Shown here: in pieces, positions 1-64,000 of the stretch
Position numbering within the stretch: position 1 is the first letter of the stretch
How the letters are laid out: every line of letters begins with the position of its first letter
Assembly (NCBI GenBank): GCA_010093705.1
Contig: MU006091.1
Coordinates: 930,001 to 994,000, forward strand
Length of the DNA stretch: 64,000 nucleotides
Direction: 5' to 3'
Source of the DNA: Patellaria atrata CBS 101060
Lineage: Eukaryota
Translations under genes and position numbers: made by a program
The notes under the pieces: generated by a model
Told to the model about the DNA's origin: nothing
Database searches by the model: none
What the model saw: only the letters and a program-made list of their open reading frames with translations

Positions 1-1882
1 ATCGACCATTTCAAAGGCCAAGTACCTCCGTGATCGCAGCATATCGGTCCTGAGACACAATGGAAAGATAACTCCGACTCAGCGTCGCTCGAAAACTGTA
101 ACTTTTCGATCATATACCGCACGATTATTTCCTCAAAGGTCATATCTTCCGCCTTAGACCTTTTTGCGGATAAGGTATAAGACACCAAAGGAACGATAAT
201 TGAGCAGGGCGCAAAAGATCAAGGTACGACATGGAAGACGAAATCATCTAAAAAAAAATAAAAAAAAATAAAATAAAATCGAGCCGCTTATCGAGCAGTG
301 AACTTGAGCTCATCAGGTAGAGATACGACTAAAACACATTCAGAATGAAACGATCCGTTCTTAGCCTCTGCCCGTCTCACGGTACTTCCTACTCGTTATA
401 TGCAATTGCTCTTGAACAGAACCCCCCAGGTCGTATAAAATGACTGGACTGTACAGAATGACTTGACGGTACAGTTGCATGATTTAAGCACCTGAAGGAG
501 GTGTATGAATATCTCTAAGCATGATAGTTGAGCGCTAGATATACAGCAAGCTTTCAACAACCCACGAGTGCCAACCACAACAATAGGGGAGATGCTAACC
601 ATATGTCACTAACCATCTTCCGCGCTATATCCCTCTATGGGGTATCCCATCCTCTCCATTGCTAATATTATATTAATAAAAGACCTCCGCAGACCCATCA
701 ATATCATCTCTTCACGGACCAGAGGATACGCTCGCTACATACGCCCTTTCTATAAGCGTAGGATTAGACGCGGTGACGCGACGGGGAAATATCTGTCTGG
801 TGGAAGGTAGAGTCATTTATTGACTATGCTCGTGGGACTTGGAAGTTTCTATACCTCAAGTGATCCATGGTTTGGTAGGTTGACCCAATATATCACACTG
901 CGCGTCATTGTTTGTCCGCGCACCTGGGTGACGGGGAGAAGGGGGATACATACGAAGCAAAGGTAATGCTTGATATCCTCTAGTTTCTCTAACGACCCGC
1001 AAATACTACCTTAAAGTAGGTGCAACGGTGAACTCGCTTCACGAGGCCACATGTAGTCGGGAGCTTGCATAGGATTAGGTTGGTATCCGTCGACGCAGGT
1101 CCTGTAACGGTTCAGCCCAGTCCAGTAACCTCGCGCATGCACTGGGTAATTTCCAATTATTCCACACGGTATCTCTATCACACGACATCATCTATAACAA
1201 CAGAAAGCTTCTTCACCAGCGCTGCCCGAATAGATGGTACCGTACTGCTTGCCCATAACACCCTAATTTAAGTCAATATCGACAGCTCTTCTCGGTTACG
1301 CACAACTTCCTTCGACCCATAAAAACATATTAACTAACCCACCCACACTCGTCCCCAGAACTCGCTTCCGCACCAGAAAGCAGGATTACGGGCCTACGGC
1401 TCCCTAGACCCAATGACCACGCACCTGGGACCACGACAGTACCTCAAGGGGGGTTAGACACGAGATCGACGCGTCCAACATGCGCAAGGAAACGGGGAGC
1501 ATGCGAAGTCATCGAAAAGGGATGGCACAGAAAGCTCATCACAACTTTGGAACGCACGTCATGGACAGCGAGATTTGGAGTTTTGAATCGATCGATCAAA
1601 TTGATATATGACTACATTCGCAAACAGAAAGCCAGACCATGGGCCCATGGCGCCAGCATCCTGTGGCCCCGTTTGGGAAAGGCCCCGACTACCCCCCAAC
1701 CTGACGCTTATGCACACCGGAAAACAGTACATGAGCCACAACATCGCCCGTTTCACCCAGCTACCATAGCACGCCTCAAGATACGGTCCGACTTTTGTCT
1801 AATAAGCGATCCATCTTGAACCTTTCCAAAACTAATCCAAGCAGACAACAAAGACTCCTGTGCCCTTCTAATTTGTCGGGTT

Positions 1883-1908
1883 GAGAGAGAGAGAGAGAGG
1901 GAGAGAGA
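1883..1908. repeat. (GA)n microsatellite downstream of the CRIB gene
   Basis: gagagagagagagagagggagagaga read directly. Confidence 0.9.
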
Positions 1909-2301
1909 AAATACGCCATTACCACTCTAGAATGCCTCTACCTAGGGGCTGAACATAGGGAAAACCTTGCAACGGTTGTTGCTCGCTAAAGACCAGCTCA
2001 CATATGAAAAAAATAAATTGCGTGAAATGACGCTCCTCTAAGACGTTGGAAGAGAAACCTTGCTAATTTCGCTTAGCGCGTTTTTCATTTTTAGAAACAG
2101 CAAAACAAACATGGATGGTATAGAATAGAATAATTGACAAAGGGAAGTGCCGTTGGGTACGGTTGGGTATGCCCTAGCAAATATATTGGAACAAGGTGGT
2201 AATACAACAGATTAAGAAAGGGAAAAAAGCATCGTAACGCGTAAACACATCAAACATGACTAGAAATATCGGGCAGGGATAATATCGGAATTAGTGTGAA
2301 T

Positions 2302-4905
2302 CTAGTTCACTATCTTCCTTGGTTTTGGAGGTGTTGGAAAGAGACTCAATGTGTAAGTCGCCTTGCTCGCTCTCTTTGCCGACAGGCTTTGAGACCTATG
2401 ACGCGACGGTAGTGCCGGTGGCTCCTCTGGAAGCGGCGCCGATTTGGGCGCGTCGAATAGCAATTTCGCTGCGCTTTCGGATGCAGAGCGCTCGTGATGA
2501 ATGACTGCTGACTGGGGGACATTTTGTGCCGAAGCTGGGGGGGTGGGTGTTCCAGAAGTATCTGTGTCATCATACTCCTGTGTAGGGATTTGAGAGCTAT
2601 CATTGGAGAGCATGAATCCGTCCTTGCTAGAATCATTGCTGGGGAGACGGGGAGAAATAGATGCGACCTGCTCTACCAGCTGTTCGACCACGGTGCTACC
2701 GTGCACATTACGACGGCTGTACACCAGCTCCGGTAAGCTTCCAGAAGAACTAGCGGATTGACGTATAGACAATACCAATGAATTGGGCCCGGACCGCACG
2801 CTACTATCGTTGGAACTCGTCTTGCTGAGGCGAGTCGTGCTGCTTCTTTTAGATCCTGGAATGCTGTCCACAAGTGGATAGTGGCGGTCAGAGGACTCAT
2901 AGTCTGACAACTCATTGTACATCTCTTCTCGCATCATCTGATATCTGAAGTCATTCGGTACGAGGAGGGAGGGGGTTGACACAAGACCCTCTGCAAAGAC
3001 GCCGTTGGAGTAATGCTTCATCCGGTCGGACGGTCCAAGCGGAAAGCCATCGACAGGTGTGACAGCAGAGTCGCTAGCCGTAGAGACAGAATGTGCTGAT
3101 GGCAAATCCATTTCAGGGACAGCAAGATGACTGGGGACAAGCAACGAAGGTCGAAGTGCAGCTGGGACATTCCTAGGCTTCATTCCGGTATGCTTCAGAA
3201 TTTCTGGCCGATATCCGCACTCGGTGTTGTTTTGTTGTAACTCTCCAGCTGATGTTGACCACGGCGCTAGTTGTTGTTCATTCCTTACCAATGCTTCCTC
3301 AGTCTCAGTTTGTCGACCCTTGTCCAACTCGCTTTCGGCGTCCCAAGCATTCTCGCATGCAAAGTCGATGACATCTTCCCAGCATGGATCCAAATCTTCT
3401 CTCGGAGACCAACATTTTGAATCTCGCGCCGAATCTATATCTGGTGACGCTAAAGGTGGAGATCCAAATGGTGACCCTAGACCCAACGTGTCTGACATGC
3501 ATGACGCGGGACGCGACGTGGGACGCGTTCCTAGGTTGGTGGGGGTCACGACTTTTGGAAAGTATGGACTTGGTCGACTTGCAGAACGAGCAGGTACAGC
3601 CAATATTGCCGATCGTCGAAGCCGTGCTTCTGATGCCGAGCGATCTATTAAAGGGGCTTCCTTCCATGAGGGAAAGTACCCATCTGGTTCTTCTGGGATG
3701 TGATCTAGGTCAGGAGTGAATTCCGGCGATAGGGCTGGTACTGCTGTATCATCGGGGGTGGTGACTGCATGTAAGATTTGCGATGAGGATTGAATAACGT
3801 TGGTCCTTTGTTCTGAGCTCGGAGTAATGTCATCGAGGGAATCAATGCTCTCCCACGGACAAACGACACTGCGGTCGATATTGCCGGGAATTATAGCAGC
3901 AATCACGTGCGCAGACGACGTGGATGACTTTGGTGACACATCTTCAATCCTTGAGACAGCCATACGGGACGACATTCTCGGTGGTGGTGTAACTGGAATA
4001 CTGGTAACAGTTGGCGAGCGAGCTCGCGATAGCGGTTGCGAGAAACTTTCGATCGACCGGTTCCGTCGAATTGCTATGCTAGGATCTTGCGATGGGTGAC
4101 TTGCAAATCTTAAGTCTTTAGATAGTTTAGATCTCAATTTTGGAGGACTCTGCAGTGGTCCAGGTCTGATGTTCTCTGCTCTGATACCATGAAGCTCACG
4201 ACTGGGAACCTGGGATGCTCGTACGGTCCAGTACTCATTAACGAGCTGATTATCATTGGATTCAAACAGAGCTGGCAATTGGTCCTTTTGCGTATGAGTC
4301 AAATGCTGGAAATCGAACGGAGCTGAGATATAGCTCTTCCGGTGTTGGACTTCAACATGATTAACACGATGATATGACGATGATACAGCCCACTTACAGT
4401 CTGGTTCTACAAAAGGGACATCTGGTATTTGGGCCAGCATTGTAAAGCTATCGTGGGTTTTGTGAGAATCTCTTGCGCTCGCGAAATCCATACTAGGAGA
4501 ATAGTTAAGTCTACCGCTTTCCCGTCTCTTTGACCGTCCTTTTAGAAAAAATCCCTTGCTCTTTCCTGACTTGACGTCGAATACTGAATGAACATCGTTG
4601 ATGACCTTAAGATCCTGGGACGAGCGACGTGAAAACATTTCCGGCGGAGTCATAGTCGAAGAGAAAGAGAGAAAGGACGAATTGGTGGATGCTGTTGTGT
4701 TACTTCGAGACCTTAACGTAAAGACTGAACCTCTTTTTCCATGAGGAAGTCTCTCTCCGCGTGCGGGCAAATCGGCGACCTCGATGCTAGTTGTCTCGCT
4801 TGGTTGCTTTGCGGAAGAAGATTCTGATATCGAGTCGTCTAGAGGAGGAGTGTCGATTGATGACTGTCGCGAACGCGGCGAAGGGCTTCCCTTGAATAGA
4901 AACAT
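2302..4905 (-). CDS. CRIB/PBD-motif, Ser/Pro-rich protein (putative Cdc42/Rac effector, no kinase domain)
   Basis: 867-aa ORF with CRIB consensus ISAPFDFQHLTH; the rest is low-complexity. Probable 48-nt in-frame intron at 4350-4397 (GTAAGT...TTAAT...GAAG on minus). Confidence 0.8.
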   Translation of the reverse strand: MFLFKGSPSPRSRQSSIDTPPLDDSISESSSAKQPSETTSIEVADLPARGERLPHGKRGSVFTLRSRSNTTASTNSSFLSFSSTMTPPEMFSRRSSQDLKVINDVHSVFDVKSGKSKGFFLKGRSKRRESGRLNYSPSMDFASARDSHKTHDSFTMLAQIPDVPFVEPDCKWAVSSSYHRVNHVEVQHRKSYISAPFDFQHLTHTQKDQLPALFESNDNQLVNEYWTVRASQVPSRELHGIRAENIRPGPLQSPPKLRSKLSKDLRFASHPSQDPSIAIRRNRSIESFSQPLSRARSPTVTSIPVTPPPRMSSRMAVSRIEDVSPKSSTSSAHVIAAIIPGNIDRSVVCPWESIDSLDDITPSSEQRTNVIQSSSQILHAVTTPDDTAVPALSPEFTPDLDHIPEEPDGYFPSWKEAPLIDRSASEARLRRSAILAVPARSASRPSPYFPKVVTPTNLGTRPTSRPASCMSDTLGLGSPFGSPPLASPDIDSARDSKCWSPREDLDPCWEDVIDFACENAWDAESELDKGRQTETEEALVRNEQQLAPWSTSAGELQQNNTECGYRPEILKHTGMKPRNVPAALRPSLLVPSHLAVPEMDLPSAHSVSTASDSAVTPVDGFPLGPSDRMKHYSNGVFAEGLVSTPSLLVPNDFRYQMMREEMYNELSDYESSDRHYPLVDSIPGSKRSSTTRLSKTSSNDSSVRSGPNSLVLSIRQSASSSGSLPELVYSRRNVHGSTVVEQLVEQVASISPRLPSNDSSKDGFMLSNDSSQIPTQEYDDTDTSGTPTPPASAQNVPQSAVIHHERSASESAAKLLFDAPKSAPLPEEPPALPSRHRSQSLSAKRASKATYTLSLFPTPPKPRKIVN

Positions 4906-7900
4906 CGCTACCGATGTGGACCGCGCTCGCGTGGCTAAGAAAGCAAGATGTTATGGTTTACGGTTGACTGGGAACAGATAGTATCTACCCCAGGATGCGA
5001 AACGGCGTGTTCCATACACCATAGGCTGAATGAAATCCTGGGGGCCAGCAAGATCGACCTACGGACTCCGGTACCTTTAGACGCGTATATATTGTAAGGT
5101 GTTGGTCTGACCGTGCCTGGGGATAATCTTGGACGGCTACAACCCTAGCAATTAGCGGACGGTTGTTTGGACAGGATTACCCATGATGCACGTAATTCGA
5201 GAGAAAATCGAAAAATGTTCGGTGCGGGATCGGCAGTTGAAGGGATATAAGACTTCAAAATATCCTCATTCTTTTTTTGTCCATGGAAGAAATACATGCA
5301 TGATAAGTGGTAAAGGAAATGAACAGACTCACCTCGATTGAGAATGGTTGAAGTCTAGGGATATTTTCCCCGCAACAGTGATTGTTGCTATTAAGCACAA
5401 ACGCGGTCAATAAGGCTGACAATATATGCTCGTATATCCTACTCTATTCTCAGGGAGTTCAGACGCGACGAGGCGTCTGAAGAACTTATGTGGCGGATGT
5501 CAAGGTAATAACGGTAACGGCACTCCCGCACCGTAATCCGATAAGATTAGCACAAGAAGAGGAGACGACTTTCCAATACATCTGGGTACGAGATAAAAGG
5601 ATAGGCACGCCCGACGGGAAATGGACGCGAGACCTGAGTGCAAGTATTGAGGGAAGAAACAAACTGATTTGGCTACAGGAATTGATATGGGTGGAGTGAT
5701 CGTCGTGGTACGGCATACATAGGATTGTGACACTCTCTGCCGTTACGGCGCAGGTTCAACGCTTTTAACCATTTGGGAACTGGAGACTCGAGGAGGACAT
5801 TATTTGCTGCACCTAAAGGTGACGGCTAGTGAAAGTCAGTGATTATACCTGAGAAGGCGTTCGAGGGTCAGGGAGACGGGATGAAAGATGGTGGAGAAGG
5901 CCCGCAAAGAAGGCGGCCAGCACTCATCAGGCCGCTTTTTTCTTCCCAGGACAAGGTGTGTTTGAACTTTGGACGATGTGTCGTTGTGGAAGTTGGACCA
6001 GTGACCATCACGAGCGGAAGGGGAAAGGATGGACATCCTGTATGGCATCCTGTACGAGCTTTAGCCGCGTTCAGACTTGGTACCTGAACTTCGCTGAAGA
6101 AACTGTCCACTGTGCCCAGAACCCCCAGACTGGCCTTGAGTGCGCTTGACCCGACAGTTTGGATGCCGCAACCTTTAGGATCAAGAGTGGATGACGGCGC
6201 AGGTTGCACCCTGAACGATAGAAGCATTTCTATTGCTGGGGGGGTTTTGTTGCGGCTTGCCAGGAGGGATGTCGACTTGTCGAAGGACATGATAACCATG
6301 ATCATGATTATTCTAGGCTGAATTTGGATCAGAGCAGAGGCTCAAGGAGCGAGAGAGAAGCTAAACCAACATCATCCCAAGTCGACCAACTGCTCTTCAG
6401 CCCTGGTGCCGAACCGTTGCAACAGCCAATAACCGTCAACATCTCTCCGAGTTAAATAGATTGGAAACAATGTATGTCTTCATGCAACATCGGGTTTCCA
6501 CGCCGTCTAGAAGACTAGAATGCGTACAACCGTATGGTCGAACGTGGCATTGACTTTTCTACTGCGTACAGTACAGGTACAAAGTACAAGCTGCAGTAGT
6601 GGTGAAAAACGTACGAGGCACAGTACAGTACCTCAAGGATTATGGAGGATTCTCCAATCTTCATACGAATGTCGGAATGTGGAGAAGCTGGAAAATCTTC
6701 GTACAGGACTGCAGCAAAGCACTTCTGCCCCTGGCCCCCAGCTCAATCGCCATATGATTTTCCTCCCAGCCTCACCAATCAACTTTCTCGGATTTTCCTT
6801 TTTATCTGAGCGGGAATCAGGCCTGTGCTCGACGTTCGTCTTACGGCTGATACTTTTCTCACCCGGCAGAAGAACTGCAGCAAAGCAAGCATCTTTTTCT
6901 CCACAGTACCGCATACTGAGGCGGAAGTGTGATGCAGGGGGATACAAAAAACTCCAATCCAGAGCAGTACTAGCAGTGAGGCCATCGACCGAGTCGTGAG
7001 CCCATTGTGCCCGTTGTGCCTATAAAAAACTGCATTATGCACTTCTTTTGACCTCTTCCATAATGGTGACAAAGGAGATGGCACCTGAAAAAGCCAAGGC
7101 AAAAGATCCACTCCATAGTTGTCCATCCCTCATCTTAAGGCTCCAATTACGTATGGATGTACCTGATATCTTGAGAGTTGAGACCGCCATTGCTGGGTGC
7201 AGCGACTTAGTTCACAGCGATATCCCGGACAAACAGTAGTGACAAGACCATAGGACTCGTAATATGCTCTCTTTTACAACCAATAGCTCAAAAGAGCGTG
7301 TTTGCTTCATCATATCTGGTGAGACCGAATGCCGCACTGCGAGCTATCTTCAAACGATGGATTTTCGTAGTCATTAGTGTGGAACATCAGAACCAGGAGG
7401 AGTCCAGGACAAACCGTTCGCCCACACTTTGTAGGCGATACTGTAGACTGATTACGAATCTACGGCCTCGAGAAGAGAAAGATCGTCAGATAAGCTACGG
7501 CGGGATGTGCTCTTACGAATCTCCGTGAGGACGCCTCAAACGCCCAAATGGCCTTTCCGAAGGTCGGATCTTCCCGAGTTCTTCGAGAAATTCAGCGAGT
7601 TAGAAGTTAGAACTACATATTTACTTGCTTTTGCCAGCCATGATCGGCACGCCTTTAATTGAACGTAAATCTCCCACAATCCACAAAAGTTCGACATCAT
7701 CGGCATGTGAAGCCTAACATGATAAACATCCATTCTACAAAGTAGGGTATGGTTTTGTCCACCAAGGTGCTACCTTATTACCTTCGACTAAAGAGTGGCT
7801 TCGGCCCGCACTTTTGGTCTGTACAATATTGTGTACTTGTATATGAACTACCACCCACTCGTGGATGACGAGACTGCTTGTCTTCAATCATAGCGGTAAC

Positions 7901-10900
7901 TTAAAATGTCCTTTATGGTGAGAGGATCCTAATCCAGGAGGTTCCTCGCCCATGAGAAGCCTTAGAGGAGAAGCGTGGCATGATAGAGTTTTTTCGGACT
8001 TTCCACACCGTGAAATCCTCTATTACCCTTCCCGCCTGAGGAAACGAGACAAAACGAAAGGGCAGAACTACCCTATAACAGGTCTTGACGCCGGTTAGCC
8101 TTGAGGAACTCTTGATAAAGCTTCCCGGCAAGTTACAACAATTGGTGGCACATGTTTGGAGTCCTGGTCTTCTCCTCAATGCATGAGCATGCTTCTATTT
8201 CTCGTTTGGATCTCAGATCGATTGACCCATTGTCACGGTTTACGGTTTTACGGTTTACGGCATTGCATGGCAGCTCTCGTTCGTCCATCGTTACATGTTA
8301 GTATCTGGTTCAAGCCACGCGATAGAGAACTGTGTAGAAAGATATTCGCAGCTGGTAACCATTCCACCGGTGCTAATGGAAGGGAGTCTCACATCCAATA
8401 TATCACAACTTTCTGTGATTGTGGAACCCGATGATTGCACTGTACAAGTACGAAAATGTTCGGGTGGTTAGGCCCACATTGAATGTACAACAACTTCAAT
8501 CCACCAAATATTGAATAGTACTGTAGGTCTAGACAGTCAAACAAAAGGATCATGATGGCTTTCAACCCATCGTTTCGGATACCCTAGGTTCCCTAGCTCT
8601 ACAGTTGGTGAATACCTTAGAACTAGTTCTAGTGTGTCGCGAATTGTGGCGGCCGCGGTCTCTCGAAGTCGCAGCAAAATGAAACTTCGTTTTTCTCTCC
8701 CCACGTCTTCACAGTAGACCTCACCAACCATAACGGAAGCTTTTCTTTTTGGTTTGCGAATTTAATGCATTATTTACGACCAAGTCTTTCAATAGGTCAA
8801 TCCAGAGCCATTTTATCTCCTTGCGTCCACCGAGTTCGACGATTCAAAGCTTGAGGATGAGTGGGATGCATGAATAGGCTCCTACGCATCTGCACATGGC
8901 CATTTTCAGTACGCGTGCGTTGCCGACAACCAGGTCGACATGTACAGTAAAAGTACCAACTACCAACTGAACGTAAAATTTCCGTAGTGGAGCCTCGTGC
9001 TGACCAACTTCCTCAATCAGGCGGATTTGAGACCTGTCGAGATCGTTCAGGGGAGCCTATATTGTGAGTAGCACGGCATTAATCGGTTTCTTTGGATCAT
9101 TCGTCGTGGATTGACGAAAGGTAACAACTGAGGTAACGACGACGAGAAAGACATGAATGTTTCTTCTTCGGTCTACCGGCTCCTCAGGTAACACGAATGA
9201 ACAATCGACTCTTCTTTACCGTGTCCCTTCATCGCCAGTAACCGTGGCCTAAGGAGTGCCCAGAATCGATTGCACCACGAGATTGTTTTACTTTACTATA
9301 TTGAATTTATATCCCGCTCTCTTTAGCTCTTCGCACTGTTATTCATGTTCACTACCTCGGTGAATCGGAGGTCGACCGAGCCCGGTTCTTGTTCCTTATA
9401 GCACAAGGGACAAGGTTTAAATACCTACCCTATGATACACGTACGAAGTAATATCCTGGCCTCAAAAAGGAATATTCTTTACAACAAGCATATCCTGGTA
9501 AACTTCTTCCTGAACAATATTCTCCTGCCGTTTCAACATGATTGGCTCGACCTCTAGAAGAATACATCAAGTCCATATTCCGATGGGAGAACTATCCATA
9601 TGTTCCGAAAAAAGAAGACAATGCAGGAACAAGACATCGGATCAGCGAGATACGAAAGTCGATACGGATGCGAGAACACTGCAGGTACCCGAGGACCCTC
9701 GTGGCACATCTTCATTTATCTCAAAACCGAATACCTCAAATAGTATCGTACCTGCAGTAACCCGAGGGTGAGCAGCATATATCAGTCGTGTACTTCGTAT
9801 GTCGTCGCCAGTTGGTAGATCCAAACATTTTGTTACCTATCAACTCTATCATCACCCCCGTACGCTTCGTGATCGGACAATATCCTAGATTCATATTCGA
9901 TAAACACGGAGACCGGTTTTCCTGCTGTATAACGAAGCGAGCACACCGCTTTACTAATACCTAGTGCTATCAAACAAACGGTACTACGTATTTCAGCTTT
10001 CCAAGCTTCCGAGTAGAGGCACAAACTGGAGGCTTCCGAGATGTGATATCTCATTTCATGTCTGACAAGCGTTTAGGTCGCCGACCTTAATGTTGTGAGT
10101 CTTTAAGCATCACAGAAATGTCACGGCCATAGATACATCTTTCGATCCTCATAGGCGGCAATACATCTAAACGGTGTCTCACGAGAGTACTTCGCTTAGA
10201 CTCTTTTACAGGTAGTCTATTCGAAGGGATCATCTCCACTAGTAGTTTCATAGTCACATACAACCAGTCAGATGAATGAGTCTATTCGTTAAGTAGTTTT
10301 TCGAGCTTCTAAATGTGCTTTTGTTCACACTCTAGGGGTGTTCTTTACTAATTCGTAAGATTTAAGACTTGATAACCAAAGCCTAAGCTCTCGGGAAGTC
10401 ATTAACATGCTAGAACGTGCATATACATTTTATTTGAACGAAGGGAGGTTTTTCGTGCTGGGATTGTACTCGAGAACCAACATTTTTCTCCAAGGAGCGC
10501 AATATCTTCCTACGTACAGACAAAGTTTGTCCGAATCTTCCCAAGCTAGGCAGGCATGTGAAAAGGAACATTACGAAGAGCTTTTCAATCATTTAGTCTG
10601 AGTACCGATTCGATATCCAAATTTTCCATCATTGAACCTATGCACCTGAATTTGAAATACCCGACGCCAATATATTTCAAACCCTTACTCTCGTCACCAC
10701 TTCCAAAATGTCTACCCGCACCAGTCTTTCTTTACCTATATTCGAGCATAGGTGATTCCGAACCCATTTCATTTGATATATCAGTCATGAAACCAGTCTC
10801 CTCATTCGATCCTTGTAACTCCAACAGCTGTGTTCTGTTGTCGATCTTATTGTAACCATCAACATCCCCTTTTCCTGCAAGGAAAACATCCATCCTTATA

Positions 10901-12846
10901 TCCAGCATAGGTGAAAATCCGAGACGGTACATCTAAACGAAAAGAAGTCAACCGAGAAACAGAAGTAAAATCTGTTTTAGAAAAGTTTGCAAAACAGTTA
11001 GCCCTGATATCTCCTTGAACCTCCCTGAACGACTAACTTTGCTGCTGCCGCTGCGACCTTCTCAACCTAAGTTTATCGGCCGAATCCTAGGTTCAAAGTC
11101 TCATATCGTCCGTCTCCATCGAGTGAAGCCAATCCATTGATCACTCTCCTACACCTTGGTGGTGAACTAGGTCTACCGTATGTTGAAATTGGTGCCACGT
11201 AAGATCACTTAGTTTCGAGATGACTGGAAGACATGATAACAAGATAGCTAAACAGGCAGTACTTCAACGTAGCATAGATACACTCATTTGACAATCAATA
11301 ACCACCTTTCACCCTTCTATCTATTCGCTCGGTTCTTGTGTGTATATACACAACGGCACCGTGAGAGGAGAGAAGTTGGCGGCGAGGGAATGTAGTGGGA
11401 TATGTGATAATCACAAGGATTGGACATGAAGATATTATATACCCCTTTCCTCAGCACGTTATCATTGCTGTCCTTGGGCACATGTGTCCATACCCAACCC
11501 ACGAAAAACAAGCAATGCCGTCAGAAGAGATGAATGGTAAACACACTCCGCCGCTAGGGGTCCTGCGTCTCGTTCGTTGAGTTTGTTTACGGCCTCCTTC
11601 GTGCCTGCTATTTGTTCCTGTGTAAGGAAAGGGGTTCAAAGCAAAGCCTATGTAAGTCCTCTTGAGGGACGGGTTCGATGACCTTTCGGGGGTAGGAGAG
11701 AACGAAATACTGCTCCATCGGACCCTACCGATTCTCCACTCAACCACCATCAGCTATCAACGCTCACGATGAACCCAAGCGACCTATAATAAAGTGGACC
11801 GAATAGCGCTCGGCCGTTGGGATAAGCGATTGATTTTAGCGACAGGAAAATGCGGTGCTGTGAGGATAGCACATGTATCTTGTCTTCGGAGTTGGGGGTG
11901 GGGGGTGGGGGGGGTTAGGGGTAGGTTTAGCGCTCTGGTCATACTAGAGAAAATGCTACTGGAAGATGATAGTTGTGGGTTGGGGAGGGATATGTTCGTG
12001 ATTAGCGAGGAATCTGGCCTCTCGGCCTGGAACTAAGTCCAGGGGAATCGAAGTGGAAGGTGAGGGATGGGACAGTTCGGTTCCTGCTGGTTGTTGTCGT
12101 TGTCGCGATTTGATATTGATGATGGGGGTTGATGAATGTACTGGCGGTATGTGGTCGTATGATAAGTTTGGACTGGATACTTGATTGATGGAGACTAAAT
12201 ATCTGGAGTTGATATGTTCGCCATCCTTCTGTCGGTACGGTTGTATTGTACGGTTGCTTGTAGGTATGTGAGTGGGTTCGATGAGATGAGTGGCTTGTAC
12301 GCGATGAGTAACCGGTCAAGAATGCGTGAACTGTACAGAATGGCAAAGCTGTATGGAATGATAAATTGTATATAACACGAGAACTAGAAAAAAGAATTTT
12401 GGCATATCGAATGCTAGAACATACGAAATTATGAAAACCTACAAATTGACTTTGCCGCAGGGAGTGACCGAATTTTATATATTGACGGAACCGTACAAAA
12501 TACCCAGCGTGTTCAAAGACGCTAGACTGTACAACATGACCAGAGGATATAATGACTTATAGATGTACGGGCTCATAACTATATCAAAACGAATATAGTA
12601 ATGAACGATTGCGACTCTACGAGACATACCAGACGTAGAGCGAGCGTACAACGATTCAAAAGTGCTAACCCGTGAGGAGGAGACAGCTTATGAGGACCGT
12701 GATAATAGGGAAGACAGACATGAAATATTCTACATTCCGATTTCCCAAAATATGGTTACAAAGACGAACGAGTTGGTACTTCTCTAACAAGTCACGCATG
12801 GATGTATGCAGTCAACCATCCTCTTACTATCCTTATTTTAAGTCAC

Positions 12847-13892
12847 TCAGCCTCTACCCACCTCGTGCAAAGGTGTCTTATATTCTTGACCCCGTCCTTC
12901 TTTCTCCGGCAAGATCATCGGAGCATCCCCATGCATCGCCCTTCTAAACGGTTCACTATTCAACAACTCCCTCACCTTCTCCTCCGGTCCCAGCTTCCTC
13001 CTCCCAAAGCCCTCCCAAAGTCCATTCGTCTCCTCCGCCGCAGCTTTTGCCTCTTCCTCCATCTTCTTCCCGCACCCAAGCTCCTCCCACTCCCACACAT
13101 TCGCCTTCATACCAACACCATGATACTGATGCTTCTCCAAGAACCCCAACCACGCTCTCACAACCTCGGGCTCCCCATCCTGAATCTGAATGAGCCTCCT
13201 CACCGTCCGTCTCTCGAAATTCTCCTGGCTCTTCTTGAAGATGAAGTTAGCCCTGGGCACTGTCCAGCGCTCGGTTATACGAGGTAGGGGGACGGGACCT
13301 TTGGCGGGCAGGTTGAGGTAGTAGGCGGCACGCATGGCGGTGTCGGCGAAGAGTTCGAGGTTGCGTACGCTGTAGGAGCGTAGTTGGAGATCACAGACGG
13401 GGACGCCGTATTGTGGTGCGCGACGCAGGGGGCGGAGGTAGGCCGCATAGACAGCGCGGGGCAGGCGGAGTTCGTCGAGGGAGGAGATGGTGGCCTTGTC
13501 GAGGGGTAGGTGGGATTTTGCGTCGAGCGGAGCGCTATAAATCATAGTAACCATGATTGTAATGTGGTTAGGACAGAGGGTTAACATACACTTCAGGGAT
13601 CTCGATTTTACGTTTTCTGGTTGATTTATGTCAGAGACGCGAGTATAGGGGTATTGTAGATATCGCACTTTGCTTCTTCTTCTAGTTTCTTAATGTCAAG
13701 TCCTTGCTCTTTATAATGGTCGAGAATGGTGGAGTGAGTTCTTCTCGGTTGTTCCCATGTTCTCGCTGGTGATATCTATCGTCTTATGTTAGTAGACCTC
13801 CCATGCTGGAACCCTCGCTTCCATCAATTGAAACGTACTTTTAATCTCTTCGCAACGCCGAATGGCGATCGTATACATGAGGGACTCGTCAT
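12847..13892 (-). CDS. RSM10: Mitochondrial ribosomal protein uS10m (37S ribosomal protein S10)
   Basis: S10 domain VCDLQLRSYSVRNLELFAD...GPVPLPRITERWTVPRANFIFKKSQENFERRT. Splicing by eye gives a basic presequence MTSPSCIRSPFGVAKRLK|ISPARTWEQPRR, with introns at about 13776-13838, 13618-13668 and 13535-13589. Confidence 0.9.
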
Positions 13893-14166
13893 CACGAATC
13901 CCGATGCAGTAGATGTTGTCGCTGATGGCTATCGTCTCCGCGTAGTTCAGAAATATCCAAGACCCCTGTAGAAGTATGGTCCACGTTGAGCACGAACACA
14001 GACTATGCACGGCTTTTCCTATAAACTTCCCCTTTTTAACTTTTTAAGTATAAGAGCTATAAACTTCAAAATTTATATATAATTCAATTAAAAATATTTA
14101 TTAAATCTGTATATTAATATAAAAATTTCAAATATTTCTTTTAATTATTATAATAAAATAAAGTAT

Positions 14167-14337
14167 TGTTACGGAACGGTATACTAACCGGTCAGTGACT
14201 AGGCACTGCTGGTCTCACGGTAAGGGAGATTGGTCGGCCCGAGAGGCTTGGCTCACGCATGTCTTCTCGTCTACTCGTAGCTAGAACTAGACCAATTCAA
14301 CTCACTTTTACCACAGCTCTATGCTCGTTTCTTAACA
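14167..14337. mobile_element. Solo LTR, 171 bp
   Basis: TGTTA...TAACA termini; perfect 5-bp target-site duplication AGTAT at 14162-14166 and 14338-14342; normal GC content within extremely AT-rich flanks. Confidence 0.85.
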
Positions 14338-14489
14338 AGTATTTTTGAAATTTAAATATATAATAATAATATAATAATATAATAATATAATACAAAATAT
14401 TTAAAATTAAAATATTTTGATATATATAATAAGAGTTTTACATTTTTTTTTAAAAAATATTAAAAATTAAGAATATTCTTTAAAATAAT

Positions 14490-15209
14490 TGTTACGGCCA
14501 CGGGACAGCAGGAACGCATCACTAGTGGAGATGGCACTACTGTTGTGACGATGTCACAGATTATCATTTCCTACTTTCCCTTATTAGTAGTAGTCGCGCC
14601 GAGGTTCTACCGCTACGTGCTTGATACTAGTAGATCGCGCGACTATAACTTCTTCTTTCCTTAACTTAATCTCTTTACACTGTAGTTAGGTTATACTAGT
14701 TGCAATCCAATTCGATTCTCTACAACCGCTACGCCGTCACAACTGTGGTAAGTACCAGAACGGAACAACTAACACGGAGGTCACGTGACGTGACCAGTGG
14801 TCAACGTTGGTCAACGGTGTTGGCCATTGACCTGAGGAGGCCATAGGGCAAACATGGCTATGAAGAAGGAATACTTAAGGACGCTCCTTTACTCATGTAT
14901 TTAGATTCTTCGTAGTTCTTCTTACCAACATATCTTACTATAAGATTGAATGTTATGATCTTTGACTTAACTCAGCTTTGTCATACTGTGTTCGTACGGT
15001 ATTACTTGTCTCTGCTGTGAAAGCCTTTGAGAGAGAGTTAAGGGGAAGCAAGCTATATTGTTAACTTGAAGTGCAAACCTTTACACGTTCTATCACGAAG
15101 CGGAAACCCTACCCTTCCCAGAAGGAGGTCTCTCGTTAGTGAGAAACATTGAGTGTGTTTATACCTATCCAGTTTCGACTTAGAGAAGTATAAACTCCCG
15201 TCAGTAACA
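14490..15209. mobile_element. Solo LTR-like element (about 517 bp once the nested LTR is removed)
   Basis: TGTTAC...GTAACA inverted termini coincide with sharp AT-to-GC transitions; flanking 5-mers ATAAT/GTTAT match at only 3 of 5 positions. Confidence 0.65.
14544..14741. mobile_element. Solo LTR, 198 bp, nested inside another LTR
   Basis: TGTGACG...CGTCACA termini; perfect 5-bp TSD ACTGT at 14539-14543 and 14742-14746. Confidence 0.85.
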
Positions 15210-15587
15210 GTTATATATAAAGAATTTAAACTCAAATTTTTAAACTTAAAGCTGTTATAATTAATAAGTTATTCTTATTTCAGTTTTAAGGAGAAAGTGT
15301 GCACGACGTGGACTATACTTCTAAGTTATCGGTGAATTGTCGGAAGTTGATTCCCAAGCTCACACACTTTTGGGACATGCGTTGCACGTGTCATCAATGT
15401 AAGACGATGTCGGAGAACGGCGAAAATGAGCCATTAAGGCGGGATAAAATTGACCTGCCTAATGTGTATGTACACTTACTAGGCAACTCTCAGTCTATAA
15501 GGGATTTATATACTCTGTATTGGATCTATAAAAGCTAGCACAAGAATACTTTTAAAATATTACACTGGATTGTCACCAAACCAAAAA

Positions 15588-16873
15588 ATGGCTAACCGAA
15601 TAGCAAATCCGACGCTCTTCCAAAAGGCTACGGAGACAATAGAACATTTACGGAAGAACGTCCCTGAAAATCTCCAGTATCCAAAAGTGGCTATCATTTG
15701 TGGATCTGGTCTGGGTGGACTTGTAGACACTATTCATGCAGAACCTCGGGCTGAGATTCCATACTCTGATATTCCACATTTCCCTGTCAGCACAGGTCGG
15801 TGACAACTATCTGTTGAAATTGTTGCTCTCTTCATTAACCAGTACTGTTTTGTTGCAGTTGTCGGCCATGCTGGTAGAATGGTATTCGGTCTCATGGGCC
15901 CCCAAAATCTCCCTATAGTCTTACTGGTTGGAAGGGCACAGTTAGTACTTGAATAACTACCTTGAATGCTACTCACAACCAGCCAGTTTTTACGAAGGGT
16001 ATGAATTAGGATTGATTACATATGCAACGAGGGTTTGCAAAGTCCTTGGGGTAGAGATAATGATCGGTATGCTGAACTGCAGAATGTGGGTAGTCAATTG
16101 GTGATAAACTACTAACTGATATACTGTAGTTACAAATGCTGCTGGTGGCCTGAACCAGGAATACTCAGTTGGTGATATAGTCATACTGAATGATGTATGT
16201 CTCGGATAGTCCTTGATACCTAATACAATGCTAACCTGTACCCAAGCATATCAATTTGCCCGGGTTTGCAGGCTTTAATCCTCTTCGTGGACCGAATGAG
16301 AATGACTTCGGAGTGAGGTTTCCACCTCTCTCTGATGCATATGATCTCGATCTACGTAGGAGAGCTCACAAAGCCTGGACAAAACTTGGGTTCGACAAGG
16401 GACCTCGACGAGTCCACGAGGGTGTATATGCATTTGTAACCGGACCAACGTGAGTTTTATTCCTAATCATAGGTGCCGGGTTATAACCGACATCTCCTAG
16501 ATTCGAAACTCGCGCTGAGTGTCGTCTATTGCGCACTTGGGGAGCCGATGTGGTTGGCATGTCCACAGTCCCTGAAATCGTCGTGGCAAGACACTCAGGA
16601 ATGCGTGTACTTGCGTTCAGTCTTGTCACCAATAAAGCGGTTCTCGAGCCTGGAGTAAGTGGAAAAGACGAGAGTATTCAGAATATGAGCCCAAAGGAAC
16701 TTGAGATCTACCTCAGTGCAGGCAAGGCAAACCACGAGGAAGTCCTTGAGGCCGGACGAGAAGCAGCCAAAGATATGCAGGTAAGGTTCAGATCTCAAAT
16801 GGCTATGATTCCAGTATTAACAACCGTACAGGAATTGGTAAAACAAGTATTATCTGATCTGTATGATCCGTAG
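15588..16873 (+). CDS. PNP1: Purine nucleoside phosphorylase
   Basis: Motifs [69 protein letters not shown] and ANHEEVL across multiple GT-AG introns. Confidence 0.95.
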
Positions 16874-17075
16874 GAACTCCTAGTAATGCTTTACGTGTCA
16901 AATTTTGAAACATTGAACATAGCAATCCATTGCTCCCGTTGACGTATAAGTGATGTGCTGTATGCTGGATGCATCCATAGGATACACACCACGATAGAGG
17001 TTCAGGTGTCACCCGATAACAACATATAGAATGTTCCAAGGGGGTAATGGCTGACAACTGGGAGGCACAAGAGCT

Positions 17076-18072
17076 TCAGCGCTTGTTCTTTCCTGACCTC
17101 TTCGCTTTCAAAGCTTTGTAGTAAGCTTTCTTCCCGCTGGTTTTGTCGCTTTGGATATCAGCATATTTTCTCTTGAAACGACCAGTTGTTGCCTCGCCCG
17201 CCAAAACCTCGTCTACTAAGGTCCTCTTTCGGTCCTTATTTTGTATTCTGGCACTGAAATACTCAGTTGGTCCCTCAATGATAGTGCCAACTTGGGAGAA
17301 GGGAGGAGCTTCAGCCCTCCCATTCTCCTTTTTATAGTGGCGGTGAGGATCTAAAACATTTCTCATCTTAAGGAGTTGGAGATCCCTCCGCAATTCTGGT
17401 GTAAGCTCGGTTCGAGGAAGATCTGTGATAGGTAAGTAAGACGTACTTCACTTAGTATGCAGGGGCAAAACGTACTATACCATGAAGGTCCCGCAGTTGC
17501 CTTTTTCTCCTAAAAGTATCGTCAGTCGGAATGTAGATGCACAGATCGAAAGAAACCAGGACGGGTATGAAACGTAGCAAATCAGAGTAACTATGAATTA
17601 AATTGGCTCTCATCTGTGCAGGTTGATGCCCAAGACGGGATCATAGTCTGCGTCAAGTGAAAATTGGGAAAGCTTTCCTCATGTAAATGTGTCTTCATGT
17701 GAAGGTGGAAGGCAAAACACATACCTCTGCTATCTTTCTCTTAATTACTAATTTGTCCTCGACCTTCCTCACTTTGTTCGAAAGCTCCCGCTGACTGCTA
17801 TCCACCAAGCGGGATGAATCGACTTTGGCTACACCATTGCTGTCGGTACGAACGTAAGGCTTGACAATTGCACCAGTATCGAGCTTCGGAAATTTGAACG
17901 AGGATGCTTGTGCTATCTGAGCATTCTGTGCCGTCTCTGCCTTCGCCCTGAGGCGTATCTCAGCTTGCTTCAGTAGCTCTTGAATTTGTTCGTCGGTTAG
18001 ATCCTCGTTATCCGTGAGAGGATCAACGTCATCTGTCGACGCTGGCAATGTATGTATGGTTGGAGATTCCAT
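17076..18072 (-). CDS. FCF2: rRNA-processing protein Fcf2
   Basis: C-terminal Fcf2 domain TAGPSWYNLPRTELTPELRRDLQLLKMRNVLDPHRHYKK...QVGTIIEGPTEYFSARI; intron 1 at 17510-17724 plus a second short intron. Confidence 0.9.
17578..17686 (-). ncRNA. Intronic box C/D snoRNA, snR63/U46(SNORD46)-like, predicted guide for 25S rRNA Am2256 (yeast numbering)
   Basis: Minus strand: C-box-like ATGAGGA (17682-17676), then TCATAGTTACT immediately followed by CTGA (17585-17582). The guide is the exact antisense of conserved LSU AGUAACUAUGA. Ends are approximate. Confidence 0.8.
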
Positions 18073-19714
18073 TGCGGGAAATCAGTCCCGAAACTCGTTC
18101 CTGCAGATGCTGTACGGAAGATCGTTACATGCATGTCATTGTCGTCGTGTTGTCGCAATAGCGGAGGACGTTTCTTTTGGGTAGTGAACAAGAAATTTTT
18201 GATATTCTGCTGGAGCTAGGCTAGACTATTTCCACATCCGAATATCAACCGCCAATGCGGAAATAATAAAATGCAAACACCAAGCATTTCGAGTACAGAA
18301 CGTATTCCATCGCCTTGCAACCGCTTCACGGGATTGAAGAAAGCTAATGATGATAGTACAAGCAATAGCTTCACTTTCCAATTCTAGCACTTTCTGTCGG
18401 ATAGATGATTCAATTTCTAAGTATATCGCTTGCCCGTAGAATGAACAACTCATCAACTCTTAGAGGAGCTGCAGCGGACTTCCCTGACGAACCAATAGTA
18501 AATGCTATTTTGCTTCAGCCCTCCAACTATCCGAACCCCCACAAGAAGCTATTCGAAGCTATTAGGAGGCGTGAGAGACTATCCATGCATCGTGGGGGAC
18601 GGACTCTTGTTAAGTTGTTGACAGCCTTGAGCCTGTTCCCCTTGACACTGCTGTAACTCCCAACAACACTCCATCTTTCCCATCTTCTGCCGTTAGCCCT
18701 CCATCTCGCCTCGAAGATGGAACCTTGAACATGCCGTCTTCTTCCAAGGTAAAAGGCTGTAAGCAGCGTCATCATACCTTGCCAGCGCCTTCATAGGAAA
18801 ATTTTCTTTCTGGATGCACAGTTGTCAAGCCTCAAGACCCCCTCCTCAGACAAGCTGAACAGCCCTACAGTTTGTATCACCATGGACGCTATCTTTTCCC
18901 AGTCACTCGAAAACGGGTATAATAAGTGTTTGACCTGACGATCACGCGTGAATGTTAAATCCCAGGTGTTACCACATACTTTGCTAAAAAAGCGATTACG
19001 GACTACCTTACCTACTTCATTCTTGCCTGAATACAGTCTTTGTATACCATCTTGTGCCTCATATTCCAATCTGCCAGCTGTTTCAACAGTCAGCACACTT
19101 GCGGGAGCCAGCAGTTGCTCGTCTCCAGATAATCATATCACTGCTGTAGCGTTCCCGAACGGGCACCCCTTGCTTCGTAAAAAAGCGTCTTGTTCTTGCA
19201 CTGTGGTTCGTCCGTGGCAAGAAGCTCTTCTCTCACCCGATTCGCTGTTACGGAAAACACCAAGGCAACACGAACTTTGCTGAGCAGCCTGAGCTTCCAA
19301 CATCTTCGTGATACACCAGGTAAACATTCAAAGCATTGTAACTTCTTCACTGCAGTGGCACAATCGATCATTATGGATGTTGACGTTCCCCGCCGAGCAG
19401 CTCTCAGCTCGGCCACAGCAGCCCTCCACTCCCGCCAGCTTTCCCCGCCTTGTGTTTCTTTTTTGGCTCAAGTGATACCAAGGTAGCCTCCACCGGAACA
19501 GACCGCATCTCTGACGCTGCAACTCCATCCACTTTCGAACCATTCACCGTTGTCTCTAGCTCTTCATCGAATCAATTGTCCTCCTTCCAGCCAGAAGGTC
19601 CATATTGTGTCTTTCCCCGACCTCATTTGCGCAACCCGGATTCTTATTTTTCTGATCCAGCGAATGGTCGTGCCGCCCACGACGAATTGATAGGCCAGCC
19701 GCCTGAATTTCTCC

Positions 19715-20960
19715 ATGGATCCATCCAATCTCCAAAGCGCCGGTGGGCAAAAGCTTCGCCAGCAACAACAGCAGCAAGGGCCGCGTCGTTATGATGGTCT
19801 AAATGGAAACCCGCTATATGACCCAGCGAATGGAGGTCATTACGGTACGTTTGCTCATGAGTGCACAAGCAGCGCCACGTGCGCGCCAGCTTCGAGATCA
19901 AATGATACTGACTTCTTCGCGTCTCGCAGGTGCCAGCGCTCATGTATGTTCATCCTACTATTGGACCATGTTGACCTATTTTGGTGGATAAAACCGTTCG
20001 AAGAGCCCACACTGATCTATTTGGTCCAGATAGCCGCGCAGGGGCATGCGCCAAATCCAGAGGTCTTCACCGGCCAATGGTCTAATGTAATGCGTCATGT
20101 TGATCTATAGCATTTGGCCGTACTGACACCCTTTAGGTGAACCAAGGCCTTCAGGGCAACTACCGCGACATACTCAACACTTATTGGCAGCAACAAGTCA
20201 CGAAGCTCGAAACAGATGAACATGACTACAAGATACACCAACTCCCCCTTGCGCGCATAAAGAAAGTGATGAAGGCAGACCCTGAAGTCAAAATGATATC
20301 AGCGGAAGCACCTATACTATTTGCTAAGGGCTGCGATATCTTCATCACGGAGCTCACCATGCGTGCATGGATTCATGCAGAGGAGAACAAACGCAGGACG
20401 TTGCAGCGCTCAGATATAGCCTCTGCGTTGGGCAAATCTGATATGTTCGACTTTCTGATCGATATTGTACCCCGCGAAGAAGCTGCTGGTCATGGCGGAC
20501 ACAAGCCTCGTGGTCAAGGTAACGCAGTCACGCAACCTGCCGCAAGCTCATCTGCTGTTCCTCCCCAAGCTGTGCAGCAGCAGGCAGGTGTCCATCCTCC
20601 TCCGCATCAAATGGGACCCCCCGAGTATGCGATGAATCAGCATATGCCGGAGCAAGCATATCGTGAAGCGAGTATGTACGCGCCGCAAGTCCCACAGGAT
20701 CATCAGGTCCCGTATCCAGGACAACCACAGATGTTTGATCAGGGCATGTATGGTGGATACGGCATGCCCCCGCAGCCTGTCAGTATAACTACTTTCCTGA
20801 ATATTTTCCAATGGTTTTCACTAACAGGTTGCAGATGTATCAAGTGAGCCAACGAGGACCAGATCCGAACGCGGGAGAGGCAGGTCACGGTTATAGGCCC
20901 CATGGGGATGCTGAGGGAGACGTTGATGCCGAGGGCGAGCGCGAAGATTTCGGCTCATAG
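19715..20960 (+). CDS. HAP5: CCAAT-binding complex subunit HapE/Hap5 (NF-YC histone fold)
   Basis: [62 protein letters not shown]; five exons including a 14-nt micro-exon at 19930-19943; stop TAG ends at 20960. Confidence 0.93.
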
Positions 20961-21841
20961 TTCTGGCATAGTGCTGATTTGTCACATCTAGTTGTCGAAC
21001 ATGAGGCACCCTAGTTTGGACCAGTACTATGCACAGACATGTAGGAAGTAAGGTTCCTCGTAGTTTCGCTTTGGGCGTTTGTTTCGGTTTCTTCGGCGGG
21101 CAATACATAAGGAGGTGTGTACGGTGTATAGCTTTCTGGACAATTCGAGTGGGACGGGAAATTGAGGAACAAGACTCATCTGGAAATGGCGCAAGGGAAT
21201 AAATGGCTTTCCATATGATCTATTGGTGCGCATTGAGGCTCTGAGACAATTGATGCTGGACTGATGGCTGCATTCATTCTGCATCGTTGCCCGACCTCAC
21301 CCTATCTACCATACCCCCCAACCTCCACCCCTTTGATCACCAACCTGGAAAGAAAGATATGTGAGTGACATATGCATGGAGCATATCCAAGGTACTCTGA
21401 GGATATGGATGAAAATGCCTCAAACCTCACTAATATGAAGTGTGTTCAGGTATGAGTAAAGGTAAGGTAGTCCGTCATTCCGTTTCTCGTCTTTTTCTTG
21501 TCATAAGTCATAAGTCCGCCAATCCCATTCCTCCGGGTAGTGCAAGTTGTACCCTATGCGTTGTGTGCGTTGACGGTGTGACCCCGCCATATTTGGTCAT
21601 TGGTCTCGATCATACCTTCCCCGTAACCCCACGTCCATTGATCGTTGTTTCCCTTTCCATTACAAGTATCTCTTTTTCCCACAAACAACCCCCCCATCTT
21701 ACATCTCTCACAGGAAAATTCTGTCCGTAACATAATATCAATTGTACTTTATCCTCTCTCATTCCCACTTCAACTCTCTTCCCAAACTCATATACTCTAC
21801 AGTTAAACCCCTTTTCACATACAAACTCCTAATTCACAAAC

Positions 21842-23201
21842 ATGAAAGCGGGTGGGGTAGCTCATCACTCATAACGGACTTCTGGGCTGACGCTATGAAC
21901 AGTCGTTGCTGGTGCGTCCGGTGGCATTGGGCAGGTAAGATCTTCTACTCGTGAACCATGGCCTTTACTATGCTAACCGTATTTCTAGCCATTGTCCCTA
22001 CTGCTGAAGACCTGCCCCCTCATTGAGGAGCTCGCGCTTTTCGACGTTGTCAACACTCCGGGTGTGGCTGCTGACCTTTCGCATATCTCCTCTCCTGCTG
22101 TACGTCTCCAAGTCCCCCAAGATATTGGATAGAAGATAGAAAACTAAGACAGGAGTAGAAAATTACAGGCTATCTCCCCGCTGACGATGGTATGAAGAAG
22201 GCGTTCTCCGGCGCTGACATTATCGTCATCCCAGCCGGAATTCCTCGTAAGATCCTTCCCGTCAATAAAATTGTCCACCTCTAACATAAGAATAGGCAAG
22301 CCTGGAATGACCCGTGATGATCTCTTCAAGATTAATGCTGGCATTGTCCGAGATCTTGTTCAAGGAATTGCCGAGAACGCCCCCAAGGCATATATTCTTA
22401 TAATTTCTAACCCTGTTAACTCTACCGTACCGATTGCCGCTGAGGTCCTCAAGAACGCCGGCGTTTTCGATCCCAAGAAACTTTTCGGTGTCACAACTCT
22501 TGACGTCGTTCGTGCGGAGACGTTTGTCGCCAGCATCACCGGCGCAAAGAATCCCCAAGAAACCGTCATTCCCGTTATCGGTGGTCATTCAGGGGAGACT
22601 ATTGTGCCCCTTTTCAGCCAGGCGAAACCCAGCGTATCAATCCCATCCGACAAGCTTGATGCCTTAGTCAAACGTATGTAAACGATTCGTGTTGTTGTTT
22701 TAGTTCTAACTGTATCTTAGGTGTGCAATTTGGTGGTGACGAGGTCGTTGAGGCCAAGCAAGGTGCAGGATCTGCTACCCTTTCTATGGCATATGCAGGT
22801 TACCGGTACATTCACAATCCCCTGAGTATAATCGCAATCTCTAATAGATTACAGCTTCGCAGAGAAGGTTATCAAAGCAGTAAAGGGCGAGACTGGCATT
22901 GTTGAGCCCAGCTTTGTCTATCTTCCCGGTGTTGAAGGTGGTGATGAGATCGCCAAGGCTACTGGAGTCGATTTCTTCTCCGTTCCTATCGAACTGGGTG
23001 TATGTTGTTCTATCACAAAAACTTACTTTTTTTTTTTTTGAACATTGCTGATTTTCATAGACCGAGGGTGTCAAGAGGGCCATCAATGTCGTAGGTGATG
23101 CTAACGACCATGAGAAGAAGCTTCTCCAAGTTTGCTACGATGGCTTGAAGGGTAATGTCTCGAAGGGTATTGATTTCATCAAGAACCCTCCTCAGAAGTA
23201 G
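21842..23201 (+). CDS. MDH: NAD-dependent malate dehydrogenase, cytosolic/peroxisomal type (no mitochondrial presequence)
   Basis: Spliced [84 protein letters not shown]; ends ...KNPPQK*. Confidence 0.95.
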
Positions 23202-23686
23202 GTCATCCTTAATCATGGTATCTGTGTTTATAGTGGTATGGTTTCAGATGACGCTGACGTTGAGAAGATAGATTATGATTGCTTCAGCAAGTGCTCAATA
23301 AATCGAGGTACTGTTGAGTCAGCAAGTCTAGGAGATATCATGCAAAATACTACCGTAGGCTATGTAGTAGTCTAACGTAAAAAGCCACCTAGACAAATAC
23401 CTATTATTAAATCAAATGTAAAACTGGTACCGAATCCTACATTGAGTGTTGCCCATTTGATATCTCCATTGCGCATATTCTCCGATTTCCGCTCTAAATG
23501 CATTCATATGAGCCCAGAATTGAAGCTATACACCCGTAAACGCCACGCTAATGCCTCATTCATCCATCCATTGAAACCTAAGGTAACCCATCCCTTTCCA
23601 TCACTACCTTAGATACTCCCTCCTAACTCCAAGTCAGCACAACACTAAACCCTCCTCCCTTCCCTCCACTCCCTCGCCCTCCCCAA

Positions 23687-24670
23687 CTAAGTTTTCGCAC
23701 CCACAGTCCTAATCTGAAACGTCGCACCCGGCAGCGCGCTTGTCTCACCCTGCACGGTGGCATTGATCCCCATGGACGCAAGCGCGCCGCGGATCAGACC
23801 GGCGGGGAAATAGAGAAATGGTTGCGCGCGGCTCAGGCTTAAGTTGGAGGCGTCGGATTTGGACAGCGACATCCGCGTTAAGGGCTTGAAGGTGTTGTCG
23901 GTTAGGACGTAGATGCCCTGAGGAAGGGGGGGAGGGTGTTAGATTTGGGGGTAAGAGGGGGAAGAGGGAGTTGGGGGGAATGGGGGTTAAAGGGATGGAG
24001 ATTTGGGGAGAAAAGAACGTACCCGATGGTTCGTTTTCAGATTGTCGATTTGCTTTCTGAATACTAAGGTCCAGAGGTCTTTGCAGAGGAACTTTATCAC
24101 GTCGAGGGAGTCGGTGAAGCGGGGTTTGTCGCGGGAGAATCTGGGGAAGATCGGGTTAGATTTATGACTCTGATCGCAGTTACACTCGATATGCCCCGGT
24201 CCCGCTGGAGTAGTGTCGAATCCTCCCGTTATGTAACCATCTTTCATCTTATACCCCATAGCCTCCAGCCCTCGGATACGCCCAGAGTAGAGGGGGGAAG
24301 AATACAAAAATAAAACATACCTCTCCACCACCCCCAAACCAACCCGATACCCCAGCATCTCCAGTCTATAAAACGCAGTCTCCCGCGCCTCTTCTTCGTC
24401 CAAGTTACTCATCACGCTCCCTGTTCCTCCTCCTCCCATATTTCCCCCCTCTCTACCCTCTTTTCCTACTATACCCTCTCCTCCCCCTTCATTCCCTCCC
24501 ATCCCAGAACCGCCCCTCCCCCTCGCCCACTCCTCCTCCCGCGCCGCCAGCTCCTCCGCCATCCGGAACGCCATGGGCACGAGCTCGATGAGGAGGAAGT
24601 CGAGGCAGGCGGCGTTAAGGTAGGTGCTGTTTGGATCGCTGAGGGTGGGGAACGTTGGATCATGGGACAT
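23687..24670 (-). CDS. TRS33: TRAPP complex subunit Trs33 (TRAPPC6, Bet3 family)
   Basis: LDFLLIELVP...LEMLGYRVGLGVVERFSRDKPRFTDSLDVIKFLCKDLWTLVFRKQIDNLKTNHRGIYVLTDN...FPAGLIRGALASMG; introns at 24141-24320 and about 23918-24022. Confidence 0.92.
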
Positions 24671-25978
24671 TATTGTTTATTTTTATTTTTTTCCCTTTCT
24701 TTCTTTCTCGTTGGTTTGTGCTATTTCTGGTTCTGGTCCTAGTCCTGTTTCTGTTTCTGCTGCTTTGCTTGGTCGGTCTTGGGGAGTTATGTGGGGTGTT
24801 GAAGTCGGGATTTGTGCGGTCAATGGAGGGGAGTTGGCGGGGGTTGGAATTGGTGGGTTAGGTACACGTTGGGTTTTGGGGGGGGGGTGGTTTTCGTGGT
24901 AGGCGTGAATTTGAGGTTGTGGAAATTTTTGTATTGCGGGTTTGTGGTTTTCTGGTGTTTGGGATGGGAATATTTGGAGCTCTCGAAGGTAGTCTAAGGT
25001 AAGGTTGAAGTACATTATCTAGTCTACTAGATTATTTGGGTTCGGCTGAGTAACGTCACACTCCGCTTAAGTCACGTTGAAAAAAAAAAATTTTATAATC
25101 TAGCATATCTCATTATAGTTTCCTACGATAAGAGGTTTTGGCTAGTCTACTGTAAATTCAATTGCAGACATACTGTAGGAGGGAGTATATTCCTTAACTA
25201 ATGCGTCGAGGGATTTGTAGCGAACAATATCAGAATCACGGCCAAACAAATAAGAATTAACTCAGTGAATTTTCTACGTATGATATCACTTTCCACATAC
25301 ACCATGCGTCCAGTCAATCGACTACGAGAATGAAATACCCATCGGATGTTCAAACTTATCACTACAAGTACTGCGCCGAACCAAACCAGGTTGTAAATGC
25401 AAAGTCAAGAGAAGACAAGGGGTACCGCAATACCGATTCGAAGGATCAAAGGTATAGCAAATGTGACTCGCTAATACGTCGAGCACAAGATATAAAATTT
25501 GAAGGGTCAAAGGAAAGGAAAGGCTGCCCGCTCGCGGCGCCGCATGTATGAGATCCGTTGCTTTTATGGATTTGGATCGGGGAGTCGATACGGGAAATTG
25601 GTGATGTGTGTGTATCGTGATATTAATGTCCCAGGCTCCGAGTCGAGTAAGAGCTGAGTTTGTGCGGAGATGTAGTCTTATTTTCGTTGACGATGTTCGT
25701 GAATCGATAGCTTAAGAACCGGAAAAGGCAAGGAAAGGCCCCTTGTAACGCCTGTGTTTGTTGTGGAGTCAGGTGTTTAACTGACAAATCCGACCTGACT
25801 GGAAGAGTGGATTGCTGAACCTCCAAAAGATCTACAAAAGTCCCCTAACTGACGCCTCGATGAACCGATGTGATAATGACTTATTTTCCTCAGGAAAGTT
25901 AGGGCAGGCTATGTGAAAGGAAGTTGGGTATAAGAATTACGCGGCCGTTTTCGTAGTGTCATCTTTGATCGGTTCACA

Positions 25979-27618
25979 TCAGATTTCTACAGTCTTCATC
26001 TCCGACTCGTCTTTCCCAGGCTTAGTCCCGTTAGATGTCCTCTTTTCGGCATTTTCCTTGTCGCTTCCATCAATGCTTATCTTGCCAGTTTTTTCGTTGC
26101 TAATAAGGGGTGAGTCGATAGAGACTAGCTTTTCAACTTCACTCTTCCTCCTAGAATTCATGTCAGTATGAATTTTTATTGGCTGTGGCGCTTCTTCCGC
26201 AACTCTTGCTAGTGGGCTCGAGATATGAGCTCTTGGACTTGACGCTACCGGTGCTTTTGGTCCAAATCGTGCTGGCGACCGTCCACGATCGATATCGGAT
26301 GCTGCAGACGTAGGGCTAGCATAAGGGCTTGCACCAGCTGAAGAGCTACCACCAACATTGGAATTGATGTGCAGAGGCCCGGTTGACCTTCTCTTCGCTT
26401 TTCGCCCGTATCGTTGATCCGTCCGCCATCTTAGAATTTCCATATAAGGTGGTTCTACATTTTGACGTGCTTTGAATTCCAATAGCTTCAAATCGCCTGT
26501 CTCTTCATCGATAGATACTTTGTCTGAACCGAGATCATCGGCTACCATGGCTAGGAATGCTGCCCATGAACGTGAGACAACGTATTTGCAGTCATAGTCG
26601 CGACCAAAGAGTATGACTTGACCCCATTTTCCAGCAGGTCCAGGTGCGAGATCAACAGCTAAACAGTTACCTCCCCAATCTCTAGCAAGAGGTATCCAAG
26701 CAGGATGGGCATACGCTTTTTGGATTGCATTTGGCGGTTGAGAGTCTTGCCGACCGAGTAGTTCTTGCCTCCACAATGGATTGCTAGACTGTTGGAGTAG
26801 CTGCGGCGGTGCTGAAGACGATGAAGCTCCTGCGAACGCTTTGATGGGGAATTGAGGCGTACGATGAGCGGCTGGTTGCGTGAGATATTCTTCATTTACT
26901 GTGCGCCAGTTCGTCCACTCTTCTATAATTTCCTCACAGTCCAACAACATACATCCAAATATGATTCCGGTTGGGCGACCACCACGTTCTTGACCGTCAT
27001 GTACTTGTAAGGATTCGCGGACCTCCATGGGAAGCGTACAGTCCAATTGATGCTCCAGATCGTTAACATCGTTTTGTGTACATGGTTCACATAGATTGTC
27101 AAAGAGCTCGTTGTAATTGTCCTCAGCCCAACGATCGATACGTCTCCAGGAATGTGAAACTGGCGGCGGAGGAGGCAATCCTTCACTGAAATTCTGCATT
27201 TGTATCTCTGCAGAGCTTTTGTCTGGATTCTCCATCTCGGCGGTACCGCGCCGGCTTAAGATTGACCTCATCCCTGGCGAGTAAGGTGATAGGGGAGAAA
27301 GAGGACCTTTTGGTGAACCAATGAAGCCATTGGATGTACTAGGCTCGTCTTGTGCATAGGGAGAGTTCAGGTCTGCTCTCGATTCCATGGCGCTTGTCGC
27401 AACCGATGTGAGAGGTGCATGACGACTTTGAGGGAGTGGGACGTGCTGGCCTGTTCTGTAGGGAGAGTCGTGCTCGGCATGACGGTCATTGGAAGATATA
27501 GCATGCCAAAAGGAACGCAGTGAAGCCGCGATACTATCTCCAGTCAGTATCTTCGACTACACTAAGGTGATGAAATGCGTGAGCAGCGCGAGATGGATTA
27601 AGCACACCTTGGAGCCAT
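25979..27618 (-). CDS. SMI1: Cell-wall glucan synthesis regulator Smi1/Knr4 (SUKH domain)
   Basis: SWRRIDRWAEDNY...LDCTLPMEVRESLQVHDGQE and YAHPAWIPLARDWGGNCLAVDLAPGPAGKWGQVILFGRD. An 11-nt first exon (27618-27608) splices to SIAASLRSFWHAISSNDRHA, extending the ORF-track call. Confidence 0.92.
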
Positions 27619-28821
27619 CACTGGCGGTTGTTGAGAAATTGAAGTGGTCACTCTGGCGGTAGACCCTCGTTGTAGAGGGTAATAAATCTAGCGAGCGTAT
27701 CTAATTTGGAAGAGATATCCTCTTGGGTTGGAGTTGAGTGGTTGTTGAAAAGAAAGTGTGAGGTTTTAGAGTTGAAGTTGGCAACGGCCCCTGCAAAATG
27801 TAATGTCAATAATATGACGCGGGAAAGGGGCGCCCAATGTCGAATGTCGAGGCGATCGCGCCTTCCCGTTTTCTTTTTTAGCCGTGAGCAGAGAGAGTAA
27901 GGATAAGTTAACGTCAAGGTAACAATAATGAGATATTGTGACCTTCTATGTAATGAATATGTCCTAGACAAAGGCAGTTGCTGAACAATTCGATGCTTTC
28001 GTCTTTGACATTTATCACTAACGCCCCTTCGCGCGGTTGTTGTAGATAAGACGCGGGAGTTGTCTACCAAAACACAACAAAGCTCCAGCGGGCAACGACA
28101 AGTCTGAACTACATATGTAACCCTTAATCTCATCGCCACATAATGCTTGTACTGTCTATCCCGTAGGTACTTGTACATAACCGGTAGACTATATCAAGGG
28201 CGGCGATATTCTGTACTCCTTCGACTCGCCGTCATGTTTCGCTAAAGTATGAAACGCCGTGAAGACTGAGGTTAGACGACGAAACAAGACATTTTCATGA
28301 TCAGGAGTACACCTTGCCACAGCCCTGCTATACAAAGATAGGTATGAACCTGTACCTCTTGTTGCCCTCTATAGAATTAACGCGCTATAGGACGCCTGCA
28401 TATATCCAAAATCATACCCAATTAACAGCCAGACGATTGAATCGGGACTTCATAACCCGAATTCAAGTGGCGACAAACTCCGAAAATAGCACAAATTGTA
28501 GGAAGAGAGGAGTGAGGGACTAGAGCTTATGGTTCTCTTTATAATCACCCCGCCAATGTCTATTTCCGCTTCCGATTGTGAAGATGCCACACAGGAGTTT
28601 GGGGTCAAGGTGATGGTGAAGTAGTTCTGTTTTCTGCCGTTTCTATCGGACCGGGCGGTGAGAATCGATATTGGGCAGCCTTCGCGGTACATGTTATTTT
28701 TCCAACAACGCAACTTTATCTATGACTCAAATTTGTACAAGCTTCTACTCCCGATTTAATACTCCATGGTCGCTGTCATAGCGATCGCATTATCCTGTCT
28801 AGTCTGCGTGCCTTACCGTGC

Positions 28822-30455
28822 ATGCTGTTCCCAAGAAGGTGGCACTACAATCTATTTTCTGCCACAAGCAATCTGAGAAGATCGTATCTTCATACGTCTA
28901 TACAATCCCGCTCTCCCCAGTTCGAAAACCTCGAAATCCAGAGCATGGCGTCTCGACAAGTACAGCTCAAAACCCCTAAAGGGACCCGCGACTGGTTTGG
29001 CTCGGATTGTGTTCTGCGGGATCATATCTTGTACCTACACACAAATAGACCCTCCATTGCACCGCAGCTAACACGTGCGCAGCGAAACTATTAGCGGAGT
29101 ATTCAAACGCCATGGTGCCGTTCCATTGGACACTCCCGTTTTCGAACTTAAGGATGTTCTGACCGGCAGTATGTTCCCTCTCTCGTCCAGTTATCAAACG
29201 AGGCTGACCCACTCCAGAGTATGGTGAAGATTCACGTCTGATATACGACCTCCAAGATCAAGGAGGCGAGGCTTGCTCCTTACGTTTCGATCTCACAGTT
29301 CCCTTCGCACGATGGCTGGCAATGAACAAGGTCACCCAAGTGAAGCGCTACCAGATCGCCCGCGTTTATCGGAGAGATCAGCCAGCCATAGCCCGTGGTC
29401 GTCTACGCGAGTTTCATCAAATTGATTTCGATATTGCAGGTGAATACGACACTATGATACCCGACTCAGAGATCCTTCGCATCATAGTTGAGGTCTTCAA
29501 GGCGCTTGAGTTGGATATCACAATCAAGATGAATCACAGGAAGATTCTAGACGGAATATTTACAGTAGCTGGAGTGCCGGGTGACAAAATTCGTACCATC
29601 AGCTCAGCCGTCGATAAGCTTGACAAATCGCCTTGGGCTGACGTTAAGAAAGAAATGACCGAGGAAAAAGGTCTACCTGAAGAAGTCGCTGATAAAATCG
29701 GGGAGTACGTAAAAGAGAAGGGTTCAGTTCGCGAAATATTAGATTTTCTAAAGTCTGATTCGTCGCTCGTTGAAGACCAAAATATCAGAGCAGGCATCGA
29801 GGATATCGAATTGCTGCTGGTCTACGTAGAAGCATTTAATATCTCAAGTAGTATCTCCTTTGATCTATCGTTAGCTCGAGGACTTGACTATTATACATCG
29901 TTAATCTTCGAAGTTCTCCACACACCTCAACAGACAGAAGTCCCTGGACTTCCCAAAGGGGGCAAAGATCAAGCTACCCAAGTAGGAAGCATCGGCGCCG
30001 GCGGACGTTATGACAATCTAGTGGGCATCTTCGGCAAAAAGCCAATCCCATGTGTCGGCATCTCGTTCGGAGCGGACCGTATCTACACAATCCTAAAGGC
30101 TCAAAAGGAACGAGAAGCGGCCGCACCGACACAGGAGATTGACGTATATGTCATGGCTTTCGGAGCAGGCAAAGAGTTCACCGGACTTCTTCCCGAGAGA
30201 CTACAGGTATGTGGACAGCTGTGGGACGCTGGCATACGGGCCAGCTTCTCTGCGAAAGCGAAGCCAAAGCTTCCCCAGCAGTTCAAGGCAGCGGAGGGTG
30301 TGCCTCTTGCTGTTATTCTAGGCCAGGACGAGTTGGCGGACGGTAAACTGAAGATTAAAGTCTTGGGTCTGCCTGATGGGCACCCGGAGAAGGAGGGTGT
30401 GTTGATCGAGAAGACGGATTTGGTGGAGGAGGTGCGGAAACGGCTTCAGCGGTAA
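28822..30455 (+). CDS. HTS1: Histidyl-tRNA synthetase (cytosolic and probably mitochondrial isoforms)
   Basis: [67 protein letters not shown]; introns at about 29031-29082 and 29169-29217; second in-frame ATG at 28945. Confidence 0.96.
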
Positions 30456-31479
30456 GATAGAATGGAAGCGGTCGGTATCGCTTTTCTTTCCATACAAGAC
30501 CTAGAGCAGGCTATTACTGTACCTTATTTTCTTAAATGCATAGGAGAGCAGAGCTGGAGCAACCTGAATACCCAATCCGTTCGATGTGATACGAAAAGTT
30601 CCAGTCTGTTTACAATTTGTGGATCAATCCAGGCAATTCGGAGTCTAACTCTACAACACATTAACCAGAACTATCGGTTTTGGCCACGTTTGAAAAAATA
30701 ACCCGTAGCTCAACACTAGTTCTGGTACAGAATATTATCGCTGCTCTTGCACTACTGTATGCATAAAGTCCGTACCAAAAATAACCGATCGACCTGATCT
30801 TCGACGTGCGGTACCTTTAGCCGACAAACAGTGGCGTCGCCACTCGAATACTGTAACGTCTGACCAGAAGGAATGATAGGGAACTGTGGAATCTCATTAT
30901 AGTATTCACTGGTCTATCGCATCTCCTTCCTGCTTAATTGGAGAAATGTATTTGGTTACTTTGGTACTTTACTTTTACAGAGAGTACCTTAGTTCTGCAG
31001 TATATATCAACGATATTGCACACCACCTGTGCCACCGCCATCTCACCAGTTTTCCGTGAACACCATACCGTTGGAAACCGGATAGTGGGGGGCCGAGGAC
31101 TGTAAGTCCCGTGAAGTAGGGAGCCATGGAACTTTTCCTAACGTCGAATTCTCTATAAGTGATGTCTTTGCGGCTGGTGGTGTTTGTAGAACTTGAGGAC
31201 CTAGAGAGTGACGCAATCATAGAGAGGCTCTCAGACACTGTCTGGGTTCTGATCATGGTTACGGATCCTGGCTAGGCGAGCGGATGAGGTGATTTTAGAA
31301 GAGAGTTGTGGAGTGCCTCGAGTGTGTTTAATATATGTGCGGATTATCTTCCTCTTTGACGGTTTACAGTTGCTATATAGTCTTTCCGGTAAATTTACAC
31401 GACTCGTCTTGCAAAGAGAGCACTATTTGCTCTACAGAAGCTTGCAGGAATACCTATTGGTATATTTAGCAAATTTCAC

Positions 31480-32701
31480 GAGAGAATCAGTAATTATGGA
31501 TCCTTACCGGATCTTCTAGACCGCTGCTCGGATCAGCGAAACAGCGAAGAGAGTGAGAAACTGCATTAGGGAAGGCTGCAGAGAGGTCATCTCTCTCTCT
31601 CTGCCCACCCACTGCTGTGCAATAGCTAAATCTCTTAAATCAGTGGGACCACTGTAACTACCCATCTCAGGAGGGATGTTTTGCTGCTCATAGCCGCGCC
31701 CAAAACATAATTATAACGTAATACCAAGGGATAATAGGCTGCTGTTCTGGTTATCGAAAAGGTGTTCCCCTTTCCAGCACCCTGTTTGTGAGGGAGACAT
31801 GGGTGTTCGATATCGACAGATAAACCTTGGTCCAATGACTGGTAAAACATAATATCATTCTTGCTCCATTGATTATCGAACCACTGCGTTGCATGAAGCT
31901 GGAGAACGGACGAGGCTAAAGTCACGGTTAAGATGTTTCTCTCCTTTTCCGTTAACTTGGTAGGTGTACGGTTGTGCTACAGGAGGTGAAGTTATGAGCT
32001 CTTTTAGAGAAATCATGTCGAGATTGAGATTGGGGCTTTTGCTGTCGGACACTTCGTAAACTCCGCGAAGCTTGCCTTTGTGGTCTAAGTCGAAGCCGAG
32101 ACGCGAGCCAGGTGGTTTGAACTGCGTAATCGCATGGCATAGATCCGTGACTTCCATGAGTTTCGAGCTATGAGTAGTCTTATTTGATGTCGGAAATGGG
32201 GTCCTTGGGAGAGTGGGACATTGAAAGCTGACCACTCTGCTGGTGCTGGAGAAGTGTTAATATCATCTAGCAAATAGACGAATTCACGATAAGAAAGACA
32301 CGGTACTTGAGTGATCATAGTAGTAAGTCTAAGCTAAAACAAGCAAATTGTTGGGCATCCGCCGTTCGGCTGCAACGACCAGAACTGATAACGGTGAAAT
32401 AAACCTACTTTGGTCGAAGAGTAACATCTTCCTCAAGAAAATAAATTTCGGCTTCTTGCCATACCCACGGCGCGGATAGGCCAGAAAATCTGACTGTAAA
32501 GCAAGTCTCTCCTAGATTCTCACCCCCGGAGTGCCGTTCGCTAGATTTTACGAAGGTTCACTCTCTGTTCCAATTTGAGGTTAGTAGAATGTGACAATTT
32601 ACAGGAGCATTTCCAAGTATCCATGAGGACTATATGGAGGCTCTTGGCGCAGGACTGTATTTTTTGTAAACGTCTCGAGAAAGACGTCCGTATCTTCGCC
32701 C
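31480..32701 (-). pseudogene. Frameshifted relic of a fungal-specific protein family with a C-terminal kinase-like region
   Basis: Fragments in shifting frames: IQSCAKSLHIVLMDTWKCSCKLSHSTNLKLEQR, VTDLCHAI, ISLKELI, TLASSVLQLHATQWFDNQWSKNDIMF, LLSLGITL*LCFG, FPNAVSHSLRCF. Family recognised from memory. Truncated at the LINE poly(A). Confidence 0.65.
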
Positions 32702-34577
32702 TTTTTTTTTTTAAAAAAATCCATTGTATTGCATTATCTACAATACTGTGCATGCAGCCTCTTGGACTATGGCGCTACTCTTCTATCTACATAAATCCCT
32801 ATCCTAGGGCAATAATATGTCTAGTGAGCGTGTCTGAGGAGTGAATCTCCCCAGTTGTCCAAACTTTGCAGTCTAATCCAAGCATTAGAAAAACTGAACC
32901 AACTCCACTGTATCCTTTGCTCTTCGATTACCTGCATCATATTTCGATCTAGTTTTTCCCCTGTATGCTATCATTTTTAATATGTTTCTTGTTCTTCTTC
33001 ATTTTATTTCTCTTTTATGTAGCAGCCATTTAGCTGTTGAGATTTGTGTATTGTGTAAGTATTGGAAGAGTACTTCTTTCCCCTTTTCTGTACAAAAGAG
33101 ATTGGTTAATGTCATTCTTGACTTTAGCTGCTTCTCTATGATTTTACGTTCCTCGGAGTAATGTTTGCAGTAAAGAATCAGGTGTCTTGGGCTTTGGATT
33201 AACCTACAGTCTCCAAAACATTTCCCTTCAGTATCCTTTCCAATTCTCTTGGAGTATGACTTGAAGAAGCCTACTCCACTCTTCAGCTGAAAGAATGTTG
33301 CTTAGGTCCTCTTTGGATATTTTGGGATCGTTGATTTGGTTGAGAATGAGATTGCTGCTCTACACACTTGGGTGTAATGCTTCCCTTGTCTTCTAGGGTT
33401 TGTTTCCCATTGCTTTTCCAATCTGTTGTGATCTTTTCTCTACTTATACGTTTCAGGTGGCTAAGTGAGATGAATGATGCTTGTATAGATTTCATTTCTA
33501 ATCCAAGCTTTGCTAATTTGTCTGCCAGCTCATTGCCAAAGATGCCTTTGTGGCTTGGAACCCAGCTGAAGTTGACATTCATGCCCCCTTCTGTTATCAG
33601 GATGTCATACTGATTGCCTATCAATGTGACCAGTTCTTGTCCTCCTTCAAGGCAGTTCTTCCGTAGTCTTTTAATTGCTGCTTGGCTATCAATAAAGATC
33701 CAAACTGTTTGGAGGGTCGATTGTCCCTTTTCTTTTTCTTTTCTTTTCTTTTCCTTTCCATTGCTTTAAGCTCTGCTTTAAGCTCTGCATCCATGAATTC
33801 AATGCTGTCTCCCAGGTTCCAGTTGCTGGCAAATAGAATTAAGTTGTCTTTACCTATTTTACAAGCTCCTGTTGCATTTTTGTTGTCGTCTTTTGACCAT
33901 TCTGTGTAATACACACTGGTCTTTCTGTCCTTCAATTCTGGTACCAGACACTTGAGCAGCTGATTGTGTTCCTTAGCGGCCTTCTCTTTGTCTTTCTTAG
34001 AGATATAGATGTTTGCCTGCATTGTGTCCTTCCAGGGTGGTATGCATTGTGCCATCATTCTCTCAATCTTCCAATTTCTGATAAGCGTTTGGTTCCTAGC
34101 TATAAGCTTCATCAGCTGACTTTTGGGGCTGGGAATATACTTTGTTGCTAGGTTCTCCATCTCTGACTCATACCCTAGGCATGGCTCTAGAATATCTCTA
34201 TCACATTCTTGTCTAATCATTTTCTTGACCAGAAGATTTTTCTGGAACTTCAGAGTTCTGAATGCGTAGGAGTTACAGAGTTCTCAAATCTGACAGCTGG
34301 AGGAGGTAGGGCTGCTTCTATCTCCATGGCCATGCTTGGAGGTGTATTAAATGCCCCTAGAATGAGACGTGTCGCTTTATTTTGCAGCTGTTGGTATTTT
34401 CCTACTTGTTGACCATTTCTGTTCTCGCTGTTCCACCAGACTGGTACTCCAAATTCTGCAATAGAGTTGACACATGATACATAAAGTTGGCGCATTGCAT
34501 GCATTGATAGACCTCTCTGTGTGTTTCCTAGTTTTTTAATCAAGTATAGTGCATTTTCAGCACTACCACCTGACATG
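32702..34577 (-). mobile_element. 5'-truncated, frameshifted non-LTR retrotransposon (Tad1/I-like LINE): RT thumb, RNase H, Cys/His C-terminal domain, 3' UTR and poly(A)
   Basis: RQLYVSCVNSIAEFGVPVWW...LQNKATRLILGAFNTPP..MEIEAALPP; RNase H motifs YYTEWSK (degenerate YTDGSK), DAEL and FSWVPSHKGIFGNELADKLAK; C..C..SPRHLILYCKHY; minus-strand poly(A) is the T-run at 32702-32712. Confidence 0.9.
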
Positions 34578-36661
34578 AAAGGCAGTCATACCCTCCTCGT
34601 TTCTTCCTAAAACCTCCAGGTCCTCCAATAGTCTCACTTTCCTCTTGAAGGCTTTTTACGCACATAACATCATCGTAGTTTCCTACTTGAGGATCTACCC
34701 ATTCAATATTGGTTGCAGCCACTACAAACATATTTGAACCCTCCCCTCATCATGCACCAAACTCCCAAGTATCACAGCGCACAAAACCTCTACATTCAAA
34801 AGTCTGCCCCATCTAAAAACCCAACCCGCCTTATCCTAAAAGCCGACCACCGGTTCTCATCATGTCTTGGGCAAAGGTTATCCTCCAGCGTAAGTTTTAT
34901 CACTTCCCTTACCCATGGCTGATCTACGCAAAGGTACATCCGCTTCCGCTCTACAGATCTCAAGAACAACCCGGCATCATATTGCAGCGCAGCCATCAGC
35001 ACATCAGTCTTGCTCCCGGCTCGTTGGATGAACAACAACAACAACACCGACCCCCGACGTGAGCTTACCACCCAAGCTTTCAGGGACATAAACGAGAGTG
35101 TCGACAAGATCAATAGGAGTCTTAGCGGCCACAGGTGACGGATCTTCAAAGTGATTTTCTGCGTAGAGAGACTTTGACTAACTACGAAAGAGATGGGATG
35201 CTTCTAGATGAGGATGTAGTAAAGATTATCACGCAAAGCGCAGGATGTATATACATACTAAAAAATCAACACATCACTGACGCAAAACACTCACACACGT
35301 TCTTTGAAGACTTAGAGCTAACACGAATACGCAAATTAATTTAAATTCCCCCCTCCAGTGACGACCGTGTGAGATACGTGATACAGGTGGGAGTTCATAA
35401 TTTGTAGGTAAATGTTACCTTGAGGTATTGTGACTGGATAATCACATGAGCGCGGAGTAGGGGACCTTTCAAGGGAGAAAGTAAGTTTCCTGATGAGCAG
35501 TTCCTCTCCGGTGAGTAGGTATTTCTTCCTTAATGAGTAGTTCTTCCTTGATGCGTACTACTTCCTTGGAAATACGTGCCGCTACAGAACACCATGGCAA
35601 CGAGGGCAAATCTGACCAATTCCCACCAGAAATTGGACCGTAGTAGCGCGAGCCTGAACCGACAATGTCGATAGTAACCAAATGTCTCTAGACTTCCCTA
35701 TAGAATAATCGAAAATCTCTGGACCTCTCCATCGAATAAATAACGTGACGAACCGTGACAAGCACAATAGCTCCCCACCTCAGCGCAACAACAAAGAGAA
35801 ACATAACAACCAACGACACATGGGAAAGGGGGGATAACGGAACCCAGTCCGACCCCCTCTACTCCTACTGAACCGCTCCTCGTGAAGTCGTATCCGACAA
35901 GAGATGTGATATTCAGCAGAACGTACGGGAAACCTCGCACCCCGTTTCAATAAGCAAAACGATATAAACCCGCTTCCCGTACAGCCTCGCGCTCAAAACA
36001 TCCGGATTCGATACCGACGGAGGTGTAGAGAAGGAGGTTTCAACCCTTCATCTGGGTGGTGGTAAGTCAGCGGTACACTTGATACGCCAAAACGTTTATT
36101 TTTGCGGAAAGAGCAGTTCGTCTCTGATGAGCAATACGGTACAGACGGTTTAAAACACGTTCGCGGCGTATGGACTAGAGAAATCACACATTTGAAGTTA
36201 TATGTTCAGATTATGCTCGCCATTCACCGGCATTTATGATACAAAGTCTTCCCGTGGAAGAGGCAGCCTACGCTCGATACCCAGCCCTAATGGAACGGAC
36301 AGCCCCGTATGACAAAAAGCCTTTTTATCGCAACAGGGGCCATGTTATTCGGGAGGCAGACAGATTTTTGCAGTGCAACGCAGAGGGACATAAGAGATAA
36401 AAACAAAGAGCACAAGTAATTTGTGACGCAGAATGATGAAGTGGAAAGAAAAAATGGAGAAAAGGAAAACCAATCGTCCAAGTCGTGAACCCAGATTGCC
36501 CCCCCCCCCCCTCCCCGGAAGAAGAAATGAGCAGCTGGTAGGGAAGGCAAACTATGCAGCGCGCGTAAATAAAAGCAAAATACAAATTGCTGAAATGAAG
36601 CTTGAAGGGATTTAAGTCGAAGAATGAATAGAAGCGAGGGCTTTGGCGGCAGCAAGCCAAA

Positions 36662-39026
36662 CTAGTAGTTGCTGCCTGCGAGCAGTTGTTGGGGTGGACC
36701 CATGCTCACACCCATCCCCATCGAAGGCAGATCCGATATTGAGGTGGACATCGAAAGACCGGAAGGCAAGTAAGCGTGTTCGGACTCGGGGGACTCCTCC
36801 TCCAAAGACCCAAGCTGATCTTCGTCGTTTTCGAGGTCCTCTTCGCTGTAGTTGCCGACTGGCTCACCATCTGGACGAGGTTCATGAGTGCGACGATGTC
36901 TAAAAATAAATATGTAAGTAGGATGATCATGATTTAAAAAGTCATATAGACGGAACGTACTGTGCCAGGTTGTCGGATCTTGAGAAAGCCTTGCTGCAGA
37001 GCGGGCATACATACGGTCGCTCTTGGGTGTGGGTGCGCACGTGTCTAAGCGCTGTGTCAGCGGCTGTGGCCAGTACGGTGCGAAAGCCACACAAGAGCGG
37101 AAATTTGAGTGTCTACAAGTAATAAGCGGGGGCGCTTACCTTTTGAGATGCTCTAGCCTCTTGAACAGCCTTCCGCAGGTTGGAATGGGGCAAGAGTGAG
37201 ATTTTTGTGGATACGGTCCAAGTTCCATCATCGTTGCACTTCGCGCTCTCCGGAAAACGCCGGGTGCCGATCGCGTAACTGCAGCGTGATGGAGAGAAGA
37301 TGAGTCGGAATAGTCACCGTTGGTGAGATTCGCGATATCATCTTGCTGCAATAGCTGCATAGGCTTCTGTTCCGGGCTGGCCTCAACTGTTGCGAGAGGT
37401 GTGCCGTGACGCGAGAAAACCTGTGGCGGGTAGTCGACAGTTTCCTTGGTATGGGGAAGGGTAGGGTTATAGCTGCTTTGAGGAGAGTTGTGAGCGCTCT
37501 CGTCAGCTTCTGGGACGGGCATCACTGATGCAGACATCGATCTCCGAAGATCGCTCGGTCTGTGAACGTGATGGGCACCACCAGTAGCAGTCACTGCAGC
37601 TGCTACACCGGTAGAGAGAGATGATCGTCGTCTTCGTTGCTTGTATGTCGGAGATCCCTCGATGACCGAGTACACGTTCGTCGGGGGATATGGTCGAGAT
37701 ACGCCGGAAAATTGCTGCCCAACCAAATTTGACGGCGGGAGCTGCATCAAGGGGTTGAAAGAATTCGATACTCCAAGATCGGGAATAGCAGTGTATAAGC
37801 CGGTGTCTTCATTAGCAATGTAAGCAGGTTCAGCACCAAGCGGCATGGAGTGTTGGGGAGGGGTAAGAGGCTCAAATGAGATAGCTCTGGTGCTGTAGTC
37901 CTCGTAATGCGACGAAACGAAGGAAGGAGCGGGAGAATATTCCATATAAGCTGGCATAGAGCTATGGCGCTGATGGACCTGGGAAAGGGGAATGCCATTC
38001 CTATCGTATTGCATGGTAGTATAGTCTCGTTCTCGGCTCTTCATGACACCTCCTCCCATACCGCCGGGCATCATATGGTTATAACCGCTCATCGTATTCA
38101 TGCCCTCGTCTGGAACGGTGGGTGGCATCGCTTGCTGTGGTATCGCTGGTGGAGGCATTGAATCTACGGCCCTCATAACTGGAGATGTGGACTGAGAGTA
38201 CGACTGCTGGACATTGCTGTTGAATGACGAGGAATTGGTTTGTTGAGCTTTCGTAAGTTGCTCAAAGAGCGACTGTGAAGAATCAAACTCGAACGATAAA
38301 GCTGGCTCATTTACTGCCACAGTGGTCGCCTCTTGACCCATCTTCTCGCGCTTAAGATCTCGCTCCAAGGCATCCAGGAAGAGTCTATCGTGCGGTACGC
38401 TGTACCAATAGAACACCTTTTGTTTTTTTTGAGTTCGAATGCAGTTATTCTTGTAGAGGAAATCCAAGAAACCACTCTTGGGCTCTTCCAATGATGCATC
38501 TGTCCCCGATTTCAAGTTTCTTAGGTCGGAGAAAATTCCTTCCTCGAACTTCTTCGAGTTCTTCACCGGCCTTCCAAAGGCCTGGAAGCGAAAAGAAAGG
38601 CATCGCACAATATCTGTGCCTGAAATGTGGAAGAGATTATTCCTAAACTAAGAGTTAGTTGCGCTTATTCTGAATCATAACAACAAGCATGTTGGCGACG
38701 AGAAGCGTACCATAGAACGCAAGAGACATATTCGCCAGTTGGTAGCAAGAAGCGGCGAATGTATTGATCGGGACTCCAGTCAACTGGAGCAGATATAAGA
38801 AAGTATTTGACTGTGTTTCGTGTTAGTGTCACGTCTCGATCAGGTAGCAGGCCATATATGAGGCCGTGATATAAGGCGATGATAACATACGATTATCAAC
38901 TTGCTGGAGAGCTACAATGGAATCTGGTGGCAGGCTTTGCTGAGCATCCTGATCTAATAGAAAAGTTTCGGGGGCAACAGATCGTGACTGAGGTGGAGGC
39001 ATTGAGCCATGAGAATTTGAGTACAT
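36662..39026 (-). CDS. STE12: Ste12-like transcription factor (STE homeodomain plus two C2H2 zinc fingers)
   Basis: [114 protein letters not shown]; five exons. Confidence 0.96.
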
Positions 39027-39398
39027 GTTGCGCAGCGATGGGCTCAACACGCCTCAGTGGTAAGTGATCAAACAATAGCACTGAACACTAGGTGCAGCGA
39101 GTTTGATATTGAAGGGTGATGAATTGATACGGGTAGAAGTTTTGAGGCTCTCGCAAACGGTCCTGCCAGGTCGAAATTTGTGTATGGTGAAGCGTAAAAC
39201 GAAGGAAAAGTTGATATGGGGCGTTTGAGATATGTTTATGAGAATTGAAGATGTATCGAGGGCCTGCCTCACTGCTCTGCTACAACGTGCTGTGTGTGAA
39301 CGAAGTTGAGAACCAAGGGGACGTGAAGGCTCCTGATGAAACGAAGGAGAGGGGAAGGGCAGCACTTTAGTTTGTCGGAGACAGGCAGGGGGCTGACA

Positions 39399-39405
39399 TG
39401 AAACA
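39399..39405. promoter_or_regulatory. Pheromone response element (TGAAACA) upstream of STE12
   Basis: Exact TGAAACA about 370 bp upstream of the ATG; near match TGAAACG at 39337-39343; another exact copy at 40874-40880. Confidence 0.35.
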
Positions 39406-41364
39406 GGAATTTAGCTGTTTTGATTTTTGAAGACGTATCCATATTTAGCATGGGTATCTGTAGGCCACTGCGCTCCTGCACGGTCTAGGAAGTGGTGCAT
39501 CAGCCAACAAGGGGGGGCCGAGAAGGGGTGAAGAGGAAAAGAACTAAGCCCACAGAGCCCACAGAGCCCGTTGCTCTTCACAAATGGCCAGAAAGGCCCG
39601 GCATGCCTCGCATCGGTTCATAAACCTTGCCGGCTCTTTGCTAAATCGCCTCCCGCGAGTCACACACCCACTGAAGGTAGAAAGCAACAACTTTGCTTTA
39701 GTTGCTTGTTGCCAACGATAGTAAGGTAGGTAGTGGCCAAAGATGCAGAGGGAGCCGGATCAATCATCAAAAGAGTAAAAGTTACATGTTGTGTAACTTG
39801 CTGTCAGCTCACCAGTTGAGTGGTTTATTTATTCGAGTGTCTCTCTGTGTGGCCGGAATGTTCTTAAGTGCTCGATAAAGAATGACCATGTTTTATGCCG
39901 GCTTTACTGTACTGTACAGAGCGAGAAACGGTTTGTTCATCTCCGCCACGACCGGTATCGTATTTTTCTTTTTTTACTCGCCGAATCCCTCAGCTCTCAA
40001 AGTCGAAGAAAAAGTTCCCGCTAGTCACCTCCCTGAGTCCCCTCAAGGCTCGGAGCGGTGGACAGTTGAAGAAGGGCTTAGCGCTGAGGTGGCATCCAAT
40101 ACGCAAGCGAATCCTAGACTGACTGGGCCAATAATGTTGCCCTTGAGATTTTATGAAGAGACTTTTAGAGGTCCGAGACTTGCAGTGGCAGCGTGAGTTC
40201 GCTGTGTGTGATGACCTAAGTGTCGTTATGCATCTGTGAGTGTGCTTATACGCAGTGCTTATGTCTATTCTCGATAGTAAACTCGTCGCCGAACTACTGA
40301 TGAATCCTTTCCAGATTGTGTTCTGTTTTTGTCAGTTATCATGCTTCTCCTGACTTCTGACTCGATATCGTTACTGAGTACTTGTACGATTCATTTCTGC
40401 TTCCCGAAATGGTCACCTAGCAGAGAGGCTCAGCATTGACACTTCCTTTTGGAGTAATCACATAGCGTCCCGAGAAGGTAAGCAGAATGAATCAATAGAT
40501 ATCGAAGTTGATGAGAAGAAAATTGTGAATATAGCAATTTGACCTAGGCGATCATGGTGAAGTTATTCAGTAGAGGGTTGAAGTTGATTTCCATTTCTCA
40601 AGACCTCACCGTTACCAGCTCGGGAGGAGCAATGGGTCAACTCTAAGGTATCAACCTCGAAACGGAAAGACTACAAGTTTGATAATCAATACCGTCTGTA
40701 CCTTATCTACGTTCGTGAAGAGCAGTTTACAGACTTTAAGACGGTAATATATTTAACTACGGTTTGTCCGAACAGATTCATAATTGACAATCTCTCAATA
40801 ATGGCATGCAGTCTCGGGGAAGCCAATGCAGGAACCATCACCAAAAGTCCCACGGCATCTGGTTTCAGATTTCTGAAACACATCAACCTTCCCACTGCAG
40901 AACTATCAACCATCACAATGATCACATATTATTCACGGCTATCGACAGTTCGAGCATTTATCCCACGCGCTTTTCCTGTTCTCTATGCGCATGCAGCAAG
41001 AAGTTGCTTCTTACGATTGGAACATCAACACCCTGGAAGCATGAAGGCTGACAAAGACCATAACATCTTTACGGGACTACACTTCGGGAAGTGTACTTGT
41101 ACAGTACGTCCAGCAAATCAAAGATTCAGATCTCTGATTGAGCGTTTGACATCTCACCCAATGCTCTCTCCCTTGCGAGGCATTGAGGTCAGCGAATGAT
41201 GATGTCGAACGCTCAGGAGATCTGTCGGCGGTTAACTTAATTACAGGTCCTATCGACCAAGGGACGACCTCGGCCTGTAAATTGACCCTCCATTCACTGC
41301 TACGAGGTAACTAATGAAAAAGAATATATTAATATCACAGCGCGCGGCACGTATATTCGAATAG

Positions 41365-41400
41365 ATGTCCGTCATGTCCGTCATGTCCGTCATGTCTGTC
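41365..41400. repeat. 9-bp tandem repeat (ATGTCCGTC)x4, last copy with one mismatch
   Basis: Read directly from the sequence. Confidence 0.9.
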
Positions 41401-43011
41401 GTCCAGAGTAGATAGGACTGCAATGGTATCATCTCCCTTGGATGAGGGAAGCTTCCTGAAGCAAGCGCTGGCTGTTTACCGCTATATTCGCATTAAGTCA
41501 ACGTCTAATCAAGGTTCTGAAAACTATTCGCAAAATCTACCCCACATCTGTGATAGAATATCAAACCAGATCCGTCGTGGTGACGGTTGTTATCGGCTGG
41601 GAACTGGTTGATCTCTCATGCGCAAAACGACTGGATTATTCTACTTTGATGCTCTAGATTCTCTAGAGTTTTTGGGTTGATCCTTTACCTGACAGACGGC
41701 TTTGTAGGGAACCTGGTGGACCTCCTGGCGCTCTACATACAGCATTTGATGCAAGATGCCCCTTTTTACAGTTATCAGATAATAATAAGCGTGGGTTGTG
41801 GTCATTTTATCCGGGTTCTCTGTATTTCTGCATATAGAATGCAACTGCAGTAGACTACTGAATGAATTAAACCAGTCATTTCTCTAGATTGCTAGTGGTT
41901 TTTACAATATGTTATTCCAATTGCGTTAAATTGTCTATTACTTCGGTCATTTGTAGTGATTAGACTTTCGAGCTACACATTTCCCATGAACTATACGAAT
42001 AAATAAGGCCACATGGCTCAGCGTCAACTGTCAAGACTTGTTATTACGAATTCACGCCACATCGAAGACGGAAGAAATAACGCAATTGGGAATGTCAAGA
42101 TTTAAGAGCCCAAAGTCAACATTTCCGTACCTGCATTAGTTTTGCTGCACAGGACATCAGACCGGCAAGGCTAACAATGCCTGGCTACGGCGGAGTGGAT
42201 ATCGCTTACTTTAGTACTTGCGAGGTTTTTGATTGAACTTCTGTTACGTCCTGAGGATACTTCTAGTTCGATGCCTTTACTATATTCAATCTTCAATGTT
42301 AAAAACCTGCAAAAGGAAGAGATCCTGCTTTGCAACACTCAAAGCGCTACGTATTGTTGTCTTACGCGAATTTCCTTGGAGCAACGGAAATTAATAGACT
42401 TTTCCGTCTGAGGATTAAAGTACTCGCCACGCTTCGATCTGAAACGCGTTTCATCGTACTGTACCATTTTCGGCAGTTCTGCTAATTCATGGGGAAGTCT
42501 GCTTATCTGCACGGTCCATCACTGTGGCGTTTCTTTAAAGTCTCCATCAGAGAGCAGATAGCAAACCCAAAGTAGTCAATATCGAAGACAAGGGCAGTCC
42601 ACCACGTGAAAAGATGGAATTGAAGATTTGCATACGAGTCATCTAGCTTCTGCGATTCGGCTTACTTCGCTCATTATTCATGTCCCTTTAGGGACCGCCG
42701 CTTACTGACACAATCATCACTTTTAAGCTGATTATGTATTTAACCAGACTTTGGACCAACTTCGACGAGCTTGAAGGCCTTTCATAGGATCACAATTCGA
42801 CTACCGTAAGGCTCTGGGAACCTTCCGCTGATTGCTCTGCAGGAACCGTAGGACCGACTTCTCGCCAACTTCTGCTCGGCGCTATAAGCTTACGGTCAAG
42901 AGTGCGGAGTTGGACTTAGGGGAGGTCGAAACGAGATGAATGTTTTCGTACTGTGTCATAAGGCAACATATCGACGGGGAGATCTGGAACACGACGATTA
43001 CGAACCTCATA

Positions 43012-43914
43012 TCATGTTTGGGCTACATTCCACCCAACACAATCCTCAAATTTGACGCCAGAACCACCGAAGATATCCAGCGCACTACCAATGGTAAGGT
43101 CGACCTTTCCGTTACTCAACATTTGCACAGTCTCAAGATCTTCCATATTTCTGCCCCCACCCGCGTAGGTGACGGGTATGGTACACCATTCTGCTAGCTT
43201 TCGAACCAACTCGTGGTCAATTCCTTGCTGCAGTCCTTCATTATCCGCAGCATGAATGAGGAATTCCGAGCAATACGGCTCTAAGAGTGATATCGATTCT
43301 TGGGACCTCGTTAGACACATATTAAGGTCTAATAATGTAAACTAATTTGGACAGCCCTACCTTGGCTAAGTTCCATATCTGTGATGGTTTGCCATTTATT
43401 CATAGCGACAAACCACGTATCTCCTTTACGCCTACAGCTCAGATCGATTACGAGCTTATTCTTATCGCTGCCTAAGGCCTCAAGGACCGATTTAAGCCTG
43501 GGTAGGGAGAACGTGCCATTCGGAAATAAGAAGGATGTTATGATCACCTACCATGAAATTCTTAGCTATCGATTAGATCGATCGTGTATCTGATAAAACA
43601 GTTTATGAATTTACTTTCTCGGCGCCCTTCTCGATCCATGACCTTGCATTCTGATCTGTGATGCCTCCGCCAACCTGTAGCCCATCTTTCCACGCTGCCA
43701 AAGCTTCTTCAGCCGCATCCTGATTGCCGGGGCCTAGCATGATGACATGAGCGCCCGTCAACCCGTTCTCCTCGTACAGCTTCGCAAAGTATCCGGGAGA
43801 ATGTTCTGAAACATAATTGGTCTTGAGGTCGTTGGAGGAATCGGTGAGCGTCGCGCCGACTATTTGCTTCACCTGACCAGCGTGGAGATCTATACAGGGC
43901 CGGAATCGAGTCAT
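43012..43914 (-). CDS. HIS6: Phosphoribosylformimino-AICAR isomerase (His6)
   Basis: [82 protein letters not shown]; two introns. Confidence 0.95.
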
Positions 43915-44097
43915 TGGCAAAGCGTTCAATGCGAACTTTTTGCAATGTCGTGCAAGGGGGGAAGAGAGGGAAATGAGGATGGAAATAGTTCTGCCGCCGC
44001 TCACCGCTTCCTGAAAACCATGAACATTCTTTTTTTTTTTTTTTGGGAACTTTCCGAATGCGAAAACTGCGATTTGCTCAAGCGAAATTCCACCAAC

Positions 44098-45060
44098 ATG
44101 GCTGTGGTGTTGGGAATGCGAAAGCGACAGACTCAAACTACTCTAGCGAAGCGGAAACAGCCCTCTCTATGCTCGTCAGAGGACTCTAATGAGGACTTAC
44201 AAGCGGTTTTCCGCCGCCACTTCGAGGCGCAATTCAAGCCTCTGGACAAGAAACCCGCGCCCAAACCCCAGGAACAACCCCAGATATCCGATTTAGAAGA
44301 CGGGGAGGAGGAAGAGGAGGAGGAGGAGGAGGATTGGGCTGGCTTGTCCCCCTCCCCGGAGCCAGCTGTCGAAATCATAGAACACGTCACAACCACGACC
44401 TCGACCCGCGCCAGCAAATCCGAGCTCAAAGCCTTCCACGTAAGCCCTCCTCAACTCCCGCTTCCTAAAAATACCCTCAACCTAGTAAATGTAAATACTA
44501 ATAAGTCGTAGTCATCTAAACCCCCCTCCCTCCTCCCCACGCTCTCGCTCTCCACCTCAAACCCCCCTTCCAAAGCCGACGAAGATGACACAACAGAAGC
44601 CCAAAACCTCAAAAACGACCTCGCCCTCCAACGCCTCCTCTCTGAATCACACCTCCTCTCTTCCCTCTCCACTTCCACCTCCCTTGACCTATCTCTCACA
44701 GGCCGCCATAGACACAAATCCACCGACCTCCGCCTCCTGACCCTCGGCGCGCGGTCCTCCCTCACGGACCCCCTGGCCCAGAAGATGCCCATGGCCATGC
44801 GCAGGGGTATATTGGGGAAGCAGGCGGAGCGGGAGAGCAAGAGGCGGAAGGAGGCGAGGGAGAATGGGGTTATTTTGGAGAGAGCGGTGGGAGGGAGTGC
44901 GAAGAAGAGAAGGGAGAGGAGGGAGAGAGGAGTTGGGGCGCCTACGGTGGGGAGGTTCAAGGGGGGGACGTTGAGTTTGTCCAGGAGGGATGTTGCTAGT
45001 ATTACGGGAGCGGCGCAGGGTGGAAAGGGGAGGAGGAAGGGGAAGGGGAGGAAAAGATGA
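44098..45060 (+). CDS. FAF1: Faf1-like nucleolar 40S biogenesis factor
   Basis: MAVVLGMRKR...VFRRHFEAQFKPL; NLKNDLALQRLLSESHLL; KMPMAMRRGI...RRKEARENGVILE...GAPTVGRFKGGTLSLSRRDV; intron at about 44440-44511. Confidence 0.75.
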
Positions 45061-46535
45061 TTTTGTGGGGGAAAGAAATAGGCTGGGGATGAGGACTCGT
45101 TGAATATTTGAGGACTATGCCTCCTTATGAAGACTTCGCTGGATAGCATGAGCGAAGAGTGGGATTTACACCTAGACGTCCACTATGTAGATATAAGATT
45201 CCCGTCCTTGGGGCATATCAAAGCTACACAAAGTAGCCACAACCACGTGAACCATCATGTTTGATTCCTGTTTACATAACGTCTACCTTTGTGCGGTCCC
45301 ATAAAGGGCCGGGTCCAAGCAGACTAAGGCCATGCTAAGGGAAAGCCTACATACAGTATCTTGTAGGAGAAAACCCTTTGGATAGCAATACAACTAGGGG
45401 GACTCGCAGGGGAGGCCCCTATGAATAATTTCCTACTGATAATACATCCATGCTCGACTTTCTAGTAGTGGAAGCTCTCCTTCTGCACTCCTAACGGAAG
45501 TATTCAACTATATCTATCCCGTGATCATAACAGAACCTTTAAAAGATTTTTTCTAAAAAGAATTAGTTAAAAAAAAAAAAGCAAAAGAAAACCTCCGTAG
45601 AGGGAAAGTTAACCCGCCGGCGAACGCATTTAACTTTATAAACTGACTGAAGGAAATATGACAAAGGAAAATTACCACTCAGCTATTGCCGCCAGAATTA
45701 AAAGTGAGAACCTTTTGAGCACTTATAAGGGACTTGTTAGTTAAGGGATTTTGTTTGTACCTCCAGTCACGAATTGACATAAGTCATGTGACTCACGTAT
45801 TTAGTTTTGGTTTCGCACCAAAAGGAAATATATGGCTACTTTCATAGAAATCCCAAATGTAACAGCTAATACATTTAGAGTAATTACCTCTCACCTTCCC
45901 CTCTCCCCTCATGTAAGCTGCACCGCTGTACTATATTCTTCCGTCTCGCCTGCTCAGTGGATATGTACCATATTGCTGTAGGGAATATTAGCGCTGGTAG
46001 ACCTCAAGCTCTTAAGATCGTAGAGGTACAGATATCCTATCCGAACATAACCTAGAACCCTATACTAGGACACGACGCATTAAAGACGCTGGCGAGGCAA
46101 GTGCTGTACGGTGAAGGGACGGCGAACCATGTGAATTAATGTAACGGTCACTGAGCACTTCATACTGATAGGTCAGGTGCAACTAAATATATTATGCTAA
46201 GGAGTAAGAATATCTATAATAGCTACTCTCTGGTTAAGTTCCATGCCAAGAGATTAGATCTGATTAATAGGAGATGGGCGTGAGCCTCGTCCTATCTGCT
46301 CACGCTTGTTCCGTGACAATTAAAGTGTTTCCATTTTGACTAAAGTACAAAAAGAATCCTATTCTAATTCTTGCGGATATGAGGATAAACATCCGCCAAT
46401 GCGATCTCCCCAGACGACCCAGTTCAAAATACTCCAGAGTCCCGATAACCTGTCGTCAAGGTTCCCCTACCCTTCGTGGTATTGAAATTTAGGAAAAATG
46501 TTTCGATTACATAAGTGTTGTGGGTAAAACATAAC

Positions 46536-49500
46536 CTATCCTTAAGGGTATAGTTAGCAGCTTGAATATCTCTGAGTTCGAGGGTAGACTTACGAGCCCC
46601 ACCAGATGCGAGAGGGGTGCCAACACTTGAGACTGGTCCGGTGGACCTGCCATCAGCCAGTGAAGATGCCCTATCATCTTGATCTGCAAGCTCGGGATGA
46701 TCTCTCACAGCCTCTGCGATTTTCGCATGGAGACACTCCTATACATTGCGTCAGTAATAGTAATATTAGAAATGTTATTAGCGAATAGGTACCTCAATCG
46801 TGTTTGCGTCCTGATACAAGACACTACCGTCCTCGTTATACTGTCGGCAATTGTCACAGAGTAATTTGACGTCAGCTTTGAACTCCCTAAGGCTTTGGTA
46901 CTTCTTCGTATCGATCTTCTTCTTGATTTGGTCGAGACAGATAGGCTTCGCAATGATCTGGTAGTAATCGGGGTAATCGAGACGAGGGGGTAACTCTATG
47001 AAAGGACCGCTGATATCCCGGTTGGGTATTGATGGGTCTGTCGATTCCTCTTCAAGGTCTTCCACGGTTTCATAAATAATATCGAGGGCCGCTTGAAGAG
47101 TTGCCCTCTCCTCTTTAGATAGAGTCTCCATAACTCTTCCGTTGCCTCGACTGCGTTTCTTAGAAGAAGGGGGTTCCTCGTCAAGAGATGCCTCATCGGC
47201 TTTGCGTTTCTCTATCTTCGGCTTTCTGCCTCGTTTCTTGACAGGAGGTGGTGGTGACTCGGAGCTATCTCTCGATGGAGCAGGCGAGTCACCCACGTCA
47301 TATTCTCCTTTCGCCCGCTTGTCTTTATTGACCGCCCGTCTAGCTTTGCGAGCTTCCTTTCTCGCGACGGCAGCCTCAATGGTATCTTCATCATTATCAA
47401 CAGCTTCGAGCCACTGCTCCTCAGTAAGACCATCGTCATATTTGACTCTCGTCCGTTCTCTCGCGCCACGACCGTACGCTTCCTCGATCTCTTCTACGAC
47501 AGGAACATCATCATTGACATAAATATCAGGTAATTCTGCTTCACTAAGAAGACGAGGATACTTCTTGTCAGGACCATATTTGGAATTCTTAGCACGTTCG
47601 ATGTCCATTTTTTGGAAAAGTTCCAGCTCAGCTTCAGACCGCATCATGATAAGGTTAAGGTCTTCATCGTCTTGCTCATCTTGCTCGAGGTTCTCAGCAG
47701 CTTCAGCTGATTCCAACATGATCCTAAGCATAGCATCTCGCTCCTCGTTAGTGGATTTGTTATCGAACTTTCCGGCCTGAATGACTTTGCCGTCCATATC
47801 AAGTTTGAAATTGGCACGCTCAAGAATCTTCTCTTCTACGGAATTCGAGCTAATCAGTCTCAAAATTCGAACTTCATTCTTTTGACCGATGCGATGTGCA
47901 CGGTCCTGGGCCTGCAGATCCTGATGCGGATTCCAATCAGAGTCGTAGATGATGACCGTGTCAGCAGTCTGGAGATTCAATCCAAGACCCCCGGCACGAG
48001 TAGAGAGGAGAAACATGAAATATGGTGAATCAGGAGCGTTGAAGAGTCTGAGGAGTTCTGACCGGTCATCAGCTTTCGTAGAGCCATCTAGACGGAGATA
48101 TAAGATCCCTCGTAGGCGGAGGAAGTCTTCCATGATGTTCATGATCTGAGTCATTTGAAAGAACATAAGGACCCTGTGATTTGTTGCTTGAAATTTTGGT
48201 AGAATTCGATCGAGCAACTCGAATTTGCCAGCAGTACGCCATAGTAAATCATTAGAAGCCTTTCCTGGATTCATCTGTTCCTCTACTTCTTCGAAGACGA
48301 AAGGATGGTTGCAAAGTTTGCGCAATTGCATCAACATGTTGCTCAAGCCTCGCATGCCTGTTCTGCCGCCCTTGCCATCGCTGACCATGAGCCTATTATG
48401 ATTTACAAGATGCTTGTAGAGTTTAGCTTGCAAGGAAGAAAAGTTGCATTTGATAACGCGTTCCTGCTTGTCAGGCAAATCCTTCTCGACATCTTTCTTA
48501 AGACGACGAAGCAAGAATGGTCTGAGAACCTTGTGGAGACGTCTAATAACGAGTAGCTGTTCTTCTTCGGTCAATTCCATCTTATCCTGACCACCTGTGT
48601 TGGCAAACGGTGTGTTGAACCATTCATCGAAAGATTTGACGGATTTGAAGATGTTAGGGAGCACGAAATTGAGGAGAGCCCAAAGCTCAGGAAGGTTGTT
48701 TTGAAGCGGAGTACCGGTAAGAATAAGACGATAGCGTGTATGGTAGTGTTGTGTGATTGTGCTACTCAGCTTGGAGTTTGCGTTCTTCATGCGATGACCT
48801 TCGTCAACAATCATGTGTACCCACTTAACCCTACTCAATACGTGCTTATCCTTGATGATAAACTCGTACGTTGTAAGTAGGACCTGAAAATTACCTTGCC
48901 GAATCTGCTGCTGCTGCTGCTTTCTAGCATTGGGAGGACCTTTGTAAACGATCTTTGACACACTCGGGGCCCACTTCTCGAACTCGTTATTCCAGTTCGT
49001 GAGTGTACTCAGAGGGACTATAACAAGATACGGACCCCGTTGCTGTTTCTTTTCGATCAGGTAGGTGATCAAACTGATACTCTGAATCGTCTTGCCCAAG
49101 CCCATTTCATCCGCGAGAATACCGTTGAGTTTATTATTGTAGAGCGACAGCATCCACTGGAGACCTTTCAGTTGATACTCTTTCAAGCTACCGCCGACAA
49201 GGTTGCTTGATTGTGCAACGACTTCCTCCTTTATTTTGTGAGCAACCTCGTAGTAGTCGACCTTCGTTCGCTTCTCCCCTTCCTCTTCATCGAGTTCGCT
49301 CTCGTCAGAGCTCTCTTCTGGGAGATCATCTCCATACTTTTCTGCGGCGCTGCGCTGTTGAGCTTTGACGGAGGAAGCGAGCTGATTCAGGAAGCCGTCT
49401 GTTTGTTTAAGAAGGTGAGAGATACGGCTATCCTTAGCTTGACCTAGGAGTTTGAGGTATGTCTCTTCGTCGTTGGCTTTGAGGGCTTGGAGACGCTGCT

Positions 49501-50954
49501 TAGCAGTTCGTTCAATCCGCTTTTGTTCTTCTTTCTCAATGTTGCTATGCGTAGTTTGCATAAGTTTACCAAGCCTTTGCTGCCTAGTCTTTTGCGTGAA
49601 AGACTCGCGGTGGACTTCTTCAGCGTGCGACACTATGGACTTCAAGAAATCAGTATGCTTCTTCTTCTCCTTTGTTTCACGGGCGTCGCGCTGCTGCTTC
49701 TCGAGCTTTTCGGTAATGCGCGCTTCCCGAAGGGACTGTTTCTTTACTCGACGATATTGAGCACGGTTTGCCGTCATCGCTAAATTATCCGCATGTATCA
49801 TCTCACGACTGATTTGCTGTCTCAAAGCACGTTGTTTCGGCAGCAGGCACAACATCTTGTACTCGATGATTGCTCTCAGTTTTAGGGAGGACTCTCCATT
49901 TGGCGAATCCGACTTGCTGGTGTCCCAAGATCCAATGCTTCCAGGAAGCTTCTCTAGCTCAGCTTTTCGTGACATGATGCGATTATAAATTATATTCTCG
50001 CGTTCTTCCCGCAGTTTATCCACATCAACCCCAGCGGGCATGATACTGGGTACTATGGTCCTATTCTCCCGTCTGCCATGCTTCAGGAAACCGATAGATT
50101 TCGCTATCAACTCATAGGGAGATGTGAACGTCTCATAACCTTTGCGGACTACTTCTTCATTGTGCTCAGCACCCTCCGCTACAGTCTCGCTAGATGCCCG
50201 ATTGACGGTATCGAGAGCTTGATTAGCGGCATCGATGGTTTCGCTGGGTGTAGCAGCTTTCTTTGGCTGCTGAGAAGGGAAAAGCTGTTGCTGTAAACTA
50301 GGTGGTACGGACATGCCTTTAGACAAAGCCTTGAAAGCACTAATCTGAGCTCTAAGGAGCATGATCTGTTCTGTCGTGAAGGTGCTAGCATTGTTAGCTG
50401 CTGCTTGTGCTGTAGGTTTGGCGTCCGTAATCTGCTGGTGCGAAGTTGATGTTGGAGTCGGATTACTATTTGACGTAGGGGTAACTATTGGAAGGGCAGC
50501 AGGAGAAGAAGCCGAAGCATCAGTAGTCGCTGCAGTAGATAGCTTAACACCGTTCGTAGGTGGTGGTAGTGGAACTTGTTGTGCGGCTCCATTTTGTTGA
50601 GCTTGTTGCTGGCGCTCCATGATTTGACGCTGCATCTGCATCTTCTGCAAGTTGTTCTTCGCTTGTACAGCCTTAAGAATCCCAAGTAGTTTTAGATATT
50701 CCGGGTCGGTCTCAGATACACCCTGTGATTTCATCTGTTGGAATTTCTGTGGACGTGAAGGTCAGCAGTATTCCTAGGATGGTAAAATTGCGGGTTAAAG
50801 TGAAACAGAGAACATATGTACGTAGATCTACAATATAGAGTGTAACGACACGTACCTGAAACATCTGGTGAATATTTTCCTTGGTCATATTTGGGGGTAA
50901 AGGAGCCATGCCGCCCTGTTGGGGGGGGGCACGAGATGCCTGGACGGATGCCAT
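46536..50954 (-). CDS. STH1: SWI/SNF-RSC family chromatin-remodelling ATPase (QLQ, HSA, SNF2 helicase, SnAC, bromodomain)
   Basis: LNGILADEMGLGKTIQ, MIVDEGHRMKN, LTGTPLQN, FLLSTRAGGLGLNLQTADTV, QAQDRAHRIGQ; bromodomain YPDYYQIIAKPICL. First exon MASVQASRAPP; two 3' introns. The final few codons are uncertain (the unspliced frame ends at 46424). Confidence 0.93.
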
Positions 50955-51927
50955 AGTTGCATATAATGTCAAACTTGTCTCTTATAGCTCATCCGCGGTA
51001 ATCGTAATGCGCCAACGTTGCGTAAGCTCCAGATATTCAATGCCAGTCTACTAACGCAGACAAACTGCTCGATAGCAGTAAACGCGCCCAATGGGGAAGG
51101 TGGCAAGACTGGGTGTGCGATGTAGAGCGGTTCACTTCATCAAAAGGAAGTGTAAGTGTGTTGAATAGGTATGCGACAGGATGTTTGCGGCCAATGCGGA
51201 AGATGGGTGGATGCGCGGGAGTGGTTTGTAGTCGCGCCAAAGGCGACAGGATATCAAGCGGTGGTGTCGAAATGAGCGTGGAGAAGGGAAAGAGAGCGAG
51301 TAAGCGGTAAAAGCGACGCGGTTGCGTTTCCACGCGTCGATATAAATTGTTATCTATCGCGGATGATGCGGCGGGGATAAGATTATTCTGGGGGAGCCGT
51401 CTTGGTGTTTTTCACGATTTGACGAGAACGAGAACTGCTCTGGTGCCAGGCTGCTGTGAGCGAGCGAACGGGCAAGTGAGAGGGAGAAACTACACCAAAG
51501 ACCCAGCCGCTAAGCCCCGCTTGGCTGTCACGTGATATACCCTTTGGTCAACCACAACGGCAGATACATCGAATTTGAATTAAGCTGCATCTCACACAAT
51601 GGTAATCAATAAGAGCATACCAAGTTCGATTATTCTATACTGTCGAAGTTAATTCTAATCATACAAATCTTGAAGTCTTAATAAGCAGGTGATCTGCAGC
51701 CTTGAAGTCCGGGCAGATATATATCCTGATCAGCTCTTATTCCCGTCATACTTCCTCATGGTACAAAAATGATGTTCTCTACGGTCATTAACCTGATCAT
51801 ACGCCTTTGGTAAAGTAACTGGCCCATATGCCGTAGGTGAACCCGGAAATCGAACAGTATAGAGGTGAACAGGTGGGAAAGGAATGATCGGGTGCTAAAG
51901 TGTCTGTGTTCACAATGCGGGACGCAT

Positions 51928-54022
51928 TTATTGCAATTCGACCAAAGGAGGGCCTTGAGTTGTTGACTGAGTAGCATTCTGAAGTCCAGGAGTTGTGGGC
52001 TTAAAGAATGAGGTGATCTGACCATGGGAAGAATGTTGTGGCTTTGGAGATACTGCCGAGATGCCATTGGGTACTTCGTTCGTTCTAGTCGGAATCTGAA
52101 CGATTCCGTTGAGGGTAGGCGAGTGCTCTCTTCCACCCTCTGGTTGTAAGATGATGTTATCGGAGGCTCCAGATGGAGACTCGGTTTTGGTAATAGTGTT
52201 GACTTGGGGGGCTCTCTTACGATAACAGAGGGTGACAATGAGGCTTCCCTTCCCGGGTTCTTCTTCGAATATCTCCCCGTTCGAATCTTCGTCATCCTTG
52301 TCTTCGTCGTCCGCGGCATCATCTCGCTCGTCTTCATCGTCTCCGCCGTCCCACTCACCCCCACTTGAAGTCGCCTCTTCCTCATCGTCCATTTCGTCTA
52401 CAGAGTTGTATGTATCAATATGCTTGCGTGATTTTGCATACCCGTTCGTGGGGACGTATGGGCCACCTGAGCGCGTTGCTCTCCCACCAGACCGTACTGG
52501 ACCCTCTGATCCATCTGAGCGTTCGTATTCACCAGATGGGCCAGGGGAGAGACCTTCCGCTGCTTGCCCACTTAAAAGACTCTCTCCATATAGACCCCCA
52601 ACTCTGGACCTCACTTGCCGGCCACTAGCGGTAACCGTGGGCTTGAGACCATCAGAAGGGGTTACTCGACCGGATTGTCGTGTAGATCGTCGAGCAGAAG
52701 TGGCATCAGATCCTTCATCTTCCTCGTCAGAGAAGGTATATCTCATTCTCTTTCCTCGCGTACGACCCTCGTACAGCGAAAAGCCTGGATCTGGCCGAGT
52801 AAACTGAGCTTTGCGCGCAAGACGATACTCCCGACGCTTTCGTTTCTAGACGCGAAACGATTAGTACTATAGTCACTATGTTTTGATTCACAGCTGTAGC
52901 ATACCTCTTCAGTAGCTTCGAACCTTGGTATCGCATTTATGATTTGCTGACTTAACCTGCGTCCTGCTTGCGATCCGTCTTCAGCTAATTTTTGAGCGAC
53001 AACCCTCAGCTCTTCAATATTACCCGCCATACTCCGCCATGTGTGCTTGACGAGAGCAGGATTGCTTTCGCGATACAGTCGGAAATTTGTATCGTCTTGG
53101 CCCTCAATAAGCCAATAACGCCGCTTGTCACCGTCCGTGCCCCAAGGTTGTACCGACAATGGCTGATTGAGGTCCTGCTCTTTTCGTGCCTGTTTGTATG
53201 ACTCCTTAATGATAGCCGAGATAGCTTCGGAGCTGTGAAGCGACCAAATGACGAGGGTCTTAAGAAGTATGAGCTGAAGATACGAGGTTAGTTTAGGACG
53301 AGTAGAAGTACTCTTGTGATGTGAAATGCTTACTCTCTCCTGGGGATTCATCGTTTTGAAAGAGTTGTTCCCATGCAGAGGATTAATTCCATTCCAAGCC
53401 CTCGGCCACTGGTGCTTTTGGGTTTGAATAGCTTCCTCGAGAGCGCGGGTATACTGTCCTCTCCTAGAAGAACTCCGCATCAGCTCATGACCCTTGCGAT
53501 TAAACAAATAGTTCGTCATATTATACTACTGCGCATGATGGGAGGATATACTAACTCGATAGGCTTTTTCCGGTTGAGGACTAGGGATAGTAGTGCGCAA
53601 AGCAAACTGTCGACGAGTGGGGACGGTAGAGGGTCGACAATTCCTTTCTCAATATCTTGAGGACCTAGGTGAGACATCTTCGCAGGGAATGCTTCGTTGA
53701 AACGGGATCTGAACATAACAATAACCTAGAACAAGCAAAGCGCATCAGTATAGTTTGCGGAAATCGCAGGGCGCGCCACAGCAATAAGAGCGCGATAGGA
53801 AACGTGATTCACGCGTCCTTGACTTACTGCAATATCTGGATTATCTGCAAGAACTTCCTCATGAGGTGGAGACGCGGGGCGCTTCTTGCGAATGGGAGAC
53901 TTTTCTATAGCTGGGGCGGGAGATTCGAGTTCGAGGTCTGAGAGTGAGCCATCATGATTAAGATCGTCCAAAAGCTCTTCAGCCGATGATAAAGGAGAAG
54001 AGAGCGCTGAAGAGTCAGACAT
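51928..54022 (-). CDS. WHIM-motif chromatin protein (possible ISWI accessory subunit)
   Basis: Multi-exon: PPHEEVLADNPDIA|FIVMFRSRF...LLCALLSLVLNRKKPIE|RGQYTRALEEA...ER|LILLKTLVIWSL...QPWGTDGDKRRYWLI, then an acidic/basic disordered tail. Confidence 0.7.
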
Positions 54023-55378
54023 GGTGGTCTCTTTTGTGTTGTCGTGGTTGTGGATTTGGAAGTTCTGTTAATTTTTGAGGTAGGTCTGGAAATGATGTTG
54101 AAGGAGTAGTGGACATTCGCCAAGACGCGTCCAGCTCTATTATATACCCACTTTCACGTTCATTGGCGGTAAAGCGAGAGCAGAATATGTTTGAAATTGT
54201 TTGTATTATCTATACTTTTGCGAGTTTAAGACTCTTTGTTGATTTTATAACGACGTAAAGCACACTTCGGGTGCAATGCGTATATGCTACATCAACATGT
54301 TGATACCTACCGGCAGAATAGTTCTAGAGACAGAGGTGTGTTATAAAGGTTCAAACAATTAAGCGGAATCTAATGGCAGTATCGAGTGGGACAAGGTGAG
54401 TCCAGTCGGCAGACGCGGGGGGGAGTTGTAAGGGTCTCGTCGCAATATGTCGAAACGCCCGCAAACCTGCTAATATTTGAGACTTGAGCACTATGAAAAG
54501 CGCATCCGCCTAATTCTATGATAACTGGATGGTATTGTCTCTTCCTTGGTCAAGCTAATCTAGCCTACCGTACGCTTAGGCTTAAAATGAACTCGATATC
54601 GATAATATAGACTACCTAAAGCTCGTATGAGGCCATATTTGATCATACGCCGTTGGTGTACAGCAAAACGTACAGTGACTGGAGTATGCCCGACCGCGAC
54701 AAATGAGGGGACAGTAGGTAGATACCGTACCACCCTATGCGATCAACTCAGGAAGAAAATGTCGACAATAACGAGAACGTTGAGCGTAGCGAATCCAAGA
54801 GATTAGTATGCGTGATGTGGTGAAAAAAAACGAAGTCATATAAGACGATAGTTTACCGTACTGCCATGAACAGATAACGAGTGAGGCAAAGTGAGTCACC
54901 CCTTGCCATTTGAGTAAAAGCAAAAACATCAAAGAAGAAAGGAACAGAATACATGACTTAAAGAGAGAAGACTGGTAGCATTACAAAACTGGTGAAAGGA
55001 GTAGAATCATGCATTGTAGAAAAGTAAACAAATTTTGAATGAGAATGAATGACTTCGGACGGAGATAAAGAGAGCCTGGGGTTGCGGAGATTTGATTTAT
55101 TTGTAAAAACCATCGAGCTAGTACGCTTGACTCAGAGAATCACTTACAATTGTGTTGACTTTTACTGTAGCAAGTCTTATTGTACATCGACTGTAAAGCG
55201 ATCTTAGACATTGAGGTCATTTGGTAGGAGGCGTCAGCAGAACACCACTATAGCGTGATCCAAAAGCGGCTAGCGCCCTCAAGTCTTGGCATTAAGCGAA
55301 CACACAGCAGCACCACCGCCCAAAATATCCATAGGACGGCATATTCAAACCCATCTCCAAAGACCAACAACAGCAAAG

Positions 55379-56475
55379 ATGGTGAGTGCCTCATATTTAC
55401 TTTTACGTTAAGAAGGGCAATTATATTTCTCTGGCCCTTGCATATTCAGCTTCAGAGTTCAATGGATTGCTCCAGCTAGATCTATCACACGTCCCAACAT
55501 ATTCTTTGCATCGCTCCACGCGAGACTTACAAACACGGAACTATGCTAACTTTTGACAGGGTCGGGTTATCAGGAATCAGAGGAAGGGGTATGAGATTTA
55601 TCACGCACATTACGGTCAAGACTAACACATTTTCAAGTCGAGGCTCTATCTTCACGGCCCATACCCGCCTCAACAAAGCCCCAGCGAAGTTCCGAACCCT
55701 CGACTACTCAGAGAGACATGGCTATATTAGAGGAGTTGTGAAGGATATCATCCACGATCCAGGGCGAGGTGCTCCCCTTGCGAAGGTTGTTTTTCGCGAT
55801 CCGTACCGATTCAGGCTTCATACCGAAACTTTCATCGCAAATGAGGGCATGTACACTGGCCAATTCATCTATGCCGGCAAGCACGCAGCTCTCACTGTCG
55901 GAAACGTTCTTCCTCTCGGATCAGTGCCCGAAGGTACCGTCGTCTCCAACGTCGAAGAGAAGATAGGCGATCGTGGTGCGATTGGTAGAACTTCTGGAAA
56001 TTATGTGACTGTCATTGGCCACAACCCCGATGAGGGAAAGACTAGAATCAAACTTCCCAGTGGAGCCAAGAAGGTGGTTAAGAGCTCAGTTCGTGGAATG
56101 GTCGGCATCGTCGCCGGCGGTGGAAGGACGGACAAGCCTCTATTGAGTACGACGAGACACGACCTTTCTATAGTCCGCCAGTGTCACTAACAATCATACA
56201 GAAGCATCCCGTGCTAAGCATAAGTTCGCAGTCAAGCGCAACTCATGGCCCAAGACTCGTGGTGTTGCTATGAACCCTGTTGACCATGTAAGTCAATTGT
56301 TCCGCGTTACTCTCGAATACTACTGATTTGTCTCTAGCCCCACGGTGGTGGTAATCATCAACATATTGGTAAAGCTTCCACTATCTCCCGCTACGCTGCA
56401 CAAGGTCAAAAGGCAGGTCTCATCGCTGCAAGGAGGACCGGTCTTCTCCGTGGTACTCAAAAGACGAAAGACTAA
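55379..56475 (+). CDS. RPL2: 60S ribosomal protein uL2 (L2/L8)
   Basis: [80 protein letters not shown]; first exon is ATGG; four introns. Confidence 0.97.
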
Positions 56476-56926
56476 GGCGTTGTCGGCGGATTTGCATGGG
56501 TATTGGTGTTCTAGCGATCTGGCCCGTTATTTGTTTCAAGGGACCATGAATTGCTTTTTCTTGTGCTTAAAGAATAAAATCATGATGCACATGGATGTGA
56601 ACCTTTTCCCTGCAGTGTAGAGCTTAAATCGTCGTAAACCACGTCCTCATTAAGGAATCCGAGTAACCAATCGGTCTATTCGATTTTGTAAAGTAATGAG
56701 CGGGATGGGACGAATAAGAATAAGAGATAAGATTCCTCTGACTTTGTCTCCAGTATGAGTGCAATTGCGATTATTGTAAGGTACTATTAAATGGGTCAGA
56801 TTCGGTCGTCGGATTAACAGATCCACGCTAACCTAAAACCGACATTTACGCGACAGAACACACTCATTCCGCCAAAACCCAACCTTAGAGATTCCTAACT
56901 TTTCACACAGGACAAATACCATCAAC

Positions 56927-57641
56927 ATGGCGCCGAAGGATAGCAAGAAGGGTACGTCCAGTTTGGAATCTACATTTAAGTACCAATTGCTAATCTAACA
57001 TTATTTAGCAGACACAAAGAAGGGTACGCTCAACTGCGCAGCAATCGAAATTCCGTCGCTAACATTCTTTCTACAACAGGTGCCTCAAAGGGCAAACCCT
57101 CAGCTAAAGCCAACCAGGCTGCTAAAGCGGCTCTTCGCGGTGTAAGCCCAACTTGATGGACATATAGTGGCGTGTCAGAACTCCATCTCTGACGGCCTTT
57201 GATTAGGTCAACTCGCACAAGGTCCGCAAGGTCCGTCTATCGACGACCTTCCACAGGCCCAAGACCCTCATTCTCTCCCGCGCGCCGAAATATCCTCGCA
57301 AGTCGGTACCTCATGAGCCCCGTCTCGATCAACACAAGATCATTATCCACCCTCTCAATACCGAGAGTGCGATGAAGAAGATCGAGGAGCACAATACCTT
57401 AGTTTTCATTGTTGACGTCAAGGTACGGCGCATTTCCAGTGTATAGGCTGACGCGGCATACTGAAAAATTCACCAGGCCAACAAGAGACAGATCAAGGAA
57501 GCGCTCAAGAAGCTATACGACGTTGAAACAGTCAAGATCAACACTCTTATCCGACCCGACGGCACGAAGAAGGCATTTGCACGACTAACACCGGATGTCG
57601 ATGCACTAGATATTGCGGCCACGAAACTATCTATTGTATAG
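56927..57641 (+). CDS. RPL25: 60S ribosomal protein uL23 (L25/L23a)
   Basis: [75 protein letters not shown]; four introns including a 15-nt micro-exon. Confidence 0.96.
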
Positions 57642-58615
57642 ATAAAATTGGGTATTGGGGTTAGCGACGGTGGTGGAAACATCTGCATAGTTCTATATCA
57701 GAACCAGGTCCGAGTTATGAACATCAATGTGATATCAAAATGAACAGGCCGGAAATTTTCATCGAGTAGTGATGTGATTGTGCTCAGAACTGTGTATGAA
57801 CAGACCGATATGGTACATTTTATACGGAGTATAGTACAAACTTGCGTATTACCCACCTCAACCTCCCATGGCTCTAGGTATGGTCTTGCCCCGTATCAGC
57901 GACGTTTTCCCTCTCTACGTATAGCTCGATCGAGTCCATCTGGAAATAGGGTGGTCTCAGTTCCTGATCCTTAGAAACATGTTCCATAGCCCTCTGTACA
58001 CTTCTTAGCCCTCCCTAGCTCTTCATAGCCATCTATGCCGTCCTCATCTGCTCCAGCTGCCTCATTACGAGATGATTCGCATCCATAAACCTCTCGACGC
58101 AATTTTGCATGCATGGTTCCTCGTATTTGTCTAGCTTGCCAGCCGAGATCTTACTCGTGATGCACTTTTTGAAGCACATGTCTGTGAGGTTGTGTATATC
58201 TGCAACAACTATGAGCTTCCGTGAAGAAGAGTAGCTGGAATATAGATATCATCTGAAAACATACTGCCTTGTATTCTAGCCTTCTGCGACTCATTCACGA
58301 CGAATTGTTGAAGCTCCTGCTTGTCTTTGTCGTTGAGCTTGCTGAGGTCGATATTGCCGGCTGAGGGATTGACAGAGTCCATGATGAGGTTGCGAGCTTT
58401 TTACGGGCAAGGTAGTTGAGTATTACTGATTCGTAGAATTCCGCACACGTGATAGTACTGAATTGCGATGCTGAAATCAGAAAAAGGTGTTCAGCGTACA
58501 CCGAACAGTATAGGATGTTCATCAAATGTTCTGCCAAGGCGCCTTCCGCGGTTCCCAACTTCGCACCCCTGACAAGAAGGAACACCGCAAAACCAATTTG
58601 ACTTCCACTTCAGCA

Positions 58616-59476
58616 ATGGCAGCAAAGAAACGGAAGAAGCATGCACGACCAACGTCGCTATCGTACGGACGCCCTCTCTTCGCCCAGAAGCCCAAAGCTA
58701 CTCTTTCTTCCGACGCGACGAGACATTTAATTCGGACGCACCATACACTACAGAAACAGCTCGCCAAAGCTATAAAGGATGGAGATACAGCTTCCGCTGC
58801 AACTATCGAAGCCCAAATTGAACAACAAGGTGGGCTGAAAAGTTATCAACAAGCAAGCATAGAAGGCCAGTCTCCTCGCAGAGGAGGTGACACGTCGAAA
58901 CAGCTGATTGACTGGCTCAAAGAGACCAAGACCATTATCTCAGGTCGTAAAGTGCAGCTCAAAATGCTGGAGATAGGTGCTCTTTCCCCATTCAATGCTT
59001 GCTCTCGAACAGACCTTCTGGACGTTACGCGGATCGACTTACATTCGCAACATCCCAAAATCGAACAACAGGACTTTATGAAGCGTCCGATTCCCAGTTC
59101 AGACGATGATAAGTTTGATATCATATCCTTATCTCTCGTACTGAATTTTGTCCCGGAAGCGATAGCTAGAGGCGAGATGCTGGAACGAACAACGGAGTTT
59201 CTGAGAATATCTACCCGACTAGATATATCCCTTCTACCCTGTCTTTTCCTGGTGCTACCCGCCCCATGCTTGCAGAATTCTAGGTATATGACCGAGGAGC
59301 GGCTGGAAGCTTTGATGTCCTCTTTAGGGTATTCGTGCAAGAAGGCGAAATACACTTCGAAGCTGGCATATTCACTGTGGAAGTTGACCGGCACGGGTGA
59401 CTCCGCGCCTCTCTTCCCCAAGGCGGAGATCAATCCTGGAAAATCACGAAACAATTTCTCAATAGTTCTATGTTGA
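58616..59476 (+). CDS. BMT2: 25S rRNA adenine-N1 methyltransferase Bmt2
   Basis: LIRTHHTLQK, GGLKSYQQASIEGQSPRRGGDTSK, MLEIGAL, VTRIDL, IEQQDFM, FDIISLSLVLNFVP..RGEML, GKSRNNFSIVL. Confidence 0.9.
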   Translation: MAAKKRKKHARPTSLSYGRPLFAQKPKATLSSDATRHLIRTHHTLQKQLAKAIKDGDTASAATIEAQIEQQGGLKSYQQASIEGQSPRRGGDTSKQLIDWLKETKTIISGRKVQLKMLEIGALSPFNACSRTDLLDVTRIDLHSQHPKIEQQDFMKRPIPSSDDDKFDIISLSLVLNFVPEAIARGEMLERTTEFLRISTRLDISLLPCLFLVLPAPCLQNSRYMTEERLEALMSSLGYSCKKAKYTSKLAYSLWKLTGTGDSAPLFPKAEINPGKSRNNFSIVLC

Positions 59477-60959
59477 GCATCAGTGAGGGTCCAAGCTTTG
59501 GAAAGGAACGCATTCGTTCGAGGAATTTCTTATTGCTTCGTAAGCTACGTCTTATTAGTACGTTCAATCATCTCGGTTGGGAAAACTTCGTTCTCAAAGG
59601 TTACCCGAACGTCGCTGTGATATTAACCCACCTCTGGGATCATTTGCAGATTAGCTCGACCAGGTTGTCTTCCTTCCTCAGATCAGTGGACTAGAGTAGC
59701 GAGACGTTTGTTATACCGGTGTTTGACTTGAGGGTTCATGCCGCTTTGTCATTACCGTAAGCTCTTCAGCACCCCACGTCTTCATTCGGATACGGGAGGC
59801 CTGTAGTTTGGGACGAAGTGTGGGGTGCGTATCCAAGGTTTCATCTGGAATGGATAGGTGCTCTTCCAGTACGGTGCGAGGCTTATTCGGCTGATATAGC
59901 GTGAACGTTAGACGACGACATACATTCCGACCGGACATTAATCTCAGAAGATATCGCCAAGGTCATTATCTTAAACAGTTTCCATGTCTACGGCTCCAAC
60001 TGCATGTACCGCCAGCTATTCACATATGAGGTACAGTATCTCTCGGAATTATCGTTCCCCATAATCAACAACTCTCAACTAGTTAGTGAGTGAGATCTTT
60101 CAAAGGATCATGGATTCTAAGTAGAAATAGTTCTACGCGACAAACGGCTCGTATCTAGTACAGAGCAACCATTGTGGCTGCCGATATCTTTATATCTCTC
60201 TGAACAGAAATGAAGTCCGTTTTAGACTTCGCTTATAGCACACCATTCCTAATTCAGCTACTCTGTATAACACAAAGCAGTTTTATTTGCCCTCGCACAT
60301 GGCATCGTACCGACTATCGCTTATTACAAAAGATTTATCTTTTGTATACGGAGCAGTTTCTTCACCGGAGTCGGCGTTTCCGTCAAGGATTTCAAAGATG
60401 AACATATAACTAAACACTTATCTACGGTACTTTATCTACGCTGGTGAACGGTGCAACTAGAACCCCGCACATCGCTTCACAACTGCAACTCTCATCAAAT
60501 GTCATCTACTAGCAGATTTCCCCTAGGTGGAGTTCCACTCGGATGAGTACCCAAAACGGGATGCTACCAGACGCCGATATGCGTCGGTGCAATGAATTCA
60601 TACTACTCCGACGGCCTTGCCGAAGCTTGAGGTTGGTGGATCTTCAGATTTTGCCTCGGCCAAAATGCCACATCAAAACGTCCATCTACTTGATTCTGAA
60701 CGTTTCGATTTCTAAACGTCATTTTACTTGTTTTTATGAAAACACTGCTGGTTTATTTATTGTGTATATACTCCTGTGTCACTCCAGATGGTTCAGTTAC
60801 CATCCATCCAGAGCATAACAATTTACAAGGTATCACTTTCTATACCGATATCTCCTAACAAGGGTTCATAAAGAACTTAACCAAGTTCAGAACAATTTCA
60901 ACTCTTCATCTATCCATTTTCGCTAGTATCTATCCAAAAAAAAATCAAAAAAAATCTCC

Positions 60960-62021
60960 ATGATGTCTGCCCCCAGAACCACTAAACACATCACCCTCGC
61001 TGCGCACCCCAAAGGCCCCGTCAACATCGAAGGTCCCGAGGCAAACTTCACCCTTAAGACCTCTGATCTCCCCTCCTTAAAAGACAATCAAGTCCTCCTT
61101 AAGACAATTTACCTCTCCAACGATCCCGCTCAACGTGGCTGGATAAACTACTACCCGGATCCCTCTCGGCTCTATGCCCCCCCGGTCAAAGTCAACGAAA
61201 CTATGCGCGCCCTCGGTATCGGTGAGGTCCTTGAGTCGAAGTCCGAGAAGTTCCCCGTCGGCACTAAAGTCGCAGCTACCGTTGGGTGGACCGAGTACGC
61301 GGTCCTGGACGCTGCGGCGCTGACACCGCTTCCTGAACTCCCGGGAGGTTTAGGCATTACCCACTATTTGGGCGCGCTTGGTGGGCCCGGTATCACAGCC
61401 TACTACGGCTTGACTGAGATCGCGGAAGCGAAATCGGAGGATGTGGTCGTAGTGTCTGGCGCGGCGGGCGCCACGGGGAGCATGGCGGTACAGGTAGCCG
61501 CGAAGCTAATCGGTTGTAAACGTGTTATTGGCATCGCAGGGTCGGAAGAGAAGTGTCGGTGGGTAGAGTCACTAGGCGCGTATAAGTGCCTCAACTACAA
61601 GTCCCCTACCTTCAAAAAGGACCTCCGCGCCGCGACGGAGGGCTATGTCGACGTCTTCTTCGACAACGTCGGCGGTGAGATCCTCGACCTCATGCTTGCG
61701 CGCATGGCGAAGTTCGGTCGTGTGGCGCTGTGTGGTGCGATTTCGGGTTACAACGCCTCGAGGGAGAATTCGATGGGGTTGAGGAATTATTTTGAGCTCA
61801 TTTCGATGAGGGTCAAGATTCAGGGATTTATTGTTTTCGATTACTTTTCGAGGCGGCAAGAAGCATTGAGTGCATATCGTAAGGCATTACAGGAGGGGAA
61901 GTTGCTGCTGAGTGATATGAATGAGACGGTGGTAGAGACAAAGTTTGAGGATATTCCGAAGACGTGGATCAAGTTGTTTGAAGGAGGGAACACGGGGAAG
62001 TTGGTTACCAAGTTGGTGTGA
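60960..62021 (+). CDS. NADP-dependent oxidoreductase, MDR superfamily (prostaglandin reductase/LTB4DH-like)
   Basis: YLSNDPAQRGW, GITAYYGL, VVVSGAAGATGS, VIGIAGSEEKC, VDVFFDNVGGEILD, CGAISGYN, LFEGGNTGKLV; intronless 353-aa ORF. Confidence 0.92.
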   Translation: MMSAPRTTKHITLAAHPKGPVNIEGPEANFTLKTSDLPSLKDNQVLLKTIYLSNDPAQRGWINYYPDPSRLYAPPVKVNETMRALGIGEVLESKSEKFPVGTKVAATVGWTEYAVLDAAALTPLPELPGGLGITHYLGALGGPGITAYYGLTEIAEAKSEDVVVVSGAAGATGSMAVQVAAKLIGCKRVIGIAGSEEKCRWVESLGAYKCLNYKSPTFKKDLRAATEGYVDVFFDNVGGEILDLMLARMAKFGRVALCGAISGYNASRENSMGLRNYFELISMRVKIQGFIVFDYFSRRQEALSAYRKALQEGKLLLSDMNETVVETKFEDIPKTWIKLFEGGNTGKLVTKLV

Positions 62022-63640
62022 GATAGCGATATTGTCTTTCGGATAGACTTGGGGGAAGAGGACGATGGTGAGTGAAGAGATCACGCTTTTATATCTCTTA
62101 AAGTACTGTTACTGTTCGTACAGTAGGTATCAAGTACGCTTATAAGCGCTCCGTAGGCGCTGGTCTCCTCTGTAGAACGGATTCAGGGACACCTTAGATG
62201 ACTGTGTTTACAGCACCTAAATGAATACATTTGATTTATTCGTACAACTGCGCGTTTCCCATACACCCCATTTTTTCTCCTACGTAAAGTCTTAGACAAC
62301 TTCATAAATCGGCATATAGTAATCAAGGAAGGCCCTAACAGAGGAAGGAATATGATGTCCCTCTACACCCACTCCCCATCTCTACACTCATGTTCCTTTC
62401 CTCCAAGAACCCAAGCCCAAAAGCTGGAACCGATGTGGGTTTTAACTGTTCAAGCAACCGCATATATTATCAGACCAAACAAAGCGGCGATGAAGACGAC
62501 CAGTGCAGCAACTAATGCCGTCATACAGGCGCTCCAGGGGCAAATGGTGTAAGGTTTGACAGCGTGCTATTCCCAGATACTACATACCATTGGTTAAAAA
62601 CACACTTACTGGACGATTGTGTGGTAAGCTTGTCGCGACGGGAGTGATGCTCGTGATTTGGTACGGAGGCTATGGCAAGGTCATCGGCGTAAAGTATCCT
62701 TATCAGCTTTCCACGTCTATAATGTTCGGTGCGCTTGTGGCATAGCTACTACGATATTACGACTTCACAGCATGATGGGGTTCGACGCGTAGTTCCTACT
62801 TTTTAACCCTTTTTGTACGGGGAGTTGAAGCTGCCTTGAAAGCAGGTATACAGGAAGCTGGAAACACTCTGACGAGAAAAGAGATATGTTGAAGTGTTTT
62901 GAGTACTTACCACGGGCCGTAAGGAGGTTGACTATTGCTGAGCGCCCTGTGACACATTGCGGTGGAGATTACAACCCGTCTTTGTCATTACAGTTACGAA
63001 CATAGTTCAAACAACAATGGGGGGAGGGATTCAAATCGAACACAGGAAATTGGATTGAGAGGATAGAAGGAAGATGGAAGAGGAATGCAGATGTTAGATT
63101 TTGGATTTTGTGAACCTGTGTGCATTTTGTGACAAGGAGTGTACCGAATTTTGAATGTGGAGCGCCTTGCTACTTGAGAAGTCCCCCTAGGTTCTGAGAT
63201 ATACCCTCAACATCACCTTCAGACATTCCTGGCTATTGGCTATAGGGTTGACTTGGTTGATTTCCTACCATTTGGGTCGGAGGATGGAAAGACTGGAACT
63301 GTACCCGAACATATGATCACAAGGGATTTCACCAGGACGACTTTGCACGAAGTAGTTGTGTAATGATTGATTATGCTGTAGCTTTTGTATTGGAGGATGA
63401 GTTCCTATTTAAATTGTGTATATGCATGAAATGAGTTGAAGTTCAAGGTGGCTGAATGAGATGATCGGATCAGATGGGGGGCAAATAGGGGTAGACCCTC
63501 CACAGCAAATCTGTCCCTGAGAAGTAGACCAATGGGGCCCAAATTAGGACCAGATGCATAAGATGGCGAATTCACCGCATTGATGGATAGATGAAGCCGT
63601 GCTCGTTCATTCTTCGAGAGATGGTGTAGGCGCATCCAGC

Positions 63641-63841
63641 TTAGGCGGGGAAGGTGCTAAAATAGATGAGCTTCAAGAACAGGAAGAATGAGTACCGGGA
63701 TTGACTTACTCGGAGGCACAGAGGTAGAAGTGCATGTCGTTCGTAGGGCACTCCTTATAGACCGGCCAGTCACAGCTGCTGTCACCGGGCTTGCAGTAGA
63801 CGTCCTTGAATGCACCGCGCTTCCTCCCACACTGGAAGAGA
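63641..63841 (-). CDS. 3' exons of a Cys-rich protein gene; the 5' part lies upstream, probably beyond the window
   Basis: Acceptor CTAAC..CAG, 132-nt exon LFQCGRKRGAFKDVYCKPGDSSCDWPVYKECPTNDMHFYLCAS, GTAAGT intron at 63709-63657, last exon (D)TFPA*. Confidence 0.7.
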
Positions 63842-64000
63842 CTGTTTCATGTTAGAAAGATGTGCTTATTCTTGATTCGGGTGAAGAATGGAAAGTGTGA
63901 TTGAGCTGAAATAGTCCACATCAAAATCCAGAAGATGTCGAGGAGGATGAAGTTGGAGTTCAAAACGAATCTGAAGTATAATTGCTAACGAAACAATGAC

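Follow-up and report, generated by a model that had tools for sequence, protein, structure and literature searches.

Our analysis suggests that a single malate dehydrogenase (MDH) gene of Patellaria atrata supplies both a cytosolic and a peroxisomal enzyme through splicing of an optional intron at the very end of its coding sequence, a reading to which we give a probability of about 0.82. Most messages would retain this terminal intron, or be spliced to a proximal AAG acceptor, and yield a 329-aa enzyme that ends in PPQK and stays in the cytosol. Some messages would instead use a TAG four bases further on, with a shift of frame that lets AA+A TTA TGA add one Leu; the resulting 330-aa enzyme, ending in QKL, would bind the PTS1 receptor Pex5, enter peroxisomes and reoxidise there the NADH generated by beta-oxidation, regenerating NAD+. 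Among spliced messages, the weakness of the proximal AAG may favour the distal site. The parts of this proposal differ in strength: use of the 23197^23272 junction in P. atrata is highly probable, peroxisomal import driven by QKL is probable, and a redox role for the peroxisomal enzyme is reasonably likely. The anatomy of the intron, its predicted products and their conservation are read directly from DNA, and the three mRNAs and the two locations are proposed by analogy with Aspergillus fumigatus and Yarrowia lipolytica, respectively. Taken as a whole, the terminal-intron layout is real and conserved, and very probably functional.

The gene occupies positions 21842..23201 (+) of the window, the 64,000-nt stretch of DNA that was analysed, and consists of eight exons encoding 329 aa with the C-terminus ...NPPQK*. 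The eight-exon model, from the ATG at 21842 to the TAG ending at 23201, contains no internal stops and its translation equals the database protein P0001, in which the Pfam domains Ldh_1_N and Ldh_1_C are found; among named sequences, the best matches to its largest exon, at 82-90% identity, are for the most part malate dehydrogenases of Dothideomycetes. Its seven ordinary introns (21852-21902, 21935-21988, 22100-22158, 22247-22295, 22674-22720, 22806-22854 and 23000-23060, all +) measure 47-61 nt and have their branch A 9-12 nt before the intron end. The first of them follows just 10 coding bases and has an unusual donor, GTGGGG (21852-21857). Exon-by-exon searches of the P. atrata genome, whose counts are lower bounds, found one other MDH locus (G000:C12), which by our reading appears to start with a basic stretch resembling a mitochondrial presequence. 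Unlike this paralog, the window MDH has no presequence before its first conserved strand, and we class it as non-mitochondrial because the sole other MDH locus found has the presequence-like start. The same searches, again as lower bounds, found no dedicated peroxisomal MDH paralog. Upstream on the same strand lies a CBF/NF-Y histone-fold gene (20137-20847, +), and a TRAPP subunit gene (23687-24676, -) converges on the MDH 3' end. Two database records, P0051 and P0117, each hold histone-fold and MDH domains together, a hint that gene models were fused and that the order of the genes is conserved.

The last annotated exon (23061..23201, +) closes with AAG for Lys and the stop codon TAG (23199-23201), codons 23181-23201 reading AAG AAC CCT CCT CAG AAG TAG. 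The wobble base of this Lys codon, the stop and two more bases spell a candidate 5' splice donor, GTAGGT (23198..23203, +; AA|GTAGGT), and no second donor-like site of the scanned pattern occurs within 23150-23300. From here the optional terminal intron (23198..23271, +) would extend over 74 nt to the distal acceptor or 70 nt to the proximal one. Its putative branch site, GCTGAC (23253..23258, +; branch A at 23257), is identical to that of intron 1, and behind it lie the two acceptors, 4 nt apart: the proximal AAG (23265..23267, +), 10 nt past the branch A, and the distal TAG (23269..23271, +), 14 nt past it. When the sequence was spliced in silico, removal of 23198-23271 gave NPPQKL*, since the seven-base coding end A TTA TGA (23272..23278, +) finishes the Lys codon, adds Leu and stops, and the proximal AAG gave NPPQK*, one residue fewer and the same protein as is made upon retention. 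A possible polyadenylation signal, AATAAA (23297..23302, +), would be common to all isoforms. The donor at 23198, the branch site at 23253-23258 and the AG ends at 23264, 23267 and 23271 proposed in the initial annotation were thus all re-found, and its assignment of ...NPPQKL* to the 74-nt splice and of ...NPPQK* to retention or the AAG acceptor agrees with our in-silico translation. With the same donor, the third acceptor of that proposal, GAG (23262-23264), would give NPPQKR*. A further acceptor that it had overlooked, TTTCAG (23242-23247), would define a 50-nt intron and again NPPQK*; branch consensus is absent nearby. Stop-codon readthrough in a UGA-CU context was reportedly described as a source of such isoforms by Stiebler in 2014. 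We rejected readthrough as a route to a PTS1 here, the stop context being TAG GTC rather than TGA CT and the extended frame ending ...GYVVV*.

The donor is by itself no evidence, because AAG is the usual Lys codon and AAG followed by any stop spells GTRR. Among the matches listed, a GTR donor stands at the same position in 71 of 89 distinct relatives, as expected from codon use alone. AAG accounts for 71/73 terminal Lys codons versus 309/338 elsewhere in these relatives (Fisher p=0.14, among the matches listed), and on this basis we rejected a terminal AAG bias as an indication that the donor is under selection. The mitochondrial-type MDH (G000:C12, L118:991-2320) ends ...NPPK* with AAG TAA GG, a similar donor-like overlap, and no acceptor within 400 nt of it yields KL*; with this overlap present beside no KL* exon, the donor alone was discarded as an argument. 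Within the window, counting both strands, 8 of the 84 AAG-stop sites have a bare AG-R-Leu-stop 40-280 nt downstream, the MDH site included, and one locus is therefore insufficient as proof. Addition of a tandem AG-N-TAG acceptor leaves a single site among the 84, that of MDH. It is the relatives that supply the case.

We collected relatives with a degenerate pattern that stops before the last codons, and is hence blind to both donor and KL* exon, obtaining at least 114 metagenome loci. With L014 dropped (no MDH match), the remaining 113 loci gave, once 24 duplicates were removed, 89 distinct ends among the matches listed: AAG-stop in 71, KL* in 3, K-TAG-R-xxx-stop in 6, other AAA-stop in 2 and no K in 7. 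For the exon count we kept the 63 of 71 AAG-stop loci with a flank of at least 285 nt; the exon is visible in three of the eight short-flank loci left out. An AG-R-Leu-stop within 40-280 nt of the donor was found in 57/63 unspliced relatives among the matches listed, at actual distances of 56-270 nt, compared with a mean of 2.35 and a maximum of 7 in 300 dinucleotide shuffles, a count that shows breadth rather than independent events since the loci share ancestry and include close or near-identical strains. A tandem acceptor 4 nt upstream accompanies the exon in 45/57 (shuffles: mean 0.017, maximum 1), the proximal site being TAG in 22, CAG in 18 and AAG in 5 (YAG = 40), and the distal acceptor is TAG in 54/57, all among the matches listed. 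Within the same listed matches, a branch-like motif is present in 47 of the 57 relatives with the exon, and conservation extends to columns outside the selection (T at -3 in 57/60, A at -6 in 51/60, G at -5 in 50/60). The alignment of 3' ends that the initial annotation had called for therefore bears it out, and conservation in relatives, as judged from their sequences, raises the layout far above chance. In 32/47 unspliced relatives (L004-L117, among the matches listed), 19-23 nt separate the nearest branch-like motif from the end of the distal acceptor, as against 14 nt in the window and 9-12 nt in the ordinary introns of the P. atrata gene; the longer distance could favour retention.

It would be a different matter if the intron were kept for regulation at the mRNA level, through stability or polyadenylation at the 3' end, with the added Leu as a by-product. 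The protein is indeed identical for two or three of the possible splices, and locus L037 seems to keep an intron-like stretch although its K codon is a stop. We nevertheless consider this explanation very improbable: a 3' UTR intron needs no R-Leu-stop past its distal acceptor, and yet that exon is what most of the listed relatives share, and the Yarrowia isoforms differ in location (passages of PMC3372373). L037 is one of seven loci among the matches listed that lack the terminal K (L020, L027, L028, L034, L037, L094 and L115; ends PPA*, PPS* or PPQ*), in none of which did a donor-acceptor pair near the stop give a PTS1-like end. At the position of its K codon it has TAG, followed by the stretch GTAC...GCTGAC...CAG, suggesting that the intron may outlive the signal. 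Six of the 63 loci (L016, L023, L066, L078, L083 and L107, among the matches listed) have no KL* exon and, together with the 7/89 that lack the terminal K, indicate that some lineages can do without the isoform.

The terminal intron could also be vestigial in P. atrata, its signals still recognisable but the intron always retained, so that only cytosolic protein is made. At 74 nt it exceeds the other introns of the gene (47-61 nt), and retention gives the major form in A. fumigatus (passages of PMC7491326). Against this, every element from the donor and the branch site to the two acceptors and the Leu-stop is preserved and fits the family pattern; in lineages that lost the output the decay is visible, for instance in a missing K codon or Leu-stop. 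There is little chance that the intron is a relic here.

Splicing at both acceptors, as proposed for P. atrata, seems to be caught in the act in relatives. Nine contigs among the matches listed appear to be already spliced, three at the distal acceptor (L006 and L043, ending QKL*, and L108, ending PKL*) and six at the proximal junction (L015, L018, L039, L049, L053 and L089), with L049 set to yield KF instead of KL. Past its stop, the 3' end of L039 is 90-94% identical to six intron-bearing loci over 156-157 nt, and in 5/6 of these the match begins at the ATAG behind the proximal acceptor (acceptor position given or identical). L043, which still contains one upstream intron, looks like a message whose splicing was incomplete. 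These short contigs, which come without library information, are likely, though not proven, to be of transcript origin, because intron-poor genomic copies also occur among the loci; a precise loss of the terminal intron would itself imply the junction. Two sequencing runs that had been guessed to be RNA have the introns in place and zero joints at any intron; both are probably DNA, and consequently bear neither for nor against splicing.

Protein annotations tell the same story from the other side. From 120 homologous proteins, 8 were set aside for want of an intact MDH end; among the 112 counted, 87 stop at K, where xKL would need one residue more, 3 end in KL or RL and 22 have other ends. The expectation that standard annotation would miss the KL form is borne out by these 87 and by P0001. 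Public annotations of Phyllosticta hold both forms, P0128 being P0123 plus L and P0118 being P0121 plus L. Two further Phyllosticta proteins, P0125 and P0130, end in PPTN beside P0124 and P0127 (PPTK, PPTKL), an end that resembles the proximal P-A-N of Yarrowia. Most of the 22 other ends belong to proteins that lack the last K and finish in PPA*, PPS* or PPQ* (P0002, P0055, P0132-P0134, P0147 and P0148); among the K-less MDH proteins are records whose sources name them Venturia, Bipolaris and Ampelomyces. In a Delitschia MDH record, P0003, the C-terminus is extended and reads ...GPKYVPAPQHRL, again a PTS1-like tail and perhaps the product of a different splice.

The import of a QKL protein is the weakest link of the mechanism. 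The intron could be spliced in P. atrata with QKL too weak a signal there, the longer isoform staying largely in the cytosol and the architecture being a legacy of ancestors whose proteins ended in AKL or SKL. QKL is absent both from the PTS1 pattern given in the available part of PMC4207609 and from the consensus quoted in that of PMC12316961; the latter also states that the strength of non-canonical signals is decided by upstream residues. In the 57 relatives with the exon (among the matches listed), the predicted ends are AKL in 23, QKL in 16, PKL in 14, TKL in 2 and SKL in 2, so that PKL and QKL together make up 30/57. The same figures can be turned around, since ends confined to these five tripeptides, with QKL in 16/57 and a KL* exon that is intact in QKL lineages, argue against an inert signal. 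The initial annotation had given QKL as the C-terminus of the peroxisomal protein Lpx1; the peroxisomal QKL end stands for the yeast protein Yor084p, which we take to be Lpx1, this equation of names being our assumption. Yor084p is a peroxisomal matrix protein with the C-terminus QKL (passages of PMC2173120), and the C-terminus of Lpx1 contains a PTS1 (passages of PMC4680570). We therefore regard an ineffective QKL as unlikely. The available text of PMC2448379 contains no occurrence of QKL, and a 12-letter pattern ending in QKL-stop gave 10 matches in the P. atrata genome versus 6 for the control, numbers that are uninterpretable without gene models.

The dual-location reading corrects the annotation of P0001 and of the 87 homologues like it, whose sequences break off a single residue before a peroxisomal signal would be complete, so that metabolic models of such fungi would have no MDH in the peroxisome. 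With it, an ancient splicing event already in print is extended to many further filamentous ascomycetes, and QKL becomes a signal worth testing in filamentous fungi. We propose tentatively, as a generalisation that we hold at less than even odds, that the switch is near-universal in filamentous ascomycetes, well past the single species for which we found a published study, and works as a tunable dial, with the strength of the proximal acceptor (a weak AAG in P. atrata, YAG in most relatives) and that of the signal (QKL or PKL as against AKL or SKL) setting the peroxisomal share, and that K-less lineages (PPA*/PPS*/PPQ*) lost this dial, apparently more than once, and need another peroxisomal route to NAD+. 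If that were true, QKL would be a common filamentous-fungal PTS1 missed by current patterns. In yeast, NAD+ for beta-oxidation is regenerated by Mdh3 (passages of PMC9549241). Beyond Hurtig et al. (2020), a search mostly of journals outside subscription found no test or localisation of the KL isoform in a filamentous ascomycete, and the available portion of PMC3764329 makes no mention of MDH splicing.

A minor isoform of a cytosolic dehydrogenase that is altered at its C-terminus and carries a hidden PTS1, as proposed here, has counterparts in fungal GAPDH and PGK with their cryptic PTS1 (Freitag et al., 2012, as cited in passages of PMC3798809 and PMC9549241) and in animal MDH1x (passages of PMC4207609); GAPDH and PGK are other genes, and MDH1x is made by readthrough, a different mechanism. 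Closer is MDH2 of Yarrowia lipolytica, for which Kabran et al. (2012; passages of PMC3372373) describe alternative 3' splicing that produces a cytosolic and a peroxisomal enzyme, in agreement with the precedent invoked by the initial annotation. As in P. atrata, the acceptors of its last intron are 4 nt apart, and its ends P-A-N and A-K-I fit, from the text of the papers, a donor placed directly behind the second base of that same codon. Unlike in P. atrata, both of its acceptors are UAG, its signal is AKI and its proximal form ends in Asn rather than Lys, and retention has been lost according to Hurtig et al. (passages of PMC7491326). Yarrowia strains restricted to one isoform showed normal growth on the carbon sources that were tried (PMC3372373, section 3.3), which, together with the lineages that have lost the output, speaks against a vital role. 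In Lipomyces starkeyi MDH, retention gives the cytosolic form and splicing the PTS1, as predicted here, but the proximal acceptor that P. atrata possesses has been lost (Hurtig et al., 2020; passages of PMC7491326). The nearest likeness is to A. fumigatus MDH, for which RNA-seq in the same study, in the part available, revealed three isoforms, the annotated one retaining the last intron; there, splicing to a proximal AAG exchanges no more than the wobble base and the stop, and splicing to the distal acceptor, a UAG 4 nt beyond, appends one residue and a putative PTS1. The event behind this terminal intron is dated there to more than 590 million years ago. By that description the P. atrata layout is the same point for point, in a fungus of another class (its top named matches being Dothideomycetes) that is known from sequence where A. 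fumigatus has RNA-seq. The hidden routing switch claimed for this locus thus stands as a switch, on the layout conserved in listed relatives, both junctions in spliced-looking contigs and the A. fumigatus RNA-seq precedent, and falls as a novelty, the event being published and ancient. The mechanism is not new: P. atrata MDH is an unannotated case of the switch already described in A. fumigatus, Lipomyces and Yarrowia.
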